Virus record (IMG/VR): IMGVR_UViG_2706794683_000014
Origin: a virus
Taxonomy: Duplodnaviria > Heunggongvirae > Uroviricota > Caudoviricetes
Length of the DNA stretch: 39,467 nucleotides
Direction: 5' to 3' (one strand)
Part shown: one piece after another, positions 1 through 39,467 of the stretch
Layout of the letters: each line of letters begins with the position of its first letter
How positions within the stretch are numbered: position 1 is the first letter of the stretch
Program-made: the position numbers and the translations under genes
The notes under the pieces: model-generated
The model's database searches: none
What the model was told of the DNA's origin: nothing
Seen by the model: only the letters and a program-made list of their open reading frames with translations

Positions 1-300
1 AATCGCCCCCCGGCAGACCAGCCACCACGGCAAATCACTCTGCACCTGCAGCCGCCGGTCGGCCTCACTCAGCCAGGGCAGACCACCGGGGTGGCTGTGG
101 ACCAGCGCCACAATCTCACCCTGCATCTCTGCCTGCAGCCAGTCCTCCGGAGCCATCCGGAAATACTCCTCCGGCTCACCGGAAATATTCACGCAGGGAA
201 AATATCTTTCCCCCTCCGGTGTTCTCACCACGAAGCCGCACGACTCCGCTGGCGCACATCGCCGGGCGTGCGCCAGAATCGCTGATTCTGTCTCTGTCAT
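1..300 (-). CDS. Tail assembly protein K-like (JAB/MPN family), N-terminal part; gene runs off the window
   Basis: ATG at 298-300 (minus) next to the L stop; hand translation MTETESAILAHARRCAPAESCGFVVRTPEGERYFPCVNISGEPEEYFRMAPEDWLQAEMQGEIVALVHSHPGG... is open to position 1 and matches recalled lambda gpK, including the HSHP JAMM-type motif. Confidence 0.8.
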   Translation of the reverse strand, partial: MTETESAILAHARRCAPAESCGFVVRTPEGERYFPCVNISGEPEEYFRMAPEDWLQAEMQGEIVALVHSHPGGLPWLSEADRRLQVQSDLPWWLVCRGAI

Positions 301-304
301 GGGA

Positions 305-1003
305 TTACTGCGAAAGTTTGTTAATGGAAAGGAAGCCGCCAAAGTTGCCGACGTTATTGCGGAACTTACAACCGCTCAGGCATTTGCTGCATTTATCCTT
401 CGTGATATCGGACGTTGGCTGGTCATATTCATCCGCGACAGCCGGACCGTGATAACCGCACTCATCACCGCGATAGGTCCAGGTGCAGGTATTAGCAAGC
501 ATGATGCGCCCCGGAAAAACAGCGCCGTCCGTTTCCGTCGGCGTGGACAGTACAAAGGAGGCACTGACCGCGCTCAGTTCGCTGCACTGCTCAATACGCC
601 AGCGGCTGATCACCTCCTGCTCCGGATCGGCGTCACTGTTTCCGTTGACGAAGTTCACCGCATCCAGAAAACGGGCGTAAACCTTACGCCTGACCACCGT
701 TCCGCCGACCAGACTCTGCAGGTCTTCCGCCATCCCGGTGACCATGCCGTGCAGATTAGAGACTTTCAGCGTTGGCCTTGCACTGGCACCTTTGCCGTTC
801 ATCTCAAATCCACTCCCCTGAATGGGATAGGCCTGATACTGCCGACTCTGCCAGGTGACAGACTCTCCTTTCTCGTTCTGCTCATTGCAGAAAAAGTAGC
901 GATCCCCGCCTACCTCGGTCAGGTCGATTTCCCAGAGCACCACGCTGGCCGACTGCTCCGCACGAATGCATTCATTCAGCGTTTCCTGTTGTATGTCCTG
1001 CAT
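305..1003 (-). CDS. Minor tail protein L
   Basis: 232 aa ORF; [33 protein letters not shown]... is near-identical to recalled lambda gpL (232 aa). Confidence 0.9.
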   Translation of the reverse strand: MQDIQQETLNECIRAEQSASVVLWEIDLTEVGGDRYFFCNEQNEKGESVTWQSRQYQAYPIQGSGFEMNGKGASARPTLKVSNLHGMVTGMAEDLQSLVGGTVVRRKVYARFLDAVNFVNGNSDADPEQEVISRWRIEQCSELSAVSASFVLSTPTETDGAVFPGRIMLANTCTWTYRGDECGYHGPAVADEYDQPTSDITKDKCSKCLSGCKFRNNVGNFGGFLSINKLSQ

Positions 1004-1341
1004 CAGATCACCACTTCGTCAAACTGACACGAAAAATCGGTATAGGTGATATGTTCTGTCGCTGACCACGTTCGACACACCACTCTGATTTTTCTGTTAA
1101 TACCCGGCGGGCGCCAAAAAAAAGATTTATAGCCTTCATGCCGGGCTAAAAATTTTTCAAATGAATCACGTTCATTCGCCTCAACTTTGAAATCACAGGT
1201 GAAAACGCGCAGAGAATGATTAAGTCCATTTGGACTTCGTTGCTCATAACCATCACCAAATCTTACAGTTTTTATCGATGGTTTATTTTCTGTTTTCATT
1301 CCATCCTCTGGTAACCAGTGAAATTCTTCCGTATTAGCCAC
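1003..1341 (-). CDS. Minor tail protein M
   Basis: 112 aa ORF with the RFGDGY motif; lambda gpM-like in sequence and position between H and L. Confidence 0.85.
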
Positions 1342-4300
1342 TTAACATTCCCCCATCACGTCGCATATTTAACAGATTGCCCTGCACCCGCTGATCAACC
1401 ATCCCCATAAGTGCTTTTATTGCCTGAGGGCCAATCTCTCCATTCTGGCCGTCATTTTGAATAGTGATTTGGTATACAGGGGCATAGGTAATATCTCCGC
1501 CTCCATTACCACTTTTACTATTAATAGCTCTGACACCAAGAGAACCATCGGAAGTTCGTGTTAATGGCATAATGGCTTCCGGTCCAGCCTCACCAAAAAC
1601 ACCAGCCCCTTTTGCAAAAGCAAAAAATTGCGGGGAATCATAAATACCGTTCGAATACGTGCTCAATGACGGAGACTCATAAACACCGCCCTTTGCATTC
1701 GGAATAAATTTACTAATAGCACTCCCGATAGTTCCTAAAATCCCCCCAGAAGAACTGTTACTAATGCTGTCGAAAATCCCAGTAATTGAAGCCTTTAATG
1801 CTATTCGACTAAGATCCGAAATCACGGAAGTAGCGAAAGAACGAAAATTTGCCTTGCCTGTCGTGACAAAATCACCCAGCGCATCGGTCATCCCATCAAA
1901 CATCTGAGTCGTGGTTGATTTTATCTGCTCACTGATATCCTTAGTGTCATCCAGCCAGTTATTGAATCCCTGGGAGGCACCACTAACCCAGTCTCCTGCC
2001 TGAATATCGAGCTGCTCGTTTTTCTGTCTGACAATTTCTTTTTCCCGTTCCAGAGCATCATTCAGAGCCTGCATTTTCTCTTGAAAAACATGATCTGACA
2101 TTCCACGGGATTTATCTGCATAGTCACGTTCAAGTTGCAGACGCTGATTGTTATATCCATGTTCAATCCGCAGTAATTCCTGCTGGCGTTGCTGATTTTT
2201 ATCGCCAACCCCATAACCAGCAATCTGAATATCATACCCCTGCTGACGATTATCAATCGAAGCCTGCAATGAATCACGCCATGCTGTTATTTCGGCGGAT
2301 TCCTTGATTAGCCTGTTATTTTTTTCAATCGCAACATTTTTCTCCATCAACGTGGTTATTTCTTCCCGGTGTAAGAGAAGCGATTTCTGATCCTGGGTTA
2401 ATTTCGATGATGGTCGTGACTCTAGGTCGGCAATCCGCTGACGCCACTTAACCAGTTCCTGTTCAGAGGAACTTAATTTAACGGTCAACTCAGCTTGTGA
2501 ACTTAGTAACGCATTCTGTTGATTCAGATGATCAATCATTCGTTGGGCTGCATCATCAGAATAACCTTTCGCCTTTGGTTGCTTTGGATCTTTATAACGC
2601 TCATTTATTTGAGCGATAAGATTATTATATTCTTCCTTTGAATACTGATTCTTTAGCTTTTCCAGTTTTGCAAGTTCACTAGCTCTCTGCTGCTCCCGGG
2701 TCTGATATTGTTTTGAAAAGGCATCTGCTCTCTGTCTGAGTTCAATTCCTTCCTGTTGTCGCTTGTTGTAATCGTTTATTGATGAATTTAGTACGTCCTG
2801 AGCAATTTTTTCTGCTTGAAGTACGCCCAATTGCTGCTTTAATCGTGCCAGCCTTTTATTTTGAGCTCCGCCATCTCCAATGCCACCTAACCCGAAAACT
2901 CCGGGTCGGGTATTTTTTTCTATTTCATCAATTTGACGGAGAACATCTGAGATTTTTTGATCAAGGGAGGCCTCACGGCCAATATCCAGCATGGAATCCC
3001 ATGCCCATTTTGCGGAGTCTGCGACAGCTTTCCATGCAGTCTCAAGATAACCAAGATTTTCTTTAATCTGGTTGGTGCGCTGGATCATTGAGGATGAGTA
3101 TTCTTCTGTCGCAATGCGGGCGGCCTCCTGCTGGTTCCCTTCATCCTGTAGCGCCTTAATCTGGTTATAAGTCGCAAGTGTCAGAAAATGGTACTGATCA
3201 TTAAGTTTTGATATGGCACTGACAGGATCCTTTGCAATTTCATTGAAGTCATTAACCAGTTGTTCGGTTGATATTCCTGTTACTTCGCTCGTTTTTACTA
3301 TCGCTGTCGTCACTTGCTCCAGCGAACTGCTCGCTACCTTTCCCGAACGCACAAGCTGATTTAATACTGCCGCCGCAGCACCAGTTGTCGAATCAGCCGC
3401 ATTCCCGGCACGTTGAGCTATATCGCCCAATTGCCCGCTGGTTGTCCCCAACTGATTTCCGGTAAGAATAAGAGATTTATTAAATTCGTCCTGCTCCTGA
3501 GAGCCTTTATAGTAAGCCAGTCCTAAGACCCCAACGGCTGCTGCGGCCAGGGTAAAAGGATTAATTAATCCCAGCACATAAGAACCTACACCTTTGATCG
3601 CCGGGCCAATCCCACCGAACATATCTTTTAGCTGGCCGCCCTGCTGCATTAACACCATAAATGGCGACTGACCAGTGGACAACCCAACAACAATATCCGT
3701 CATTTGTACAGGCAACATGCGCATAGCAAAAGCCGTTTGTTTTGCCGACATTCCGGTTTTGCTTAATTGTGATTGAGTAACCTCAAGCTCACTCCGCATA
3801 GCACGAAGTTTTCCAGAAAGCTCCTCATACATTTCAGGAGAAAGCATCCCCTTAGCTTTTGCTTCATTGAGCTGTTTCTGTTGTTCTACCAGACGATTAA
3901 AAGCAGTTCCGACAGGATCAAGTTGAGCAATCAGACGTTGCAAAGCAACAACCTGTTCATCATGCGCTTTTGCTGCTTCTCGCTCTGCCTGAGCCTCTCC
4001 GGTAAGCTCTCGCCGTGTTTCCTGTATTTTTCGGCTATAATTCTCAAACTGAGAACCATTTATTTTCCCGGATGCAAACGCAGCATTAAGTTCATCATGC
4101 TGTTGTTCAAGATTTCTTAGCGCCGCAGCCAGAGGGTCGATCTTGTCCAGCATTCTTTGAAAGGCCTGAGCCTGCGCTTCCTGCTGGGCGGCAGCAAGTT
4201 TTCCGGCCTTCTCGGCTTCTCTCTGCGCTTGCGCAACCCCGCTCAATTCCTCTGTGGTTTCATTAAGTTTACGGACAAGAAATTCATATTCTTCTTTATC

Positions 4301-4567
4301 AATAAGCCCTTTATCGAAAAATTTCTTTAATTCAGAATAGCGTCGACCGACAGTATCAATTGCGGCACCAACTGGATCAATAGCTGCTTTTAATTTTGCG
4401 AGCGCGTTCTTCTCATCTTCTGTTGCCTTAGTCACTTTCCCTGCGCTATTTGCAGCAGTTTCCCCAGCCTGCGTCATTTTGACTAATGAGGAGGTCAGAT
4501 TGTCAGCATTATTTTTCGCTCCAGTGCTATCAATAATTATTGCGAGACGCGAGGTTTGCTCTGCCAT
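1334..4567 (-). CDS. Tail tape measure protein (gpH-like)
   Basis: 1077 aa ORF, alanine/glutamine-rich coiled-coil N-terminal half, glycine-rich C-terminal region; sits between the GT chaperone and M. Confidence 0.9.
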
Positions 4568-4580
4568 TTATTAAAACTCC

Positions 4581-4611
4581 TGACAACAAAAAACCCACCG
4601 CGAAGTGGGTT
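4581..4611 (-). terminator. Hairpin plus T-run between the chaperone genes and the tape measure gene (possible attenuator)
   Basis: Plus-strand aaaaaacccaccgcgaagtgggtt: 7-bp stem (4592-4598 / 4605-4611) followed on the minus strand by TTTTGTTG; lies just upstream of the H ribosome-binding site. Confidence 0.3.
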
Positions 4612-4732
4612 TCAGGCGACATAATAGTAGATATAGCGATTACGAGGCCACGCAATGCTTTTCTCCAGGAGCATCATCGATTTAATTAAAGACACCATCA
4701 CATCTCTGTAACAGAGTGTACGTAATTAACAA

Positions 4733-5502
4733 CTACACACACTGCTCCTGAAAATACTGGTCATCCAGTGCAAAGATCACTGCTTCAAATTCATCGCGCT
4801 CAATCAATACCGGATGAGTGGCTAAATATTCATTTATCTCTGTCAGAGATAAAGGCAAAGGCACCCCAGCCATTCCAGCATAACGTCGGGCACGGGATAT
4901 TACCGAATAGGCGTACAACAACTCCTTAAGCACCGGGTCTATTTCTGGTTCCGGTATCGGTGGCAACCTGAGTTTTTCTCGCTTCCATCTTGCCTTTTCC
5001 CCCCTTTCTCCCCCGAACTCCGATAACCACCGCTGGGCAGCTATGGCTTTTTTATCGTATCCTGCTTCTGCTGCTCTTTACCCTGGGCGATGCTGGCTGC
5101 TTCTGCAAGGATCTGCCAGTACAACTCTGGATTCTGCTTAAGCAGCGCGATCCCTCGTTCTGCCGTATATTCCAGTGCAACCTCAACACCATTAACCAGT
5201 TCACCAACCCCTTTCCAGTCTTTCAGCAGATAACGAGCGGCATTATCAATGAGTAAATCATCAACAGAATCCACCTCGGAAACCTTTGAAATATCAAACT
5301 CCTTCGTTCCGACGTGCAAACTGGCATCCATTTTCTCAATGTGGCGACGGATTAATGCATTACGGGAGCGATACTGATCGTTATCGCTGCTTGCCACCAA
5401 CAGTTTTAACCCGTCTACAGGTTTTAAGTCCTTCATTGGCGTAAACCAGCGTTCTCCACCAATGATAATTTTCTGATTAAGAATAAACATCCATAACCTC
5501 AT
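4733..5502 (-). CDS. Tail assembly chaperone GT fusion made by programmed -1 frameshift
   Basis: Slippery heptamer A_AAA_AAG at 5047..5053 (minus strand), 2 codons before the G stop; the -1 frame is open from the slip site into the 4733..4966 ORF (…AIAAQRWLSEFGGERGEKARWKREKLRLPPIPEPE…). Confidence 0.7.
5041..5502 (-). CDS. Tail assembly chaperone G-like
   Basis: 153 aa ORF ending ...QKQDTIKKP; directly upstream of the T-like frame; the true start may be the ATG at 5490 (MFILNQ...). Confidence 0.8.
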   Translation of the reverse strand: MRLWMFILNQKIIIGGERWFTPMKDLKPVDGLKLLVASSDNDQYRSRNALIRRHIEKMDASLHVGTKEFDISKVSEVDSVDDLLIDNAARYLLKDWKGVGELVNGVEVALEYTAERGIALLKQNPELYWQILAEAASIAQGKEQQKQDTIKKP

Positions 5503-5550
5503 TCAATGCGTCCCCCTGTAGGGCAGTACCACAGGAGGAATAACGGAAAA

Positions 5551-6513
5551 TCAACTAATCGCCTCAGCACTGGCTTTTGCGATCACGGCAGCCGGGGAAT
5601 TTTTTTTTCTGGTTATCGTAGGTGCTTCATCTGCTGCGGTAATGCTCAATTGAACCTGGATAATGTCGCTATTACCCCCATCAGGCCATTCACCTGACAC
5701 CTGAACCTTCGGGAAACTGAAAGTGTATGCCCCCTCTCCATTCGAAAGCGTGAAGCTGAACGGAACTGTTTCTCCAGTCAGTGTTTTACTCCAGATTTCC
5801 CACGCGGCTTTAGACCATGAAAGCGTCACCGTACCGGACGGTGTAAAAGTAGTCGGAATATTTGCTCCTGCATAAGGCGAGCCAGTCCCGATACAACGCT
5901 GTGTCTGGAGTTTGTTATCGAACTGAATATCAAAACTGTCGATACAAAAACCGTTACCTCCGGCAACACCATTCAGGCTTACTGCTGAAACCTCCTTAAA
6001 CGAATAACGTAGCTTTCCTGCACTATCCACAGGTTCGCCTTTGATAAAATTCGTATCATCGGCCTTTGATTCCCAGTCCAGTCCGGCAAAGGTTACGGTC
6101 GCTGTAATATCGCCGTCGTTAGGGATCTGCATTTTCCATGAGCCAACCTGCGCTCCTCTGACGACAGAGGCAATTCCGACATCGGACGCATAGGTCGCCA
6201 GAGAAAATGTTATTCGCTCATTCCCCATTGTCAGAGAATCGCCTGACCATTCCGCGCCGAAACAGGATGCAAGAAAATCATCATGTTGACCCCAGCGAAA
6301 TTTGGTACCAACATCACCGCCGACATCCACAGTGCCAGGCGTCGCCCCCTGAGCCATCCGGGAGCCACCAATCTCATTATTTTCGCCTTTATTCTGGGTG
6401 GGTTTTACTCCCCAGCTTGTGCGTTTTAATAAACTCCAGTCACCACTTGCTGGCGTAGTGCCTGCAACCGTCTCCCGGATAAATGCCGAGATAACCTTTG
6501 CACCTGAACTCAC
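5551..6513 (-). CDS. Major tail protein (gpV-like)
   Basis: 320 aa ORF between the terminator-like protein and G/GT; serine/threonine/glycine-rich C-terminal region typical of an Ig-like extension. Confidence 0.8.
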   Translation of the reverse strand: MSSGAKVISAFIRETVAGTTPASGDWSLLKRTSWGVKPTQNKGENNEIGGSRMAQGATPGTVDVGGDVGTKFRWGQHDDFLASCFGAEWSGDSLTMGNERITFSLATYASDVGIASVVRGAQVGSWKMQIPNDGDITATVTFAGLDWESKADDTNFIKGEPVDSAGKLRYSFKEVSAVSLNGVAGGNGFCIDSFDIQFDNKLQTQRCIGTGSPYAGANIPTTFTPSGTVTLSWSKAAWEIWSKTLTGETVPFSFTLSNGEGAYTFSFPKVQVSGEWPDGGNSDIIQVQLSITAADEAPTITRKKNSPAAVIAKASAEAIS

Positions 6514-6539
6514 AGGAGCCTCCTATGTCATTAATTGCG

Positions 6540-6932
6540 CTAGAGCGCGCGATATGGAATTTGAAGATTAAGCTGGAACCAGCCATTCTTTTCGCCAACG
6601 GCTATTGAGGAAACAGCCTGGTAACTGAGACGATCGTCATCCTGAAACTCAAACAGTTCCCGCAATTTATCGGCTGTCTCAGTAATGAGTTTTGAACCAG
6701 AACCTGCGGGGACAAATAACTGAATAATGATTATCCCCGTGCGATAAACAACCGGCCCCGCGCCAATTTCATTAACTCCAGCCTGCCCGGGAATATTACT
6801 TAACCGCGCCCAGATTAACTTACCGGAAGGATCGAACGTTGGCCCGTTCGGATACAATACGTCTTTTCCATCAATAATCGTCTGTGCCGTCATTCTGGAA
6901 ATAACCGTATTTCTGATTTCAGTAAACTTCAT
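6540..6932 (-). CDS. Tail terminator protein (gpU position)
   Basis: 130 aa ORF immediately upstream of the major tail gene; assigned by synteny and size. Confidence 0.6.
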   Translation of the reverse strand: MKFTEIRNTVISRMTAQTIIDGKDVLYPNGPTFDPSGKLIWARLSNIPGQAGVNEIGAGPVVYRTGIIIIQLFVPAGSGSKLITETADKLRELFEFQDDDRLSYQAVSSIAVGEKNGWFQLNLQIPYRAL

Positions 6933-7309
6933 TTGTAAGCCTGTAAAACACCATGAAAAGCGTTGGCATACACGCCAGTTGGCGCTTGTTGTGAATGACC
7001 GTTTTCAAGAGCCTCTGCATAAGGAAGGTTATTCTGGATATAAATAACCCCGTAATTTGCAGCTTTCGAAATAACCCCGATCCCACGCTGAACAGCAATC
7101 GTACCGTTCGGATCCACGTTATCAGATATACCAAAATCGGGATGCTGTAACGACACCAGGTTGTTATTTCTGAAACGTCCGGTATCAACCGGAGCAGCAA
7201 TATCAATAGCAGTAAGAATCTGCATAGCGATGTAGCGAATCTTCAGCCCTACATCTTCCTCAATCATCCCGGCAAATATTGACGGTTCTATATCCCATGC
7301 CTTTGCCAT
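6929..7309 (-). CDS. Tail completion protein (HK97 gp10 / Z-like)
   Basis: 126 aa ORF with a PVDTGRFRNN motif recalled from the HK97 gp10 family; position matches. Confidence 0.6.
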   Translation of the reverse strand: MAKAWDIEPSIFAGMIEEDVGLKIRYIAMQILTAIDIAAPVDTGRFRNNNLVSLQHPDFGISDNVDPNGTIAVQRGIGVISKAANYGVIYIQNNLPYAEALENGHSQQAPTGVYANAFHGVLQAYK

Positions 7310-7693
7310 TTACGCTCTCCTTAACTGGATAGAGTAAACTGATGCGGAAGGATCTACACTTGCTGTAATTACCTCGTATCGTTGTAACTGCCTTGATACA
7401 GGATCATAAATCTCAATAATATGGTCGACAGCTGGTTTATCCGTAACCTCGCATACCAGAGCGGTTAATTTAAGGTCACCATGCAAAATATTAATCCCAT
7501 CAATTCTGCCCAGCTTATAACGTGTCAACACGCCTCGCCCGGTATAGATTGCGGTTGATTCGCCGCCAGTTTCCGTCACAGGATCCCAGTGCCGGTGCGT
7601 AACGTAAGAACCAGAAAAATCACTCACGGCGTCCGCTAAATCCTCATCAAAAGCAGCGGCAACCTCTGACTGAATCTCTTCACGAAGCCCCAT
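7310..7693 (-). CDS. Head-tail joining / head closure protein (putative)
   Basis: 127 aa ORF, translationally coupled to its neighbours inside the head-tail connector cluster. Confidence 0.55.
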   Translation of the reverse strand: MGLREEIQSEVAAAFDEDLADAVSDFSGSYVTHRHWDPVTETGGESTAIYTGRGVLTRYKLGRIDGINILHGDLKLTALVCEVTDKPAVDHIIEIYDPVSRQLQRYEVITASVDPSASVYSIQLRRA

Positions 7694-8088
7694 TATCCCC
7701 CCCTCACAACCCTGACTTGTGAGCGACTAAGTCCGTACGGTTTCAGCAGTGCTATCGCAAGCTGTAAATCGGGTTCAAGCAATGCAGTGCTGTTTGCTGG
7801 CAACTCAGAAAATGATTTCGATACACTGACCCCGTCAGCCGACACGGCTTTACTGATAACAACGCCAGAATCATTTTTCTGCTGAAACAACTTACCGAAT
7901 GAGGCAATTCTGGCTGCATATGCTCCCGCAAGTTTTACCTCTTCCGGAATACGGGATGGGTTAATTTTCAGGTTGAAGCCATTAAGCCAGGCATTAGCCA
8001 TTAAAACAGCTTTATTTTTAGCGTTCTCACTCGTCCAGGCGTTCCCAAACGCATTATCAACGTCATCACAGGTCACGTAAGTGATCAT
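7693..8088 (-). CDS. Head-tail connector / adaptor protein (putative)
   Basis: 131 aa ORF preceded by a GGAG Shine-Dalgarno; lies between the capsid gene and the joining proteins. Confidence 0.55.
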   Translation of the reverse strand: MITYVTCDDVDNAFGNAWTSENAKNKAVLMANAWLNGFNLKINPSRIPEEVKLAGAYAARIASFGKLFQQKNDSGVVISKAVSADGVSVSKSFSELPANSTALLEPDLQLAIALLKPYGLSRSQVRVVRGG

Positions 8089-8091
8089 GTG

Positions 8092-8268
8092 TTACTCCTG
8101 AGTTTTCCAGCCCATAGCCTTCCAGTTGTCAACTTCATCAGGATGAACATTAGCGATAGTTGGTGCGCCGGGAAACATCTGATAATCGGTCACCATAACC
8201 ACTAACTCAATTTGCGTTTTTTGTGCGGCTTCACGCTGTGCTCTTTGCTCTTTAGTTAATCCGGCCAT
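8092..8268 (-). CDS. Small hypothetical protein (58 aa) between capsid and connector genes
   Basis: Hand-translated MAGLTKEQRAQREAAQKTQIELVVMVTDYQMFPGAPTIANVHPDEVDNWKAMGWKTQE; tightly packed (stop at 8092, next gene starts at 8088); below the 60-aa cut-off of the ORF track. Confidence 0.35.
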   Translation of the reverse strand: MAGLTKEQRAQREAAQKTQIELVVMVTDYQMFPGAPTIANVHPDEVDNWKAMGWKTQE

Positions 8269-8310
8269 ATGCCCCCCATTAAAAATGGGGCCGAAGCCCC
8301 GTTTGAATGT

Positions 8311-9450
8311 TTAACCAAGAATCAGACAACCATGTGCCGGCTTCACTGATGAAACACCCCATGCCAGTCCAACTTCATAGCGCACCTGGCGATACTGACG
8401 ATACAGTGCAATCTGGAACGTAATCCCTGAAATCGGGTCCGTAACATTCATTACATCATCAGCATTATCGCCACCTTCCGGCATTGCCGGAGTACGGGAT
8501 GCCAGCAGAAACGCGTTGCGATCAAACGCCATATTTGCAGTAAAGGCCCCAACAACTGTGATGGCAGTATCATCGGCCAGATCCTGACGCAGTCCGGGCG
8601 CTGCAAGAGTAATCAGATTGCTGGTCGCTGCTGCCACAACATACTGATTCGGATCACCAGCGAACGTAACAATCTGACCTGCAGAAATACTCCCCGAACC
8701 AGTATCAATGGAAATAAGAACATCGCCTTCTTTTTTCTCTCCATTCACGAGATAACCAGTTGCAGCAACCTTTGGCGCTCGTTTCACACCTGCCGAACTG
8801 TGAATATTGAATCCCTCCAGACGCCCCAACACGCCCTCACGCAGTAGCTGTTCAGTGCCGGATTCATTCACTTTAAACAATACAGACTGTTTTCCGCGCA
8901 AATTAGCAATGGCAGTGGAGCCAAGCACCATCTGCAGATCGGTTGTCGGTGCGCCGTTATCCTCCAGAACCTGACGAGCCAGAGCAGCATCAGAAAGATC
9001 ATCTTTAACACCAAACGGCGTTGTCCCTGCGGTTCCCACGGCGCGGGAAGCACCGAAATACAACGCACCAAGATCAGCCTCAACCTCGTTTGCAAGGGCG
9101 CGAAAAGCCTGCTTGAACTGATCAGCCAGAATGGTGTTGTAAGTCCCTGAAGGGCCAAGAGCCAGTTGTTCTTCACCATTCCATTTAACCGGTGCCATTT
9201 TGGATTTAGTAATTTTTACATCAACAGTGCCAATATTTTGATCACCGGTATTCGGAGCTGACGGCCCCGGTACGATATCTTCGGTTTTCGCCTCAGGCGC
9301 AACTGGCGCGGTTACCGTCTGATCTTTTGCTGCGGCGTCAGCTTTTGCGTTTTTTGCTACCGCAGGGATAAAACCTACCTGCTCACGGGATACAACATCC
9401 AGGGCGGTATAAATAGTCGGGATCAACCCGGTCAGGGTATTTCCAGCCAT
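8311..9450 (-). CDS. Major capsid protein (P22-coat-like family)
   Basis: Likely start at the internal Met (MAGNTLTGLIPTIYTALDVVSREQVGFIPAV...), 379 aa; this N-terminus is recalled from P22-coat-type prophage capsid proteins; follows the scaffold gene. Confidence 0.75.
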   Translation of the reverse strand: MAGNTLTGLIPTIYTALDVVSREQVGFIPAVAKNAKADAAAKDQTVTAPVAPEAKTEDIVPGPSAPNTGDQNIGTVDVKITKSKMAPVKWNGEEQLALGPSGTYNTILADQFKQAFRALANEVEADLGALYFGASRAVGTAGTTPFGVKDDLSDAALARQVLEDNGAPTTDLQMVLGSTAIANLRGKQSVLFKVNESGTEQLLREGVLGRLEGFNIHSSAGVKRAPKVAATGYLVNGEKKEGDVLISIDTGSGSISAGQIVTFAGDPNQYVVAAATSNLITLAAPGLRQDLADDTAITVVGAFTANMAFDRNAFLLASRTPAMPEGGDNADDVMNVTDPISGITFQIALYRQYRQVRYEVGLAWGVSSVKPAHGCLILG

Positions 9451-9548
9451 AATTAAATATTCCTTAAAAATTTGCGTAATTGTGAATAGATGGAGTAATG
9501 AGCTATCCAGCCCTGACACCAGCTCCCATCCGGAAGCTGACAAATGTG

Positions 9549-10150
9549 TTAATCAACGATTGTGATACCGTCTTTCAATGCGTTTTGCTTACCTGCAACA
9601 TCCAGTGCATCAAAAGCAGAGCGTTTCATCGTTTTCTGACCAATATCATGCTGTGTCGGACGGGAGCCGCCGCCATTGTTGCCACTGGCTTTCAGGATGT
9701 AGTCTTTCTGAGGGTAATTTTCGACAAGGAACTCCAGCGCCTCATCAAACTGCGCCAGTTCGCCAGGCTTCGCGCGGGAATAAATTTTGTTGCCGGAAGC
9801 GTCATAAGCAACGATCCTCCCTTCTTCCACTTTGAATGCCTGCCCGAAGCGGGCTTGTAATAAATCTGCCGGAATCGCAATTTTATCGGCAATATATTTT
9901 GAACCCGCAAAACTACCGCCAATCATAGAATCGTAAAGCTGCTTCTCCAGCATCTGAGAGCGTTGCTTTTCTTCATCTAATTGCTGCTGAAAATTTTTCG
10001 TAATTTCTGCCTTAACCTGGTCAACCTGTCCCGCATCGAGCAGCTTTTTCTGGTCGATTTTTGACAGCATTTCCAGTGCCTCGATCGCCTTCTTCGGGTC
10101 TTCGATAGCGGCAAACTTAGCCAGTTTTTCCTCTGCAGCTTCTTTAGCCA
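9549..10150 (-). CDS. Scaffolding protein, C-terminal part (5' end lost in the N run)
   Basis: Open frame runs from the N run to a stop at 9549; charged, lysine/glutamate/glutamine-rich coiled-coil-like sequence; located just upstream of the capsid gene. Confidence 0.55.
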
Positions 10151-10412
10151 NNNNNNNNNNNNNNNNNNNNNNNNNNNNNNNNNNNNNNNNNNNNNNNNNN
10201 NNNNNNNNNNNNNNNNNNNNNNNNNNNNNNNNNNNNNNNNNNNNNNNNNNNNNNNNNNNNNNNNNNNNNNNNNNNNNNNNNNNNNNNNNNNNNNNNNNNN
10301 NNNNNNNNNNNNNNNNNNNNNNNNNNNNNNNNNNNNNNNNNNNNNNNNNNNNNNNNNNNNNNNNNNNNNNNNNNNNNNNNNNNNNNNNNNNNNNNNNNNN
10401 NNNNNNNNNNNN
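10151..10412. other. Masked/undetermined sequence (262 N)
   Basis: Run of n in the input; interrupts the scaffold gene 5' region. Confidence 1.
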
Positions 10413-10420
10413 TGATTTAT

Positions 10421-11536
10421 TTAAATCCCTGCTTTTCTGAATACCTGTGCATCACGCTCACGGAGCTGCTTCAGCGTCAGCCATTCGCCTTTATCGGTGT
10501 AAAATTCATCTGGCGACATACCACCATCCCGAATCAGCTTTGCTCGGCTTTCCCCCACAATCTGTTTTTGTCTGGTGTAAGGCTGACGCAAAAACCATTC
10601 CCTGTAGGTTGTATCTCCGGCCACCACGCCATCCATGCTGGCCCGCTCAGCCGGGGAAATATCGCGAACATCAATACCCAGTTCCTTCGCTGATTTCAGA
10701 ATGAACGTTTCCGTTGAGCGGCAGCAGAAATGAATTTTTCCCGGCCCCTGCAAATAAGGCACGCTGTGACCTACAGGTTTATTATTCAGCGTATATTTGA
10801 GGCGATCCCTGATTCGACATTGTGGCGTAGTACGATTATCAAGCGTTGATAACCATTGCTTACCCTTAATCAAATCATTATTCGCGCTGGCAAAACTCTC
10901 ACGGGCAGTAGCAGCAAGATGTCCAACCGCTGTTTTTGCAATGCTGGCCGCATTAGCCCGGCTCATCTGCAATGCACCATCCTGAAATCCCTTACTGACA
11001 TGTCCCCGAATTTTTCTTGCGATCTGCTCATTGGTATCCCCCAGCAAAAAACCCTGACGCACTGTATTTGTTATGCGTCTGAGCCGATCCGCCTCAAGAT
11101 CTGAGGCCCACTCACTGAGCAGTCGTCCCTGGAATGGTCGCGCCATTGCAGCGGCATAAAGTGCATCAGGAGAGATACCAACCAGAGGGTGAACATCAGC
11201 AACAAAATCAGGTAGCATAGAATCAAACAGACTTAACTGATAACCAGCCTCATAAATTGCCAGCTCGTTCAGCTCTCCGGAGAGACTGGTAAACATGCTG
11301 TTAATAGCAGTGCGGTTAACCTCTCTGACGCTCGCCAGAAGTGACTCCAGGCGCTTAACGGTAAAACTACCTGGATCGAGGCTGTCCAGTGCTATCAGCA
11401 GGCGAGCAGTAAGTTCCGCATCGCTGTCATTCAGTATTTTCACCATTCTGGCAGCCACGCCAGTGCTATAGCGGGATATCCAGACTGCATGAGCAATTGA
11501 TTCATCACGCAGCCGTTCATTCACGGTTTGCATCAT
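10421..11536 (-). CDS. Head morphogenesis / minor head protein (SPP1 gp7 / Mu F-like)
   Basis: 371 aa ORF directly downstream of the portal gene with a small overlap; family recalled from typical portal-adjacent minor head proteins. Confidence 0.65.
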   Translation of the reverse strand: MMQTVNERLRDESIAHAVWISRYSTGVAARMVKILNDSDAELTARLLIALDSLDPGSFTVKRLESLLASVREVNRTAINSMFTSLSGELNELAIYEAGYQLSLFDSMLPDFVADVHPLVGISPDALYAAAMARPFQGRLLSEWASDLEADRLRRITNTVRQGFLLGDTNEQIARKIRGHVSKGFQDGALQMSRANAASIAKTAVGHLAATARESFASANNDLIKGKQWLSTLDNRTTPQCRIRDRLKYTLNNKPVGHSVPYLQGPGKIHFCCRSTETFILKSAKELGIDVRDISPAERASMDGVVAGDTTYREWFLRQPYTRQKQIVGESRAKLIRDGGMSPDEFYTDKGEWLTLKQLRERDAQVFRKAGI

Positions 11537-12923
11537 TGATTTCCATCAGCATTACACTCTGATTTTTTAATTCATCGATCACTTCCTCTGGACGGGAATC
11601 CTGATCGATAAATTTCAACGCCTGCAACACCCGAACCGCATCAATCTGACGTATATCACCGCCCTGACGCAATGACTGAACAGCCAGCGCGGAGGATGAG
11701 TCAAACACCTGGGCAGATACATCCAGTTCAGTGCGCACATCCACATTGCCACCGCAACTCTCTCCGATCCATTCCGCCATTATCTGGAGAATATTATCGA
11801 GGGCATCTTCGAGGGAGTTCGCCATTGTATAAAGCGGCGAGTTTTCCTGCATTCGCTCTTCATTAGTCTGATCAACAGATTTGGTGGATGTATTTTCAGC
11901 ACGCAGAAGTTTAGCGCCGGCATGACGCATCTGATTTTCCAGCTTCTCAAGTGATGTTTCGCCAGATTCTATCGCTGCGCCACTATGTTCAACATATTCG
12001 AGGCCATTTTTTGTTCTGTCCTCAAAAATCGTAGCGGTGGATGCACCAACCGTCAGTTCTTCATTCCTGTCCAGCCCGTAGGCCACCAGCAATGGAACGC
12101 GGGCAACATGAAGAATATTGTCCTGCTCGCTCTGGCTTTGCCAGTGCTTGATATTCAGCAAGCCAAGATTAAGCAATGGCGGTGTACCACGCATAAATCC
12201 TGTTTTCTTCGTGTACAGTGTTACCAGAGGAATATCATCACGGCTGGTATTCCATGACTCATGAAGCGTCCAGACAGATTCGCCATTAGTGCCTTCGCTA
12301 CGTCGATAAATTTCAACTCGACGGGGCATAATATGGCGGATCTGCTCCACCTTCTTCTGCCCGAAATCATCACCATCAATAATGATGACCTCTTTTATAC
12401 GCAAATCAGTGAGAACAACTTTCCCTTTTTCAACTTTCGATTTCCATCCAATAACCTGGCGTGGATTCAGCATCGTAACGTACGGACGACCACCGGTCGC
12501 GTTTTCATCGGCTTTTGTCCGAATCTCTTTCATATCCGTTCGTGGATAGTCCACCAGCGCATGTGCCACACCATACTGAAATGCGAGGCTGAAAAATTGC
12601 TGCGCCCACACATCCAGTCGGCTCCCCTCCATGTCGATATTTTCTGCATATTCCCTGATTTTTGCCGGCGTTTCCTCACTCAATACTGTCGGCTCTGCAA
12701 ATATGCGCCCAATATTTTGCTTGATGCTTTCTTCATACACAGGAAGTAGCGTAGCCACAGACAGGCGTTTTTTATAAGCGTCTTCATCTTCGTTAGGCCA
12801 TTTTGGGAGATAATTTTCCCCCTGCCTGCGCATTTCAAGCGTACCGCCCATCAGTGCGTCGTTAATATCCCACGCCTCCAGCATATCGTTATAGTCGAGG
12901 TTGGGTGTTGATATATCAGCCAT
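11517..12923 (-). CDS. Portal protein
   Basis: 468 aa ORF immediately after the terminase large subunit; size and position are typical. Confidence 0.8.
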   Translation of the reverse strand: MADISTPNLDYNDMLEAWDINDALMGGTLEMRRQGENYLPKWPNEDEDAYKKRLSVATLLPVYEESIKQNIGRIFAEPTVLSEETPAKIREYAENIDMEGSRLDVWAQQFFSLAFQYGVAHALVDYPRTDMKEIRTKADENATGGRPYVTMLNPRQVIGWKSKVEKGKVVLTDLRIKEVIIIDGDDFGQKKVEQIRHIMPRRVEIYRRSEGTNGESVWTLHESWNTSRDDIPLVTLYTKKTGFMRGTPPLLNLGLLNIKHWQSQSEQDNILHVARVPLLVAYGLDRNEELTVGASTATIFEDRTKNGLEYVEHSGAAIESGETSLEKLENQMRHAGAKLLRAENTSTKSVDQTNEERMQENSPLYTMANSLEDALDNILQIMAEWIGESCGGNVDVRTELDVSAQVFDSSSALAVQSLRQGGDIRQIDAVRVLQALKFIDQDSRPEEVIDELKNQSVMLMEINDANRE

Positions 12924-12925
12924 AA

Positions 12926-14236
12926 TTAAATCCGAAGTGATGTGACTCTTCCGGTCGGTTTGACAATAGGGAATTGCTTAACGATGAAATAACCTCCGGC
13001 ATCATTCGGGTGATCATTGCCAGATTTTTTATCAGGCTCCCCCTTCTCATCCCAGACCTGTTGCTCCAGAGATTCGGCATATAACGGGCAACGCTTCACA
13101 TTAACTTTATAGCGACGCTCACCATTGGCATTGCAGAACATTGCATTCATTGAGTTAACGCGATCTTTTACTGGCGGGTTCGAGCTGTTCACCACAACGT
13201 TAAAACCAGCCTGCTTAAGCTGGGCTATATCCGTCGTACTTGCGTTACTTGATTTTCTGGAATCCCCGGAAGCATCTGGATAAATATAAATTTCCCTCAC
13301 TTTCCGGTAATCATTCCCATCATACAGCCAGAAGCGTTCTTTAATGATGCGGATCATATCCGGCGTATCGTAGGCATTGATGATTTCAGTTACCGCACAT
13401 GGAAGCCCCAAACGCAGCACATGGACGATTCCCGCCATCTTTCCAACGTTAAAATCCATCCCAATATAAATCGGCTCCCCTGGCTGCTCCACTTCTTCGC
13501 AATTATTCAGTTTCCGGTCAAACTGATGGTAAACAGTACCACTTGTCAGGTTAGTAAACTGTCCTCGAAGATAGGCTTTAATCAGCTCTGGAGGGTATGA
13601 TTCAAGAAGCGAAGGAATGTAATCTGCTGGCAGGTTCTTTTCATTATCGAAAGTAGATGCCTGCACCAGACCATACAGTGAGGCCAGCTCTGTTTTTTCA
13701 CGCACGGCTTTAACAAACTGCTCGTAGACAAATTTGAATCCTTCCGGCGTGGTTGTAACGTCAATACCGTTGCGAAGTCCATCAATCTTATAACGCATAC
13801 GTGCAATTATCTTGCGCCACGCCGTTCTGGCTTTTTCCTTCGGCAAAATGTCCAGTTCATCCACCAACGCATTACCAATTTTGAAACCGACGATCGTTTG
13901 TGGCTTCTCCATCGATCTGCAGATAGTGGTTCCCCGATACTGGCGTCCGTAATAAAAGTGAACCTCTTTATTTCCCTCATTAATTTTTACGTTCAATCCC
14001 CAGTCAGCAGCAACTTCTTCCACTGTAGGGTAAAAAATATCGCGAATTTGGGGATACGTTGGCGCAAAATATCCCTGATTTATACCTGGATGCTCCCAAA
14101 TCCCCTTGCATATGCCGCCACACCCAACCCATGTTTTGCCCGAGCCAAAACCAGCAATATAGGCTTTAAATTTATGGGGCATTGAAAGAAATCGCGCCTG
14201 AGGCACATTAAGCGTCGGAGAGATCATCTTCATCAC
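12926..14236 (-). CDS. Terminase large subunit
   Basis: 436 aa ORF; N-terminal P-loop-like AGFGSGKT (Walker A) and a downstream hydrophobic-run aspartate/glutamate (VDELD) consistent with a packaging ATPase. Confidence 0.85.
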   Translation of the reverse strand: MMKMISPTLNVPQARFLSMPHKFKAYIAGFGSGKTWVGCGGICKGIWEHPGINQGYFAPTYPQIRDIFYPTVEEVAADWGLNVKINEGNKEVHFYYGRQYRGTTICRSMEKPQTIVGFKIGNALVDELDILPKEKARTAWRKIIARMRYKIDGLRNGIDVTTTPEGFKFVYEQFVKAVREKTELASLYGLVQASTFDNEKNLPADYIPSLLESYPPELIKAYLRGQFTNLTSGTVYHQFDRKLNNCEEVEQPGEPIYIGMDFNVGKMAGIVHVLRLGLPCAVTEIINAYDTPDMIRIIKERFWLYDGNDYRKVREIYIYPDASGDSRKSSNASTTDIAQLKQAGFNVVVNSSNPPVKDRVNSMNAMFCNANGERRYKVNVKRCPLYAESLEQQVWDEKGEPDKKSGNDHPNDAGGYFIVKQFPIVKPTGRVTSLRI

Positions 14237-15302
14237 TCCTTACTCTGGCATCAACCACATTAATATTGATCGCCACAGGCTGGGGATGTTCATTATCTTC
14301 CACCGTTTCGATCTCTTTGCGCAGCTTCTGGTTTTCCATTCTGCGCCGTTCAATTTCCAGTTCCCGTAGCCGCTTATCTGCACATAAAGCCCCGCCAGCA
14401 GAAAACAAACGCAACAATTCACGCCGGGCGGCAGCCTTATCCTCCAGCAGGATCTCAACGCCGAATTTTCCGAATTTTGCCCCTGCATATAATTGCCGCG
14501 CATCCCCATCAAGCAGAGTGGTATCAGCCATATAAAGCTGTCCCGTTCCCTCACCGCAGCACTTCGGGCAGTCCGGATTGGGTATGGCGTTATCAACAAA
14601 GCCGAGGCCTCCATATTCCGGTTCGGGTTTGCCATCTCTGGAAGCCTGCGCCGCTGCCTTGTCGAATTCTGCTATATCGCGCCACTGGTAGAGATGATTC
14701 TCGCCCCAGCAATAACGGCAGTTAACACGGCGAAATTGTGCAAGCTGATTGGGGTCGGCCAGGACAATAGCCATCAACTGACTCACTAGTAAATCCAGGT
14801 CTGCGGTATAGCGTTTCTGGTACTGATTGCGGAAGTAGCTGATAGCGCGAAAAACCCTGGCATTTCTAAGCATACGACTGGCGTTGCTGTTAGCTGTCGC
14901 ACCTTGCCCCTCATAACCGGCTAGTCGGTACGCCTCTGTCGGCTTTTTACCCTGAGCAACAAGCATCGCAAACTTAGCCTGCTGGTCAGAAATGCCGAAT
15001 TCATCGGGACAGAACGAAAATTCCTCCGCGTCGCCCTCATTCAGGCCCGCATCGAATACTGGCTTTTTTTCCTGAGATTTTTCGTTCCGCTTTTGTGCAG
15101 TCTGCGCAGATTTTTTCTGCGCACTTTTTTGCGCAGTTTTGCACATTTCTGTCTGCGCATTTTTCGGAGTTTTTTTGATGTAACGACGGGCTGTTGCGTA
15201 ATTCAGTCCCCTTGCTTCACACCATGCCACCGGAGATATACCGGAGCGGGTGTATTCAGCAATATACTCCTGCTGCAACGCCCCCCAGTCCGGTCTGCTC
15301 AT
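14208..15302 (-). CDS. Terminase small subunit (putative; N-terminal helix-turn-helix)
   Basis: 364 aa ORF overlapping the start of the large subunit gene; N-terminal DNA-binding-like region; unusually long for a small subunit. Confidence 0.55.
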   Translation of the reverse strand: MSRPDWGALQQEYIAEYTRSGISPVAWCEARGLNYATARRYIKKTPKNAQTEMCKTAQKSAQKKSAQTAQKRNEKSQEKKPVFDAGLNEGDAEEFSFCPDEFGISDQQAKFAMLVAQGKKPTEAYRLAGYEGQGATANSNASRMLRNARVFRAISYFRNQYQKRYTADLDLLVSQLMAIVLADPNQLAQFRRVNCRYCWGENHLYQWRDIAEFDKAAAQASRDGKPEPEYGGLGFVDNAIPNPDCPKCCGEGTGQLYMADTTLLDGDARQLYAGAKFGKFGVEILLEDKAAARRELLRLFSAGGALCADKRLRELEIERRRMENQKLRKEIETVEDNEHPQPVAININVVDARVRSDEDDLSDA

Positions 15303-15305
15303 CAG

Positions 15306-15557
15306 TTAGTCCTGATTTTTATCCACCCTGAGTAGTTCGCGCAGAGCAAAGGCATCCCCTTTTCTGGCAAGCTTAAACAATGCCGCTCGTAACTCGGCTT
15401 CACCTTTCGCTCTGCCCTTACGGATGGCCGCATAAAAATCTGTCATTGCTTCCCGATTTTCTTTCAGTCGGTTCAGATCAACATCCAGAACGTCAGCGAT
15501 TTGTTGTGCAGTCATCCGGCACGCTGCCAGAGACTCGACTTTCGAATACGGAATCAT
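15306..15557 (-). CDS. Small helix-turn-helix-like protein (possible packaging or regulatory protein)
   Basis: 83 aa ORF directly upstream of the terminase small subunit gene; start uncertain because it overlaps the upstream ORF (alternative Met at 15515). Confidence 0.4.
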   Translation of the reverse strand: MIPYSKVESLAACRMTAQQIADVLDVDLNRLKENREAMTDFYAAIRKGRAKGEAELRAALFKLARKGDAFALRELLRVDKNQD

Positions 15558-16443
15558 TTGTCACCCCCATTGATATGCAGGGTGTCTTCTTCCTGTATTT
15601 TTCGTGAAGGATTTTTACTGCAGCGTTGTTCCAGGTGACCTGATGGTGAATGCGTTTATGACTGGCACCCATAAGTGAGATTTTTACGCACGACGGCGCA
15701 TACATGACGGAGTAAAAACTTTTAACGTAGGTTCCGGAATCCAGATACAGCTCGGTCATTCCGCCGCTGTTTTTCTGCGTCTGTTTCTGCCCTAACTGGA
15801 CAGCACCGATCGTCATAAACAATTCACCACAGCGACCGAGATTCGTGTACGTATTCACATCCTCGTTAATGCGCCCCATGAATGAGAACGGTCGATCAAC
15901 CGAACAGATAAAGCTGTTCATTGCCTTGCGTTTCACCCACGAAGCATGGCCGCCATTGTCACCAAGAAAATCCCCGCCCTGCGACATAGCGATGGAAAGA
16001 GCAGGTATTGATTCGTAGTACGCAAGCATTTCAGAAAGGATCTCATCCAGTTTCCTTATCGGGAAATAGGCCTGGTCATAGTTGCGATCCACCCGAAACT
16101 GGAACTCGTGATAATCATCATCGAGCTGAATGAAGTATTTACACCCGACCAGTTTTGCCTGGTCGAAACAGGCATTACGGGCGTAAAAAATTGAGCGGCG
16201 GTCACTAAAATTATCGGCTTCGTCAAAACGACTAGCAATATCGGCTTTGGAAAATACCAGCACCTGTTCACCAAATTCAGCCATGTACTGATGCCGTGTC
16301 TTATCTTCATCATCAACAACGATAAAAATTTTCCCGGTATAGCCAGCACGACGCAACGTCCGGTAAGTCAGAACTTTGTCCGGTCGCCCGTGAGTCAGAA
16401 TAAAGGCGCAAAAATCATCACGCATATTCCTCCTCCCCGCCAT
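15493..16443 (-). CDS. Hypothetical protein with a GT-A glycosyltransferase-like signature (DxD-like LDDDY)
   Basis: 316 aa ORF; CAFILTHGRPD ... IFIVVDDED ... YFIQLDDDY resembles the Rossmann/DxD layout of GT-A enzymes; motif-level only, no methyltransferase motifs seen. Confidence 0.35.
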   Translation of the reverse strand: MAGRRNMRDDFCAFILTHGRPDKVLTYRTLRRAGYTGKIFIVVDDEDKTRHQYMAEFGEQVLVFSKADIASRFDEADNFSDRRSIFYARNACFDQAKLVGCKYFIQLDDDYHEFQFRVDRNYDQAYFPIRKLDEILSEMLAYYESIPALSIAMSQGGDFLGDNGGHASWVKRKAMNSFICSVDRPFSFMGRINEDVNTYTNLGRCGELFMTIGAVQLGQKQTQKNSGGMTELYLDSGTYVKSFYSVMYAPSCVKISLMGASHKRIHHQVTWNNAAVKILHEKYRKKTPCISMGVTNDSVFESRVSGSVPDDCTTNR

Positions 16444-17206
16444 GCATGATCTCCACCATGCGCTGCGTCATTCGGACAAATCCATTTTCAATAGCCTGCT
16501 GATAATCAATGATCACCAGCGCCGACTCCTCGAAAAGGCACTGAATTTCAGCGGGGGCATGAGCGTAATAGTCCGCAATTCTGCTGAAATTAAACACCGT
16601 GTGACGTTCTGCTGCACACAGGAGGAATTTCTCAATATCAGGATCAAGGGACGCCGAACGTATCCGGCTGATCAGCTCCTGAGTTTTCGTATCGTCGTAC
16701 AGTTCACTGATATCCGGTTTACCGCCTGACGGCTCATAAACAGGCGTATCAATTTTCGTCGTATACGGCTCCTCCTCATTTCCTGTACCGGGCAAAACAT
16801 CCGTCAACAGTTCATCAATTTCTGCCGGGATGAAGCCTGTCAGGGAGACATCAAAATCAGCATTGATTAGGTCCGACAGCTCCATCCGCAACAGATCTTC
16901 ATCCCAGCCAGCATTCATCGGCAGGCGATTATCTGCCAGGCGGTACGCCTTTTTCTGCTCATCCGTCAGGCCAGACAGAACAATGACCGGAACAGAATCC
17001 ATTTTGAGCATTTCAGCCGCCATAACACGACCGTGACCCGCAATAATTTCGCCCTTTTCGTCAATCAGCACCGGATTAGTCCAGCCGAATTGCTTAATAC
17101 TTTCTACCAGTTGTGCCACCTGCTCAGTACTGTGCGTCCTGGCGTTGTGCGCATACGGTGACAATTCTTGTAATGGGCGATAGACTATCTTTAATTTCTC
17201 GCTCAT
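16418..17206 (-). CDS. ParB/sulfiredoxin-like N-terminal domain protein
   Basis: 262 aa ORF; N-terminal KIVYRPLQELSPYAHNARTHS ... IIAGHGRVMAA resembles the ParB N-terminal nuclease/CTPase-fold signature; acidic C-terminal region. Confidence 0.6.
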   Translation of the reverse strand: MSEKLKIVYRPLQELSPYAHNARTHSTEQVAQLVESIKQFGWTNPVLIDEKGEIIAGHGRVMAAEMLKMDSVPVIVLSGLTDEQKKAYRLADNRLPMNAGWDEDLLRMELSDLINADFDVSLTGFIPAEIDELLTDVLPGTGNEEEPYTTKIDTPVYEPSGGKPDISELYDDTKTQELISRIRSASLDPDIEKFLLCAAERHTVFNFSRIADYYAHAPAEIQCLFEESALVIIDYQQAIENGFVRMTQRMVEIMHGGEEEYA

Positions 17207-17221
17207 ACAGCCTTGCTTTAT

Positions 17222-17257
17222 GAATAAAACGCACCCCAGCAGCCAGTGCTACTGGGG
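17222..17257 (-). terminator. Putative intrinsic terminator downstream of trkG
   Basis: Imperfect hairpin ccccagcag...ctactgggg followed on the minus strand by GCGTTTTATTCA. Confidence 0.35.
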
Positions 17258-17343
17258 GCGGAGGTGTTGCTGGTAAAGTTAGGTATTGGATCAATGAGTG
17301 AGTCAACATAATATTAAACTCACAATTATAAATCAGCCATATA

Positions 17344-18801
17344 TTAGGAGCGCCAAAAAAAACCTGAAAACAATATAATAACAGGATAAATTTCAAGGCG
17401 ACCAAGAATCATAGCTATGCACATTAAATATTTTGCAATGTCATTAAGCACTCCGAATGACGATGCAGTAGCCCCAAAACCTAATCCCATATTATTAATA
17501 CATGCAGCCACTGTTGCAAATGATGTAAGAAAATCATATCCCATACCATTTAACACCAGTATAAAAAACACCGTGAAGAGAGTATAAAGAAAAAAGAAAC
17601 TCCATACAGACCTCATTACACGATCTGTAACTATCTTCCCTCCTACATTTACACTCAACAACGCTCTGGGATGAGAAAGCTGATTTATCTCGTGTTTGCT
17701 TTGTTTGAAAAGTATAAGAAATCGAAGTGACTTAATTCCACCACAGGTTGAACCTATACATCCCCCAAAGAAACTTGACAACAGCAAAAACACTATCGTG
17801 TGCGTGGGCCAGTTTGCATAATCCTGCGTAGCTAAACCATTATCAGTGAGCATGGAGCTGGCAAGAAAAAACGAATGAATAAAACTTCCATGCAAGTCAT
17901 ACATACCTATATGCCAGACCTGGAAAGAGGTAACAATGATCACCCCTAAGGCTATTAACAGAAAGAAACGAAGTTCAATATCTCTGATTAAAGGTTTTAT
18001 CGTTTTTCTGCTAATAACAATATACCAAAGAGTGAAGTTGAAAGCCGATAGCAGGGAAAAAGAACCAGCCACCAGCTCAACCAAATAGTTATTAAAATAT
18101 CCGATACTCTCGCTATGAGTTGAGAAACCACCAAGCGAAACTGTGGAAATCCCGTGACAAATAGCATCAAACAAAGGCATTCCTGCAAGTCTATAACAGA
18201 CAATACAAGCAATACCTAATAAAGAATAAGTTATCCACAGTGTCCGTGACGTATCGGCCAGGCGGGGAGTGAGTTTGTCATCCTTAAATGGCCCCGGCAT
18301 TTCTGACTGATAAAGCTTTGCACCACCAATACCCAATAATGGCAATACTGCAACCGCCAGAACAATAACTCCTAAACCACCTATAAAATTTAACTGTGAC
18401 CGATAGTACAAATATGCCCGAGGTAATGAACTAACATCATCAATTACAGTTGCTCCTGTTGTTGTTATTCCAGAAACCCCTTCAAACAGAGCATCAATGA
18501 ACGTTAAATTAAGTTCTGAGTCAATCCATAAAGGGAATGCACTAATAACAGAAAACAAAATCCAAAACATTACAATTATAATAAACCCATCACGGGTACG
18601 TAATTGAATGCCAGATTTCTTAGTTGTATACCACGCTCCGCCACCAATGCAAAAAAATATAACGAAAGTTATAAAGAAAACGAACAGGCTTTTTTCTTTA
18701 TAAAACAATGCTACAACCATTGGTGGCAACATTGAAAGACTATAGAGCCAAACCAGGAACCCACACATATGAGTAACAACTCTTACATGAGATGTATTCA
18801 T
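17344..18801 (-). CDS. trkG: Trk-system potassium uptake protein TrkG
   Basis: From the internal Met (MNTSHVRVVTHMCGFLVWLYSLSML...) the product is 485 aa, matching recalled K-12 TrkG; multi-pass membrane protein; AT-rich gene. Confidence 0.9.
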   Translation of the reverse strand: MNTSHVRVVTHMCGFLVWLYSLSMLPPMVVALFYKEKSLFVFFITFVIFFCIGGGAWYTTKKSGIQLRTRDGFIIIVMFWILFSVISAFPLWIDSELNLTFIDALFEGVSGITTTGATVIDDVSSLPRAYLYYRSQLNFIGGLGVIVLAVAVLPLLGIGGAKLYQSEMPGPFKDDKLTPRLADTSRTLWITYSLLGIACIVCYRLAGMPLFDAICHGISTVSLGGFSTHSESIGYFNNYLVELVAGSFSLLSAFNFTLWYIVISRKTIKPLIRDIELRFFLLIALGVIIVTSFQVWHIGMYDLHGSFIHSFFLASSMLTDNGLATQDYANWPTHTIVFLLLSSFFGGCIGSTCGGIKSLRFLILFKQSKHEINQLSHPRALLSVNVGGKIVTDRVMRSVWSFFFLYTLFTVFFILVLNGMGYDFLTSFATVAACINNMGLGFGATASSFGVLNDIAKYLMCIAMILGRLEIYPVIILFSGFFWRS

Positions 18802-18938
18802 ATCTAAATATTCTTTCAATTATAACCACCTTGCTGCAATATTATGATTATACTGTATAAAATTTAACTCCTCTTAGATCTTACTTCACTGTTCCTTATG
18901 AAACAATCATCAAAATGAATCATATTGTAGTTAAGATT

Positions 18939-19403
18939 TTACTTTAAACACTGCTCGGTTATGTATTGCTGAGCACCTTCAAGTTGGGCCTGCATCATTA
19001 CCAGTCGTTCCCGGAGGGTGAAATAATCCCGTTCAGCGGTGTCTGCCAGTCGGGGGGAGGCTGCATTATCCACGCCGGAGGCGGTGGTGGCTTCACGCAC
19101 TGACTGACAGACTGCTTTGATGTGCAACCGACGACGACCAGCGGCAACATCATCACGCAGAGCATCATTTTCAGCTTTCGCATCAGCTAACTCCTTCGTG
19201 TATTTTGCATCGAGCGCAGCAACATCACGCTGACGCATCTGCATGTCAGTAATTGCCGCGTTCGCCAGCTTCAGTTCTCTGGCATTTTTGTCGCGCTGGG
19301 CTTTGTAGGTAATGGCGTTATCACGGTAATGATTAACAGCCCATGACAGGCAGACGATGATGCAGATAACCAGAGCGGAGATAATCGCGGTTACTCTGTT
19401 CAT
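18939..19403 (-). CDS. rzpR: Spanin inner-membrane subunit (Rz)
   Basis: N-terminal transmembrane segment then coiled-coil periplasmic domain; follows the endolysin gene; contains the embedded Rz1 frame. Confidence 0.8.
18998..19183 (-). CDS. rzoR: Spanin outer-membrane lipoprotein subunit (Rz1), embedded in Rz in another frame
   Basis: 61 aa ORF inside Rz; lipobox LVVVGC followed by a proline-rich mature region ([16 protein letters not shown]). Confidence 0.8.
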
Positions 19404-19855
19404 TGCTGACCCCACAAACAGATTTCNNNNNNNNNNNNNNNNNNNNNNNNNNNNNNNNNNNNNNNNNNNNNNNNNNNNNNNNNNNNNNNNNNNNNNNNNN
19501 NNNNNNNNNNNNNNNNNNNNNNNNNNNNNNNNNNNNNNNNNNNNNNNNNNNNNNNNNNNNNNNNNNNNNNNNNNNNNNNNNNNNNNNNNNNNNNNNNNNN
19601 NNNNNNNNNNNNNNNNNNNNNNNNNNNNNNNNNNNNNNNNNNNNNNNNNNNNNNNNNNNNNNNNNNNNNNNNNNNNNNNNNNNNNNNNNNNNNNNNNNNN
19701 NNNNNNNNNNNNNNNNNNNNNNNNNNNNNNNNNNNNNNNNNNNNNNNNNNNNCCAGACCATCGTTACCACTTGGGCCAGTGATTAACACTGATGCTATAG
19801 CAATTGCTCCGCCACCAATAGCAGCAGCAACGACTTTTCGTAATGATGGAGGCAT
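19400..19855 (-). CDS. Signal-anchor-release (SAR) endolysin, phage-21 R type; interior masked by N
   Basis: N-terminus [34 protein letters not shown] and C-terminus EICLWGQQ match recalled phage 21 lysozyme; the same frame stays open across the N run. Confidence 0.75.
19427..19752. other. Masked/undetermined sequence (326 N)
   Basis: Run of n in the input, inside the endolysin gene. Confidence 1.
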
Positions 19856-20070
19856 TATTCACCTCTCGCAGCCTTGCGCTTATCTTCTTTAATCTTGAAA
19901 TAAAGGTTTGTCAGGTACGTCAGCAGGCCAAATACCAGACTACCCAGCACACCGATTGCAGCCCACTGTGACGGAGTTACTCTATCGAGCAACTGTAAAA
20001 ACCAGTAGCCAGCACTGCCTGCGGAGGTGCCGTAGGCAATGCCTGTTGAAATTTTGTCCATGGATTTCAT
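19855..20070 (-). CDS. Pinholin (S21-type class II holin)
   Basis: 71 aa from [26 protein letters not shown]..., near-identical to recalled phage 21 S; GGAGG Shine-Dalgarno 9 nt upstream; dual start motif MKSMDK. Confidence 0.85.
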
Positions 20071-20321
20071 AGCCTCACCTCCGCACGGAACGGATGGCAT
20101 AGTTATTATGTGTAGGCTTTCAGACACATCAATCAGAGCCTTAATTGATATATATGCTGGAGACGATGCAATATAAAAAGCTCGCCGTAGCGAGCTAATA
20201 AAATGTATTTCTCTGATATTATGTTTATTTGTATTAGCTCAGACTTGACATCACAGGTTTCGTATATAGAACATCATCAAATCTGTCAGTTTGCTATGAA
20301 TGAGATATAGTAATTGAAGAG

Positions 20322-20717
20322 CTAACCTCGCATGTCAAAGCCAGATTTCTGAAAATCTCTGTAGACTTCCGGATTGTTGAAGGCCGGAAATTTGGCTTTA
20401 TGAGCTGCGGACTTTATCGCTTCGCAATAGGCTTTATCACCGTTACTGGTAGATATTTTTAACGCCGTGCCATCCTGAGAGAATTCCATATGCAACCTGC
20501 ATTTTTTCCCTTTCCAGTTATGCGGCTCATCAAGTTTGGCATTAATTGCAGCTCTGATTCCCCGCGCTTGCGCCCCCCATTCATCCTGATCATCCCAGCG
20601 TCCTGAACTGCAACTACCTGTAGCAGTAGTTTTGTGGCAATCTGAAGGGTGTAAAGGTGTGCATCCCGCAACAAAACCGACCCAAAAAGTCAACATAACG
20701 ATTTTCTTTAATCCCAC
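20322..20717 (-). CDS. Lipoprotein with TolA domain-III-like C-terminus (diverged paralog)
   Basis: Signal peptide plus lipobox FVAGC-T; C-terminal region alignable to the neighbouring paralog and to TolA domain III (…GKKCRLHMEF…GDKAYCEAIKSAAHKAKFPAFNNPEVYRDFQ…). Confidence 0.7.
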   Translation of the reverse strand: MGLKKIVMLTFWVGFVAGCTPLHPSDCHKTTATGSCSSGRWDDQDEWGAQARGIRAAINAKLDEPHNWKGKKCRLHMEFSQDGTALKISTSNGDKAYCEAIKSAAHKAKFPAFNNPEVYRDFQKSGFDMRG

Positions 20718-20867
20718 TTCTTGCTCCTCAATCCATTAAAATCTCAGCAATAGTAGTTGTTACGTCCGCCACTGGCTCAGAGCTGACTATCCGCTAAATT
20801 TAGCTCAGTGCCGTAGCTGTGTCAGAACAAACCTAAGCCGAAACCGTTTATTACAAAACAATAAATA

Positions 20868-21296
20868 TCAGGGTTTAAAATCCAGCACCCCATTTTGAAA
20901 TACTTTATATACTTCCGGCGAAGGGGGGGCAGGTATATCAGCATTCTTTATCGCATTCATCGCTTCACGACATAAATCGAGGTCTCCACTTTCTCTTTTA
21001 ACCTCCAGTAGAAGGCCATTCGGGGCCATATGCATTCTCAGTGTACACTCTTTTCCTGAATACTTACTCGCATCCCCGAACTGTTTTTCGATGGCGCTCT
21101 TGATTTGATGGGCATACAGACGGATATCCTCACTAACATCAGAAGTACGTTCAGATGAACTCACATACTGTGTCTCTATTGCTTTATCGGAGTAATATGA
21201 TGTACGGTCATGATAATTTGTCGATACAGCATCAGTGCACCCGATAATAATCCCACTAATAATCAACGTAAGAATTGATGCGCTACGAAAACCCAT
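20868..21296 (-). CDS. Lipoprotein with TolA domain-III-like C-terminus
   Basis: Lipobox IIGC-T; C-terminal YAHQIKSAIEKQFGDASKYSGKECTLRMHMAPNGLLLEVKRESGDLDLCREAMNAIKNADIPAPPSPEVYKVFQNGVLDFKP closely parallels the recalled E. coli TolA C-terminus (YAGQIKSAIESKFYDASSYAGKTCTLRIKLAPDGMLLDIKP...AVYEVFKNAPLDFKP). Confidence 0.75.
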   Translation of the reverse strand: MGFRSASILTLIISGIIIGCTDAVSTNYHDRTSYYSDKAIETQYVSSSERTSDVSEDIRLYAHQIKSAIEKQFGDASKYSGKECTLRMHMAPNGLLLEVKRESGDLDLCREAMNAIKNADIPAPPSPEVYKVFQNGVLDFKP

Positions 21297-21884
21297 TTTT
21301 CCTCACATATGTCATATAGTAAAGGATTATATATACCGTTGTTTTGGACGCTCAAACAGCGAATCAGATCAAATAAAACGCACATTTGTTAACATTTACA
21401 CAAAGTCTGCGTGGGATATTCTGAAAGAATATCCATAATGTGGAGAGAATCTATTGAAGTGCATGGTGCCGGGTGCCTCCCGGTGAACAAAATGTTCGTG
21501 ATACCTGTCGGCGACAGAAAAGGTTAATGGTATCACCCCACCGCACAGGGGGATTCACCATGCAGGAGTTTTCTTAGCAAACTCACTGCGCGCCCGGCAA
21601 CTCCCAACCACATAAAATGCGGAGTTTGTGGCATTTATGCATATAACTCGCAGGAATTATCTTAAAAAACTGATGTCGATCCGGATTAAAAAGAAGCAGG
21701 TCATCATCAGATGACTGGAAAAAAGGAAAACAAAAAATACTCATCATACAGTTTTGATTGCAGGGATGAGCCTGCTATGCACAATATGCAGAATATAAGC
21801 AAGATAAAAATATGCAGGCATATTATTTCGGATCTTGTTATTAACACAACCTTTTTAATAATCATTTGGCATACAATAAACCAG

Positions 21885-21913
21885 CCCAAAAAGAACCGCC
21901 TAAACAGGCGGTT
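21885..21913 (-). terminator. Intrinsic terminator-like hairpin in the late leader region
   Basis: Minus strand AACCGCCTGTTTAGGCGGTT followed by CTTTTTGGG. Confidence 0.4.
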
Positions 21914-22233
21914 GGTCAATACAAAGGATGCTTCGTCTTTATTATAGTAATCTGAGGCGTCGGGTGTCTTGTATCAGACAACATATTGTCCCGCTAAACA
22001 GCGAATTACAAACCACCCTGCAATGATCTCTCATCTCATTTTATATGAGTTGACGACATCAGGATAACGCATCATCAGCCCCTGCCAAGAAATATCAAAA
22101 CTCCCGCCAGCAATGTGTTATCACAATATTGTAAAAAAAACACAGCACCGAAACTATAACTGGTCTCTGTTATAATTTGGAGCAGAAAGACCAGTTGCCC
22201 AACTAGCAGCATTCTCCCCTGCTTTCCTGACGT

Positions 22234-22260
22234 AAAAAAACCGCATTAAGCGGTTTTTTT
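22234..22260. terminator. Bidirectional intrinsic terminator; candidate tR-prime of the late operon
   Basis: AAAAAAACCGC-ATTAA-GCGGTTTTTTT: GC stem flanked by an A-run and a T-run, about 80 nt downstream of the Q stop. Confidence 0.6.
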
Positions 22261-22264
22261 ACGA

Positions 22265-22340
22265 TGTCCATGTCTGCAATCCGCCTCGCGATACAGCTTT
22301 GCGAAGCATAGCAAAATTGAAGCAGTTTATACGTAAGAAA
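22265..22340 (-). promoter_or_regulatory. Candidate late promoter (pR-prime) region just downstream of Q
   Basis: TATAAA -10-like hexamer at 22326..22331 (minus strand) a few nt after the Q stop, followed by the terminator; no clear -35, so this rests on position. Confidence 0.3.
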
Positions 22341-22883
22341 TCAAGCCATTTTCTCAGCAAATGATTCACGCATGGGAATATATAGGGCATACTCAGCAAC
22401 AGCTAACCAATTAGCAATCCGTTTTTCGCATGTGCTAAAACACCACTCTGGGTGTGCATCATTTAGCAATTCAGCCATTTTGCGCTTAGTCATCCCCCGC
22501 CCTTCATAGCGTTGCCGGAGAATGCAAATCAATCCTGGATGCTCTGCCAGCACCTCACTTATGACTCGATCAATACATAACGCCTCTGCATCAGTACAAT
22601 GCGCCAGCCAGCTCTTTTGCTTGCCGTTGATCATCTCTCGCAAAAACGCTTCCAGCTCAGCTTTCTCTATTCCCGCTTTTTTCATTCTGCGCAGGGCTTC
22701 ATTAATGGCTGTTTTCGTCAGTTTTTTGGATGCCAACAACTGATTGAACATATTCCCTGACCTGCCACCGCCAATATACGACCAGCGCCCCCACATACGT
22801 AGTTTTCCCTGAATCCAGACACTTTCCAGCGTGGTGAGGCGAAGGTGTTCTCCGCTTTTTCCTGTATTCGTTGGGTAAATCAT
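22341..22883 (-). CDS. Late-gene antiterminator Q-like protein
   Basis: 180 aa ORF immediately upstream of the promoter/terminator pair and the lysis genes; tryptophan-rich motif WIQGKLRMWGRW reminiscent of Q-family proteins. Confidence 0.55.
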   Translation of the reverse strand: MIYPTNTGKSGEHLRLTTLESVWIQGKLRMWGRWSYIGGGRSGNMFNQLLASKKLTKTAINEALRRMKKAGIEKAELEAFLREMINGKQKSWLAHCTDAEALCIDRVISEVLAEHPGLICILRQRYEGRGMTKRKMAELLNDAHPEWCFSTCEKRIANWLAVAEYALYIPMRESFAEKMA

Positions 22884-23170
22884 AAATGACCTTTCTTTCT
22901 CCAGATTTCTTGTGTGCGAAAAACCCCTTCAGCATGCATCAGGCGCAATTCTTCTTTGGTGTAATCGCTGGTTTTTACCCGCCCGTCGATTAGATCGTGG
23001 CATGAGCTACAGGCTATCGCCGCCTGCATATCATGTGGTTTTGTCGCTGTTCCGCACGTCCCCGCCAGCCTGTAATGCGCCAGCACAGAGGTTTCGGGAT
23101 TGTGATTGCAGTAGCCAGGGATTCTGATCTGGCACATCTGGCCTTTAGCCGCTTTACGTAAATTCACCAT
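22880..23170 (-). CDS. Cysteine-rich nin-region protein (DUF1364 / YbcO-like, probably zinc-binding)
   Basis: 96 aa ORF with several spaced cysteines and histidines (C..C...C...CSSCH); position just upstream of Q; family name from memory. Confidence 0.5.
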   Translation of the reverse strand: MVNLRKAAKGQMCQIRIPGYCNHNPETSVLAHYRLAGTCGTATKPHDMQAAIACSSCHDLIDGRVKTSDYTKEELRLMHAEGVFRTQEIWRKKGHL

Positions 23171-23769
23171 TACGCAAACTCCAGTAGTTGTGCGGCCACA
23201 TTTTCAACTTCCTCCTGAGAGGAGAATTTACGGAACAGAATCCAGTTCCACAGCACATTCAGTACAGATTTATAAACCTGCTGAAACTCGACTTCGTCCA
23301 TATTCGCAAAAGCGATGGATTTTGCCCGACGCCCACGGCTACCGTCCGGATAAATATGCTCGGTGTAAAATCCGGCCTGAATGGTTACCCACTCGCGGAA
23401 AGCCTCAAACGACTTTAGCAACGCCGTATCCCGGGTTCTACGAGTCGCAACGGTGTTAAGGTATTGCTCTGCGGCATCACTCAGGGCTGGCGTGTGTTCC
23501 CGACCAACTGATTCGCACAGGTAATCAACGAAACCAGACAGCAGTTCTCGTTCGCGAGGCGTGATCGCCCCACCGACCGGAGTCCAGTAATCGAATCCCA
23601 GTTGCAGGAGTTTGAAAAAACGCTTGTGGAATGCGTAGTTACGCACACGCTTAAAGTCTGCGTGTATCCACTCACCTATTTTGATTTGATGCAGAAAATC
23701 GCAACTCTCCGGCGTCGCCGGGAGAAGTAAACCAGAAGAGGTTTGTTTGACCAGTTGTATATGCGCCAT
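23170..23769 (-). CDS. Conserved lambdoid nin-region protein (DUF1367-like)
   Basis: 199 aa ORF translationally coupled to the downstream gene; family name from memory only. Confidence 0.45.
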   Translation of the reverse strand: MAHIQLVKQTSSGLLLPATPESCDFLHQIKIGEWIHADFKRVRNYAFHKRFFKLLQLGFDYWTPVGGAITPRERELLSGFVDYLCESVGREHTPALSDAAEQYLNTVATRRTRDTALLKSFEAFREWVTIQAGFYTEHIYPDGSRGRRAKSIAFANMDEVEFQQVYKSVLNVLWNWILFRKFSSQEEVENVAAQLLEFA

Positions 23770-24049
23770 TTCTCAATCTCTCGATGGCGCAGCGCAGCAG
23801 ATGCCAGTTGTTCAGGCTGACGAATAAAGTATAAATAAACTGGCTATGGTGTAAAGCCCCACATAGCATGAACAAACACTACATATCAAATAGCTGGTAC
23901 AAGGATAGAAATACGACACTTATTATTAAAAACGATTAGATAAATTACATTTTAATGTTATGCAAAAGTTCTTTTTTATCATAACATTTCAATAAAAGCA
24001 TTACAGATGCAATCATCCCGTCATCATCAATTATTTAAGGTGGTTAAAC

Positions 24050-24136
24050 ATGGAAAATAACAAGTTCGCACATCTCGCTCCTTTTTTATCCGTAATCCTT
24101 TTCGCTTGTTGTTTTATATGGGCATTATTTTTATAA
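24050..24136 (+). CDS. Possible small hydrophobic protein (28 aa)
   Basis: AAGGTGG Shine-Dalgarno 7 nt before the ATG; MENNKFAHLAPFLSVILFACCFIWALFL is a single predicted transmembrane helix; lies in an AT-rich intergenic stretch. Confidence 0.25.
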   Translation: MENNKFAHLAPFLSVILFACCFIWALFL

Positions 24137-24527
24137 AGTAGCCACATGATAAGTTGCTGGAATCATATTTCCCACTCAAGTCATTAACATTTGATAAGAT
24201 ATATCTAAAAGGACGCCTTTACATTATTTATGCGTATATAATTTATTTATATACACAGTAAAGGTATCCTGGGAAAATATTTATCGTTAAAAAATACATC
24301 ATAAATAATTAAGCTGAAATTTCAGAACACAACTAATACACACAATAAGGTTCAGTAACAGTAATCTATGTGGACTACATCGAGATTTTTTGATTAAACT
24401 TTAATAACTTATTCCTAACACACAGAATGCATAAACTAAAAGTAAAACAAATAGTTATACGAAAAACAACCATATTTATTCTATCTTCTCCTCTAATCAA
24501 CATATCAATTATGTGTTTCATAACAGC

Positions 24528-24569
24528 TTGACATAACCCTCCAAAAGATGCATTTTTAATGCATGTTTT
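24528..24569 (+). promoter_or_regulatory. Promoter with an NsrR-like inverted-repeat operator upstream of the yeaR-like gene
   Basis: Perfect TTGACA at 24528..24533, then AAGATGCATTT-T-TAATGCATGTT (24545..24567), a 9/11-matching inverted repeat resembling the recalled NsrR consensus. Confidence 0.4.
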
Positions 24570-24582
24570 GGAGGAGGTGGTT

Positions 24583-24921
24583 ATGACACACAAGAGAATT
24601 CCTAAAGATTGGGTAATCAAACGCTCAACTCCGTTCTTCACAAAAGAGAACGTACCTTCAGCGTTATTAACACATCATAATACAGCAGCAGGTGTTTTTG
24701 GGCAGTTGTGCGTAATGGAAGGCACTGTAACATATTATGGTTTTACTGATGAGAATGCTACTGAACCGGAGATAAAAGTAGTCATTAATGCTGGCGCTTT
24801 TGCAACAAGCCCACCACAATACTGGCACCGTGTTGAACTAAGCGATGATGCTCAGTTTAATATTAACTTTTGGGTCGCTCCAGACTTTTCGGGCGAAAAA
24901 GTCTATAGCACCAAAAAATAG
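24583..24921 (+). CDS. YeaR-like protein (DUF1971 family)
   Basis: GGAGGAGG Shine-Dalgarno before the ATG at 24583; 112 aa product resembles recalled E. coli YeaR; opposite strand to the phage operons; AT-rich. Confidence 0.65.
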   Translation: MTHKRIPKDWVIKRSTPFFTKENVPSALLTHHNTAAGVFGQLCVMEGTVTYYGFTDENATEPEIKVVINAGAFATSPPQYWHRVELSDDAQFNINFWVAPDFSGEKVYSTKK

Positions 24922-24950
24922 ATGATCATATTAAAAATGCTTTAACAGTC

Positions 24951-24988
24951 AGACCCGGCAGGGCTATCCCCGACGGGTCTCATTTTTG
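24951..24988 (+). terminator. Putative intrinsic terminator after the yeaR-like gene
   Basis: GACCCG...CGGGTC stem followed by TCATTTTTG. Confidence 0.4.
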
Positions 24989-25541
24989 TAAATATATTGG
25001 TTCTACATTGACAGGAGACTTCAACCATAAGAAGTAATCTGAATACTTGAGCAATAAATTTACTTAAGATTAATGAGCGCACCTTGCCGGACAAAGATAA
25101 ACCAAGGTAACACCTTTTTTCTAGCCAGTATGTAATCAATCAGAAAGCCGCTCCATAAGAACAACAGCAAGACAATAAATTGCCATTACAGCCGCAATAG
25201 CCAGCGCACATTTGAGAACCAGCACGACAACCCCCTGTATTAGACGCACACCAGTCCTGATAAATATGAGGCTGTCTCGTCAGTGATTCAATACAACTAT
25301 TGGGTATAGTTTCTGTGATTTTATTCTGTAGAAATGGAACACAACAACCAGTCACCACCAGCACTTCCTTAAATGCTCTAAGTCAGAAACAAGCCAACAT
25401 TTTAGTCCGCTTTGAGCGATCTGCAGACATTGCTAGCAGCCTTCTGTGTGAATTCTCAGGGAGCAGGTCGGCATAGCATCACGTTGAGGCTCTTACCCTA
25501 CTTGTTCACACCAACCCTAACTCCACAGACTGATTCATAAA

Positions 25542-26543
25542 TTAGTAATCTGCGTGTTTCGCACTTTTCAGAAATGCTTTCATATTTTCATTAGGTCGCT
25601 CAATTTCGAAGTTACTTCCATATAACTCTTGTAATTTTGGCCATAACTTACTTAATAACCCTCTCCTGCGATAAAATGGATGTATCCAAACGGTAGATAG
25701 GTACGGAGAATTTGCATTTGAATTGTTTATTGTGACCAGCCCAACTAAACATTGTCGATAACCACTATTATCCATTGATTGTATTTCTTCGACGAATGGA
25801 TACGCGATTACATCAGTCCAACCATGATCGGTTGTATCCCATTGCATTCCGTCATGACATTCCTTCGACTGATAGCGGCGTAAAGCTACACACGCGAGCT
25901 TTTGCCAATCTGGAGAATTAATTGTGATCTCTTCATCGTATGACGCGCCTATTGGAGCGGGTATTGGTCTGATTAATCCAGCATGGCATTCATCATAGAA
26001 CTTCATGTTTCCCTCAGAAACGTTGTGTACGTTGGGTTGCTCCATGTGTGCGCCATTCAAAAATAGCTCTGATAGTAGTGTATCTACACTGTAATCTTTA
26101 TTGATTATTGTCGGCTTAGAGTTTTTCTTATTAAGGCCGCGAGTAACGATTTTTTGATCAATGTTAACAACATGGAATAATCCGTCGGGGAGGCTAGCGA
26201 ACCACGATGGGGCATCGGACCAGAATAGCATGCCTTTTGTACTTCTTAAGAGTTTAATTAAGTTAATACAAGCTTCTTCACTAGTCTTGCCGTTGATGCG
26301 AAGTATGTTAGGACTAAAGTAATATTCATCCATATCAGGGAATGCAGCTTCGCAAAACTCCTGTACATAATTTAGCACCTGGATTCTACAGAGATCATCA
26401 TAGCTGGTAATAACTAAGGGGGTATCTTCATTACTATTATGATTATCAATAATGCAATCTATAGCGAGACTTACTGCTTTGCGTATCACTTCAGTTGAAT
26501 CTAACGACTCTAAAAATTTTGTCTTTCGTGTGCGAATATCCAT
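25542..26543 (-). CDS. Hypothetical protein with a C-terminal GNAT acetyltransferase-like motif (cassette gene 2)
   Basis: 333 aa ORF; C-terminal ...LVGLVTINN...STVWIHPFYRRRGLLSKLWPKLQELYG resembles GNAT motif A; N-terminal ~220 aa unrecognised; AT-rich; starts 16 nt after the upstream gene stop. Confidence 0.6.
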   Translation of the reverse strand: MDIRTRKTKFLESLDSTEVIRKAVSLAIDCIIDNHNSNEDTPLVITSYDDLCRIQVLNYVQEFCEAAFPDMDEYYFSPNILRINGKTSEEACINLIKLLRSTKGMLFWSDAPSWFASLPDGLFHVVNIDQKIVTRGLNKKNSKPTIINKDYSVDTLLSELFLNGAHMEQPNVHNVSEGNMKFYDECHAGLIRPIPAPIGASYDEEITINSPDWQKLACVALRRYQSKECHDGMQWDTTDHGWTDVIAYPFVEEIQSMDNSGYRQCLVGLVTINNSNANSPYLSTVWIHPFYRRRGLLSKLWPKLQELYGSNFEIERPNENMKAFLKSAKHADY

Positions 26544-26558
26544 GTATGACCTGCGCTA

Positions 26559-27581
26559 TTAAAATTCATGAATGAACGGTTTGTCATCTGGTTGCAAAAT
26601 GGTGGTTTTATTCGTTGCTACATTTAAACTGTTGTAGAGCATAATTGCCAGGTTCGATGCATTTTCAATCAGCGTTTCAAGATCCTGGTCTGTAATCACT
26701 ACGAGGTTCCCTTCTTTATCCTTTCCACCACGATGCACTAAGTGATTTCGATTGAGGGTTGCCAATTCAATAGCTTCTATCGGACAGTCTTTTTGTACTT
26801 TTATATCGAATGTAGCTTCATAGCGGTCGATTACCTTTTTAGTGCTATGCCAGCTTGCACTGATCAAGTGTTCCTTGATTGACCTGATTAGCTCTCCCCT
26901 AATTTTCTCGATGGGTTCACCCTTGAAAGGCAACGCAGCAATATCTTTGCTTACTTTAAATTCAGTCTTACCTTTTTCTATACAATTGGCTATGTAGACA
27001 TCATCTTTCTCTATAGAATTAATGAATAGCTCAACATAAAGCGTTTCCAAAGCTGTAATAACATTCGTGTAGAGCAAACTAAGCAAGTGGTTTTTTTGCT
27101 GTTGTTCAGTTTTATCTTTTGCAAGTTTTTTTATTTTATCGATATTATCAATGAATTTTAAATACGGATTACCGGAAGACGTTACAGCGTCGTAGATATC
27201 ATCATCGTACCAATCATCTATATTATTTGAGTTTCCAGACCAGTCAAAACATTGTGTTTGTAATTCATCTACTAATTCCTCAATATACTCAGATTTAACA
27301 TATTGACCGAAGATGGATTGTAGTTCTTCGCTCGCATCATACGGCCCGCCATATATGTAAGCATAGCCACCTTCTCTACTTTCATACGGACAAGCATTTG
27401 CCGGATCTTCAAAGTTTTCAAAGAACCAGTTTTTCATTACTTCGAGTTGATCTTTTTTGCTTATGTATTTTAAAGATTTTAGTGGAACTTTCTTTCCATT
27501 AACCTCGAAAACAATTTTCACGATGTAACGCTCCCTTGTATCAATTGCGCAACTATTATACCACAGCGAAATACAGGGCAT
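26559..27581 (-). CDS. Hypothetical protein with an R-x4-H (HEPN-like) motif near the C-terminus (cassette gene 1)
   Basis: AAGGAGG Shine-Dalgarno 6 nt before the ATG at 27581 (MPCISLWYNSC...), 340 aa; C-terminal ATLNRNHLVHRGGKD contains R-x4-H; AT-rich; no recognisable phage-core homology. Confidence 0.6.
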   Translation of the reverse strand: MPCISLWYNSCAIDTRERYIVKIVFEVNGKKVPLKSLKYISKKDQLEVMKNWFFENFEDPANACPYESREGGYAYIYGGPYDASEELQSIFGQYVKSEYIEELVDELQTQCFDWSGNSNNIDDWYDDDIYDAVTSSGNPYLKFIDNIDKIKKLAKDKTEQQQKNHLLSLLYTNVITALETLYVELFINSIEKDDVYIANCIEKGKTEFKVSKDIAALPFKGEPIEKIRGELIRSIKEHLISASWHSTKKVIDRYEATFDIKVQKDCPIEAIELATLNRNHLVHRGGKDKEGNLVVITDQDLETLIENASNLAIMLYNSLNVATNKTTILQPDDKPFIHEF

Positions 27582-27796
27582 AACCTGCCTCCTTAAACTA
27601 ACATACCATGAGCCAGCAATGTCCGCTATTGGCACAAAGCGGACAACCACGCTAGCTCTCCCCTGTGCCAGAAAAATGTCAATTTACATATGAACTAATG
27701 CTCTTTGATCTAGTAACGTCTATAAATACCGAAGATTTCCTTGATAAAATGCCAGTACACGTTTCATAACTTCACTCTTCCGGCACTCGCGACAGA

Positions 27797-28156
27797 TTAT
27801 GTTCTGACGCCTGTCATAGCGGCGTATTTCTCCGTCTGGTAATGACCAGATAANNNNNNNNNNNNNNNNNNNNNNNNNNNNNNNNNNNNNNNNNNNNNNN
27901 NNNNNNNNNNNNNNNNNNNNNNNNNNNNNNNNNNNNNNNNNNNNNNNNNNNNNNNNNNNNNNNNNNNNNNNNNNNNNNNNNNNNNNNNNNNNNNNNNNNN
28001 NNNNNNNNNNNNNNNNNNNNNNNNNNNNNNNNNNNNNNNNNNNNNNNNNNNNNNNNNNNNNNNNNNNNNNNNNNNNNNNNNNNNNNNNNNNNNNNNNNNN
28101 NNNATTTTTTCACGCTCTTCCTGTGTAAAAACTTTTGCCATAAGCGCCTCCGGCAA
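27797..28156 (-). CDS. Hypothetical nin-region protein, interior masked by N
   Basis: Start overlaps the stop of the upstream gene (MPEALMAKVFTQEEREK...), C-terminus ...LSGHYQTEKYAAMTGVRT; frame continuity across the N run is assumed. Confidence 0.3.
   Translation of the reverse strand: MPEALMAKVFTQEEREKXXXXXXXXXXXXXXXXXXXXXXXXXXXXXXXXXXXXXXXXXXXXXXXXXXXXXXXXXXXXXXXXXXXXXXXXXXXXXXXXXXXXLSGHYQTEKYAAMTGVRT
27854..28103. other. Masked/undetermined sequence (250 N)
   Basis: Run of n in the input. Confidence 1.
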
Positions 28157-28918
28157 TCACTTTTCCGACACAATACGACTGGAGGAATCGACAATCTGTC
28201 GGACAATATCCCGGTGCTTGTTCAGCTCCCGCAGCGCGGCGCAGACTCGCTCCCACTTCTGGACATGATTTTTCGCCCGACGCAGTTCGCGGTTTGCCAT
28301 ATGCAGCGATGGTAAAACTAGGTCATCCGCTTGCGTTTCAGTAAACGATGGCAGCGACTGCACAATGTCCGCCACAGTTTCTGTTTTAATATCTTCCTGT
28401 GTTGCCGCTTCCTGTACTGGTAACGCAACACCGGCTGGCTGAGGAAAGGCTTTACCATCAGTTTCCGCTACCGATGCAGCTTTCGGCTCTGCTGGTAAAT
28501 TATCGCCCGGCATGCAGTAACGAAATTTACTGTTCTGGTTTACGCGAATCAGGCGTCCTTTGCTGATTGCCATTGCCAGCGTTGAAGCAACTTTGCGGGA
28601 TGTTGTACCGAACAGCGTAGCCAGTTCATCCGCCGTTTGTGGTCCGCGTTGTTCAATCGTCGCGGTTAAATCGCACTCTGAGATTTTCACTACAGTTGCC
28701 GTGGTGGTTTCTTCCGGCAGTTCTGCCTGCATTGGCTGTTCCTGCTGAACGTTGTTATCAGCCACACGCCAGGTGTACGCGCTTTTATCAACGAAACCAG
28801 CTTTTTTCAGTTCCCATAGTTCGTTCAGCACTTCTTCACGACTGATATCAAGTCGCGCAGCAAGTTCTATGGATGTGGCTTTTCCCATTGCTTTCAGTGC
28901 GTCAAAAACAGTCTCCAT
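28157..28918 (-). CDS. Hypothetical protein with N-terminal winged-helix-like domain
   Basis: GGAGG Shine-Dalgarno 8 nt before the ATG at 28918 ([43 protein letters not shown]...); downstream of the DnaC-like gene. Confidence 0.6.
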
Positions 28919-28940
28919 AAAAATTTCCTCCCGGTAAAAA

Positions 28941-29687
28941 TTACTTCTCAATTCCTGGCTGGACGACATTCGGACGCCAGCTCTCCCAGTTAAAATTCAC
29001 CCATCGCCCGCCGTTCATGGTCATGCGATCCATAATCCGCTCGCCGAGCAATGTTTTCATGGCCTCATAGTTCAGGTTTGTCAGCATCCCCACGCTGCGC
29101 ATCGACGCTGTCCGGCGATCAACAATCTGGTGCAGCACCACCTGCTCGTTTTTCGTCTCGCGCTGAATGCCAATTTCATCAAGAACCAGCAGATCCACTT
29201 CGCATAGTTCCCGCAAAAATTTTTCGCCTGACTGCCCATCGTCATAGCTGGCGTGCAGGGCACTCATAACATCAGCCACGGTAACCACAATCACTGTCTG
29301 ACCGTCTTTCAGCAGGCGATTCCCGATAGCTGCCGCTAAGTGGTTCTTCCCGGTACCAGGTTTTCCGCTGAACGCAAAATTTGTACACCCGGTCATCAGT
29401 TCATCAGCGATGGATTTCGCCTGACTCAACGCGTATCGCTGCGCTTCGTTCTGCACCTGGTAATTCGAAAACGAGCATTTGCGGTGCAATGGCTGGATGC
29501 CAGAGCGATTCAGAATTTTTTCCACCCGCAACTGACGATTCTGACGGTTGATCTCCTCACAACGTTTCTGGCCTTCGGAAAGTTGCCACTCGCGCCACTC
29601 CGCTACCGTCTTGAATGGCGCGGTTACATGTGACGGGGCCAGTCTGCGGATACGTTCAAGAACGTCGCCTGTCGCAATATTTTTCAT
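28941..29687 (-). CDS. ydaV: DnaC-like replication protein (AAA+ helicase loader family)
   Basis: 248 aa with Walker [16 protein letters not shown] and Walker B LLVLDEIG; matches recalled Rac YdaV (248 aa). Confidence 0.9.
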
Positions 29688-29693
29688 GGTCAG

Positions 29694-30551
29694 TTACCCC
29701 CTGAAGCCTGGCGGGATCGCACTATCCGGTAACGAGACGGTGTTAACCTGTCGGAGTAACGTCTCAGGTCGAACACCTTTCGGCGCGAACAAGCCCTGGT
29801 ATTCATTGGCGATGCTGTGTCGAATCACCTGCTCAGGTGAAAAACCCTGCTGGCGGAATTTTTCCAGCTCCCGTATCGCCCCGTTAGCGCCCTGCTCCGT
29901 TCGAATCGGTTTTCGCAATGCCTGGCGAAATTCAACCCACTCACGCCAAAGCGAGACAGAAATCCAGTTCGGCAAAGCAATATCCAGAGGGTCAAACTTT
30001 TTGACACCTCGATTCCCCCGGGGGGGATTTAGGGGGGGATCTGTTTTTAGATCTTTATCTGTATCTTTATTAGTTGCCTTTGTGTTGACATCATGTTCAA
30101 ACACCACTTCAACATCTGTTTGAACACCTGTTAAATTTCTCTCTTGTTTTGTTTGAACATCTGCTTCCTTTCTGCTTCTTCTGGCCTGAACAGATGCTTT
30201 TCCTGCGGCTGATTTTTTGGTTAATTTTTCCCTGACTGATGCCAGATCTTCCTCAATCCGAAGATGCACCCATTCCTCGCCGTTATCGCAAAAAAACTCC
30301 TGCAAGGATGGTTCAACATCAGCCCATCGCTCGTTAGTCAGACGGGCAATTTTTGCCAGCCTGTTTTTAGGTATTGGCTTTCCTGTTTGCCAGTAATTGA
30401 ACATCAGCAACAAATACGCACCATGCTCCTCTGCTGACAAATGCATGGTGTCAGCCAGGTAATCAGCTATGTACAGTTGCATGTATGGTAATGCGGCCAT
30501 AATTGCCCCGTATGATGCTGCCCGGTGGCTTAGAATAAGCACAAACAGCAT
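29694..30551 (-). CDS. ydaU: Replication initiator / replisome organiser (O-like)
   Basis: 285 aa, matches recalled Rac YdaU; an iteron cluster lies inside the gene in the usual lambdoid arrangement. Confidence 0.85.
   Translation of the reverse strand: MLFVLILSHRAASYGAIMAALPYMQLYIADYLADTMHLSAEEHGAYLLLMFNYWQTGKPIPKNRLAKIARLTNERWADVEPSLQEFFCDNGEEWVHLRIEEDLASVREKLTKKSAAGKASVQARRSRKEADVQTKQERNLTGVQTDVEVVFEHDVNTKATNKDTDKDLKTDPPLNPPRGNRGVKKFDPLDIALPNWISVSLWREWVEFRQALRKPIRTEQGANGAIRELEKFRQQGFSPEQVIRHSIANEYQGLFAPKGVRPETLLRQVNTVSLPDSAIPPGFRG
30090..30200. repeat. Iteron-like repeats inside ydaU; putative origin of replication
   Basis: At least four copies of a TGTTYRAACA / CATCTG-containing motif within ~110 bp (around 30095, 30116, 30149, 30186), flanked by G/C tracts (30013..30040) and an AT-rich stretch. 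Confidence 0.5.
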
Positions 30552-30563
30552 GGAAACTTTTGC

Positions 30564-30986
30564 TTAATGAACAATGACAGAATCGTCGGAAGACCCGCCG
30601 CCGCTGAAATGCGCTTTCCGGTAAACGGCTTGGACTGCATCATCATGCGCATCAATTGCCGTACTTAACGCTTCCTGCGCCGCCAGTAATGCACGGCGTT
30701 CCAGGGTATCGAAGATGCAGAGTCGGTGACGCAGCTCGCGCGGAAGGATTGCCAGAATTGCTGGGATCAGCTTCTGAATTTTTTCTCTTTGCGTTTTCGT
30801 TTCACCTTTCAACCAACGGTGATAGATATTCTGCTGATTATTCCAGTCCTTGCCTGGTACCAGGGGCAATTCGCCGCCCCCCTGGCGCAGATATTCTTCA
30901 GTAATGGCATTGGCTACCCATGCCTGCCCTTTTTCGGCTGCCAGGGCTAACAACACTGACTCGATGTGCTCATGCTTGATTTTCAT
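30564..30986 (-). CDS. ydaT: YdaT (Rac toxic protein, co-repressed with YdaS by RacR)
   Basis: 140 aa ORF matching recalled K-12 YdaT; translationally coupled to ydaS. Confidence 0.85.
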   Translation of the reverse strand: MKIKHEHIESVLLALAAEKGQAWVANAITEEYLRQGGGELPLVPGKDWNNQQNIYHRWLKGETKTQREKIQKLIPAILAILPRELRHRLCIFDTLERRALLAAQEALSTAIDAHDDAVQAVYRKAHFSGGGSSDDSVIVH

Positions 30987-31237
30987 GAATCAACTCCCAT
31001 CAGCTTTTTCGTAGTAGTTTTATTTCTGCCAATAGTTAAAATTACATCAGCAGAAAATAATCCGTTTGATGCATGAGCGATTTTTTCAGCGTAATTTGTT
31101 TCGCCGGTATATTCTGTGCGAGGCAATTTTCCGTTATCCATCCATTTGTAGATTGCTCTTTGGCTGACACCACAAACGTCGGCCACAACAGAAACGCGAA
31201 CAGTTTTGATTACATCTTCAAGTGTTTTCTGGTTCAT
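30983..31237 (-). CDS. ydaS: YdaS (Cro-like helix-turn-helix protein)
   Basis: GAGGGTG Shine-Dalgarno before the ATG at 31237 (MNQKTLEDVIKTVRVSVVADVCGVSQRAIYKWMDNGKL...); divergent from racR; the start could lie further upstream (open frame to 31309). Confidence 0.75.
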   Translation of the reverse strand: MNQKTLEDVIKTVRVSVVADVCGVSQRAIYKWMDNGKLPRTEYTGETNYAEKIAHASNGLFSADVILTIGRNKTTTKKLMGVDS

Positions 31238-31298
31238 ATCACCCTCACAATGTGAACTTTGAGTACATGCTATAACAGAACTGACAGTACATTCAAGA
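31238..31298. promoter_or_regulatory. Divergent promoter/operator region between ydaS and racR
   Basis: Short intergenic segment with a repeated AGTACAT motif and a TATAAC -10-like hexamer; assigned by position between the divergent repressor and Cro-like genes. Confidence 0.35.
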
Positions 31299-31736
31299 GT
31301 GAATATCATTGAACTTATGGTTCATGAAGATAAAGCGCGTAAAGAGTTCGCCAGTAGGCTTGCGCTAGCCTGTGAAAACGCTGGTTATGAACAACATGGA
31401 AGGCAGGCAGAAATTGCCCGTCGAATGAAATTAACACCAAAAGCGGTTAGCAAATGGTTTAATGGCGAAACAATTCCTCGCCGAGAGAAATTAAGGGAAT
31501 TAGCAACACTCATTGGAACAACACCAACCTATCTTTTGGGAGAGGATACAGAAGAAAGTGGACAGGTACGTTTCTATCAGGAGTTAAATCCAAGACAAAA
31601 AATCATCATTGACCTTCTGGACGAGCTCCCTGACAGTGAGACAGATGAACTTTTAAAAACTCTTGAGGAGAAAAAACAGAAGTACAATGCAATTTACGAA
31701 GAGCTAGCACGAAAGAAAAAACAAAAAGCCTCTTAA
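31299..31736 (+). CDS. racR: Prophage repressor RacR
   Basis: 145 aa ORF (GTG at 31299 or ATG at 31317) matching recalled K-12 RacR; helix-turn-helix N-terminus. Confidence 0.85.
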   Translation: MNIIELMVHEDKARKEFASRLALACENAGYEQHGRQAEIARRMKLTPKAVSKWFNGETIPRREKLRELATLIGTTPTYLLGEDTEESGQVRFYQELNPRQKIIIDLLDELPDSETDELLKTLEEKKQKYNAIYEELARKKKQKAS

Positions 31737-32026
31737 ACCAGCATAAATCCGGTAGCGTCCCCCTCCGGGTTTGTGCTTCACTTTATCCCATCTCATTTTT
31801 TTACACACAAAATGTACTTATAGTACTTTACATCAATGAACACAAAGTACATTATATACCTACCAACCCACCCCGCCCCACAGAACGCAGGGCAATACTT
31901 CGAGTTACCAGGCAGTGGTCAGGGGTTAAGTAGCCAGCCCGAGGCGTATGAACATGACGGCAGGGTTCAGATTTTGCAGTGCAGCAGGTTTCAGTTCCGC
32001 CACCCGGCGTTAAGGGGAGAGATAAG

Positions 32027-32161
32027 ATGGTGCATTACGAAGTAGTTCAGTATTTGATGGATTGTTGCGGTATCACTTACAACCAGGCTGTGCAGGCTTT
32101 ACGCAGCAACGACTGGGATCTCTGGCAGGCAGAAGTCGCTATACACAGCAACAAGATGTGA
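32027..32161 (+). CDS. ydaG: Small Rac protein YdaG
   Basis: 44 aa from MVHYEVVQYLMDCCGITYNQAVQALRSNDWDLWQAEVAIHSNKM; matches recalled K-12 YdaG. Confidence 0.6.
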   Translation: MVHYEVVQYLMDCCGITYNQAVQALRSNDWDLWQAEVAIHSNKM

Positions 32162-32171
32162 GATTCGCAAA

Positions 32172-32327
32172 ATGCAAAAAATCGACCTCGGCAACAACGA
32201 ATCCCTGGTGTGCGGCGTGTTCCCCAACCAGGATGGAACGTTCACTGCCATGACGTATACCAAAAGCAAAACATTTAAAACCGAAACTGGTGCGCGCCGA
32301 TGGTTGGAGAAGCACACAGTAAGCTAA
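32172..32327 (+). CDS. ydaF: Small Rac protein YdaF
   Basis: Hand-translated 51 aa MQKIDLGNNESLVCGVFPNQDGTFTAMTYTKSKTFKTETGARRWLEKHTVS; below the ORF-track threshold; position matches K-12 gene order. Confidence 0.55.
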   Translation: MQKIDLGNNESLVCGVFPNQDGTFTAMTYTKSKTFKTETGARRWLEKHTVS

Positions 32328-32812
32328 CGATTAAAACGTCTACTCCTGCTGTTCCAGAATAACTTCATAAAATGGGAGTATTTTTCGGTGACGAGATAAT
32401 AAGAACAGTTTGCGCTATCACTCTGATGTTGAATGATGCCCTTCCGTTCTAATTTTTTCATAACCGGGTTACGGCAAGGAGAAGTGATAATAAGATTTCC
32501 TGTTTTAAGGAAATCTTTAAATACAGCGATTTCTTTCTCAGATAAACGAAGCAATACTCGTTGCTCTGGTAGTAATGAATAATGCTTTTGAATATGTGCT
32601 CGCAATCTTGAGAAGGAAATGGCGACCACGAAAGAAAAGGCAAAAACGATAATCTGAAAGAGCCAAGGTATTTCAGTATAAGCATTGAATGCGACAGTAA
32701 ACTCTTTCGGTATCAGCCAGAGAGTGAGACCAAAAATGATAATCGTATACATAAGTATTTCGAGTGGCTCGTTAGCAAAAAGTTTCAACAATGGAGTAAA
32801 TACATCCAACAT
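32324..32812 (-). CDS. sieB: Superinfection exclusion protein B
   Basis: From the internal Met (MLDVFTPLLKLFANEPLEILMYTIIIFGLTLWLIPKEF...) about 162 aa, matching recalled SieB; two transmembrane segments. Confidence 0.8.
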   Translation of the reverse strand: MLDVFTPLLKLFANEPLEILMYTIIIFGLTLWLIPKEFTVAFNAYTEIPWLFQIIVFAFSFVVAISFSRLRAHIQKHYSLLPEQRVLLRLSEKEIAVFKDFLKTGNLIITSPCRNPVMKKLERKGIIQHQSDSANCSYYLVTEKYSHFMKLFWNSRSRRFNR

Positions 32813-33253
32813 ATCAATAACTCTCAACTGTAAGGGTATTGAAATGTTAACACAAGCTCTCGCTGTAGGGGTATAGCCGAGACCACCGAAGCCCGGAGGT
32901 GGTGAAATAAAACCGGGCACAACACGAAGGCGCATTTCCGATATCCATAAAGAGTCGGTCTTGTCTGTTAAATTTAAATGGTGGGAGTGCGCCTCCGGTT
33001 GTAAATAACGACATTGCTGTGTGTAGTCCTGGCGGCATCAGTTTTTTTCTTGAAGTTCGGCTGATGTCCGCCCTTTTTAAAGTGAATTTTGTGATGCGGT
33101 GAATGCGGCTAAGCGCACGTGGCACAGTTAAAAGTCATGTTAGTCCTTATTGGTTTGGGTGGGAAAGCCGACTGTAATTGTTAACTGGTTGCAGTCACCT
33201 GGAGGCACCAGGCACCGCATCAACAAAGTTCATTTGTAAAAATGGAGATAATT

Positions 33254-33475
33254 ATGATTGCACATCACTTCGGAACTGATGAAATACCACGTCAGTGTGT
33301 GACTCCTGGCGATTATGTTCTTCATGAAGGCCGGACATATATTGCCTCGGCAAACAATATTAAAAAGCGAAAACTATATATTCGTAACCTGACCACAAAA
33401 ACATGCATTACTGACCGCATGATTAAAGTCTTCCTCGGTCGTGATGGTTTACCTGTAAAGGCGGAGTCATGGTGA
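33254..33475 (+). CDS. kilR: FtsZ-inhibiting killing protein KilR
   Basis: 73 aa from [38 protein letters not shown]...; GGAG Shine-Dalgarno; matches recalled K-12 KilR. Confidence 0.85.
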
Positions 33476-33646
33476 TGACTAAGAAAATAAAATGTGCTTA
33501 CCACCTTTGCAAAAAAGACGTTGAAGAAAGCAAAGCTATTGAAAGAATGCTTCACTTCATGCACGGGATTTTATCAAAAGACGAACCGAGAAAATATTGC
33601 AGTGAAGCTTGTGCCGAAAAAGACCAGATGGCACATGAACTTTAAT
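33476..33646 (+). CDS. ydaE: Small cysteine-containing Rac protein YdaE
   Basis: Hand-translated 56 aa [56 protein letters not shown]; start abuts the kilR stop. Confidence 0.65.
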
Positions 33647-33719
33647 TAATTGACTATTCGAAACTGAATTTATGCCAGAAATGGCAGGTATTCGCTCAAC
33701 CTTAATTAAGGAGAAAAAC

Positions 33720-33995
33720 ATGATTACCAATTATGAAGCCACTGTTGTAACTACCGATGACATTGTTCACGAGGTGAATCTGGAAGGAAAGCGCATTGGC
33801 TACGTAATTAAAACAGAAAATAAAGAAACCCCATTCACTGTGGTTGATATCGATGGTCCATCAGGCAACGTAAAAACACTTGATGAAGGTGTCAAAAAAA
33901 TGTGCCTGGTGCATATCGGAAAGAATCTGCCCGCAGAAAAAAAAGCCGAATTTCTGGCAACTCTAATTGCAATGAAATTAAAAGGTGAAATCTGA
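33720..33995 (+). CDS. racC: RacC
   Basis: 91 aa from MITNYEATVVTTDDIVHEVNLEGKRIGYVIK...; AAGGAG Shine-Dalgarno; matches recalled K-12 RacC. Confidence 0.8.
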   Translation: MITNYEATVVTTDDIVHEVNLEGKRIGYVIKTENKETPFTVVDIDGPSGNVKTLDEGVKKMCLVHIGKNLPAEKKAEFLATLIAMKLKGEI

Positions 33996-34096
33996 AAGAA
34001 ATAGCCTGCGTATGGCGCAGGCTATGAACAGTGTGTATCCGGCAAGATCATTCACTGAACAAAACGAATTTTAATCTGAGTTGAGGTTAAAAAACA

Positions 34097-36697
34097 ATGA
34101 GCACAAAACCACTCTTCCTGTTACGGAAAGCGAAAAAATCATCCGGTGAACCTGACGTCGTCCTGTGGGCAAGCAACGATTTTGAATCGACCTGTGCCAC
34201 TCTGGACTACCTGATCGTTAAGTCAGGTAAAAAACTGAGCAGCTATTTTAAAGCTGTTGCCACGAATTTTCCTGTCGTTAATGACCTGCCCGCTGAAGGT
34301 GAGATCGATTTTACCTGGAGTGAACGCTATCAACTCAGCAAAGACTCCATGACATGGGAACTAAAACCGGGAGCAGCACCAGACAACGCTCACTATCAAG
34401 GCAATACCAACGTCAACGGCGAAGACATGACTGAGATTGAGGAGAATATGCTACTCCCAATTTCTGGCCAGGAACTGCCCATTCGTTGGCTTGCTCAACA
34501 CGGCAGCGAAAAACCGGTAACGCACGTTTCACGCGACGGACTCCAGGCATTACACATTGCTCGGGCTGAAGAACTACCGGCTGTTACTGCCCTGGCTGTT
34601 TCCCACAAAACCAGCCTGCTCGACCCGCTGGAAATTCGCGAACTCCACAAACTGGTTCGTGACACTGACAAAGTTTTCCCTAATCCTGGTAATTCAAACC
34701 TGGGACTGATAACTGCTTTTTTCGAAGCATACCTGAACGCTGACTACACCGATCGAGGACTGCTGACAAAAGAGTGGATGAAGGGTAATCGTGTTTCACA
34801 CATCACTCGCACGGCTTCCGGTGCTAATGCTGGCGGCGGAAACCTCACCGATCGCGGCGAAGGTTTCGTACACGATCTGACGTCACTGGCGCGGGACGTA
34901 GCCACTGGCGTACTGGCCCGTTCAATGGATCTGGACATCTATAACCTTCATCCGGCACACGCTAAACGCATTGAGGAAATTATCGCTGAAAATAAACCGC
35001 CCTTTTCTGTTTTCCGCGACAAATTCATCACCATGCCTGGCGGGCTGGATTATTCCCGCGCCATCGTGGTTGCGTCCGTAAAAGAAGCACCAATTGGGAT
35101 CGAGGTCATCCCCGCGCACGTCACTGAATATCTGAACAAAGTACTGACTGAAACCGATCATGCCAACCCTGATCCGGAAATCGTGGATATTGCCTGCGGT
35201 CGCTCCTCTGCCCCGATGCCGCAGCGAGTAACAGAAGAAGGAAAACAGGATGATGAAGAAAAACCGCAACCATCTGGAACAACGGCAGTTGAACAGGGAG
35301 AGGCTGAAACAATGGAACCGGACGCAACTGAACATCATCAGGACACGCAGCCGCTGGATGCTCAGTCACAGGTAAATTCTGTTGATGCGAAATATCAGGA
35401 ACTGCGGGCAGAACTCCATGAAGCCCGGAAAAACATTCCATCAAAAAATCCTGTCGATGCCGATAAATTGCTTGCTGCATCACGTGGTGAATTTGTTGAC
35501 GGAATTAGCGACCCGAACGATCCGAAATGGGTAAAGGGGATCCAGACTCGCGATTGTGTGTACCAGAACCAGCCAGAAACGGAAAAAACCAGCCCGGATA
35601 TGAATCAACCTGAGCCAGTAGTGCAACAGGAACCGGAAATAGCCTGCAATGCCTGCGGCCAGACTGGCGGGGATAACTGCCCTGACTGTGGTGCGGTGAT
35701 GGGCGACGCAACATACCAGGAAACATTCGATGAAGAGAGTCAGGTTGAAGCTAAGGAAAATGATCCGGAGGAAATGGAAGGCGCTGAACATCCGCACAAT
35801 GAGAATGCTGGCAGCGATCCGCATCGCGATTGCAGTGATGAAACTGGCGAAGTCGCAGATCCCGTAATCGTAGAAGACATAGAGCCAGGTATTTATTACG
35901 GAATTTCGAATGAGAATTACCACGCGGGTCCCGGTGTCAGTAAGTCTCAGCTCGATGACATTGCTGATACTCCGGCACTGTATTTGTGGCGTAAAAATGC
36001 CCCCGTGGACACCACAAAGACAAAAACGCTCGATTTAGGAACCGCTTTCCACTGCCGGGTACTTGAGCCGGAAGAATTCAGTAACCGCTTTATCGTAGCA
36101 CCTGAATTTAACCGCCGGACAAACTCCGGAAAAGAAGAAGAGAAAGCGTTTCTGAGGGAATGCGCAAGCACAGGAAAAACGGTTATCACTGCCGAAGAAG
36201 GCCGGAAAATTGAACTCATGTATCAGAGCGTTATGGCTTTGCCGCTGGGGCAATGGCTTGTTGAAAGCGCCGGACACGCTGAATCATCAATTTACTGGGA
36301 AGATCCTGAAACAGCAATTTTGTGTCGGTGCCGTCCGGACAAAATTATCCCTGAATTTCACTGGATCATGGACGTGAAAACTACGGCGGATATTCAACGA
36401 TTCAAAACCGCTTATTACGACTACCGCTATCACGTTCAGGATGCATTCTACAGTGACGGTTATGAAGCACAGTTTGGAGTGCAGCCAACTTTCGTTTTTC
36501 TGGTTGCCAGCACAACTATTGAATGCGGACGTTATCCGGTTGAAATTTTCATGATGGGCGAAGAAGCAAAACTGGCAGGTCAGCTGGAATATCACCGCAA
36601 TCTGCGAACCCTGGCTGACTGCCTCAATACCGATGAATGGCCAGCTATTAAGACGTTATCACTGCCCCGCTGGGCTAAGGAATATGCAAATGACTAA
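34097..36697 (+). CDS. recE: Exodeoxyribonuclease VIII (RecE)
   Basis: 866 aa ORF, same length as recalled K-12 RecE; immediately upstream of and overlapping recT. Confidence 0.95.
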
Positions 36698-37499
36698 GCA
36701 ACCACCAATCGCAAAAGCCGATCTGCAAAAAACTCAGGGAAACCGTGCACCAGCAGCAATTAAAAATAACGACGTGATTAGTTTTATTAACCAGCCATCA
36801 ATGAAAGAGCAACTGGCAGCAGCTCTTCCACGCCATATGACGGCTGAACGTATGATCCGTATCGCCACCACAGAAATTCGTAAAGTTCCGGCGTTAGGAA
36901 ACTGTGACACTATGAGTTTTGTCAGTGCAATCGTACAGTGTTCACAGCTCGGACTTGAGCCCGGTAGCGCCCTCGGTCATGCATATTTACTGCCTTTTGG
37001 TAATAAAAACGAAAAGAGCGGTAAAAAAAACGTTCAGCTAATCATTGGCTATCGCGGCATGATTGATCTGGCTCGCCGTTCAGGTCAAATCGCCAGCCTG
37101 TCAGCCCGTGTTGTCCGTGAAGGTGACGAGTTTAATTTCGAATTTGGCCTTGATGAAAAGTTAATACACCGCCCAGGAGAAAACGAAGATGCCCCTGTTA
37201 CCCACGTCTATGCTGTCGCAAGACTGAAAGACGGAGGTACTCAGTTTGAAGTTATGACGCGCAAACAGATTGAGCTGGTGCGCAGCCAGAGTAAAGCTGG
37301 TAATAACGGGCCGTGGGTAACTCACTGGGAAGAAATGGCAAAGAAAACGGCTATTCGTCGCCTGTTCAAATATCTGCCCGTATCAATTGAGATCCAGCGT
37401 GCAGTATCAATGGATGAAAAGGAACCACTGACAATCGATCCTGCAGATTCCTCTGTATTAACCGGGGAATACAGTGTAATCGATAATTCAGAGGAATAA
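36690..37499 (+). CDS. recT: Single-strand annealing recombinase RecT
   Basis: ATG at 36690 overlaps the recE stop; 269 aa from [18 protein letters not shown]..., matching recalled K-12 RecT. Confidence 0.95.
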
Positions 37500-37554
37500 T
37501 TCAGCCTGGCGGTGTAATGCACCGCCAACTTGAAATATTTTTATGAGAAAAATT

Positions 37555-37636
37555 ATGAGATATGACAATGTTAAACCATGTCCATTTTGTGGTTGTCCAT
37601 CAGTAACGGTGAAAGCCATTTCAGGATATTACCGAG
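37555..37636 (+). CDS. ralR: Restriction alleviation protein RalR (Lar), N-terminal part; rest masked
   Basis: MRYDNVKPCPFCGCPSVTVKAISGYYR... matches the recalled RalR N-terminus; the ORF runs into the N block. Confidence 0.7.
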
Positions 37637-37886
37637 NNNNNNNNNNNNNNNNNNNNNNNNNNNNNNNNNNNNNNNNNNNNNNNNNNNNNNNNNNNNNNNN
37701 NNNNNNNNNNNNNNNNNNNNNNNNNNNNNNNNNNNNNNNNNNNNNNNNNNNNNNNNNNNNNNNNNNNNNNNNNNNNNNNNNNNNNNNNNNNNNNNNNNNN
37801 NNNNNNNNNNNNNNNNNNNNNNNNNNNNNNNNNNNNNNNNNNNNNNNNNNNNNNNNNNNNNNNNNNNNNNNNNNNNNNNNNNNNNN
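37637..37886. other. Masked/undetermined sequence (250 N)
   Basis: Run of n in the input; covers the ralR 3' part and the ydaC 5' part. Confidence 1.
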
Positions 37887-37946
37887 TTAATTGCGAGAAA
37901 CTTCAGTCCTCGTGAATTGCATTGTATTCAAATTAAAACTTCATAG
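37887..37946 (+). CDS. C-terminal fragment of a small protein at the ydaC position
   Basis: Open frame leaving the N run ends ...LIARNFSPRELHCIQIKTS; identity inferred only from K-12 gene order (ralR-ydaC-xis). Confidence 0.3.
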   Translation, partial: LIARNFSPRELHCIQIKTS

Positions 37947-38014
37947 CTGATTATTAATAATCAACATCGGGCGTCAATTTAAGTCTAACATTGGCGCCTG
38001 CCAGAGGTGATGCG

Positions 38015-38230
38015 ATGGCACAAGTAATCTTTAATGAAGAGTGGATGGTTGAATACGGCCTGATGCTTCGCACTGGTCTGGGGGCCAGACAAATTGAAGC
38101 ATACCGCCAGAACTGTTGGGTGGAAGGCTTCCACTTCAAACGAGTATCTCCTTTAGGGAAGCCAGACAGTAAGCGAGGGATTATCTGGTATAACTATCCA
38201 AAGATAAATCAGTTTATCAAAGACTCATGA
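38015..38230 (+). CDS. xisR: Excisionase
   Basis: 71 aa from [44 protein letters not shown]...; directly upstream of the integrase; matches recalled K-12 YdaQ/XisR. Confidence 0.85.
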
Positions 38231-38231
38231 T

Positions 38232-39467
38232 ATGTCTAAATTACCAACAGGTGTCGAGATTCGAGGTAAATACATTCGCATCTGGTTCATGTTTCGAGGA
38301 AAACGATGTCGGGAAACATTGAAAGGCTGGGAGGTTACTAACAGTAACATTAAAAAAGCCGGGAATTTAAGAGCGTTGATAGTTCATGAAATCAATTCCG
38401 GTGAGTTTGAGTATTTAAGACGTTTTCCCCAGTCCAGCACTGGGGCAAAAATGGTGACAACGAGGGTCATAAAAACGTTCGGGGAGCTTTGTGATATCTG
38501 GACAAAAATTAAAGAAACAGAGTTAACAACAAACACAATGAAGAAAACGAAATCACAATTAAAAACACTCAGGATAATAATTTGTGAGAGTACTCCGATA
38601 TCGCATATTCGTTATAGCGATATCTTAAACTACCGGAATGAACTGCTGCATGGAGAAACGCTTTACCTGGATAATCCAAGATCCAACAAAAAAGGAAGAA
38701 CCGTGCGCACAGTTGATAACTATATCGCCCTGCTCTGTTCGTTGTTACGTTTTGCGTATCAGTCGGGATTTATATCAACCAAACCATTTGAAGGAGTAAA
38801 GAAATTACAGAGAAACAGAATAAAGCCTGACCCGTTATCTAAAACAGAATTCAATGCATTAATGGAAAGTGAAAAAGGACAGAGCCAGAACTTGTGGAAA
38901 TTTGCCGTATACTCCGGGCTTCGTCACGGGGAACTGGCTGCTCTGGCGTGGGAGGATGTGGATTTCGAGAAGGGAGTTGTGAATGTCAGAAGAAACCTGA
39001 CGATACTGGATATGTTCGGTCCCCCAAAAACAAATGCGGGGATCCGGACGGTAACACTACTGCAGCCTGCTCTTGAAGCACTGAAGGAGCAATACAAACT
39101 GACCGGGCATCATCGCAAAAGCGAAATCACTTTTTATCATCGGGAGTACGGCAGAACCGAAAAGCAAAAACTGCATTTTGTTTTCATGCCCAGAGTGTGT
39201 AACGGAAAACAGAAACCTTATTACTCGGTAAGCAGTTTGGGTGCGAGATGGAATGCAGCAGTAAAACGTGCTGGTATTCGCCGCCGTAATCCGTACCATA
39301 CGCGGCATACTTTTGCCTGCTGGCTGTTGACGGCAGGAGCGAACCCGGCGTTTATAGCCAGCCAGATGGGGCATGAAACTGCGCAGATGGTGTATGAAAT
39401 TTACGGTATGTGGATTGATGACATGAACGACGAACAGGTAGCCATGTTGAATGCGCGGTTATCGTAG
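38232..39467 (+). CDS. intR: Tyrosine integrase
   Basis: 411 aa; MSKLPTGVEIRGKYIRIWFMFRGKRCRETLKGW... with C-terminal catalytic region (…HTRHTFACWLL…); matches recalled K-12 IntR. Confidence 0.95.
   Translation: MSKLPTGVEIRGKYIRIWFMFRGKRCRETLKGWEVTNSNIKKAGNLRALIVHEINSGEFEYLRRFPQSSTGAKMVTTRVIKTFGELCDIWTKIKETELTTNTMKKTKSQLKTLRIIICESTPISHIRYSDILNYRNELLHGETLYLDNPRSNKKGRTVRTVDNYIALLCSLLRFAYQSGFISTKPFEGVKKLQRNRIKPDPLSKTEFNALMESEKGQSQNLWKFAVYSGLRHGELAALAWEDVDFEKGVVNVRRNLTILDMFGPPKTNAGIRTVTLLQPALEALKEQYKLTGHHRKSEITFYHREYGRTEKQKLHFVFMPRVCNGKQKPYYSVSSLGARWNAAVKRAGIRRRNPYHTRHTFACWLLTAGANPAFIASQMGHETAQMVYEIYGMWIDDMNDEQVAMLNARLS

What the first reader, a model, noticed from the sequence alone, without database searches (positions are those of the whole stretch)
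15493..17206. ParB/sulfiredoxin-like protein paired with a GT-A-like (DxD) protein beside the terminase genes
Immediately upstream of the small terminase gene lie a 262-aa protein with a ParB N-terminal-domain signature (…IIAGHGRVMAA…) and an overlapping 316-aa protein with a Rossmann/DxD-like pattern (IFIVVDDED … YFIQLDDDY) suggestive of a nucleotide-sugar transferase. Packaging-adjacent ParB-like genes in phages are usually tied to DNA modification or anti-restriction, and a sugar-transferase partner could mean DNA or protein glycosylation. The 316-aa protein shows no methyltransferase or PP-loop motifs. The deleted K-12 Rac may retain only a fragment of the ParB-like gene (ynaK), though I am unsure of that.
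Basis: inference. Interest (0 to 1): 0.55.

Follow-up and report, generated by a model that had tools for sequence, protein, structure and literature searches.

The report
Phage sugar-transferase and its ParB-like partner
Just ahead of the DNA-packaging genes, this Rac-like E. coli prophage carries a widespread two-gene phage module, a sugar-adding enzyme and its constant ParB-like partner, which most likely puts sugars on phage DNA or on the partner protein, though nobody has tested which.

Summary
Both ORFs are intact on the minus strand. The 262-aa protein has a ParB/Srx N-domain. The 316-aa ORF (probably 310 aa) is a GT-A glycosyltransferase of Pfam TAGT (E 4e-34) and PHROG 842. K-12 ynaK is the N-terminal remnant of the ParB-like gene.

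The pair is an obligate, mobile two-gene module. All 42 loci from one-genome-per-species sampling have the partner gene directly upstream of the GT, usually overlapping it. The same is true in Lactobacillus, Nocardia and haloarchaeal viruses. The module nearly always precedes terminase genes, which belong to at least five unrelated families.

The constant parts of the partner are a disordered Y-[T/S]-x-K-x3-P-x-Y motif and an uncharacterised helical C-domain, not the ParB domain. Vibrio phages lack the ParB domain altogether.

No TET or hydroxymethylase gene was found in this prophage. Relatives fuse the GT to a second GT, a sulfotransferase, a methyltransferase-like or a kinase-like domain.

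Best reading (0.45): late, pre-packaging glycosylation of phage DNA as an anti-defence coat, without a 5hmC precursor. Main rival (0.25): O-glycosylation of the partner's conserved motif. The acceptor is not determined.

About 16% of complete E. coli genomes carry the intact pair.

The parts
16418..17206 (-). Partner gene (262 aa; full-length version of K-12 ynaK). It has a ParB/Srx N-domain, a helical stretch, a conserved disordered linker and a helical C-domain. The protein is strongly acidic (pI 4.5, net charge -24).
16907..17206 (-). ParB/Srx-fold N-domain (residues 1-100). N21, G57 and N93 are nearly invariant across diverse partners. This domain is the most variable part of the partner (mean pairwise identity 0.29).
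17027..17041 (-). P-motif variant A-G-H-G-R (residues 56-60) in place of the canonical ParB G-E-R-R. The last arginine, R60, is retained.
   Evidence: Alignment to Spo0J 1vz0; sequence. R60 is present in 30 of 37 diverse partners.
16715..16765 (-). Conserved linker motif Y148-T-T-K-I-D-T-P-V-Y157-E-P-S...P164 in a region predicted to be disordered. Y148, P155 and Y157 are invariant. Position 149 is only T or S.
   Evidence: pLDDT below 50 for residues 137-158. Invariance in 38 diverse partners and in 16 C-terminal segments.
16421..16696 (-). Helical C-domain of the partner (residues 171-262). This is the best-conserved part (mean pairwise identity 0.50). It has no Pfam family and no significant PDB relative.
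   Evidence: In Vibrio 191-kb phages the partner consists of the linker and this domain only.
15493..16443 (-). Glycosyltransferase gene (maximal ORF 316 aa; probable CDS 15493..16425, 310 aa). GT-A fold, TAGT family, soluble, basic (pI 8.3). PGAP names it 'GREB1-related protein'.
16114..16122 (-). DxD motif D108-D109-D110 (within QLDDDY), invariant in 26 homologues.
16303..16314 (-). First acidic motif D44-D-E-D47 at the end of Rossmann strand 2. D44 and D47 are invariant.
16418..16436 (-). Translational-coupling junction. The RBS GGAGGAGG (16429-16436) is followed by ATGCGTGA (16418-16425), in which the GT start codon overlaps the partner's stop codon.
   Evidence: The two ORFs also overlap or abut in all 42 diverse loci.
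17234..17257 (-). Terminator-like GC-rich hairpin plus T-run between the trkG moron and the partner gene. It would insulate the pair from trkG transcription. Reading through it needs late-operon antitermination; that step is my inference.
12926..15557 (-). Context: 83-aa TerS-like ORF (15306..15557), small terminase (14208..15302) and large terminase (12926..14236), immediately downstream of the pair.
17344..18819 (-). Context: trkG moron (low GC) upstream of the pair. The lysis cassette and a Q-like antiterminator (22341..22883) lie further upstream, which places the pair in the late operon.

Best explanation
The two genes form one accessory phage module made late in infection. This follows from their position: downstream of the Q-like antiterminator and the lysis genes, and directly ahead of the terminase genes.

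The 310/316-aa protein is the catalytic subunit, a soluble metal-dependent GT-A glycosyltransferase of the TAGT family that uses a nucleotide-sugar donor. The 262-aa protein is its obligate partner, translated in fixed ratio through the overlapping stop and start codons. The partner's conserved linker motif and C-domain probably bind or complete the enzyme. Its exchangeable ParB/Srx N-domain is the same module that phages fuse to DNA methyltransferases. It probably binds a nucleotide and brings the enzyme to DNA.

The most likely job is to add sugars to newly replicated phage DNA just before packaging, so that progeny genomes enter the next host shielded from restriction and other DNA-sensing defences. 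Unlike the known TAGT systems, it would do this without a 5-hydroxymethyl-pyrimidine precursor, so the acceptor atom is unknown.

Shown here: fold, family, operon structure, obligate pairing, late and packaging-adjacent position, and absence of a precursor pathway. Inferred: physical complex, DNA as the acceptor, and the protective role.
For: 1. Catalytic identity.
- TAGT E 4e-34 and phrog_842 E 8e-104.
- Invariant DxD motif.

2. Known TAGT-family enzymes mostly work on DNA.
- The T6 TAGT is credited with adding the second glucose on glucosyl-5hmC (PMC13390438).
- Metavirome GT-A enzymes glycosylate 5hmC (bioRxiv 10.1101/2023.12.21.572611).

3. Obligate pairing.
- 42 of 42 loci from different species and phyla have the partner immediately upstream of the GT.
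- So do 80 of 80 viral contigs, most of them near-identical E. coli prophages.
- So do Lactobacillus phage c5, Nocardia phage NTR1 and haloarchaeal virus HHTV-2.

4. Link to DNA.
- Partner residues 10-144 equal the N-terminal module of ParB-DNA-methyltransferase fusions (E 1.5e-38; E 6e-51).
- Such fusions are enriched in prophages, and ParB folds bind NTPs (PMC12704722).
- Neighbouring genes in diverse loci include N6/N4 DNA methylases (3 clusters) and an IbrA-like DUF3440 protein.

5. Position.
- The pair always sits just ahead of TerS and TerL, whichever terminase family is present: Terminase_6N, T7-like, GpA, Terminase_3, TerL_ATPase or Terminase_4.
- It lies in the late operon.

6. The module is accessory. 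Rac-SA53 has related terminase genes but carries toxin genes in this slot.

7. The glycan is diversified.
- The GT is fused to a second TAGT domain, to Sulfotransfer_2, to a class-I methyltransferase-like domain or to a P-loop kinase-like domain.
- Neighbouring genes include an epimerase, a cytidylyltransferase and a radical-SAM enzyme.
- This mirrors the sugar-tailoring genes seen in DNA-hypermodification clusters (bioRxiv 10.1101/2023.12.21.572611).

8. The GT is basic (pI about 8.4), which is compatible with binding nucleic acid.
Against: - No enzyme that makes a hydroxyl-bearing base (TET/JBP, dCMP or dUMP hydroxymethylase) or a C5-methyltransferase was found in the window. None is annotated in the 31.8-kb phage c5.
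- None appeared in the top 25 of 78 families in the neighbour survey, but that list was truncated.
- Canonical DNA offers no obvious O-acceptor, and no NDP-sugar glycosyltransferase is known to modify canonical bases (my own knowledge).
- The authors of the metavirome study regard GTs without such neighbours as less likely to be involved in DNA hypermodification.
- The partner is very acidic (pI 4.3-4.6 in all homologues), which is unusual for a DNA-binding adaptor.
- The partner's ParB domain is its least conserved part, is undetectable in 10 of 38 partners and is absent in Vibrio phages.
- One TAGT-family member, GREB1, glycosylates protein Ser/Thr (PMC7968844).
- No natural partner-GT fusion was seen among the 150 best family representatives.
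- There are no experimental data for any member of this pair.
Confidence: 0.45

Rival explanations
1. Protein O-glycosylation, with the partner itself as the acceptor. The GT adds sugar to the conserved Y-[T/S]-x-K-x3-P-x-Y peptide in the partner's disordered linker, much as GREB1 modifies Ser/Thr or glycogenin modifies Tyr. The tailoring domains seen in relatives would then extend this glycan. The glycoprotein would be the functional product, for example a decoy, a DNA-associated factor or a packaged factor.
For: - Y148, P155 and Y157 are invariant, and position 149 is only T (28) or S (10) in 38 very diverse partners. The motif lies in a region predicted to be disordered.
- The linker and C-domain, not the ParB domain, always travel with the GT, including the 139-aa Vibrio partner.
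- The GREB1 precedent lies within the TAGT family (PMC7968844).
- Enzyme and partner are never fused in the top 150 representatives, as would be expected for an enzyme and its substrate.
- No DNA acceptor pathway is present.
Against: - A conserved peptide in a linker can equally be a docking or activating segment.
- This reading gives no role for a ParB/Srx N-domain of the type fused to DNA methylases.
- It does not explain the fixed position ahead of terminase genes.
- No function is known for such a glycoprotein.
- Most characterised TAGT-family enzymes act on DNA.
Confidence: 0.25
2. The GT glycosylates some other acceptor, such as a small molecule, a nucleotide, RNA, or a host or virion protein. 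Examples would be inactivating a defence signalling nucleotide or decorating capsid or tail proteins. The partner would act as a nucleotide-binding regulator.
For: - ParB folds bind varied NTPs (PMC12704722).
- About 65% of phage GT contigs lack DNA-modification neighbours (bioRxiv 10.1101/2023.12.21.572611).
- Sulfated and methylated sugars, as implied by the fusions, are typical of exposed glycans (my own knowledge).
Against: - The GT is 43-57% identical between phages of Proteobacteria, Bacteroidota, Firmicutes, Actinobacteria and haloarchaea. That argues for a universal acceptor rather than host-specific or capsid-specific proteins.
- The terminase families of these phages differ.
- Neither protein has a membrane segment or signal peptide, which excludes Gtr-type O-antigen conversion.
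- There is no PADLOC hit for the GT.
Confidence: 0.15
3. Two unrelated functions that happen to be adjacent. The ParB-like protein would be a partition protein, or a packaging nuclease that helps terminase as HNH proteins do, and the GT would be an independent moron.
For: - Phage records annotate the partner as 'chromosome (plasmid) partitioning protein' or 'ParB-like partition nuclease'.
- The pair sits next to the terminase genes.
Against: - Pairing holds in 42 of 42 loci across phyla, with overlapping ORFs.
- There is no ParA gene, no HTH domain, and the TIGR00180 score is below its cut-off (38 against 58.45).
- The GERR motif is altered.
- The element is an integrated prophage.
- The module occurs with at least five unrelated terminase families and is missing from Rac-SA53, which has related terminase genes.
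- The ParB domain is the least conserved part of the partner.
Confidence: 0.05
4. A classical TAGT role. The GT would glycosylate 5hmC or 5hmU, or a sugar already attached to them, with the precursor made by genes elsewhere in the phage or host.
For: Family membership and the PHROG name borrowed from the T2/T6 enzyme.
Against: - E. coli makes no 5hmC (my own knowledge).
- No hydroxymethylase or TET gene is in the window or annotated in small complete phage genomes that carry the pair.
- T-even phages were not hit by tblastn at 1e-5.
Confidence: 0.03

Closest known systems
T2/T6 beta-glucosyl-HMC-alpha-glucosyltransferase (TAGT family, PF20691)
   Same: Same Pfam family, and the same PHROG name (phrog_842). 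GT-A fold with a DxD motif. Phage-encoded and soluble. It acts after replication on phage DNA (PMC13390438).
   Different: The T-even enzyme needs glucosyl-5hmC, which depends on dCMP hydroxymethylase and alpha-GT. It has no ParB-like partner and sits among early genes. The sequence relationship is distant: there was no tblastn hit at 1e-5.
Metavirome MT / 5mYOX(TET) / GT-A DNA sugar-hypermodification clusters (bioRxiv 10.1101/2023.12.21.572611)
   Same: GT-A phage glycosyltransferases, sometimes with ParB-like neighbours and sugar-tailoring enzymes (secondary GTs, epimerases, kinases). The presumed role is anti-defence.
   Different: Those clusters encode the methyltransferase plus TET, or ThyS-like enzymes, that create the hydroxyl acceptor. 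This module has neither, and its only constant companion is the partner protein.
Phage ParB-DNA methyltransferase fusions (phrog_498; PADLOC MTase_II; surveyed in PMC12704722)
   Same: The N-terminal 140 residues of the partner are the same ParB/Srx module (E 6e-51 and 1.5e-38). Both are enriched in prophages and are often found near terminase genes. The logic of pairing a ParB-fold module with a DNA-modifying enzyme is the same.
   Different: Here the enzyme is a glycosyltransferase on a separate polypeptide. The partner carries its own conserved linker and C-domain, which those fusions lack. The PNAS survey does not mention glycosyltransferases.
GREB1 (animal TAGT-domain O-GlcNAc transferase)
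   Same: Homologous GT domain, and PGAP names the E. coli protein 'GREB1-related'. It shows that this family can glycosylate protein Ser/Thr (PMC7968844).
   Different: GREB1 is a large eukaryotic multidomain cytoplasmic protein acting on ER-alpha. It has no ParB partner and no phage context.
Canonical ParB (ParABS CTP-dependent clamp)
   Same: ParB/Srx fold in the N-domain. The N21, G57, R60 and N93 equivalents of the nucleotide pocket are retained.
   Different: The motif is GHGR instead of GERR. There is no HTH domain, no dimerisation domain and no ParA. The TIGR00180 score is below its cut-off. The protein is acidic.
Phage Mu Mom (from my own knowledge, not tested here)
   Same: A late-expressed, non-essential phage function that chemically modifies canonical DNA bases before packaging, giving anti-restriction protection without a precursor-nucleotide pathway.
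   Different: Unrelated protein fold and chemistry (acetamidation of adenine N6). It is a single protein.

Membership tests
TAGT glycosyltransferases (Pfam PF20691 / phrog_842) | Profile match above the curated threshold | tested here: met
   118.8 bits against a cut-off of 27.5, E 4.1e-34, residues 14-228. phrog_842 E 8e-104 over residues 7-304.
TAGT glycosyltransferases (Pfam PF20691 / phrog_842) | GT-A (Rossmann-like nucleotide-diphospho-sugar transferase) fold | tested here: met
TAGT glycosyltransferases (Pfam PF20691 / phrog_842) | Conserved DxD metal/donor-binding motif | tested here: met
   D108, D109 and D110 are invariant in 26 homologues.
TAGT glycosyltransferases (Pfam PF20691 / phrog_842) | Genomic association with TET/JBP or a hydroxymethylase that supplies the 5hm-pyrimidine acceptor | tested here: not met
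   None in the PGAP annotation of the prophage, in Pfam scans of the unannotated window ORFs or in the annotated 31.8-kb phage c5. None in the top-25 list for 121 neighbour clusters from 42 loci, although that list was truncated.
TAGT glycosyltransferases (Pfam PF20691 / phrog_842) | Transfers sugar to DNA | not testable with these tools
   Needs nucleoside mass spectrometry or enzyme assays.
Canonical ParB partition proteins (TIGR00180) | ParB/Srx N-terminal fold | tested here: met
Canonical ParB partition proteins (TIGR00180) | GERRxRA CTP-binding P-motif | tested here: not met
   The motif is AGHGRVMAA. Only the last Arg is kept. Across partners the motif reads G-[H/N]-x-R.
Canonical ParB partition proteins (TIGR00180) | Whole-protein model above cut-off, with HTH and C-terminal dimerisation domains | tested here: not met
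   TIGR00180 scores 38.1 bits against a cut-off of 58.45, and only over residues 11-94. No HTH or ParB C-domain Pfam hit. The C-domain has no significant PDB relative.
Canonical ParB partition proteins (TIGR00180) | Adjacent ParA ATPase / parS system | tested here: not met
   No ParA gene in the annotated 42-kb region. The flanking genes are trkG and the GT.
Phage ParB-DNA methyltransferase fusions (phrog_498 / PADLOC MTase_II) | Shared N-terminal ParB module | tested here: met
   Residues 3-141 match phrog_498 at E 6.1e-51. Residues 10-144 match PDLC03229 at E 1.5e-38.
Phage ParB-DNA methyltransferase fusions (phrog_498 / PADLOC MTase_II) | DNA methyltransferase catalytic domain | tested here: not met
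   The matches stop at residue 144, and there is no methyltransferase Pfam hit in the 262-aa protein.
Gtr-type seroconversion glycosyltransferases | Membrane-associated GT with flippase and membrane partners | tested here: not met
   No hydrophobic segment in either protein (maximum Kyte-Doolittle value over 19 residues is 1.25 and 1.08). No Gtr genes nearby.

The most novel reading that the evidence does not exclude
This is a self-sufficient two-protein system that glycosylates canonical, non-hydroxymethylated DNA before packaging. The attachment would be to a base nitrogen, the backbone or DNA ends. That would be a new class of DNA modification. It would be carried by temperate phages of many bacterial phyla and by archaeal viruses, be present intact in about one in six complete E. 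coli genomes, and have its glycan diversified by fused sulfo-, methyl- and glycosyl-transferases.
Probability: 0.3. Interest if true: 0.88.

Novelty: new variant of a known kind. Interest (0 to 1): 0.6.

Why it matters
All characterised phage DNA glycosylation starts from a hydroxymethylated pyrimidine. This TAGT enzyme's only constant companion is a ParB-like partner, and no precursor pathway is present. So either DNA is being glycosylated by unknown chemistry, or a conserved phage glycoprotein exists whose role is unknown.

The module is common and easy to study. There are 1,498 clusters at 50% identity. It occurs in phages of at least seven bacterial phyla and in a haloarchaeal virus. The intact pair is in 867 of 5,426 complete E. 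coli genomes, in inducible Rac-like prophages. Two genes can be cloned into K-12, which retains only the ynaK stump.

The result bears on three questions: why about 65% of phage GT-A genes have no DNA-modification neighbours, what the non-partition ParB folds of phages do, and how temperate phages evade restriction.

Tried and rejected
- **Literature.** The original TAGT paper (Iyer et al. 2013, NAR) is not held, so I could not check whether it already shows a ParB-TAGT neighbourhood. Searches for TAGT+ParB, ynaK, HHTV-2+ParB and glucosyl-HMC+ParB found no functional study.
- **Direct PDB sequence search.** The GT found nothing. A profile of the partner C-domain gave only insignificant repeat-protein hits.
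- **AF2 models.** The alignments were shallow (22-26 sequences at 55% identity or more). The models are confident only for the GT N-terminal 160 residues and for the ParB N-domain. The GT C-terminal third and the partner C-domain are unreliable, so I drew no surface or active-site conclusions.
- **Viral-contig scan.** It returned almost only near-identical E. coli prophages and added little diversity. The one-genome-per-species scan was the informative one.
- **PADLOC.** There was no hit for the GT, so it is not a catalogued defence protein.
- **Natural partner-GT fusions.** I looked for them as evidence of a physical complex. None was found among the top 150 representatives; the fusions are to tailoring domains instead.
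- **Partition ParB, packaging nuclease and seroconversion GT.** Considered and rejected; reasons are given under the rival explanations.
- **Neighbour survey.** It lists only the 25 most frequent of 78 families. Rare TET or ThyA-like neighbours in some loci cannot be excluded.
Full report
**1. What is in the sequence**

Two overlapping ORFs lie on the minus strand, at 16418..17206 (262 aa) and 15493..16443 (316 aa).

The surroundings identify a Rac-like lambdoid prophage of E. coli.
- Upstream are a Q-like antiterminator (DUF1133, 22341..22883), two TolA-domain ORFs, the lysis cassette (partly masked by N) and the trkG moron.
- Downstream are an 83-aa TerS-like ORF, a 364-aa small terminase, a 436-aa large terminase, then portal, head and tail genes.

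This stretch is 100% identical to E. coli EC2 (NZ_CP058571).

The likely GT start is the ATG at 16425 (MRDDF...). It is preceded by GGAGGAGG and overlaps the partner's stop codon in ATGCGTGA. That gives 310 aa, as in PGAP and in all homologues.

A terminator-like hairpin at 17234-17257 separates trkG from the pair.

**2. Identity of the two proteins**

The 316-aa protein:
- It matches Pfam TAGT (TET-associated glycosyltransferase) at E 4.1e-34 and phrog_842 at E 8e-104. RefSeq calls it 'GREB1-related protein'.
- Its nearest viral structures are TAGT proteins.
- The DxD motif D108-D110 and many other residues are invariant.
- It is soluble and basic.

The 262-aa protein:
- It is not a partition ParB. 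The P-motif reads GHGR rather than GERR. TIGR00180 scores below its cut-off. There is no HTH domain, no ParA gene and no ParB C-domain.
- Residues 3-144 are the same module found at the N-terminus of phage ParB-DNA-methyltransferase fusions (phrog_498 E 6e-51; PADLOC MTase_II E 1.5e-38).
- After residue 140 come a linker predicted to be disordered and a helical C-domain. This C-domain has no Pfam family and no significant PDB relative.
- The protein is strongly acidic (pI 4.5), as are all its homologues.

**3. The K-12 remnant**

K-12 MG1655 matches only window 16953-17350, which is annotated ynaK followed by ydaY. So ynaK is the first 84 or so codons of this gene, cut off by the Rac deletion.

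Of 5,426 complete E. coli genomes, 1,610 have some match and 867 have at least 80% of the 2-kb stretch.

In EC2, PGAP flags the intact gene as an incomplete ynaK pseudogene. This looks like an annotation artefact, because the ORF is full length against its homologues.

**4. The pair is an obligate, mobile module**

A scan of one genome per species found 42 loci. They come from Proteobacteria, Bacteroidota, Firmicutes, Desulfobacterota, Planctomycetota, Ignavibacteria, Saccharibacteria and an archaeal MAG, and their GTs are 48-99% identical to this one.

In all 42 loci a partner gene lies immediately upstream of the GT, usually overlapping it. The same arrangement is found in:
- Lactobacillus phage c5, as cos site, partner, GT, two small ORFs, TerL;
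- Nocardia phage NTR1, as partner, GT, TerL;
- haloarchaeal virus HHTV-2.

Downstream there is nearly always a small and a large terminase. These belong to different families: Terminase_6N, T7-like, GpA, Terminase_3, TerL_ATPase and Terminase_4. The module therefore moves between phages but keeps its place at the head of the packaging operon.

It is dispensable. Rac-SA53 has related terminase genes but carries LT-IIa toxin genes in this slot.

The family has 1,498 clusters at 50% identity with E up to 1e-3.

**5. What is constant in the partner**

Across 38 diverse partners, mean pairwise identity differs by region:

| Region | Residues | Mean pairwise identity |
|---|---|---|
| ParB N-domain | 1-100 | 0.29 |
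| Linker | 145-165 | 0.45 |
| C-domain | 171-245 | 0.50 |

- Y148, P155 and Y157 in the linker are invariant, as are eight C-domain residues. Position 149 is only T (28 sequences) or S (10).
- In the N-domain, only N21, G57 and N93 are nearly invariant, and R60 is present in 30 of 37.
- Pfam detects ParB_N in 28 of 38 partners.
- In the 191-kb Vibrio phages the GT sits among replication genes. It is preceded by a 139-aa protein that consists of the linker and C-domain only.

The core of the system is therefore the GT plus the linker motif and C-domain. The ParB fold is a frequent but exchangeable add-on.

**6. Variants point to an elaborated glycan**

Family representatives include the GT fused to:
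- a second TAGT domain (P0263, P0273);
- a Sulfotransfer_2 domain (P0287, E 1.6e-13);
- a class-I methyltransferase-like domain, on either side of the GT (P0246, P0254, P0264, P0275, L038), or on the partner (L024);
- a P-loop kinase-like domain (P0267, P0297, P0300).

Where context could be read, the partner was still upstream and terminase downstream. Extra genes included a radical-SAM enzyme, an epimerase/dehydratase, a cytidylyltransferase and a GT-B fragment.

A 2025 survey of ParB-fold fusions reports N6_N4 methylase and Methyltransf_23 fusions in phages. It does not mention glycosyltransferases (PMC12704722).

**7. No precursor pathway**

Known TAGT enzymes act on 5hmC, or on a sugar attached to it (PMC13390438; bioRxiv 10.1101/2023.12.21.572611). 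I found no TET/JBP, hydroxymethylase or C5-methylase gene in the prophage annotation or in Pfam scans of its unannotated ORFs, and none is annotated in the complete 31.8-kb genome of phage c5.

A survey of 121 neighbour clusters from the 42 loci showed N6/N4 DNA methylases (3 clusters), an IbrA-like DUF3440 protein and an epimerase. No TET or thymidylate-synthase family appeared in the 25 families listed, but the list was truncated from 78.

The metavirome study notes that about 65% of phage GT contigs lack such neighbours, and treats them as less obviously DNA-modifying.

**8. Interpretation**

The best-supported reading is a late-expressed, accessory, two-subunit glycosylation module. I put 0.45 on DNA as the target. 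This rests on:
- the track record of the family;
- the ParB module shared with DNA methylases;
- the DNA-methylase and IbrA-like neighbours;
- the pre-packaging position;
- the arms-race-like diversification of the glycan.

If DNA is the target, the chemistry must differ from all known phage DNA glycosylation, because no hydroxymethyl base is available.

The main rival (0.25) is that the GT glycosylates the partner's own invariant Y-[T/S] motif. This has precedent in GREB1 (PMC7968844) and is consistent with the partner's acidity and with the absence of enzyme-partner fusions.

Other acceptors (0.15), two unrelated adjacent functions (0.05) and a classical 5hmC-dependent role (0.03) are less likely.

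None of this can be settled by computation. The experiments are simple and are listed under next steps.

**9. Verdict**

This instance is an ordinary member of a large, annotated but uncharacterised phage gene pair. The module itself is a new variant of phage glycosyltransferase systems: it has an obligate partner and no precursor pathway. Interest is moderate to high (0.6), because it is widespread and tractable in E. coli, and either outcome would reveal unknown biology.

Noticed in passing
window 19400-19770: A run of N (masked sequence) lies inside the lysis cassette, in the rrrD-like lysozyme region. ORFs there translate as X.
   Followed up: no
window 25542-27650 (- strand): A low-GC (0.32-0.41) pair of genes annotated as hypothetical sits in the early region. 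One is 333 aa with a weak GNAT hit (E 9e-4). The other is 363 aa with a weak HEPN/RES N-terminal-domain hit (E 2e-4). There is no PADLOC match. It may be a moron or an uncatalogued defence or toxin pair.
   Followed up: partly
window 20322-21296 (- strand): Two ORFs with TolA C-terminal domains (131 and 142 aa) lie between the Q-like antiterminator and the lysis genes.
   Followed up: no
L001 21650-21907 (= window 16949-17206): In E. coli EC2, RefSeq/PGAP annotates only the first 86 codons of the intact 262-aa gene, as an 'incomplete' ynaK pseudogene. The apparent cause is that the K-12 stump serves as the reference. The ORF is full length in the DNA.
   Followed up: yes
L044 5489-6918 (Vibrio phage pv27) and related 191-kb Vibrio phages: A GT 44% identical to this one is preceded by a 139-aa protein that is only the linker and C-domain of the partner, with no ParB domain. 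The pair lies among primase, exonuclease and helicase genes rather than at the terminase.
   Followed up: partly
L024 189-1739; L038 3581-6161; proteins P0246, P0254, P0264, P0275: A class-I SAM-methyltransferase-like domain (weak Methyltransf_23/11 hits; motifs VDVGCG...ASEYFEH) is fused to the partner in one lineage and to either end of the GT in others. L038 also has a second GT copy.
   Followed up: partly
P0287 / L131; P0263; P0273 / L132-L133; P0267 / L129-L130: The GT is fused to a sulfotransferase, to a second TAGT domain, or to a P-loop kinase-like domain. L129 also has a radical-SAM gene directly upstream of the partner. The P0263 contig has epimerase and cytidylyltransferase genes.
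   Followed up: partly
L134 (Escherichia phage Rac-SA53, KU052037): A Rac relative carries heat-labile enterotoxin IIa genes in the slot between the lysis and terminase genes, where this window has trkG and the ParB-GT pair.
   Followed up: no
L001 5262-9272 vs window 1334-4567: In strain EC2 the tape-measure gene is interrupted by an IS1. In the window it is a single 1077-aa ORF. So the window comes from a different strain with a more intact prophage.
   Followed up: no
window 15306-15557 (- strand): A small ORF (83 aa maximal, 69 aa in PGAP) overlaps the 3' end of the GT gene and matches the middle of a small-terminase PHROG (phrog_309, E 8e-23). It occurs only in the enterobacterial loci. 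TerS may be split here, or may have an HTH helper.
   Followed up: partly

Follow-up and report, generated by a model that had tools for sequence, protein, structure and literature searches.

Tandem lipoproteins with TolA domain III in a Rac-type Escherichia coli prophage: candidate decoys for filamentous phages and group A colicins

Llp of phage T5 and Cor of phages phi80, N15 and mEp167 are small phage-encoded outer-membrane lipoproteins that face the periplasm, where they bind and inactivate FhuA, and they guard the host against other phages and colicins entering via one envelope pathway. Classical experiments on the Tol pathway described exclusion by the g3p protein of filamentous phage and tolerance resulting from periplasmic TolA domain III (TolAIII) or colicin T-domains. 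When TolAIII is over-produced in the periplasm, a leaky tol phenotype results. If1-type filamentous phages use the pili of I-complex plasmids as receptors, and their g3p uses TolAIII (PDB 2x9a). In lambdoid phages, morons lie by the lysis cassette, among them the bor/iss lipoprotein gene of lambda and stx between Q and S. The β3 strand of TolA is the site at which g3p-N1, ColN and TolB bind by β-strand addition; g3p, ColN and TolB compete for TolA, and a single proline change at D418 or K420 abolishes binding (PMC4339652). The affinity of TolAIII is approximately 1 μM for g3p-N1 and ColN and approximately 40 μM for TolB (PMC4339652).

The stretch of DNA analysed here (the window, 39,467 nucleotides) derives from a Rac-type E. 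coli prophage in which two lipoproteins with TolA domain III are encoded in tandem, both on the minus strand (Table 1). The initial annotation had described them as paralogous ORFs of 142 and 131 aa located between Q and the lysis genes, and both the ORFs and their position were confirmed. The upstream boundary of this slot is a Q-like DUF1133 gene, whose product is just at the Pfam Phage_antitermQ threshold (26.1 bits; cutoff 26). Downstream of this gene are a promoter-like site and hairpin that possibly constitute a PR′/tR′-type late promoter region, and an STnc100-family sRNA that adjoins the lipoprotein cassette on its upstream side. The holin gene essD is the first lysis gene and forms the downstream boundary; the endolysin gene (partly masked by N) and Rz/Rz1 lie beyond it. 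A scan of the window returned no tRNA genes.

Table 1. Features of the lipoprotein cassette and the surrounding slot, with positions in the window.
Feature	Coordinates	Strand	Evidence and remarks
Q-like late-gene antiterminator candidate (DUF1133)	22341..22883	-	Pfam DUF1133 E 2.5e-107; RefSeq annotation; upstream slot boundary
Promoter-like site AAGACA-18-TATAAT (21941-21970), then hairpin terminator (21894-21913)	21894..21970	-	Scan
STnc100-family prophage sRNA	21407..21593	-	Full-length match to Rfam RF02076 (86.6 bits; gathering score 47)
Sigma-70-like promoter candidate TTGAGC-18-TATAAT, 10/12	21326..21355	-	Consensus scan; ~30 nt ahead of the 142-aa start codon
142-aa lipoprotein gene	20868..21296	-	ORF and translation; Pfam TolA_C; PDB TolAIII match; AlphaFold2 model
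131-aa lipoprotein gene	20322..20717	-	ORF; Pfam TolA_C; PDB TolAIII match; AlphaFold2 model
Intrinsic-terminator-like hairpin AGCTCGC-TACG-GCGAGCT then TTTTT	20179..20196	-	Scan and direct sequence reading
P21-type holin essD	19855..20070	-	Pfam Phage_holin_2_1 E 4.5e-35; coordinates from RefSeq L002 annotation

The 142-aa ORF starts with ATG, ahead of which lies GAGGA; the 131-aa ORF starts with GTG, with GAGGAG ahead of it at 6-nt spacing, and plasmid alleles use ATG at that position. Each protein begins with a signal peptide and lipobox, in agreement with the initial annotation: MGFRSASILTLIISGIIIGC followed by TD in the 142-aa protein (lipobox IIGC, Cys20) and MGLKKIVMLTFWVGFVAGC followed by TP in the 131-aa protein (VAGC, Cys19). 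In both, a positive n-region and a hydrophobic core precede a lipobox of the form [LVI][ASTVI][GAS]C, and the signal peptides and lipoboxes are kept in alleles down to 66% identity. Threonine at +2, which had been read as an outer-membrane sorting signal, occurs in both proteins, and Asp is absent from this position in all 56 lipobox-bearing representatives of related clusters. The lipobox and Thr at +2 predict that both proteins are lipidated and sorted to the outer membrane.

In the 142-aa protein the signal peptide and lipobox (residues 1–20, nt 21237–21296) are followed by a disordered linker (approximately 21–53) and by TolA domain III (54–142). The layout of the 131-aa protein is the same, with a signal peptide and lipobox at 1–19 (nt 20661–20717), a linker, and domain III at approximately 45–131; its linker bears a conserved Cys27-x8-Cys36 loop close to the lipid anchor. 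In both AlphaFold models the N-terminus was disordered and the C-terminal domain confident.

Alignment and structure modelling against TolA domain III, the checks proposed with the initial annotation, matched both proteins. The 142-aa protein scored 82.6 bits (E 2.4e-23) against Pfam TolA_C (PF06519, cutoff 25), and hit the E. coli TolAIII structures in the PDB (chains 1s62/3qdp/1tol/2x9a) with E 5e-28 over 88 ungapped columns; 52 of the 88 residues of TolA 334–421 are identical (59%). Its model fitted best on 2x9a_B in Foldseek, with an rmsd of 0.7 Å and a TM score of 0.95. The 131-aa copy is more diverged, as had been noted: it scored 54.6 bits (E 1.3e-14) against the same Pfam profile and E 5e-9 against the same chains, with 27 of 88 ungapped positions identical (31%), and its model matched 3qdp (rmsd 1.1 Å, TM 0.92). 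Identity between the two paralogues is 29%. The cysteines of the TolAIII disulphide are invariant. The 142-aa protein has the β3 strand of TolA (L417–P421, LDFKP) unchanged; the counterpart of this strand in the 131-aa protein is FDMRG, in which β-formers plus Asp and Arg are kept. All three ColA-site lysines are replaced in the 131-aa protein (K368 to E, K379 to S and K396 to H, mapped by alignment).

By PF06519 score, α/β TolAIII fold and conserved disulphide, both proteins belong to the class of TolA C-terminal domains. The remainder of TolA is missing from them. The transmembrane segment of domain I is absent, both N-termini being lipoprotein signal peptides with predicted cleavage at Cys20 and Cys19, and domain II is absent from proteins of 142 and 131 aa as against 421 aa for TolA. 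Indeed, the NCBIfam TolA matches span only profile positions 293–386 of 387 and 265–362 of 362. Scores against PRK09510 (full-length TolA) were 107.8 bits for the 142-aa and 53.7 bits for the 131-aa protein, both under the cutoff of 213; with TIGR02794, the 142-aa protein exceeded the cutoff of 59.45 through domain III alone (75.6 bits) and the 131-aa protein fell below it (47.2 bits). The ybgC-tolQRA-tolB-pal-cpoB operon context is likewise absent, the neighbours being the Q-like gene, the sRNA and the holin gene. The missing domains I and II, the PRK09510 scores and the locus together rule out a true TolA orthologue. RefSeq (PGAP) annotates the 142-aa gene as a tolA pseudogene, ‘incomplete, missing N-terminus’.

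The promoter candidate upstream of the 142-aa gene is largely kept in 91%-identical alleles of other prophages, and the terminator-like hairpin follows the stop codon of the 131-aa gene, ahead of the holin start; both sites were assigned by consensus match only. Lambdoid prophages whose Q and lysis modules are unrelated also have 142-aa alleles at this position, either singly or accompanied by the 131-aa gene. The tandem arrangement is confined to the Rac/mEp460-type module, and the 142-aa type is solitary in other lambdoid prophages. The GC content of the cassette is not distinct from that of its flanks. With its flanking promoter-like and terminator-like sites, the pair looks like a moron.

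The pair is carried by 14% of complete E. coli genomes, or about one in seven. A search of IMG/VR matched 148 contigs, of which the best 80 represent the same module, which showed that its spread is phage-borne; the INPHARED phage collection contained a single matching record, mEp460_ev081. Relatives are found on hundreds of plasmids. The 131-aa type lies 68 bp after the nikB relaxase gene on IncB/O/K/Z plasmids, where its position directly behind the relaxase genes suggests that it probably shares their operon, and it also occurs on pO157. In IncI1 pESBL there is no gene between nikB and trbC, and identity of the plasmid homologue with yggA of IncI1/R64 was ruled out, yggA being on the opposite side of oriT. 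Nor is the 131-aa type phage-specific: it is a strongly conserved orphan chromosomal gene in many Enterobacterales, with ordinary metabolic surroundings in Enterobacter and Citrobacter. In other genera, Pfam scans of flanking ORFs identified GmrSD_N+HEPN, an AAA_21-DUF4435 protein, an integrase and Fic as its neighbours. Short TolAIII lipoproteins form dozens of related clusters, and the 56 lipobox-bearing representatives share the same architecture. The 142-aa copy has retained near-native TolA surfaces and the 131-aa copy is part of an older lineage that is conserved separately; the ligand ranges of the two may differ.

A literature search on TolA-like prophage and plasmid lipoproteins, decoys and exclusion found no paper on the function of these proteins, which bears out the initial statement that none is established. 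Neither protein matched a PADLOC-DB v2 defence model at E values up to 1, and the PHROGs search returned PHROG 5772, annotated ‘unknown function’. Membership of a known defence family was ruled out by the empty PADLOC search, and PHROG 5772 carries no assigned function.

The hypothesis of the initial annotation was that such proteins act as decoys for superinfection exclusion or colicin tolerance, or alter envelope behaviour. We consider it plausible, if somewhat short of probable, that they are non-energised outer-membrane decoys that trap ligands of the TolA β3 strand, namely g3p of filamentous phages and group A colicins. Both proteins would be outer-membrane-anchored, periplasm-facing copies of domain III, the ligand-binding tip of TolA. 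They would be made in the lysogen from the cassette's own promoter, and by late read-through as well after induction. A flexible tether of 26–33 residues would keep each domain close beneath the outer membrane, where its free β3 edge would bind, by β-strand addition, g3p N1 of filamentous phages and the domains with which Tol-dependent (group A) colicins translocate. The ligands so captured would be molecules that must reach the real TolA. Since the proteins have no inner-membrane anchor or long helical domain, they could not be energised by TolQR; a ligand caught on such a decoy would meet a dead end, and the cell and the element it carries would thus be tolerant. Because domain III binds g3p-N1 and ColN at approximately 1 μM and TolB at approximately 40 μM, a decoy could titrate invaders at little cost to Tol-Pal.

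In favour of decoys are the retained β3 edge, the absence of the energy-coupling domains I and II, and the moron architecture, as are the occurrence of the 131-aa type on pilus-making I-complex plasmids and beside defence genes. The presence of domain III without the other parts of TolA, the lack of Asp at +2, the invariant disulphide and dN/dS values of 0.08–0.39 also count for them. The lack of a PADLOC match, a PHROG family of unknown function, the stable chromosomal 131-aa gene and the loss of the ColA-site lysines from its product complicate the decoy reading, as does the very conserved surface of the 131-aa protein, which hints at one fixed partner. The leaky tol phenotype that follows TolAIII over-production implies that a decoy may be costly.

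The first of the other explanations to be weighed is that both genes are decaying, functionless fragments of captured tolA genes. The PGAP call of an incomplete tolA and a PRK09510 score far under the cutoff would agree with decay. The ORFs are intact, however, with canonical Shine-Dalgarno sequences and with signal peptides and lipoboxes conserved to 66% identity. Values of dN/dS were 0.26–0.39 for the 142-aa gene against alleles of other prophages and 0.08–0.15 for the 131-aa gene against plasmid, Enterobacter, Serratia and Citrobacter alleles; purifying selection acts on both genes. Furthermore, 77 of the best 80 of the 148 viral contigs carry an identical pair, as do 773 complete genomes, and one architecture recurs in all 56 representative clusters. 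The RefSeq call of pseudogene fragments was rejected on the intact signals, dN/dS and wide conservation, and given these selection and conservation data decay is very improbable and close to refuted.

The C-terminal half of the 131-aa type is near-invariant between genera, and one conserved cellular partner therefore fits this lineage better than an arms race. Such a partner could be TolB, in which case the tethered TolAIII domains would modulate Tol-Pal by binding the N-terminal TolA box of TolB at the outer membrane and altering TolB-Pal cycling. More or less Pal would then be bound to the cell wall, vesiculation or envelope robustness of the lysogen would change, or a weakened outer membrane would aid lysis upon read-through of the late operon. 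The β3 site, conserved in both proteins, is also where TolB binds (PMC4339652, PMC7391070), and a review of Tol-Pal raised the possibility that vesicle production is regulated via TolB interactions (PMC7391070). The cassette lies directly upstream of the holin gene, so that co-transcription would be expected after Q antitermination; against this, it has a terminator candidate of its own ahead of the holin gene, and the plasmid and chromosomal homologues are unconnected to lysis genes. The TolAIII-TolB affinity is moreover weak, at 40–200 μM (PMC4339652, PMC7391070), and perturbation of Tol-Pal, being normally deleterious, is ill-suited to carriage by 14% of E. coli genomes. Modulation of Tol-Pal is in our estimate unlikely. 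The partner could instead be another conserved envelope protein onto which the TolA/TonB-type fold docks by β-strand addition, for example a porin, an outer-membrane receptor with a segment resembling a TonB box, or a component of a pilus or of type IV secretion. The 131-aa lineage, to which this would chiefly apply, would then serve a purpose unrelated to TolA ligands, such as receptor blocking in the manner of T5 Llp and phi80 Cor, or an aid to conjugation. The fold is common to TonB C-terminal domains, which bind TonB boxes likewise, and the 131-aa protein shares only 31% identity with TolAIII and has a distinct, highly conserved surface, an extra conserved Cys-x8-Cys loop and no ColA-site lysines; its gene directly behind the relaxase genes of I-complex plasmids, probably in their operon, points the same way. 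TolAIII rather than TonB is nevertheless the best match by sequence and fold, gene neighbourhoods vary by genus and yield no candidate partner, and the 142-aa copy is too TolA-like to suit such a role. We regard such an adaptor role as rather unlikely.

If the decoy reading is true, the cassette would provide the first example in nature of host protection by a mobile element through mimicry of a periplasmic co-receptor and not through masking of a surface receptor. It would explain why the gene is present in about one-seventh of sequenced E. coli, on pO157 and on IncB/O/K/Z resistance plasmids, and it would be relevant to phage display, plasmid-dependent phage therapy and colicin ecology. Decoys would matter for plasmid-dependent phage therapy because Ff and If1-type phages have been proposed as anti-plasmid agents. 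More broadly, and with some doubt, lipid-tethered TolA domain III proteins might give Enterobacterales and their mobile elements a widespread innate immunity that has so far gone unrecognised: co-receptor decoys under the outer membrane that would catch filamentous phages and Tol-dependent bacteriocins on their way to the energised TolA, carried by prophages as morons and by pilus-making I-complex and F-type plasmids as an offset to the phage susceptibility that these pili cause, with a ligand range widened through diverged tandem copies. Whatever the function, the 142-aa gene is hidden in RefSeq under a pseudogene label, and the family supplies natural TolAIII variants for dissecting the specificity of β-strand addition.

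The two proteins share with TolA domain III (approximately 334–421; PF06519; 1S62, 3QDP, 1TOL, 2X9A) the same fold and the same disulphide. In contrast to TolA they lack domains I and II, and hence coupling to TolQR and the proton motive force; their predicted lipid anchor is in the opposite membrane, and their genes lie outside the tol-pal operon, in a prophage, on plasmids or as orphans. Like the lambdoid morons, the cassette occupies the slot from Q to the lysis genes as a small self-contained unit with promoter-like and terminator-like sites and a predicted envelope lipoprotein as product; it differs from bor/iss and stx of lambdoid phages in its unrelated protein family. The likeness to Llp and Cor would be one of function only, and Pfam and PHROGs searches with the prophage proteins gave only TolA-type matches and families of unknown function; unlike Llp and Cor, which inactivate the receptor FhuA, the prophage proteins would mimic a periplasmic co-receptor and bind the invader. 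With g3p exclusion and TolAIII tolerance they would share the logic that saturating one side of the periplasmic TolAIII-ligand pairing blocks Tol-dependent import. Those cases involve the invader's own protein on TolA, or artificial over-expression, whereas the proposal here is of a natural, lipid-tethered TolAIII on unrelated mobile elements.

The window corresponds to an E. coli lambdoid prophage of the Rac type. Strain ECCHD184 has an identical stretch, whose annotation lists intR, xisR, recET, kilR, sieB, replication genes, a DUF1367/YbcO/DUF1133 block, essD-rrrD-Rz, trkG, and head and tail genes, and Pfam scans of the window ORFs were consistent with this annotation. The two paralogous ORFs that the initial annotation had described as lipoprotein genes were both found on the minus strand. 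Their N-termini are predicted to be textbook lipoprotein signals, MGFRSASILTLIISGIIIGC followed by TD in the 142-aa protein and MGLKKIVMLTFWVGFVAGC followed by TP in the 131-aa protein. Thr occupies position +2 in both, as had been reported, and neither therefore has the Asp+2 retention signal.

The initial annotation had also matched the C-terminus of the 142-aa protein to TolA domain III (TolAIII) and judged the 131-aa copy more diverged. Indeed, the Pfam TolA_C model (cutoff 25 bits) scored 82.6 bits (E 2.4e-23) against the 142-aa protein and 54.6 bits (E 1.3e-14) against the 131-aa protein, and solved E. coli TolAIII chains (1s62, 3qdp, 2x9a and 1tol) were matched with E of 5e-28 and 5e-9, respectively. 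Gap-free alignment of the 142-aa protein to TolA 334-421 gave 52/88 identical residues, compared with 27/88 for its paralogue; the two share 29% identity. In AlphaFold models the signal peptide and linker were disordered and the C-terminal domain was modelled confidently (pLDDT ~90). The domain superposed on 2x9a_B (TolA bound to If1 g3p) for the 142-aa protein (rmsd 0.7 Å, TM 0.95) and on 3qdp for the 131-aa protein (rmsd 1.1 Å, TM 0.92). These data confirmed the original observation in all structural respects. Assignment as TolA orthologues was rejected, as domains I and II are missing and the score for the NCBIfam full-length model PRK09510 fell far under its cutoff.

In the reference Rac-like locus L002 (20123-20929, window 20322-21128), RefSeq/PGAP calls the 142-aa gene a 'tolA pseudogene, missing N-terminus' and starts the 131-aa gene at Met8, cutting off the positively charged n-region. 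Plasmid alleles have ATG at the codon matching the 131-aa GTG start, so the initially proposed ORF is better than the RefSeq call. Through the pseudogene and Met8 calls, hundreds of genomes carry annotation in which the lipoprotein signals cannot be seen. The pseudogene call is contradicted by several results. Alleles down to 66% identity keep the signal peptide, the lipobox and the disulphide cysteines. In pairwise comparisons spanning E. coli, plasmids, Enterobacter, Serratia and Citrobacter, genes of the 142-aa type had dN/dS of 0.26-0.39 and those of the 131-aa type 0.08-0.15. The 1251-nt cassette of both genes occurs widely, being present in 773/5426 complete E. coli genomes (≥99% identity, ≥80% coverage), in the isolated phage mEp460_ev081, and in 77 of the best 80 IMG/VR contigs (148 matched), the cassette being truncated by the contig edge in the other three.

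The cassette lies, as first placed, between Q and the lysis genes. Its slot is bounded upstream by a DUF1133 protein that also attains the Pfam Phage_antitermQ cutoff and downstream by a holin (see table). The hairpin nearest the Q-like gene and the promoter-like and terminator-like sites that follow resemble a PR′/tR′ late control region. The promoter-like site preceding the 142-aa gene is largely kept in related alleles, and 150 nt separate the two genes. Judged from sequence, this layout resembles a moron. Transcription of the cassette on its own in the lysogen is possible, and Q-modified polymerase would reach it by readthrough as well.

Features of the slot, in minus-strand order, and of chromosomal loci (L numbers) carrying 131-aa-type relatives
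Feature	Record	Positions	Strand	Remarks
Q-like gene	window			DUF1133
Hairpin + T-run	window	~22234-22255	minus	~85 nt downstream of Q-like gene; by eye, not flagged by scan
Promoter-like site, then terminator-like hairpin	window	21970-21894	minus	sequence scan
STnc100 prophage sRNA (RF02076)	window	21407-21593	minus	full-length match, 86.6 bits
Promoter-like TTGAGC-18-TATAAT	window		minus	30 nt before 142-aa gene; scan
142-aa ORF	window	20868-21296	minus	ATG start, GAGGA before
131-aa ORF	window	20322-20717	minus	GTG start, GAGGAG before, 6-nt spacer
GC-rich hairpin + T-run	window	20196-20179	minus	after 131-aa gene, before holin
P21-type holin	window		minus	downstream of GC-rich hairpin; Pfam
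131-aa type adjoining GmrSD_N+HEPN pair	S. marcescens L005	8957-10736
131-aa type adjoining fused AAA_21-DUF4435	K. indica L031	9320-10948		OLD/PARIS-like
131-aa type adjoining integrase	Raoultella L036	6195-7406
131-aa type adjoining Fic protein	S. grimesii L047	8627-9418

The STnc100 sRNA, related to PasD sRNAs of Stx phages according to a 2026 preprint, lies ~110 nt ahead of the 142-aa gene. The endolysin gene, named rrrD in the identical RefSeq locus, is largely hidden by a run of N at ~19430-19760, which yields long poly-X translations in ORF lists. A third predicted outer-membrane lipoprotein, an Rz1-type o-spanin (18998-19183, minus), is nested in the Rz gene (18939-19415, minus), no more than 2.3 kb from the cassette.

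Other cargo was observed in the window. Adjacent minus-strand ORFs of 333 aa (25542-26543) and 363 aa (26559-27650), for which no Pfam or PADLOC match was found, separate the replication genes from the DUF1367 block and border a stretch of very low GC content (26-32% around 24.0-24.6 kb). L002 has different cargo at this position, and the two ORFs may represent unexplored cargo or a pair of defence genes. Adjoining trkG (15493-17206, minus), there is an overlap between a TET-associated glycosyltransferase-like protein (Pfam TAGT) and a ParB_N protein matching a PADLOC type II methyltransferase model; the two may constitute a DNA-modification module.

The distribution of the two types alters the initial picture. 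In other lambdoid prophages, which differ in Q proteins, lysis genes and terminases, the same slot is filled by 142-aa-type alleles (66-91% identical) that are solitary, without the 131-aa gene. The 131-aa type is far more widespread. It was found at ~88% identity in 607 plasmid records. On IncB/O/K/Z (I-complex) plasmids it follows nikA-nikB on the same strand at a distance of 68 bp, and on pO157 it is placed between the leading region and toxB. It is also a single orphan chromosomal gene in Enterobacter, Citrobacter, Serratia, Klebsiella, Raoultella, Pluralibacter, Pantoea, Kluyvera, Yokenella and Rouxiella. Its neighbours vary by genus. Those in Enterobacter and Citrobacter have ordinary metabolic functions; the four tabulated loci look like small variable islets. 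Contigs with plasmid-type alleles filed under Lachnospiraceae and Treponemataceae MAGs (L028, L029) almost certainly reflect binning contamination by enterobacterial plasmid fragments.

An exhaustive profile search (E ≤ 1e-3) returned 590 representative clusters, the best 150 of which included 75 short full-length proteins. A recognisable lipobox was present in 56 of these 75, none with Asp at +2, indicating that putatively lipid-anchored TolAIII is a family rather than a one-phage curiosity. All named cluster members are from Enterobacterales and annotated only as 'TolA C-terminal domain-containing'.

The g3p-N1 domain, ColN and the TolB N-terminus each add a beta-strand to TolA beta3 (PMC4339652; PMC7391070), and D418P or K420P in TolA destroys all three interactions (PMC4339652). 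The docking site of ColA is on the opposite edge (L375-P380), where K368, K379 and K396 make cation-pi contacts with it (PMC3365938). Mapped through ungapped alignments, beta3 (LDFKP) is identical in the 142-aa protein and reads FDMRG in the 131-aa protein, retaining Asp and the beta-formers with Lys replaced by Arg. The ColA strand LLDIKP corresponds to LLEVKR and ALKIST, and K368/K379/K396 to H/K/K and E/S/H, respectively. The 131-aa clade (P0168, P0171, P0176, P0181 and P0185) has throughout a conserved Cys-x8-Cys loop, 7-8 residues past the lipidated Cys (residues 27-36, window 20610-20639), that is absent from the 142-aa clade.

The best-supported reading, still tentative, is that the proteins would act as decoys, competing non-productively for TolA beta3 ligands. 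They have the ligand-binding tip but lack the energy-coupling parts of TolA, and a 26-33-residue tether would hold the domains beneath the outer membrane, where g3p or the translocation domain of a colicin emerges first on its way in; the predicted outcome is tolerance to filamentous phages and group A colicins. Plasmid carriage fits a decoy in that the pili of these plasmids serve TolA-dependent filamentous phages as receptors; the occasional defence-gene neighbours fit it too. TolA binds g3p and ColN at ~1 μM and TolB at ~40 μM (PMC4339652; PMC7391070), a gap large enough that a decoy need not cripple Tol-Pal.

Against a decoy, the ColA-site lysines are gone from the 131-aa protein, neither protein is in the defence catalogue searched (PADLOC-DB v2), and PHROG 5772 carries no functional label. 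The 131-aa type is also stably chromosomal, and the C-terminal half of its product hardly varies, suggesting a single conserved partner, TolB or another. Rivals were therefore entertained. Were the partner TolB, modulation of TolB-Pal cycling, vesiculation or lysis might be expected, which we consider somewhat unlikely; a neofunctionalised adaptor for another envelope protein appears unlikely also, and slightly more so. The paralogues need not share one function, and the decoy reading is retained as the preferred one.

The homology itself is not new, since databases already recognise the TolA_C domain; the lipoprotein nature of both proteins was masked by annotation, and a full-text literature search found no functional study of them. 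Both exclusion lipoproteins and Q-to-S morons have precedents, on which a co-receptor mimic, if true, would be a new variation.

Follow-up and report, generated by a model that had tools for sequence, protein, structure and literature searches.

A mosaic non-coding late-operon leader with an STnc100 copy between a Q-like antiterminator gene and tolA-like genes of a Rac-type prophage

Introduction

Between the stop codon of a Q-like antiterminator gene and the first of two lipoprotein genes, the prophage DNA analysed here (39,467 nt, referred to as the window) has a gap of about 1 kb (21297-22340), and the question is what such a stretch does in a late operon. On one side, the gap is bounded by the stop codon of a gene for a 180-aa protein of the Pfam family DUF1133 (22341..22883, minus strand); on the other, it is bounded by a gene for a lipoprotein with a TolA C-terminal domain (20868..21296, minus strand; Pfam TolA, 82.6 bits), which is annotated tolA in related genomes. 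A first-pass annotation, made from the sequence alone, had named four features in the gap, namely, two terminators, a plus-strand extended -10 promoter for an antisense RNA, and a group of nested inverted repeats, and all four are present where it placed them. We conclude that the gap is an ordinary non-coding late-operon leader of a Rac-type prophage and that this leader is a mosaic of largely known parts. Its sequences, folds, family match and comparative conservation were observed directly and are described below.

Results

Setting of the gap

The window carries the Rac gene set in the order Q, gap, tolA-like genes, essD and rrrD. The leader region is nearly unchanged in approximately 450 of 5,426 complete E. 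coli genomes; among complete phage genomes, the same leader was not found, and phage records cover at most 31% of the query. The tolA-like lipoprotein genes are preceded by a sigma70-like promoter sequence of their own (TTGAGC-18-TATAAT, 21326..21355, minus strand), which agrees with the consensus at 10 of 12 positions and is identical in L114. In an Rfam scan of the whole window, STnc100 alone passed its gathering score, matches to STnc350 and isrK being sub-threshold, and a search for tRNA and tmRNA genes in the window returned none. Both kinds of scan had been proposed by the first-pass annotation.

An STnc100 copy in the structured segment

The STnc100 small-RNA gene (Rfam RF02076) was identified by a covariance-model match at 21407..21593 on the minus strand, in the sense of the late operon; the score of 86.6 bits (E 2e-18) exceeds the gathering score of 47, and the match spans model positions 1-206. 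The nested inverted repeats at ~21470..21560, which had been singled out earlier as a structured segment, lie inside this full-length match and form its core; GTGATACC/GGTATCAC, CTGTCG/CGACAG and CCGGG/CCCGG are all paired in the predicted minus-strand fold of 21640..21340 (z -3.18). The fold consists of a closing helix UGCAUGGUG/CACCAUGCA, a CCCCC..GGGG hairpin, a variable arm GUGAUACC..GGUAUCAC and a CCGGGAGGCACCCGG hairpin, and the window shares these four elements with the known family members EcOnc27, sRNA103 and EcOnc42, names given to copies located after stx genes. The multi-helix junction, with the closing helix GCAUGGUG/CACCAUGC, the CCCCC..GGGG hairpin, the variable arm and the CCGGG-AGGCA-CCCGG hairpin, appears in both the minimum-energy and the centroid folds. 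The core is identical to that of 84 variants; the comparison set was gathered by an exact 16-nt core motif, and hence the core pairs are invariant and covariation is uninformative, while changes on both sides of pairs occur in the variable arm only, where the alignment is rough. A tRNA-like reading of the junction was rejected, as ARAGORN returned nothing and the AGGCA loop, of 5 nt, does not qualify as a T-loop.

At its 3' end, the copy in the window departs from the canonical family. The usual terminator GCCCCUCUCCGGAGGGGC-U is missing; in the alignment, the terminator of the model falls on GGAUAUUC..GAAUAUCC and its U-run is deleted, which leaves no intrinsic terminator at this end. An AU-rich hairpin that has no U-run takes its place, which is the case in every tolA-linked copy. 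On the minus strand at 21370..21412, a hairpin ACGCAGACUUUGU..ACAAAUGUGCGU followed by UUUAUUUG (-8.7 kcal/mol) is a candidate 3' end, and judged by sequence the copy most likely ends at this hairpin and U-run. The variable arm is of a rarer type, common to the L120 and L116 copies. The copy has no recognisable promoter; the promoter scan found no sigma70-like promoter directly upstream of it. The RNA may be processed from longer transcripts, or the copy may be a weakened one.

The published work on the family includes expression and Hfq binding for EcOnc27/sRNA103 (PMC12711010), expression of 11 STnc100-family copies in EDL933, one of them confirmed by Northern blot (PMC5331693), the position of EcOnc42 3' of stx1 (PMC7547250), and the relation of STnc100 to PasD (bioRxiv 10.64898/2026.05.13.724894). 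The family comprises Hfq-binding small RNAs made up of a rigid multi-helix junction, a variable linker (the site of the seed in PasD, a related RNA) and a terminator. With PasD1/PasD2 of EPEC E2348/69, also encoded in a prophage late region, the window has in common the junction architecture GCAUGGUG...CGCCAUGC, with a single-stranded linker and then a terminator behind it. The identity, however, is 78% over just 36 nt, the linker (PasD seed UGUGAG) and terminator differ, and PasD itself lies near a lambda-type Q and lpxR. When PasA, PasB and PasC of the same strain were compared with 21200-22450, no match was found besides the STnc100/PasD core.

The position of the copy, between Q and the lysis genes and in late-gene orientation, is also shared with STnc100 elsewhere. 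In H-19B and many Stx1 phages, the same core is found after stx1B, and in other prophages, whose Q is different, it stands ahead of tolA or SASA esterase genes; its orientation is invariably that of the late genes, and tandem arrays of three to four are frequent. STnc100 units therefore travel with the cargo and lysis modules and not with Q. In Stx phages, the corresponding stretch of the late region is the cargo (moron) slot, in which Q is followed by tRNAs, stx, STnc100, nanS-p and the lysis genes; the gap has the same flanking modules, and 22177..21885 is homologous to the sequence after the tRNA genes in L237 and L240; in contrast to that slot, the window has neither tRNA genes nor a toxin there, and its cargo is the two TolA-domain lipoproteins with their own promoter. 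It had been proposed that regulatory RNA stands here in place of the tRNA and toxin cargo of Stx phages. A regulatory RNA is indeed present, in the form of STnc100, but the same element follows stx1B and stx2B, alongside the cargo and not replacing it.

A probable decayed cassette upstream of the STnc100 copy

The second minus-strand terminator expected from the first reading (t2) was recovered as AACCGCCTGTTTAGGCGGTT followed by CTTTTT at 21913..21886 (stem 21913..21894, U-run to 21886; -11.8 kcal/mol). It closes a unit, 21885..22080 on the minus strand, that is collinear with a unit in L240 (75-80% identity; E 6e-12, 2e-5 and 9e-4) and with one in L065 (E 4e-8). The L065 unit gives a sub-threshold STnc100 match (26.8 bits), and its fold has the same closing helix and CGGGAGGCACCCG hairpin, both of which are broken in the window. 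The link between the t2 unit and STnc100 is drawn from this sub-threshold match in the intermediate, a 13-nt identity and a similar architecture. From these sequence comparisons, 22080..21885 is probably a decayed STnc100-like cassette whose junction helices are broken and whose linker and terminator survive.

A possible but doubtful alternative is that the unit is still alive, and that a sigma70-like site AAGACA-18-TATAAT (21941..21970, minus strand) drives an RNA of ~47 nt (GAAGCAUCCUUUGUAUUGACC plus the terminator), a seed-plus-terminator remnant of an STnc100-like cassette acting via Hfq. The site agrees at 10 of 12 positions, the terminator is strong, and the linker CATCCTTTGTATTGACCAACCGCC is far better kept among the window, RSHH22 and STN0717 than the sequence immediately upstream of it; moreover, the seed of the related PasD sits in the corresponding linker (PMC8550237, supplement). 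The promoter, however, is not kept with the linker: TATAAT is retained in RSHH22, where the -35 is degraded, and is lost in STN0717 and L065. The 2.2 kb scanned contained 9 promoter-like sites, compared with 5.3 expected, so that one good match is unremarkable in AT-rich DNA. The assignment as a decayed cassette is therefore preferred.

Between this cassette and the STnc100 copy, an AT-rich spacer (33% G+C) ends in a weak terminator-like hairpin, t3 (GTCATCTGATGATGAC plus CTGCTTCTTTTT; 21688..21717, minus strand), and the spacer is common to RSHH22 and FEA3, where it lies upstream of their STnc100 copies. Both this hairpin (21717..21688) and the one at 21412..21370, weaker sense-strand sites with a U-run, had been overlooked in the earlier reading.

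Putative promoter, terminator and predicted leader RNA after Q

From the sequence and an anchored comparison with 36 distinct relatives, we infer a putative late promoter PR' at 22316..22344 on the minus strand, with the -35 TTGATT (22344..22339), a 17-nt spacer and the -10 TTCAAT (22321..22316). The -35 overlaps the Q stop codon. A distant clade has TTGCAA-17-TTGAAT at the equivalent place, and loci of the IsrK type have TTGACT-18-TATATT, with the -35 likewise over the stop codon. Immediately downstream lies a conserved -10-like element, TATGCT (22310..22305), preceded by TGC (22305..22313, minus strand), which can be read either as a sigma70-dependent pause element at about +1..+6 or as an extended -10 (TGCTATGCT). 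TAnGCT or TATATT occurs at this position in 35 of the 36 distinct relatives, with TG two bases upstream in 21 of the 35, and the promoter together with the pause-like element is kept in 35 of 36, even among relatives with just 52-64% protein identity. Another -10-like hexamer, CTGTAT, is found at 22296..22291. The start site is uncertain by ~11 nt because TTCAAT is without the consensus A at -11 and TATGCT is itself a possible -10.

The intrinsic terminator tR' of this Q-linked module lies at 22234..22260 and consists of an A7 tract, a stem-loop and a T7 tract. It is symmetric (AAAAAAACCGC-ATTAA-GCGGTTTTTTT) and gives a hairpin of 13-14 bp on either strand, which bears out the bidirectional terminator proposed for the tR' position. 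Downstream of related DUF1133 Q genes, a strong terminator stands 68-113 nt after the Q stop codon in 41 of 45 distinct sequences. The stems of these relatives differ (ACCGC, ACCCGC, ACCACC, GACGCG, AGCCCGAGG), and the A-tract that confers bidirectionality is confined to the window type and the L065 type. The PR'-tR' segment (22234..22340) moves with DUF1133 genes in other E. coli genomes, with 79-83% identity in the records listed (H87-H98). Next to it, a block at 22181..22233 (minus strand) is conserved by sequence identity after tR' in other DUF1133-Q prophages (72-77% identity in SJ7, UTME-9, mip270 and 100117; also present in L090). As candidates for this block, an ORF, a plus-strand promoter and a hairpin were rejected, as none of them is conserved and the reading frame is not kept.

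A short leader RNA of ~65-76 nt is predicted from PR' to tR' (22234..22309, minus strand), and a 69-nt minus-strand leader folds into a 5' hairpin plus the terminator (-24.0 kcal/mol, z -4.2). In position, it corresponds to IsrK, StxS and lambda 6S RNA. With IsrK (RF01394, Salmonella Gifsy-1), it shares an RNA of ~75 nt that begins a few tens of nucleotides past the stop codon of a DUF1133/AntQ-type Q gene, the end at an intrinsic terminator with partial read-through, and the -35 over the stop codon. In contrast, the isrK score is 21.6 bits for the minus strand and 20.1 bits for the plus strand, below the gathering score of 50, the RNA body of the leader is unrelated, and no orf45-anrP-C4 module follows it. 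The leader RNA is thus a match to IsrK in position, not a member of the IsrK family. With StxS and lambda 6S RNA, it shares the scheme of a constitutive late promoter and an immediate terminator, which gives a short lysogen RNA as a by-product of Q-antitermination control, but these belong to another Q family, and the leader of the window is shorter, at ~70 nt compared with 258 nt processed to 74 nt for StxS and 194 nt for lambda.

A proposed antisense RNA

The first-pass annotation had also proposed that a plus-strand extended -10, TGTTATAAT (22168..22176), directs transcription towards the bidirectional terminator; the resulting RNA of ~80 nt, antisense to the late leader, would regulate the read-through or stability of the late transcript. 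The motif is present as a perfect match within a palindrome, CTATAAC-N8-GTTATAA (22154..22176), at a mosaic junction, the plus strand of the terminator has a T7 tail as well, the 82-nt plus-strand product folds as a 5' stem plus the terminator (-25.8 kcal/mol, z -4.9), and there is the weak plus-strand isrK-like match. However, the two occurrences of TGNTATAAT in the window, where 1.29 are expected, are at the chance rate, a count that 39 of 100 shuffles reach, and there is no -35 element, the sequence there being CCGAAA. The fold z-score and the isrK-like score of the plus strand derive from the terminator, and the opposite strand scores alike.

The comparison with relatives also speaks against such an RNA. 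In SJ7, UTME-9, mip270 and 100117, the homologous block is without the plus-strand -10, and the plus-strand tail after the stem, a poor U-tract, reads CTCTTTC, TTCTTTC or TTGTATC; most tR' variants are without the A-tract. L237, alone among the relatives, retains the palindrome, which reads TGTTATAGT there and follows a tRNA-Gly gene, but a terminator is missing at the corresponding distance; the promoter and terminator halves therefore come from different mosaic modules. An opposite-strand promoter conserved jointly with a plus-strand U-tract occurred in no relative compared. The ~80-nt antisense RNA is thus quite unlikely, and the functional parts of the leader are better placed on the minus strand.

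The Q-like antiterminator gene

The product of 22341..22883 scores 356 bits against DUF1133. Against Phage_antitermQ (PF06530), it scores 26.1 bits, with a cut-off of 26, and its likeness to Q21 is weak and N-terminal (PDB 6P18, E 0.27). Relatives that are 84-89% identical have isrK directly downstream; isrK exceeds its gathering score at the equivalent position in L004 (75.6 bits) and L008 (67.1 bits), after Q genes 89% and 84% identical, respectively. In Gifsy-1, the gene upstream of isrK encodes the antiterminator AntQ, which causes antitermination (PMC4825925). Compared by sequence, the DUF1133-family Q of the window is a close homologue of AntQ. Its Q function is deduced from this homology and from its position, the Q82-family match being at threshold and the Q21 match weak.

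A second gene of the "antiterminator Q family" (27729..27211) lies 4.3 kb upstream, and either of the two may drive lysis. With two Q-like genes in the prophage, and with DUF1133 still labelled by Pfam as a family of unknown function, it could be argued that the DUF1133 protein is not the late antiterminator, that the hairpin at 22234..22260 is the plain terminator of the early (Q) operon, and that the real late promoter and tR' are to be sought at another place, such as downstream of the other Q gene. This is highly improbable: in the stretch from the stop codon to the terminator, clades at 52-100% protein identity retain both the promoter-like and the -10-like element, the same slot in L004 and L008 holds isrK, with its own promoter and read-through terminator, downstream of the antiterminator AntQ (PMC4825925), and an inserted block of opposite-strand genes separates the other Q gene from the lysis genes. 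The assignment of the hairpin as tR' is therefore retained.

Coding potential of the gap

The absence of a convincing ORF, as first noted, was borne out by several approaches. Seven ORFs of the gap were tested against Pfam and PHROGs, and the annotation of relatives and frame conservation in diverged homologues were also considered. Pfam returned nothing at E <= 0.1 except a 12-bit, chance-level RELT match, and the best PHROG match had 16.9 bits. The ranking of matches comprised 514 entries, of which 461 span at least 80% of the query; in 40 records drawn from across it, no features were annotated under 21600-22060. Diverged homologues have indels of 1 and 2 nt and have lost the ATG of the longest hydrophobic ORF. 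A hidden small protein gene, such as the 52-70-aa hydrophobic ORF at 21919..21707 (minus strand) or the 78-aa ORF at 21711..21947 (plus strand), can be dismissed as extremely improbable, for although both ORFs are present, other prophages have a small DUF3927 membrane protein immediately upstream of STnc100 and the 78-aa ORF has the PHROG match (E 0.012), there is no Pfam match, the ATG has no preceding Shine-Dalgarno sequence, the homologues in RSHH22 and FEA3 have ATC for ATG and carry 1-nt and 2-nt indels within the ORF, and none of the 40 sampled records annotates the stretch.

Discussion

The best explanation of the gap, to which we assign a probability of roughly three in four, is that it is the mosaic, non-coding late-operon leader of a full-length Rac-type lambdoid prophage, whose functional parts, all on the minus strand, are a Q-controlled promoter and terminator pair, a worn-out small-RNA cassette and one STnc100 copy. 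The use of the promoter, the dependence on Q, the RNA ends and the binding of Hfq are inferred, and transcription would take the following course. Without Q, transcription from TTGATT-17-TTCAAT would end at tR' (22260..22234) and release the leader RNA of ~65-76 nt. Polymerase loaded with Q would read past tR', t2 (21913..21886), the weak t3 and the STnc100 region, and the read-through transcript would then reach the genes for the TolA-like lipoproteins, holin, lysozyme and spanin.

A more far-reaching reading, which we regard as speculative and unlikely, is that lambdoid late leaders are both a nursery and a graveyard of modular small-RNA cassettes. Each cassette would combine a junction handle of the STnc100 type with a swappable seed linker and a terminator, arrays would reach up to four, and the cassettes would have a double role as Q-dependent barriers to transcription and as sources of Hfq-binding small RNAs, with three lysogen RNAs arising from the Rac leader. 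If this were true, the PR' leader RNA of ~70 nt would act in trans like StxS or IsrK; the second RNA would be the ~47-nt seed and terminator remnant of the decayed cassette, expressed from a newly arisen promoter; and the third, STnc100 without its terminator, would be fused to, or processed from, the transcript entering the TolA-like lipoprotein genes.

On the preferred reading of the gap as an ordinary mosaic leader, the current view of lambdoid late regulation is unchanged. The IsrK slot emerges as a general slot for PR'-tR' leaders, in which one RNA body can replace another, and DUF1133 proteins of "unknown function" become linked to AntQ-type antitermination. For annotation, the 1-kb stretch deserves non-coding RNA and regulatory features rather than a blank. 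Finally, the late control region lost from the truncated Rac prophage of E. coli K-12 is mapped here at base level.

Setting and coding potential of the gap

The gap of 1,044 nt separates the gene of a 180-aa, Q-like DUF1133 protein (22883..22341) from the first of two TolA-C-domain lipoprotein genes (21296..20868 and 20717..20322). DUF1367 (23769..23170) and DUF1364/YbcO (23170..22880) genes lie upstream, holin and lysozyme genes follow the lipoprotein genes, and all of them are on the minus strand, the sense strand of the late operon. A copy at 99.9% identity in E. coli 13E0767 shows the window to be a Rac-type prophage of full length, with the Rac gene set (intR, xisR, ralR, recET, kilR, sieB, racR, ydaS-V, trkG, ydaY, and head and tail genes). 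Of 5,426 complete E. coli genomes, 448 contain at least 80% of the gap and about 2,200 contain some part of it. Four N runs mask the window (10151-10412, 19427-19752, 27854-28103 and 37637-37886), one of which falls within the lysozyme gene, beside the region studied. Two genes of the prophage are Q-like, one of the "antiterminator Q family" (27211..27729, minus) and the DUF1133 gene (22341..22883, minus). The stretch between them, 24232..27180, holds a gene for a Hok/Gef toxin and, on the opposite strand, genes for a nucleoid-associated protein and for a hypothetical protein of 477 aa; these intervening genes look like an inserted block.

The gap is non-coding, in agreement with the first-pass annotation, which saw no convincing ORF in it. 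Seven ORFs in it gave no convincing match in Pfam or PHROGs, and 21600-22060 carries no annotated feature in 40 records sampled across 514 matches, 461 of which span most of the query. In the diverged homologues RSHH22 and FEA3, the ATG of a hydrophobic 52-aa ORF is replaced by ATC, and both long ORFs are crossed by 1- and 2-nt indels. The tRNA search found no tRNA gene in the gap. In related prophages, the slot between the Q-proximal terminator and STnc100-type units is occupied by tRNA-Gly (L237:1709-1780), tRNA-Thr and tRNA-Gly (L240:1891-2044) or tRNA-Ile and tRNA-Arg (L113/L114:2998-3257); the window retains the flanking sequence of this slot, the tRNA gene being absent.

The structured segment is an STnc100 RNA

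The only Rfam family above its gathering score in the whole window is STnc100, which matches full-length on the minus strand at 21593..21407 (86.6 bits; gathering score 47). The structured regulatory RNA proposed earlier is thus STnc100, and the nested inverted repeats noticed at about 21470-21560 are real, being exactly the repeats of its fold. In the fold of 21640..21340, UGCAUGGUG and CACCAUGCA form the closing helix. The other parts are the CCCCC-UGUGCGG-UGGGG hairpin, a variable arm (GUGAUACC...GGUAUCAC) that encloses a CUGUCG/CGACAG helix, a small GAACA/UGUUC hairpin and CCGGG-AGGCA-CCCGG.

Scanning viral contigs with a 16-nt STnc100 core gave more than 120 loci and, together with the loci already collected, 84 distinct variants. 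Among these variants, a set gathered by that core, the junction is nearly invariant, and the middle arm, linker and terminator are freely exchanged; an example of two-sided change is GTGATACC/GGTATCAC versus GTGATATC/GATATCAC in L116. Sequences, folds, family match and conservation are direct observations. The copies always lie in late-gene sense. Head-to-tail arrays, with units about 260 nt apart, precede SASA (nanS-p type) esterase or tolA-like genes and comprise four units in L116:1944-2923 and L239:379-1494 and three or more in L238:137-1494. This core is also found behind stx1B, in H-19B and in dozens of Stx1 phages, and in prophages with unrelated Q genes it follows tRNA-Ile, tRNA-Arg and DUF3927 and stands directly 5' of the same tolA-like genes. 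By this distribution, STnc100 travels with the cargo and lysis module, not with Q.

Downstream of stx2B, STnc100 overlaps with the Hfq-binding sRNA EcOnc27/sRNA103 (PMC12711010), and EcOnc42 lies 3' of stx1 (PMC7547250). In EDL933, eleven STnc100 copies are transcribed, and a Northern blot confirmed one of them (PMC5331693). PasD1/PasD2 are structural relatives of the family (bioRxiv 10.64898/2026.05.13.724894); at the PasD2 locus of E2348/69, the same junction precedes the seed linker, with a terminator after it.

As in every tolA-linked copy, the canonical GCCCCUCUCCGGAGGGGC-U terminator is absent from the window's STnc100 and is replaced by an AU-rich hairpin without a U-run. The next hairpin with a U-run lies at 21412..21370, and directly after it comes the lipoprotein genes' own sigma70-like promoter (TTGAGC-18-TATAAT, 21355..21326, graded good), together with the Shine-Dalgarno sequence of the lipoprotein gene. 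Upstream of STnc100, no promoter comparable to this one was found, and the RNA may either be processed out of longer transcripts or start at a weak promoter.

The Q-proximal terminator and putative late promoter

The bidirectional terminator reported at 22234..22260, at the far end of the Q-proximal module (22340..22234), is present as A7-CCGC-ATTAA-GCGG-T7 and folds strongly on both strands. We compared the sequence 3' of the stop codon across 107 loci encoding DUF1133-protein relatives (27 from species-representative genomes and 80 viral contigs). A hairpin with a U-run stands 68-113 nt past the stop codon in 41 of 45 distinct sequences, and three of the four exceptions have an interrupted U-run. 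The stems are unlike each other (ACCGC, ACCCGC, ACCACC, GACGCG, AGCCCGAGG). Position and structure are kept while sequence is not, a pattern that selection for termination would be expected to leave, and the assignment of 22234..22260 as tR' is well supported by this comparison.

The element TAnGCT (TATATT in two) lies 5' of the terminator in 35 of 36 distinct sequences. In close and distant clades, a sigma70-like promoter stands 11 nt upstream of it (TTGATT-17-TTCAAT and TTGCAA-17-TTGAAT, respectively), its -35 or -10 overlapping the Q stop codon. In our reading, TTCAAT (22321..22316) is the probable -10, and TATGCT (22310..22305), at about +1..+6, is a -10-like element. The same arrangement exists at lambda PR', where a -10-like element in the early transcribed region pauses polymerase for Q loading, as in lambdoid Q systems. 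Alternatively, TGCTATGCT may be an extended -10; both readings predict a leader RNA of about 65-76 nt.

The Rfam isrK model scores above its gathering threshold in exactly this slot in L004 (E. coli, 75.6 bits) and L008 (Salmonella, 67.1 bits), whose Q genes are 89% and 84% identical to the window's. The 77-nt IsrK RNA has a promoter of its own and ends at a terminator that is partly read through; the preceding gene encodes the Q-like antiterminator AntQ (PMC4825925). Taken together, the shared slot, the similar Q genes and AntQ would tie DUF1133 proteins to antitermination. The window's leader is the positional counterpart of IsrK and lies outside the IsrK family, since it scores only 21.6 bits. 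In Stx phages, the constitutive PR' terminates at tR' in lysogens, giving StxS (PMC7547250), by the same logic as proposed here. In L004:3075-3276 and L008:3075-3268, a c4-a1b1 match overlaps isrK, and a C4 antisense RNA match comes after isrK; in this, the Gifsy-1 isrK-anrP module resembles the c4-ant immunity region of P1/P7.

The middle of the gap

The second minus-strand terminator (t2) of the first-pass annotation was recovered by the scan, with a T-run, at 21913..21894. Here, 22104..21888 is collinear with a unit of L240 (STN0717; three segments, 75-80% identity, E 6e-12, 2e-5 and 9e-4) and with one of L065 (E 4e-8). The L065 unit has a sub-threshold STnc100 match (26.8 bits), and its predicted architecture is that of STnc100: GAGGUG pairs with CGCCUC in the closing helix, and the unit also has the hairpin CCCC-AGGGCG-GGGG, a long arm in the middle and, adjoining the closing strand, the hairpin CGGGAGGCACCCG. 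In the window the helices of these units are broken (GAGGCG to AGATGA; CTCCTC..GAGGG to GAGATC..CAGGG), CGGGAGGCACCCG has become CAAGACACCCG, the middle arm has a 16-22-nt deletion and the region folds differently, whereas the linker CATCCTTTGTATTGACC and t2 are kept. Most likely, therefore, t2 is the part of a decayed STnc100-like cassette that has survived at its end; confidence is moderate, given the weak connection to STnc100 proper. A promoter-like site (10/12 matches, 21970..21941) just 5' of t2 could yield a 47-nt remnant RNA; its TATAAT is absent from STN0717 and L065. The AT-rich spacer that comes after t2 (33% G+C), which ends in a weak hairpin with a U-run (21717..21688), is shared with RSHH22 and FEA3, upstream of their own STnc100 copies.

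A plus-strand RNA of about 80 nt, antisense to the leader, had also been proposed, running from an extended -10 toward tR'. The motif TGTTATAAT does exist at 22168..22176, but TGNTATAAT is at chance frequency: it occurs twice in the window versus 1.29 times in shuffles, and 39 of 100 shuffles reach at least two. Its sole other occurrence, TGGTATAAT (27555..27563, minus), is inside the upstream Q-family gene. The block 22181..22233, just past tR', recurs behind other DUF1133 genes with 72-77% conservation, although the DNA farther on is different; the block is neither coding nor endowed with a conserved fold. Relatives sharing it have no plus-strand -10 at the matching place and poor plus-strand tails after the stem (CTCTTTC, TTCTTTC or TTGTATC), so their terminators act on the Q-sense strand only; the A-tract that gives symmetry is limited to the window and L065 types. 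The palindrome CTATAAC-N8-GTTATAA enclosing TGTTATAAT recurs as TGTTATAGT in L237, 3' of a tRNA-Gly gene, where there is no terminator at the right distance; 22177..22030 is homologous to L237 sequence after the tRNA genes (72% over 152 nt, E 3e-17). The presumed promoter and its terminator thus derive from two different mosaic modules, joined at about 22180, and are not conserved as a pair. The fold statistics and plus-strand isrK-like score (20.1 bits) stem from the terminator. We therefore regard this antisense RNA as improbable.

Proposed working of the late leader

The gap is a non-coding, terminator-rich late leader with a regulatory RNA, as the first reading pictured; the locus is slightly atypical, and its structured element belongs to an already known family. 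In the lysogen, the late promoter would fire and stop at tR', giving a short leader RNA, STnc100 would be made at some level, like other copies, and the lipoprotein genes would be transcribed from their own promoter. On induction, polymerase at the promoter-proximal pause would be modified by the DUF1133 Q protein and would then read through tR', t2, the 21717..21688 hairpin and the STnc100 region to reach the lipoprotein and lysis genes. What we infer for this locus is the activity of the promoters, the dependence on Q, the ends of the RNAs and their binding to Hfq. The two TolA C-terminal-domain lipoproteins (20322..21355), positioned between Q and the holin gene, are a typical moron, and they may influence Tol-dependent uptake of colicins or phages.

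Follow-up and report, generated by a model that had tools for sequence, protein, structure and literature searches.

A single gene in the prophage DNA analysed here, a stretch of 39,467 nt (IMG/VR record IMGVR_UViG_2706794683_000014, called the window below), is read against all of the phage genes around it, and the locus raises the question of which regulator controls its expression. The initial annotation, made from the sequence alone, had described a YeaR-like accessory gene with its own promoter and terminator and with an operator resembling that of the nitric-oxide-sensing host repressor NsrR. According to PMC5320621, NsrR represses through inverted repeats of the 11-1-11 type and controls yeaR. 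Upon comparison of the locus with published NsrR sites, chromosomal orthologues and related prophages, it appears likely that the gene is a moron in a Rac-type prophage, encoding an STM1808-type DUF1971 protein under direct, predicted repression by NsrR of the host. The prophage would probably supply its host with an extra NO-inducible stress protein.

The whole window was found to be a Rac-type lambdoid prophage of E. coli with its integrase at ttcA, and it matched the ttcA element of E. coli NCTC10444 at 100% identity across 97% of 24.5 kb. That element carries intR, xisR, recET, kilR and sieB, together with ydaS/T-like regulators, ydaUV, DUF1627 and DUF977. Its gene order at the locus is two hypothetical genes, the DUF1971 gene, DUF1367, YbcO and a DUF1133/Q-like gene, and beyond the latter are lysis genes, trkG and the terminase. 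The cassette separates the phage replication genes from the Q-like antiterminator and is read head-on to the phage early transcript, which has to cross it (Table 1). All neighbours were on the minus strand, in agreement with the opposite orientation originally noted, and the AT-rich accessory patch in which the gene had been placed was recovered as well, with 34.5% GC in the bin 24001-25000. The region upstream of the gene has 31% GC, and the G+C content at third codon positions (GC3) is 34.5% for the DUF1971 coding sequence against 47.5-53.6% for the neighbours on the Q side.

Table 1. Features of the DUF1971 locus and its flanks (positions in the window)
Feature	Position	Strand	Basis
DUF1133/Q-like antiterminator, YbcO, DUF1367	22341-23769	-	Pfam matches; constant neighbours of the cassette
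-35 hexamer TTGACA	24528-24533	+	Read from the sequence; invariant in 16/16 prophage haplotypes
Extended near-perfect palindrome, 37 bp, 17-nt arms, 1 mismatch	24538-24574		Repeat search
NsrR-type 11-1-11 operator (predicted)	24545-24567		Matrix score
Inferred -10 CATTTT, 17 bp after the -35, in the left half of the NsrR box	24551-24556	+	Position in orthologues
Strong Shine-Dalgarno GGAGGAGG	24570-24577	+	5 nt upstream of ATG; GGAGG conserved in orthologues
CDS, 112-aa DUF1971 protein, STM1808/3DL3 subfamily	24583-24921	+	Pfam, PDB, identity to orthologues
Intrinsic-terminator-like hairpin AGACCCG...CGGGTCT with T-run	24951-24987	+	RNA fold
Two hypothetical genes, other flank of the DUF1971 gene	25542-27650	-	

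The coding sequence of 339 nt is the sole convincing plus-strand ORF between positions 24300 and 25200, and its product of 112 aa is annotated in RefSeq as WP_000149055.1. Membership of the DUF1971 family was confirmed by profile search, with a match to PF09313 over profile positions 1-80 of 80 (E=2.3e-26, 92 bits, above the gathering threshold of 23.1). Among solved structures, residues 1-111 matched PDB 3DL3 from V. fischeri with E=3.5e-59, and YeaR (3BB6) was matched with E=1.6e-24. Because of the 3DL3 match, the protein fold can be taken as known, and we take it to be cupin-like. Identity to the prophage protein is 82% for Kluyvera, 79-81% for Klebsiella, Citrobacter and Salmonella, and 75-80% for the orthologues of Aliivibrio, Vibrio, Photobacterium and Shewanella. 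In tblastn, the Salmonella orthologue was 79.5% identical, as opposed to 40.5-41.4% for E. coli YeaR. By these alignments the prophage protein is assigned to a highly conserved subfamily of stand-alone DUF1971 proteins of about 112 aa, the STM1808 type. A search of this protein and its two neighbours with PADLOC gave no matches, leaving a reading as a defence system unsupported.

The description as YeaR-like stands as far as the shared DUF1971 domain is concerned, but not as orthology. A YeaR orthologue from a yeaR-yoaG operon was rejected at an identity of about 40% and with yoaG missing downstream, where no plus-strand ORF is present between the stop codon and the terminator. The TehB tellurite-resistance methyltransferase was rejected likewise, with 49 bits to the NCBIfam TehB model against a cut-off of 303 and with the N-terminal DUF1971 part alone aligning. 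The label 'TehB family protein' in some RefSeq records is therefore misleading, since this score goes together with the absence of a methyltransferase domain. A start at position 24559, which would give an ORF of 120 aa, was discarded because the orthologues and the 3DL3 chain begin at the equivalent of 24583; the start at 24583 is favoured by these matching N-termini and by the Shine-Dalgarno sequence that precedes it. Across 44 prophage-type loci, representing 16 haplotypes, 14 of the 22 variable positions in the coding sequence are third-codon positions, indicating purifying selection.

The 11-1-11 inverted repeat was present between the -35 hexamer and the ribosome-binding site, where it had been described, as AAGATGCATTT-T-TAATGCATGTT (whole site AAGATGCATTTTTAATGCATGTT). 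A palindromic NsrR matrix was constructed from the 26 distinct CFT073 23-mers listed by Mehta et al. 2015 (PMC5320621, Table 4), on which the published sites of ytfE, yeaR and hmp score 31.9, 24.4 and 20.6 bits, with the advantage of having been used to train it. Scoring with such a weight matrix had been proposed in the initial annotation, and it placed the operator far above background at 28.4 bits (P=3e-11 per position at E. coli composition, 1e-9 at 34% GC). The operator would rank second among the 26 published CFT073 sites, with ytfE alone scoring higher, and its left half is the top-scoring published half-site of ytfE and hmp. Elsewhere in the 39-kb window no site exceeded 13.8 bits, 14.6 below the operator, and the window scan found no further copies of the motif in the phage, immunity region included. 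With a second matrix, made of 16 ChIP-seq-positive sites only, the operator scored 26.8 bits (P=2e-10) and the held-out yeaR, ygbA and tehA sites 21-25 bits. The operator score depends little on which training set is used.

Chromosomal orthologues were compared at 80 loci, one genome per species, by scanning 150 bp upstream of each. An NsrR box of 24-31 bits, 38-50 bp upstream of the ATG, was found in nearly all of the 50-plus Enterobacteriaceae chromosomal orthologues sampled, which belong to Kluyvera, Leclercia, Silvania, Pseudescherichia, Buttiauxella, Enterobacter, Pantoea, Citrobacter, Salmonella, Klebsiella, Raoultella, Yokenella and Phytobacter. The 99th percentile of the background was 11.1 bits (3707 windows of 153 bp from the same loci). 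Exceptions were one Leclercia locus, shifted by 1 bp and scoring 12.3 bits, and the somewhat weaker boxes of Salmonella. In most Vibrionaceae and Shewanella orthologues the 150 bp in front of the ATG contained no NsrR box, and two Photobacterium loci did carry one there. The resemblance to an NsrR repeat, at first a matter of appearance, is thus upheld by the matrix score together with equivalent boxes upstream of the chromosomal orthologues.

The promoter layout of the prophage, which is of the sigma-70 type, is common to these loci as well. A -35 of TTTACA is paired with a -10 of TATTTT in Kluyvera and Leclercia, TTGACG with CATATT in Klebsiella and Raoultella, and TTGACA with CATTTT in the window prophage, each with a spacer of 17 bp; the corresponding -10 of Citrobacter and Salmonella is TATATT. 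In Kluyvera/Leclercia, Klebsiella/Raoultella and the window prophage alike, the -10 coincides with box positions 7-12. The box spans both the inferred -10 and the inferred start site, a layout that is conserved in the orthologues. That it is shared across genera is the strongest argument for regarding the prophage site as a real NsrR operator, placed where it would occlude the promoter, and indicates that promoter, operator and gene moved as one piece.

The promoter-like TTGACA and the separate terminator of the initial annotation were both recovered, the latter as a GC stem (24951-24957/24974-24980) followed by TTTTT at 24983-24987, which folds at -19.4 kcal/mol (z=-2.5). A generic promoter scan, which needs four of six matches per hexamer, called no plus-strand promoter, and a simple terminator scan limited to loops of at most 8 nt did not list the hairpin. 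The -10 was missed because CATTTT is weak, with three of six bases matching, and the hairpin because its loop is long. Given the conservation in the orthologues and the predicted fold, these misses were judged to be limits of the thresholds and not a sign of absence.

A gene-centred blastn search located the gene in 464 of 5426 complete E. coli genomes, all at an identity of at least 90%, whereas a 901-bp query that included the flanks matched 1359 genomes. No chromosomal copy of lower identity was found by blastn in the 5426 genomes, and the STM1808-type subfamily was found in E. coli in prophage context only. Among 50,697 phage records only three carry the gene, the induced E. coli phages vB_EcoS-666R9, 673R7 and 613R10, and 37 further viral contigs with it are present in IMG/VR. 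In all genomes and phages sampled, the gene adjoins the DUF1367/YbcO/DUF1133 trio. On the far side the neighbours vary over six sampled contexts and consist of hypothetical genes, QueH, Hok/Gef with KilA-N, or an MFS transporter. Alleles of the 666R9/AR0372 type lose their homology to the window at the stop codon, where a different hairpin and T-run are found, and because of this junction the unit is considered to behave as a moron. The cassette has the marks of one, with promoter and terminator elements of its own, its orientation, its composition, and a variable junction and variable neighbours. A recent capture from Kluyvera, the source of the top identity, or from another enterobacterial chromosome was rejected as unlikely because the GC3 of the prophage coding sequence is far below the 54-67% of the enterobacterial orthologues.

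Polymorphism at the locus peaks in the operator. In the 44 prophage-type loci, variation affects 16 of the 41 positions that separate the -35 from the Shine-Dalgarno sequence, against 6.5% of positions in the coding sequence (Fisher's exact P=1e-7), and further upstream 9.4% of positions vary. Ten operator variants were seen, scoring from 17.7 to 29.7 bits; the top score belongs to a box 48 bp from the ATG on a divergent viral contig of 78% identity (L123), and the others reach up to 29.2 bits. The commonest allele in the sample, AACACGCATTTATAATGCATGTT, has a degraded left half-site (AACACGCATTT) and reaches just 20.2 bits, and in most alleles a TATAAT is displaced by 4 bp from canonical spacing. 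Such a pattern could be produced by a decaying relic, in which an ancestral NsrR box is no longer selected and expression is constitutive, leaky or silent. We consider this unlikely. Every allele, the weakest included, scores as ChIP-validated sites do, which span 13-31 bits, and exceeds the background by far, and with the ChIP-only matrix the five main alleles have P values between 2e-10 and 5e-7. Hardly any variation is seen in the core of the right half-site or in the -35, and the window's own allele is nearly consensus and among the strongest. The variable operator positions are symmetric about the dyad and several of the changes are compensatory, unlike random decay; in some prophage alleles, CCTC...GAGG is replaced by CCTC...GATG and then by CATC...GATG.

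In some alleles the symmetry extends beyond the 11-1-11 core and further than NsrR requires, a hint of some additional or different role. The core itself is as first described, but it is embedded in a longer palindrome whose arms (24538-24554 and 24558-24574) contain the operator, include CCTCC/GGAGG and reach the first GGAGG of the Shine-Dalgarno sequence. As RNA, the palindrome is predicted to fold at -22.9 kcal/mol. In an Rfam search of positions 23600-25700, the sole match was a sub-threshold miRNA family on the palindrome (22 bits against a gathering cut-off of 100), which was treated as spurious. Similarly compensated extensions, with some 20 nt per arm, are found in the chromosomal orthologues of Citrobacter, Yokenella and Raoultella planticola. 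As a family-wide feature the extended palindrome was rejected, since the average excess, although real (4.1 pairs per 9 positions, against 3.2 in a shuffled-partner control), was due to few lineages. The long arms, the stable fold and the compensatory changes outside the 23-bp box, in prophages and in Citrobacter orthologues, would fit a palindrome that is mainly a nucleic-acid structure, such as an RNA hairpin over the Shine-Dalgarno sequence in transcripts started upstream, or the site of another dimeric regulator, with the likeness to NsrR sites secondary. This reading is improbable in our judgement, as the 23-bp NsrR core is found throughout, while other prophage alleles and the orthologues of Kluyvera, Leclercia and Klebsiella lack the extension. 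The RNA hairpin would moreover not form in the native transcript, because the inferred start site lies inside the palindrome, and the phage, its immunity region included, has no other copy of the motif. Template-switch correction of quasi-palindromes can yield compensatory changes without selection. The hypervariability and the compensation may accordingly be due either to selection, on operator tuning or on DNA or RNA structure, or to template switching in quasi-palindromes. The AT-richness upstream of the gene also favours A/T-rich motifs, and with no promoter called by the generic scan, a chance inverted repeat in front of an unregulated or unexpressed ORF might be suspected. The P value of about 1e-9 at 34% GC, the equivalent sites across many genera and an ORF that is intact and conserved in 464 genomes argue against it, and chance is effectively refuted by the site score and the conservation between genera.

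Direct repression by host NsrR is therefore the reading that is retained. Without NO, a dimer of holo-NsrR on the box would block RNA polymerase at the -10 and the start site. NO would damage the Fe-S cluster of NsrR, which would then leave the operator, and the gene could be transcribed in the lysogen, independent of and antisense to the lytic programme of the phage. The terminator would stop the DUF1971 transcript before the downstream phage genes, and the cupin-like protein may aid growth under nitrosative stress, by analogy with STM1808 of Salmonella. For the lysogen, where the initial annotation had simply expected expression, this sequence-based model would have the gene repressed until NO inactivates NsrR. 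Since the E. coli chromosome lacks the subfamily and has just YeaR, at 40% identity, the NsrR regulon of the host would gain a new member through the prophage, under the host's own regulator. The head-on position, the operator hot spot and the compensated palindrome extensions also led us to a further idea, which we regard as very unlikely: NO derepression or an NsrR roadblock would modulate read-through to Q and couple NO sensing to the lytic decision, with the alleles setting thresholds.

In the literature searched, no report was found of NsrR binding to, or NO induction of, the phage copy, nor a published example of an NsrR-controlled prophage gene; a phage-borne DUF1971 copy with its operator appears to be unreported in the searchable literature. 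NsrR control of DUF1971 genes is already known for yeaR and STM1808, and no new mechanism is put forward. If the proposed control is correct, a temperate phage extends a stress regulon of its host by a gene and an operator for the host's sensor while encoding no regulator. About 9% of complete E. coli genomes (464/5426), and Shigella as well, would then be equipped with an NO-inducible protein of the STM1808 type, which E. coli otherwise lacks and whose Salmonella counterpart has been linked to nitrosative-stress resistance and virulence. The natural operator alleles, from the weakest at 17.7 bits to those of 29.2 bits and of L123, would provide material for relating the strength of NsrR sites to the threshold of induction.

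The closest of the known systems is STM1808. The locus order of the Salmonella comparator is nhaB-dsbB-DUF1971, in which the names in the source say just 'cytoplasmic protein/DUF1971'; we take this position to be STM1806-1807-1808 in LT2 numbering. Reportedly, the phenotypes of STM1808 described by Karlinsey et al. in 2012 concern NO sensitivity, virulence and zinc binding. PMC7527575 and PMC7082413 cite STM1808 as a gene of the Salmonella NsrR regulon and a virulence gene. The prophage gene belongs to the same subfamily, with 79% identity, a length of 112-113 aa and a monocistronic arrangement in both, and the Salmonella gene likewise has an NsrR box with the -10 inside it, about 50 bp upstream of the ATG (21-24 bits). 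It differs in being a chromosomal core gene after nhaB-dsbB, whereas the prophage copy is antisense to phage genes, and in its GC3 of 56% versus 34.5%; the prophage operator is closer to consensus. The yeaR-yoaG operon, regulated by NsrR and NarL, is more distant. YeaR shares the DUF1971 domain (3BB6) and its gene has a published NsrR box, AAATGGTATTTAAAATGCAAATT (PMC5320621), but the identity is about 40%, the prophage gene is without yoaG, and the yeaR box scores 24.4 bits against 28.4 for the prophage operator. No NarL site was seen by eye at the prophage gene.

Two further relatives are known from structures. The closest solved structure to the prophage protein is that of the V. fischeri 'tellurite resistance protein B' (PDB 3DL3); unlike the prophage locus, most Vibrionaceae orthologues have no NsrR box in the 150 bp before the ATG. 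TehB of Haemophilus influenzae (3M70), in which DUF1971 is fused to a SAM methyltransferase, is homologous in its N-terminal domain (E=5e-11), but the prophage protein has no methyltransferase domain. As a genetic element, finally, the cassette resembles the morons of lambdoid prophages, described as independent, host-regulated cargo genes (PMC3594210), in its own promoter and terminator, its opposite orientation and its atypical composition. Like them it has conserved phage modules on either side, and it is carried by some of the related prophages but not by others. What sets it apart is the control element, which is here predicted to be a near-consensus operator for a specific stress sensor of the host, NsrR.

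Across the prophage-type loci (L001–L007, L087–L121 and L124), polymorphism of the cassette locus was found to peak in a hot spot between the −35 box and the Shine-Dalgarno sequence, where 16 of the 41 positions were variable versus 6.5% in the coding sequence (P = 1e-7). The changes in this segment were dyad-symmetric and in part compensatory, and the predicted NsrR operator alleles scored from 17.7 to 29.2 bits on the palindromic matrix derived from published CFT073 sites.

Compensatory variation was also observed among the chromosomal orthologues. In Citrobacter, Yokenella and Raoultella planticola, a palindrome of ~41 bp surrounds the predicted NsrR box, with outer arms that vary among species by compensatory changes (GGCATCTAT/ATAGATGCC, GGCATTTAT/ATAAATGCC, GGCACCTAT/ATAGGTGCC). 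No palindrome of this length with compensated outer arms was found in the Kluyvera, Leclercia and Klebsiella orthologues.

Features of the window and of the chromosomal orthologue loci
Feature	Position	Strand	Description
Non-coding spacer, DUF1367 gene to cassette promoter	23770-24527		~760 bp, 31% GC
Polymorphism hot spot	24534-24574		
Accessory gene 1	within 25542-27650	-	363 aa; weak HEPN/RES N-terminal-domain match; RNHLVH motif
Accessory gene 2	within 25542-27650	-	333 aa; sub-threshold GNAT match at C-terminus
N runs (four)	10151-10412, 19427-19752, 27854-28103, 37637-37886		250-326 nt each
~41-bp palindrome, Citrobacter L030, L031, L033, L036, L041, L047, L051, L053, L055	~3950-3990 of each locus		
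~41-bp palindrome, Yokenella L064	~3950-3990 of locus		
~41-bp palindrome, Raoultella planticola L075	~3950-3990 of locus		

In most Vibrionaceae and Shewanella orthologues (L035, L040, L048, L052, L057 and L063, together with further loci from Vibrio, Aliivibrio and Shewanella), of which the proteins are 75–80% identical, the 150 bp preceding the ATG (region upstream of position 4001) contained no NsrR box. Two Photobacterium loci, L060 and L078, were exceptions with a box in this interval. From family to family, control of this very conserved DUF1971 protein evidently differs.

The spacer preceding the cassette promoter is kept across alleles and contains short ORFs only; a search of it against Rfam gave no match. 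The cassette is adjoined by two AT-rich accessory genes, replaced in other prophage variants by QueH, Hok/Gef and KilA-N, or an MFS transporter. A PADLOC search of both proteins returned zero matches; the genes may represent a toxin- or defence-like pair. ORF calls and scans crossing the four N runs of the window are unreliable, and the DUF1971 cassette and its operator lie clear of all four.

In RefSeq, some of the identical or near-identical copies of the gene are named ‘DUF1971 domain-containing protein’ and others ‘TehB family protein’; the latter label is misleading, since the protein is without the methyltransferase domain.

Follow-up and report, generated by a model that had tools for sequence, protein, structure and literature searches.

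The cassette described here lies in a stretch of 39,467 nt of tailed-phage DNA (the window) and consists of two co-directional minus-strand open reading frames, gene A and gene B (Table 1). Both were found at the coordinates given for them in an earlier note made from the sequence alone, and so were the two peptides quoted there, ATLNRNHLVHRGG in gene A and WIHPFYRRRGLLSKLW in gene B. The start of gene A was revised. The earlier note had read a 340-aa protein from an ATG at 27581 with a strong AAGGAGG site (27594..27588). This start is probably wrong, as the 60 nt ahead of GTG 27521 are non-coding in related loci, where in-frame stops interrupt them or the ATG is missing. The GTG is conserved in these loci together with a ribosome-binding site of the form AAGG(A/G)(G/A)G located 9 nt upstream, which is AAGGAGG in several of them. 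Gene A homologues are 310-320 aa long, and the 320-aa protein is used by RefSeq and by the published study discussed below alike.

Table 1 Features of the two-gene cassette (positions refer to the window)
Feature	Position	Strand	Remarks
Gene A = DS-33A	26559..27521 (stop codon included)	minus	320 aa, GTG start, RefSeq WP_014639476.1; 320/320 identity to the sequence printed in the supplement
HEPN/RES N-terminal domain 1 of gene A (~aa 1-100)	27222..27521	minus	Pfam PF18870; presumed regulatory/sensor domain
HEPN domain of gene A, RiboL-PSP clade (~aa 120-305)	26607..27164	minus	
Catalytic R258-N-H-L-V-H263 (R-x4-H) motif of gene A	26733..26750	minus	Alignment invariance and published R258A mutant
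Candidate cassette promoter TGGTATAAT, extended -10-like element	27555..27563	minus	Read from the sequence; putative
Gene A ribosome-binding site AAGGGAG, 9 nt ahead of the GTG start	27531..27537	minus	Kept in most related loci
Gene A-gene B spacer, 15 nt (A stop codon to B ATG)	26544..26558	minus	
Gene B = DS-33B family, common P289 allele	25542..26543	minus	333 aa, RefSeq WP_000354966.1; 332/333 identical to the tested DS-33B
Divergent GNAT-fold C-terminal half of gene B (~aa 185-333)	25545..25991	minus	
P289 codon CCA of gene B, inside the invariant WIHPF of the motif-A region	25677..25679	minus	L in the tested DS-33B

The candidate promoter element TGGTATAAT is kept as TGnTA(T/C)AAT in most related loci, including those of Aeromonas. 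It was not reported by the consensus promoter scan because its -35 region is poor. No terminator emerged from the promoter and terminator scan, and the promoter-like sites in it were no more frequent than in shuffled controls. An Rfam search of 23000..28500 gave no match. The spacer between the genes measures 14-15 nt in nearly every locus in which both genes are matched at full length, down to 78% (gene B) and 84% (gene A) identity.

The cassette is AT-rich, as claimed before: its GC content is 38.3%, whereas the window as a whole has 45.6% and either flank 49-50%, and only 2.4% of equal-sized windows fall below it. The low-GC island spans about 23770..27800 and is wider than the earlier note had stated. 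The proposed position in an accessory island between the replication genes and Q was also correct. Upstream, the neighbours are DUF1376, a DnaC-like gene, and DUF1627; downstream, they are DUF1367, YbcO, and the Q-like DUF1133. Where the cassette stretch recurs with 100% identity in an E. coli genome, the Rac genes recE, recT, ralR, kilR, and sieB are annotated around it. The prophage is Rac-like and of E. coli, and the cassette occupies an AT-rich cargo slot in it. Among the phages of the INPHARED collection, none carries the cassette, and only the DUF977 flank has a match.

Gene A is identical at 320 of 320 residues to DS-33A (WP_014639476.1), the accession that RefSeq gives for the identical DNA too, and gene B is identical at 332 of 333 residues to DS-33B (WP_000354965.1). 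By these sequence identities, the cassette is DS-33, which has already been found, tested, and named, and is not new; the label "undescribed" in the earlier note has to be dropped. DS-33 (lab code "GNAT") stems from the DefensePredictor study (DeWeirdt et al., Science 2026, 10.1126/science.adv7924; bioRxiv January 2025, 10.1101/2025.01.08.631726), the main text of which does not discuss it. DS-33 and the window agree in gene order and in the 15-nt spacing. The difference lies in gene B, as the tested clone has L289, whereas the window has the common P289.

The cloned DS-33 pair protected E. coli MG1655 by 2 to 6 logs against T7, T3, Bas67, and Bas26, and the system is listed as replicated (10.1126/science.adv7924). 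The plaque data (supplementary Table S7) comprise two replicates of spot counts, expressed as log10 protection, for the clone with the L289 allele of gene B. Wild-type DS-33 gave 3.8/2.6 for T7, 3.3/2.4 for T3, 4.0/2.0 for Bas67, and 5.0/5.9 for Bas26. With the GNAT gene deleted, the values were 4.8/4.3, 3.3/3.3, 4.0/3.3, and 5.0/4.9, respectively. Deletion of the HEPN gene left a log10 protection of -0.5 to 0.5, and the R258A mutant one of -0.3 to 0.8 (10.1126/science.adv7924). As these published data for the L289 clone show, protection depends on gene A and on R258, its HEPN arginine, but not on gene B. The plaque data for this near-identical clone also bear out the suggestion that the locus is an anti-phage defence cassette.

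Gene A, N-terminal domain: PF18870 matches the window protein with an E-value of 1.9e-4 and 22.2 bits, against a gathering threshold of 27.4 bits. At E<=0.01, it is found in 45 of the 48 aligned homologues, mostly slightly below the cut-off. Conservation within the family is strongest in this domain, in the block WF..NFEDP...PYES.EGGY.YI.GGPY. Some proteins of Alphaproteobacteria have only the N-terminal domain in common with gene A, and a PDB sequence search with their C-terminal domains gave no match. One further relative carrying this N-terminal domain has a PIN domain.

Gene A, C-terminal domain: The four-helix up-and-down HEPN fold is present in this domain, and R258, H263, and R264 are invariant in the 48 sequences. 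PF18735 (RiboL-PSP-HEPN) does not match the window protein; 27 of the 48 homologues match it at E<=0.01 (best 7e-11), and some surpass its cut-off (28.4 bits). As the Pfam scores of the window protein fall below the curated cut-offs, the HEPN call rests on the homologues, the fold, and the mutant. No RES domain match was found in gene A, and a PDB sequence search with the family profile returned no relatives. The fold, the family, and the published loss of protection in R258A identify gene A as a HEPN protein whose R-x4-H motif is functional, in line with the motif that the earlier note had recognized.

The same N-terminal domain is known from aRES, a validated stand-alone defence protein in which PF18870 is joined to a RES domain and which causes growth arrest on infection (Osterman et al., 10.64898/2026.01.28.702374). 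Like gene A, aRES is a stand-alone defence-island protein (300-600 aa) with PF18870 located N-terminal to a toxic effector. The effectors differ: it is a RES NADase making ADPR-1''-phosphate in aRES, whereas in gene A it is a HEPN domain. DARNA/PD-T7-3 and the prophage protein HepS resemble gene A, a predicted RNase, as single-protein HEPN R-x4-H RNases with a non-catalytic domain that act upon infection. HepS cleaves tRNA. DARNA cleaves the anticodon loops of tRNA. The binding partner of HepS, a product of the Gifsy-1 prophage, is a phage tail-tip protein (title of PDB 9oik). An identity with DARNA/PD-T7-3 was rejected, as that protein has an N-terminal HEPN and a Pds5-like domain.

According to DefensePredictor, the nearest known defence homologue of DS-33A is PD-T4-2 (10.1126/science.adv7924). 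The likeness lies in PD-T4-2B, which is a RiboL-PSP-type HEPN by HHpred (Vassallo et al. 2022). However, PD-T4-2 is listed as "DUF262, HEPN" with the HEPN match at about residues 7-163, and neither PF18870 nor GNAT is listed. Being a DUF262 protein plus a short HEPN protein, it was rejected as the identity of the cassette, and so was PD-T4-5, which is Abi-like. In the PADLOC check proposed in the earlier note, the models, including PD-T4-2 and PD-T4-5, gave no relevant match to either window protein at E<=1. With the 48 (gene A) and 42 (gene B) aligned homologues at E<=0.001, PADLOC gave one marginal PDC match per family and otherwise none. An NCBIfam search of the window proteins returned nothing useful, and PHROGs gave only two families of "unknown function", composed of these same proteins.

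Gene B, fold: The AF2 model (pLDDT 89.7) shows the GNAT alpha/beta fold in the C-terminal half, preceded by an extra N-terminal half. The description of gene B as GNAT-like was therefore apt. PF00583 scores 19.9 bits on gene B against a cut-off of 20.7 bits and matches 17 of 42 homologues. In motif A (consensus Q/R-x-x-G-x-G/A), R292 is invariant and G295 is kept in 34 of 42 homologues, and all 42 aligned sequences have L, M, or I in place of G or A at the last position. BFVD matched the GNAT half of gene B only, and a PDB sequence search with the family profile found no relatives. The GNAT toxins TacT, AtaT, and ItaT have a single domain and a length of about 160-180 aa, and an RHH/DUF1778 antitoxin is encoded next to them. 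Gene B has the GNAT fold in common with these type II toxins but differs from them in its length of 333 aa, its extra N-terminal half, its off-consensus motif A, and its dispensability for the measured defence. At the locus, no small antitoxin-like partner gene lies beside gene B.

Gene B, P289: This position is P in 42 of 42 aligned homologues and in 75 of 75 fetched loci, and it is kept even in remote relatives of 160 aa that correspond to the C-terminal half. Searches of phages and plasmids for such 160-aa relatives mostly returned full-length gene B, and the contigs that carry these relatives are too short to show their surroundings. Exact copies of the P289 protein are encoded on at least 1000 contigs, compared with 31 for the L289 protein. 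Because the tested allele has L at this invariant residue, the dispensability of gene B may understate its role. The P289 protein could be an active GNAT-type enzyme that alters the cassette by restraining the HEPN domain or widening the phage range, or that has a separate target in the phage or the host. Such an activity would have escaped the published deletion test, as the cloned allele carries the change at the family-wide invariant residue. On balance, we regard an active P289 enzyme as unlikely.

A more specific proposal is that gene B acts as a brake on gene A, with a GNAT-type modifier or partner lowering HEPN activity or expression and limiting self-damage. The analogy is HepT/MntA (HEPN-MNT), in which a HEPN RNase also lies beside a potentially modifying enzyme. 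The likeness is loose, since MntA is a nucleotidyltransferase and modifies the toxin by AMPylation, whereas the cassette has no MNT domain and gene A usually occurs alone. Deletion of gene B raised the protection against T7 in both replicates (by 1.0 and 1.7 logs) and that against T3 (0.9 log) and Bas67 (1.3 logs) in one replicate each, which a brake would explain; the fixed 14-15-nt spacer and the co-inheritance of both genes across element types agree with it as well. However, the change for Bas26 was opposite in one replicate, and the rise, seen in two replicates of spot counts only, could be an effect of expression or of the construct. Moreover, gene A homologues are stand-alone nearly everywhere and hence need no brake. 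Such a role for gene B is improbable.

The two genes were followed across genomes. In 80 genome loci of gene A homologues, there is no conserved neighbour, and gene B is adjacent only where gene A is at least 98% identical. Gene B homologues of at least 73% identity are paired with gene A at the fixed 14-15-nt gap, with three exceptions, which are loci with gene B at 86% identity and no gene A; those of 62% identity or less never adjoin gene A. Loci with gene B alone adjoin Abi_2, AAA_13, T5orf172, a P4-type primase, or an island with TerB, BrxD-like, and helicase genes, or they lie inside an ICE. The pair itself is also present on an IncF plasmid and, beside SIR2, in a relaxase element of Aeromonas. 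Sequence comparison places gene A in a widespread family whose members stand alone, measure about 300 aa, and combine HEPN/RES-NTD1 with a RiboL-PSP-type HEPN domain, and gene B in a separate family that is also found alone in defence islands and mobile elements. By the same comparison, the pair arose in one Enterobacterales/Aeromonas clade, is limited to it, and moves as a 2-kb unit among prophages, IncF plasmids, and relaxase elements. The fixed spacer and the co-transfer of both genes would fit a functional pair too.

This distribution bears on the model of the earlier note, a working pair of nuclease and acetyltransferase. As an obligate two-component module in the style of toxin-antitoxin or abortive-infection systems, it would combine a nuclease toxin with acetyltransferase immunity, or the reverse. 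Although the genes are adjacent, co-directional, and co-transferred, and known toxins use both folds, each family occurs mostly alone. Gene A protects without gene B, deletion of gene A abolishes protection, and either deletion strain was viable enough for the assay. With its extra N-terminal domain and no antitoxin-like small gene nearby, gene B is also unlike the small GNAT toxins. The obligate module is already contradicted for the L289 allele and is very improbable overall.

The dN/dS ratio is 0.12-0.21 for gene A and 0.20-0.43 for gene B, and gene B is intact in almost all paired loci. Gene B is under purifying selection, and its reading as a decaying passenger was rejected. It might instead be an independent conflict gene, for defence or counter-defence with targets of its own, that is merely an operon-mate of gene A and was missed by the phage panel or owing to L289. 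The selection on gene B, the rare change at the invariant residue of the tested allele, the loci with gene B at 86% identity and no gene A, and the homologues alone in defence islands, in an ICE, and downstream of a P4-type primase would all agree with this. Against it, deletion of gene A abolished protection against all five re-tested phages, the PADLOC models match no member of the gene B family apart from the marginal PDC match, and the DefensePredictor score of DS-33B is low (1.08, compared with 9.45 for DS-33A; 10.1126/science.adv7924). We consider an independent gene B a minority possibility.

Genes of the DS-33A type stand alone in most bacteria, which matches the deletion data and speaks for DS-33 being essentially a one-gene system. 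The locus is very likely best explained as the published DS-33 carried as cargo of a Rac-like prophage, with gene A as sensor and effector and gene B as an accessory. In this published system, gene A would unite sensor and effector in a single polypeptide. Its N-terminal domain, the same as that ahead of the RES NADase in aRES, may hold the HEPN RNase in check in uninfected cells. Upon infection, the HEPN domain, which probably dimerizes to form a composite R-x4-H site, would cut RNA such as tRNA or mRNA. This would halt the production of phage, and the infected cell would likely stop growing. Gene B would be an accessory gene of the same operon that is maintained by purifying selection.

As DS-33 is already validated and named, the cassette cannot be counted as a new system. 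Beyond the published study, two points come from the sequence comparisons: the N-terminal domain of gene A is common to aRES, and the tested gene B allele is atypical at P289. Since DS-33A and the aRES NADases carry the same N-terminal domain, one regulatory domain appears to drive at least two kinds of effector, HEPN and RES. The PF18870 domain common to DS-33A and aRES is hence a promising place to look for the infection signal.

Both proteins of the cassette, the HEPN protein of gene A and the GNAT-like protein of gene B, are contained in the DefensePredictor paper (Science 2026, PMC13092281; bioRxiv January 2025), as found by a search of its full text and supplement. There, the anti-phage system DS-33 consists of WP_014639476.1 and WP_000354965.1 (NZ_QOWT01000046.1, 6922..8901); it has the lab code 'GNAT', bears the label 'Predicted novel defense gene', and is listed as both validated and replicated (PMC13092281). 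The gene A protein is identical to DS-33A (320/320 residues), and the gene B protein differs from DS-33B in one residue. Hence, the cassette is already known as DS-33 and is not the undescribed pair that the earlier note had proposed. In the accessible part of the main text, DS-33 is not discussed under its name, and four validated systems with HEPN domains are counted only (PMC13092281).

Log10 protection in plaque assays with DS-33 (two replicates; Table S7 of PMC13092281)
Variant	T7	T3	Bas67	Bas26	T5
Wild type	3.8/2.6	3.3/2.4	4.0/2.0	5.0/5.9	0.8/0.1
GNAT gene deleted	4.8/4.3	3.3/3.3	4.0/3.3	5.0/4.9	1.7/0.5
HEPN gene deleted	0.1/-0.3	-0.5/0	0/-0.2	0.5/0.3	0.5/0.1
R258A	0.8/0.5	-0.3/0.3	0.5/0	0.7/0.4	0.4/0.3

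The suspected defense role is borne out by these published assays, in which DS-33 tested positive. They show that defense depends on gene A and its R258, and not on gene B (L289 allele). The two-part module falls, as protection is kept upon deletion of the GNAT gene and abolished upon deletion of the HEPN gene. A role of gene B as a true partner of gene A is thus largely excluded. Gene B could instead act as a brake on gene A, in favor of which deletion of the GNAT gene raised T7 protection by 1.0 and 1.7 logs.

Features of the cassette and its surroundings
Feature	Position	Strand	Basis or remark
Gene A ORF, longest reading	26559..27650	-	ORF listing
Gene B ORF	25542..26543	-	ORF listing
Extended -10-like element TGGTATAAT	27563..27555	-	within supposed 5' extension of gene A
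DUF1971 gene	24559..24921	opposite to cassette	Pfam
Run of N (one of four, 250-326 bases each)	10151-10412
Run of N	19427-19752
Run of N	27854-28103
Run of N	37637-37886

Genes A and B, both on the minus strand, are arranged head to tail with a spacer of 15 bases from the gene A stop codon to the gene B ATG. A start of gene A at ATG 27581 (340 aa, with AAGGAGG at 27594..27588) had been proposed. This start is probably incorrect: in loci with gene A 84-97% identical, the 60 nt in question are interrupted by in-frame stops or no longer have the ATG. GTG 27521 and the ribosome-binding site 9 nt upstream of it are kept in these loci. The homologues are 310-320 aa long, and the 320-aa form, on which residues are numbered here, is used by RefSeq and by the published DS-33 study. 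The -10-like element TGGTATAAT is kept as TGnTA(T/C)AAT in most relatives and is a candidate promoter of the cassette.

Both peptides quoted in the earlier note are found in the sequence, and its domain guesses, HEPN-like for A and GNAT-like for B, were right. For gene A, this follows from the Pfam matches of its homologues and from the invariant R258 and H263; R264, E159, and W224-H225 are also invariant in the aligned sequences. PF18870 (HEPN/RES N-terminal domain 1) gives only a sub-threshold match on the window's protein (E 1.9e-4) and matches 45/48 aligned homologues; RiboL-PSP-HEPN (PF18735) matches 27/48. Two Pfam domains, PF18870 among them, are used to define aRES; these are stand-alone RES-domain NADases which occur in defense islands, protect E. 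coli, and arrest growth upon infection. DS-33A and aRES have PF18870 in common, but the effector differs, being a RES NADase in aRES and HEPN in gene A. DS-33A is the HEPN counterpart of aRES, with a common N-terminal domain and a different toxic domain. In one relative, a PIN domain takes this place. In Alphaproteobacteria (L068-L081, match at ~8001-8260), the proteins are 227-300 aa long, with one of 693 aa; only the N-terminal PF18870-like domain is common with gene A (41-51% identity), and these could be further effector swaps on this domain.

By analogy with the pattern of aRES, DARNA, and HepS, we propose that the N-terminal domain of gene A would restrain the HEPN RNase as long as no infection cue is given. 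Upon such a cue, the HEPN domain, probably as a dimer, would cut RNA, which would block phage production with growth arrest.

For gene B, PF00583 scores 19.9 bits, just short of the threshold of 20.7, and matches 17/42 homologues. Motif A is partly canonical: R292 is invariant, G295 is present in 34/42, and only L, M, or I occurs at the last position. The N-terminal half gave no convincing match by the methods applied. In an exhaustive profile search, the C-terminal half (~aa 180-330) was also found as stand-alone proteins of ~160 aa (P0207-P0220), which keep the IRP..P.G, WQ+..V..RRY, and WIHPF motifs and are not recognized by Pfam. Two E. coli proteins of 320 aa (P0147/P0148) carry gene B residues 133-331 behind a different N-terminal sequence; this could reflect a chimera or a frameshift in the gene call. 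A metagenomic gene B copy of 87% identity (L102, 2634-3632) has a TAG codon, met in the dN/dS comparison, that may be an in-frame stop of an inactivated copy.

The cloned DS-33B carries L at position 289, whereas the window encodes P289 (codon 25677-25679). P289 is invariant: it is found in 42/42 aligned homologues, whose identity is as low as 38%, as well as in 75/75 fetched loci; its equivalent is kept in the 10/10 remote ~160-aa relatives read. The exact P289 protein occurs in at least 1000 contigs, compared with 31 for the L289 protein. Hence, the dispensability of the GNAT gene was observed with an atypical, possibly impaired allele.

In a survey of gene A with one genome per species, 198 loci with relatives were found and 80 were kept. 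Gene B adjoins gene A only in two kept loci, both with gene A at least 98% identical; it is missing beside gene A at 76% (Aeromonas taiwanensis), 75% (Yersinia alsatica), and everything more distant. No recurring neighbor family was seen beside gene A among the 80 kept loci. Metagenome, viral, and looked-up contigs were surveyed for gene B. At 73% identity or more, it lies 14-15 nt downstream of gene A in nearly all complete cases, with three exceptions lacking gene A, all at 86%; at 62% or less, it never adjoins gene A. The B-only loci are conflict neighborhoods (Abi_2; AAA_13 with T5orf172; P4-type primase; ICE), one island holding TerB, a BrxD-like ATPase, a helicase, Mrr, and HEPN_Toprim_N; gene B may be an independent conflict gene. 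Judged from gene neighborhoods, the genome comparisons are consistent with a core of one gene. In the paired clade, dN/dS values of 0.12-0.21 for gene A and 0.20-0.43 for gene B point to purifying selection on both genes.

The cassette has a GC content of 38.3% vs 45.6% for the whole window and 49-50% for the flanking replication genes and Q-like module; 2.4% of equal-sized windows are lower. The low-GC island (~23770..27800) includes the DUF1971 gene. Beyond the cassette, it goes on for 1.8 kb at 36.8% GC (23770-25541), with ~800 bases without a convincing ORF, and may represent a second cargo segment. The position between the replication genes and Q was read correctly, as the Pfam neighbors (upstream DUF1376, DnaC-like ATPase, and DUF1627; downstream DUF1367, YbcO, and Q-like DUF1133) and an annotated E. 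coli copy agree. Around this 100% identical stretch, recE, recT, ralR, kilR, sieB, and ydaT are annotated, which indicates a Rac-type lambdoid prophage. The third run of N hides most of the gene directly upstream of the cassette, where the identical stretch has a DUF977 gene; ORFs listed at 27797..28206 are artefacts of this mask. In related prophages, DUF977 is directly followed by other cargo, so the site is variable; in two other E. coli lambdoid prophages (L157, L158), the DS-33 slot is taken by different hypothetical genes on the opposite strand (269 aa and 314 aa). From such sequence comparisons, the slot downstream of DUF977 behaves as a variable cargo site.

Full-length copies of the pair in Rac-like prophages occur in 205/5426 complete E. 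coli genomes. Identical genes are on the conjugative IncF plasmid NZ_CP069974.1 of E. coli (3453-5432), flanked by relB, IS26, and ISKpn19 with erm(B) near, and megablast found five plasmid copies in E. coli. In Aeromonas caviae (L084-L086, ~5026-6993), the pair is present at 86% (A) and 79% (B) with an unchanged spacer, inside a relaxase-encoding element beside SIR2 and cREC_REC genes, which are likely another defense pair. In NZ_CP084096.1 and NZ_CP073936.1, the match to a 2.35-kb query (cassette and flanks) is broken into 2-3 pieces, with a transposase of the IS2 or ISSen4 family annotated within. The remaining interest in DS-33 lies in the intact P289 GNAT allele and in the N-terminal domain common to aRES.
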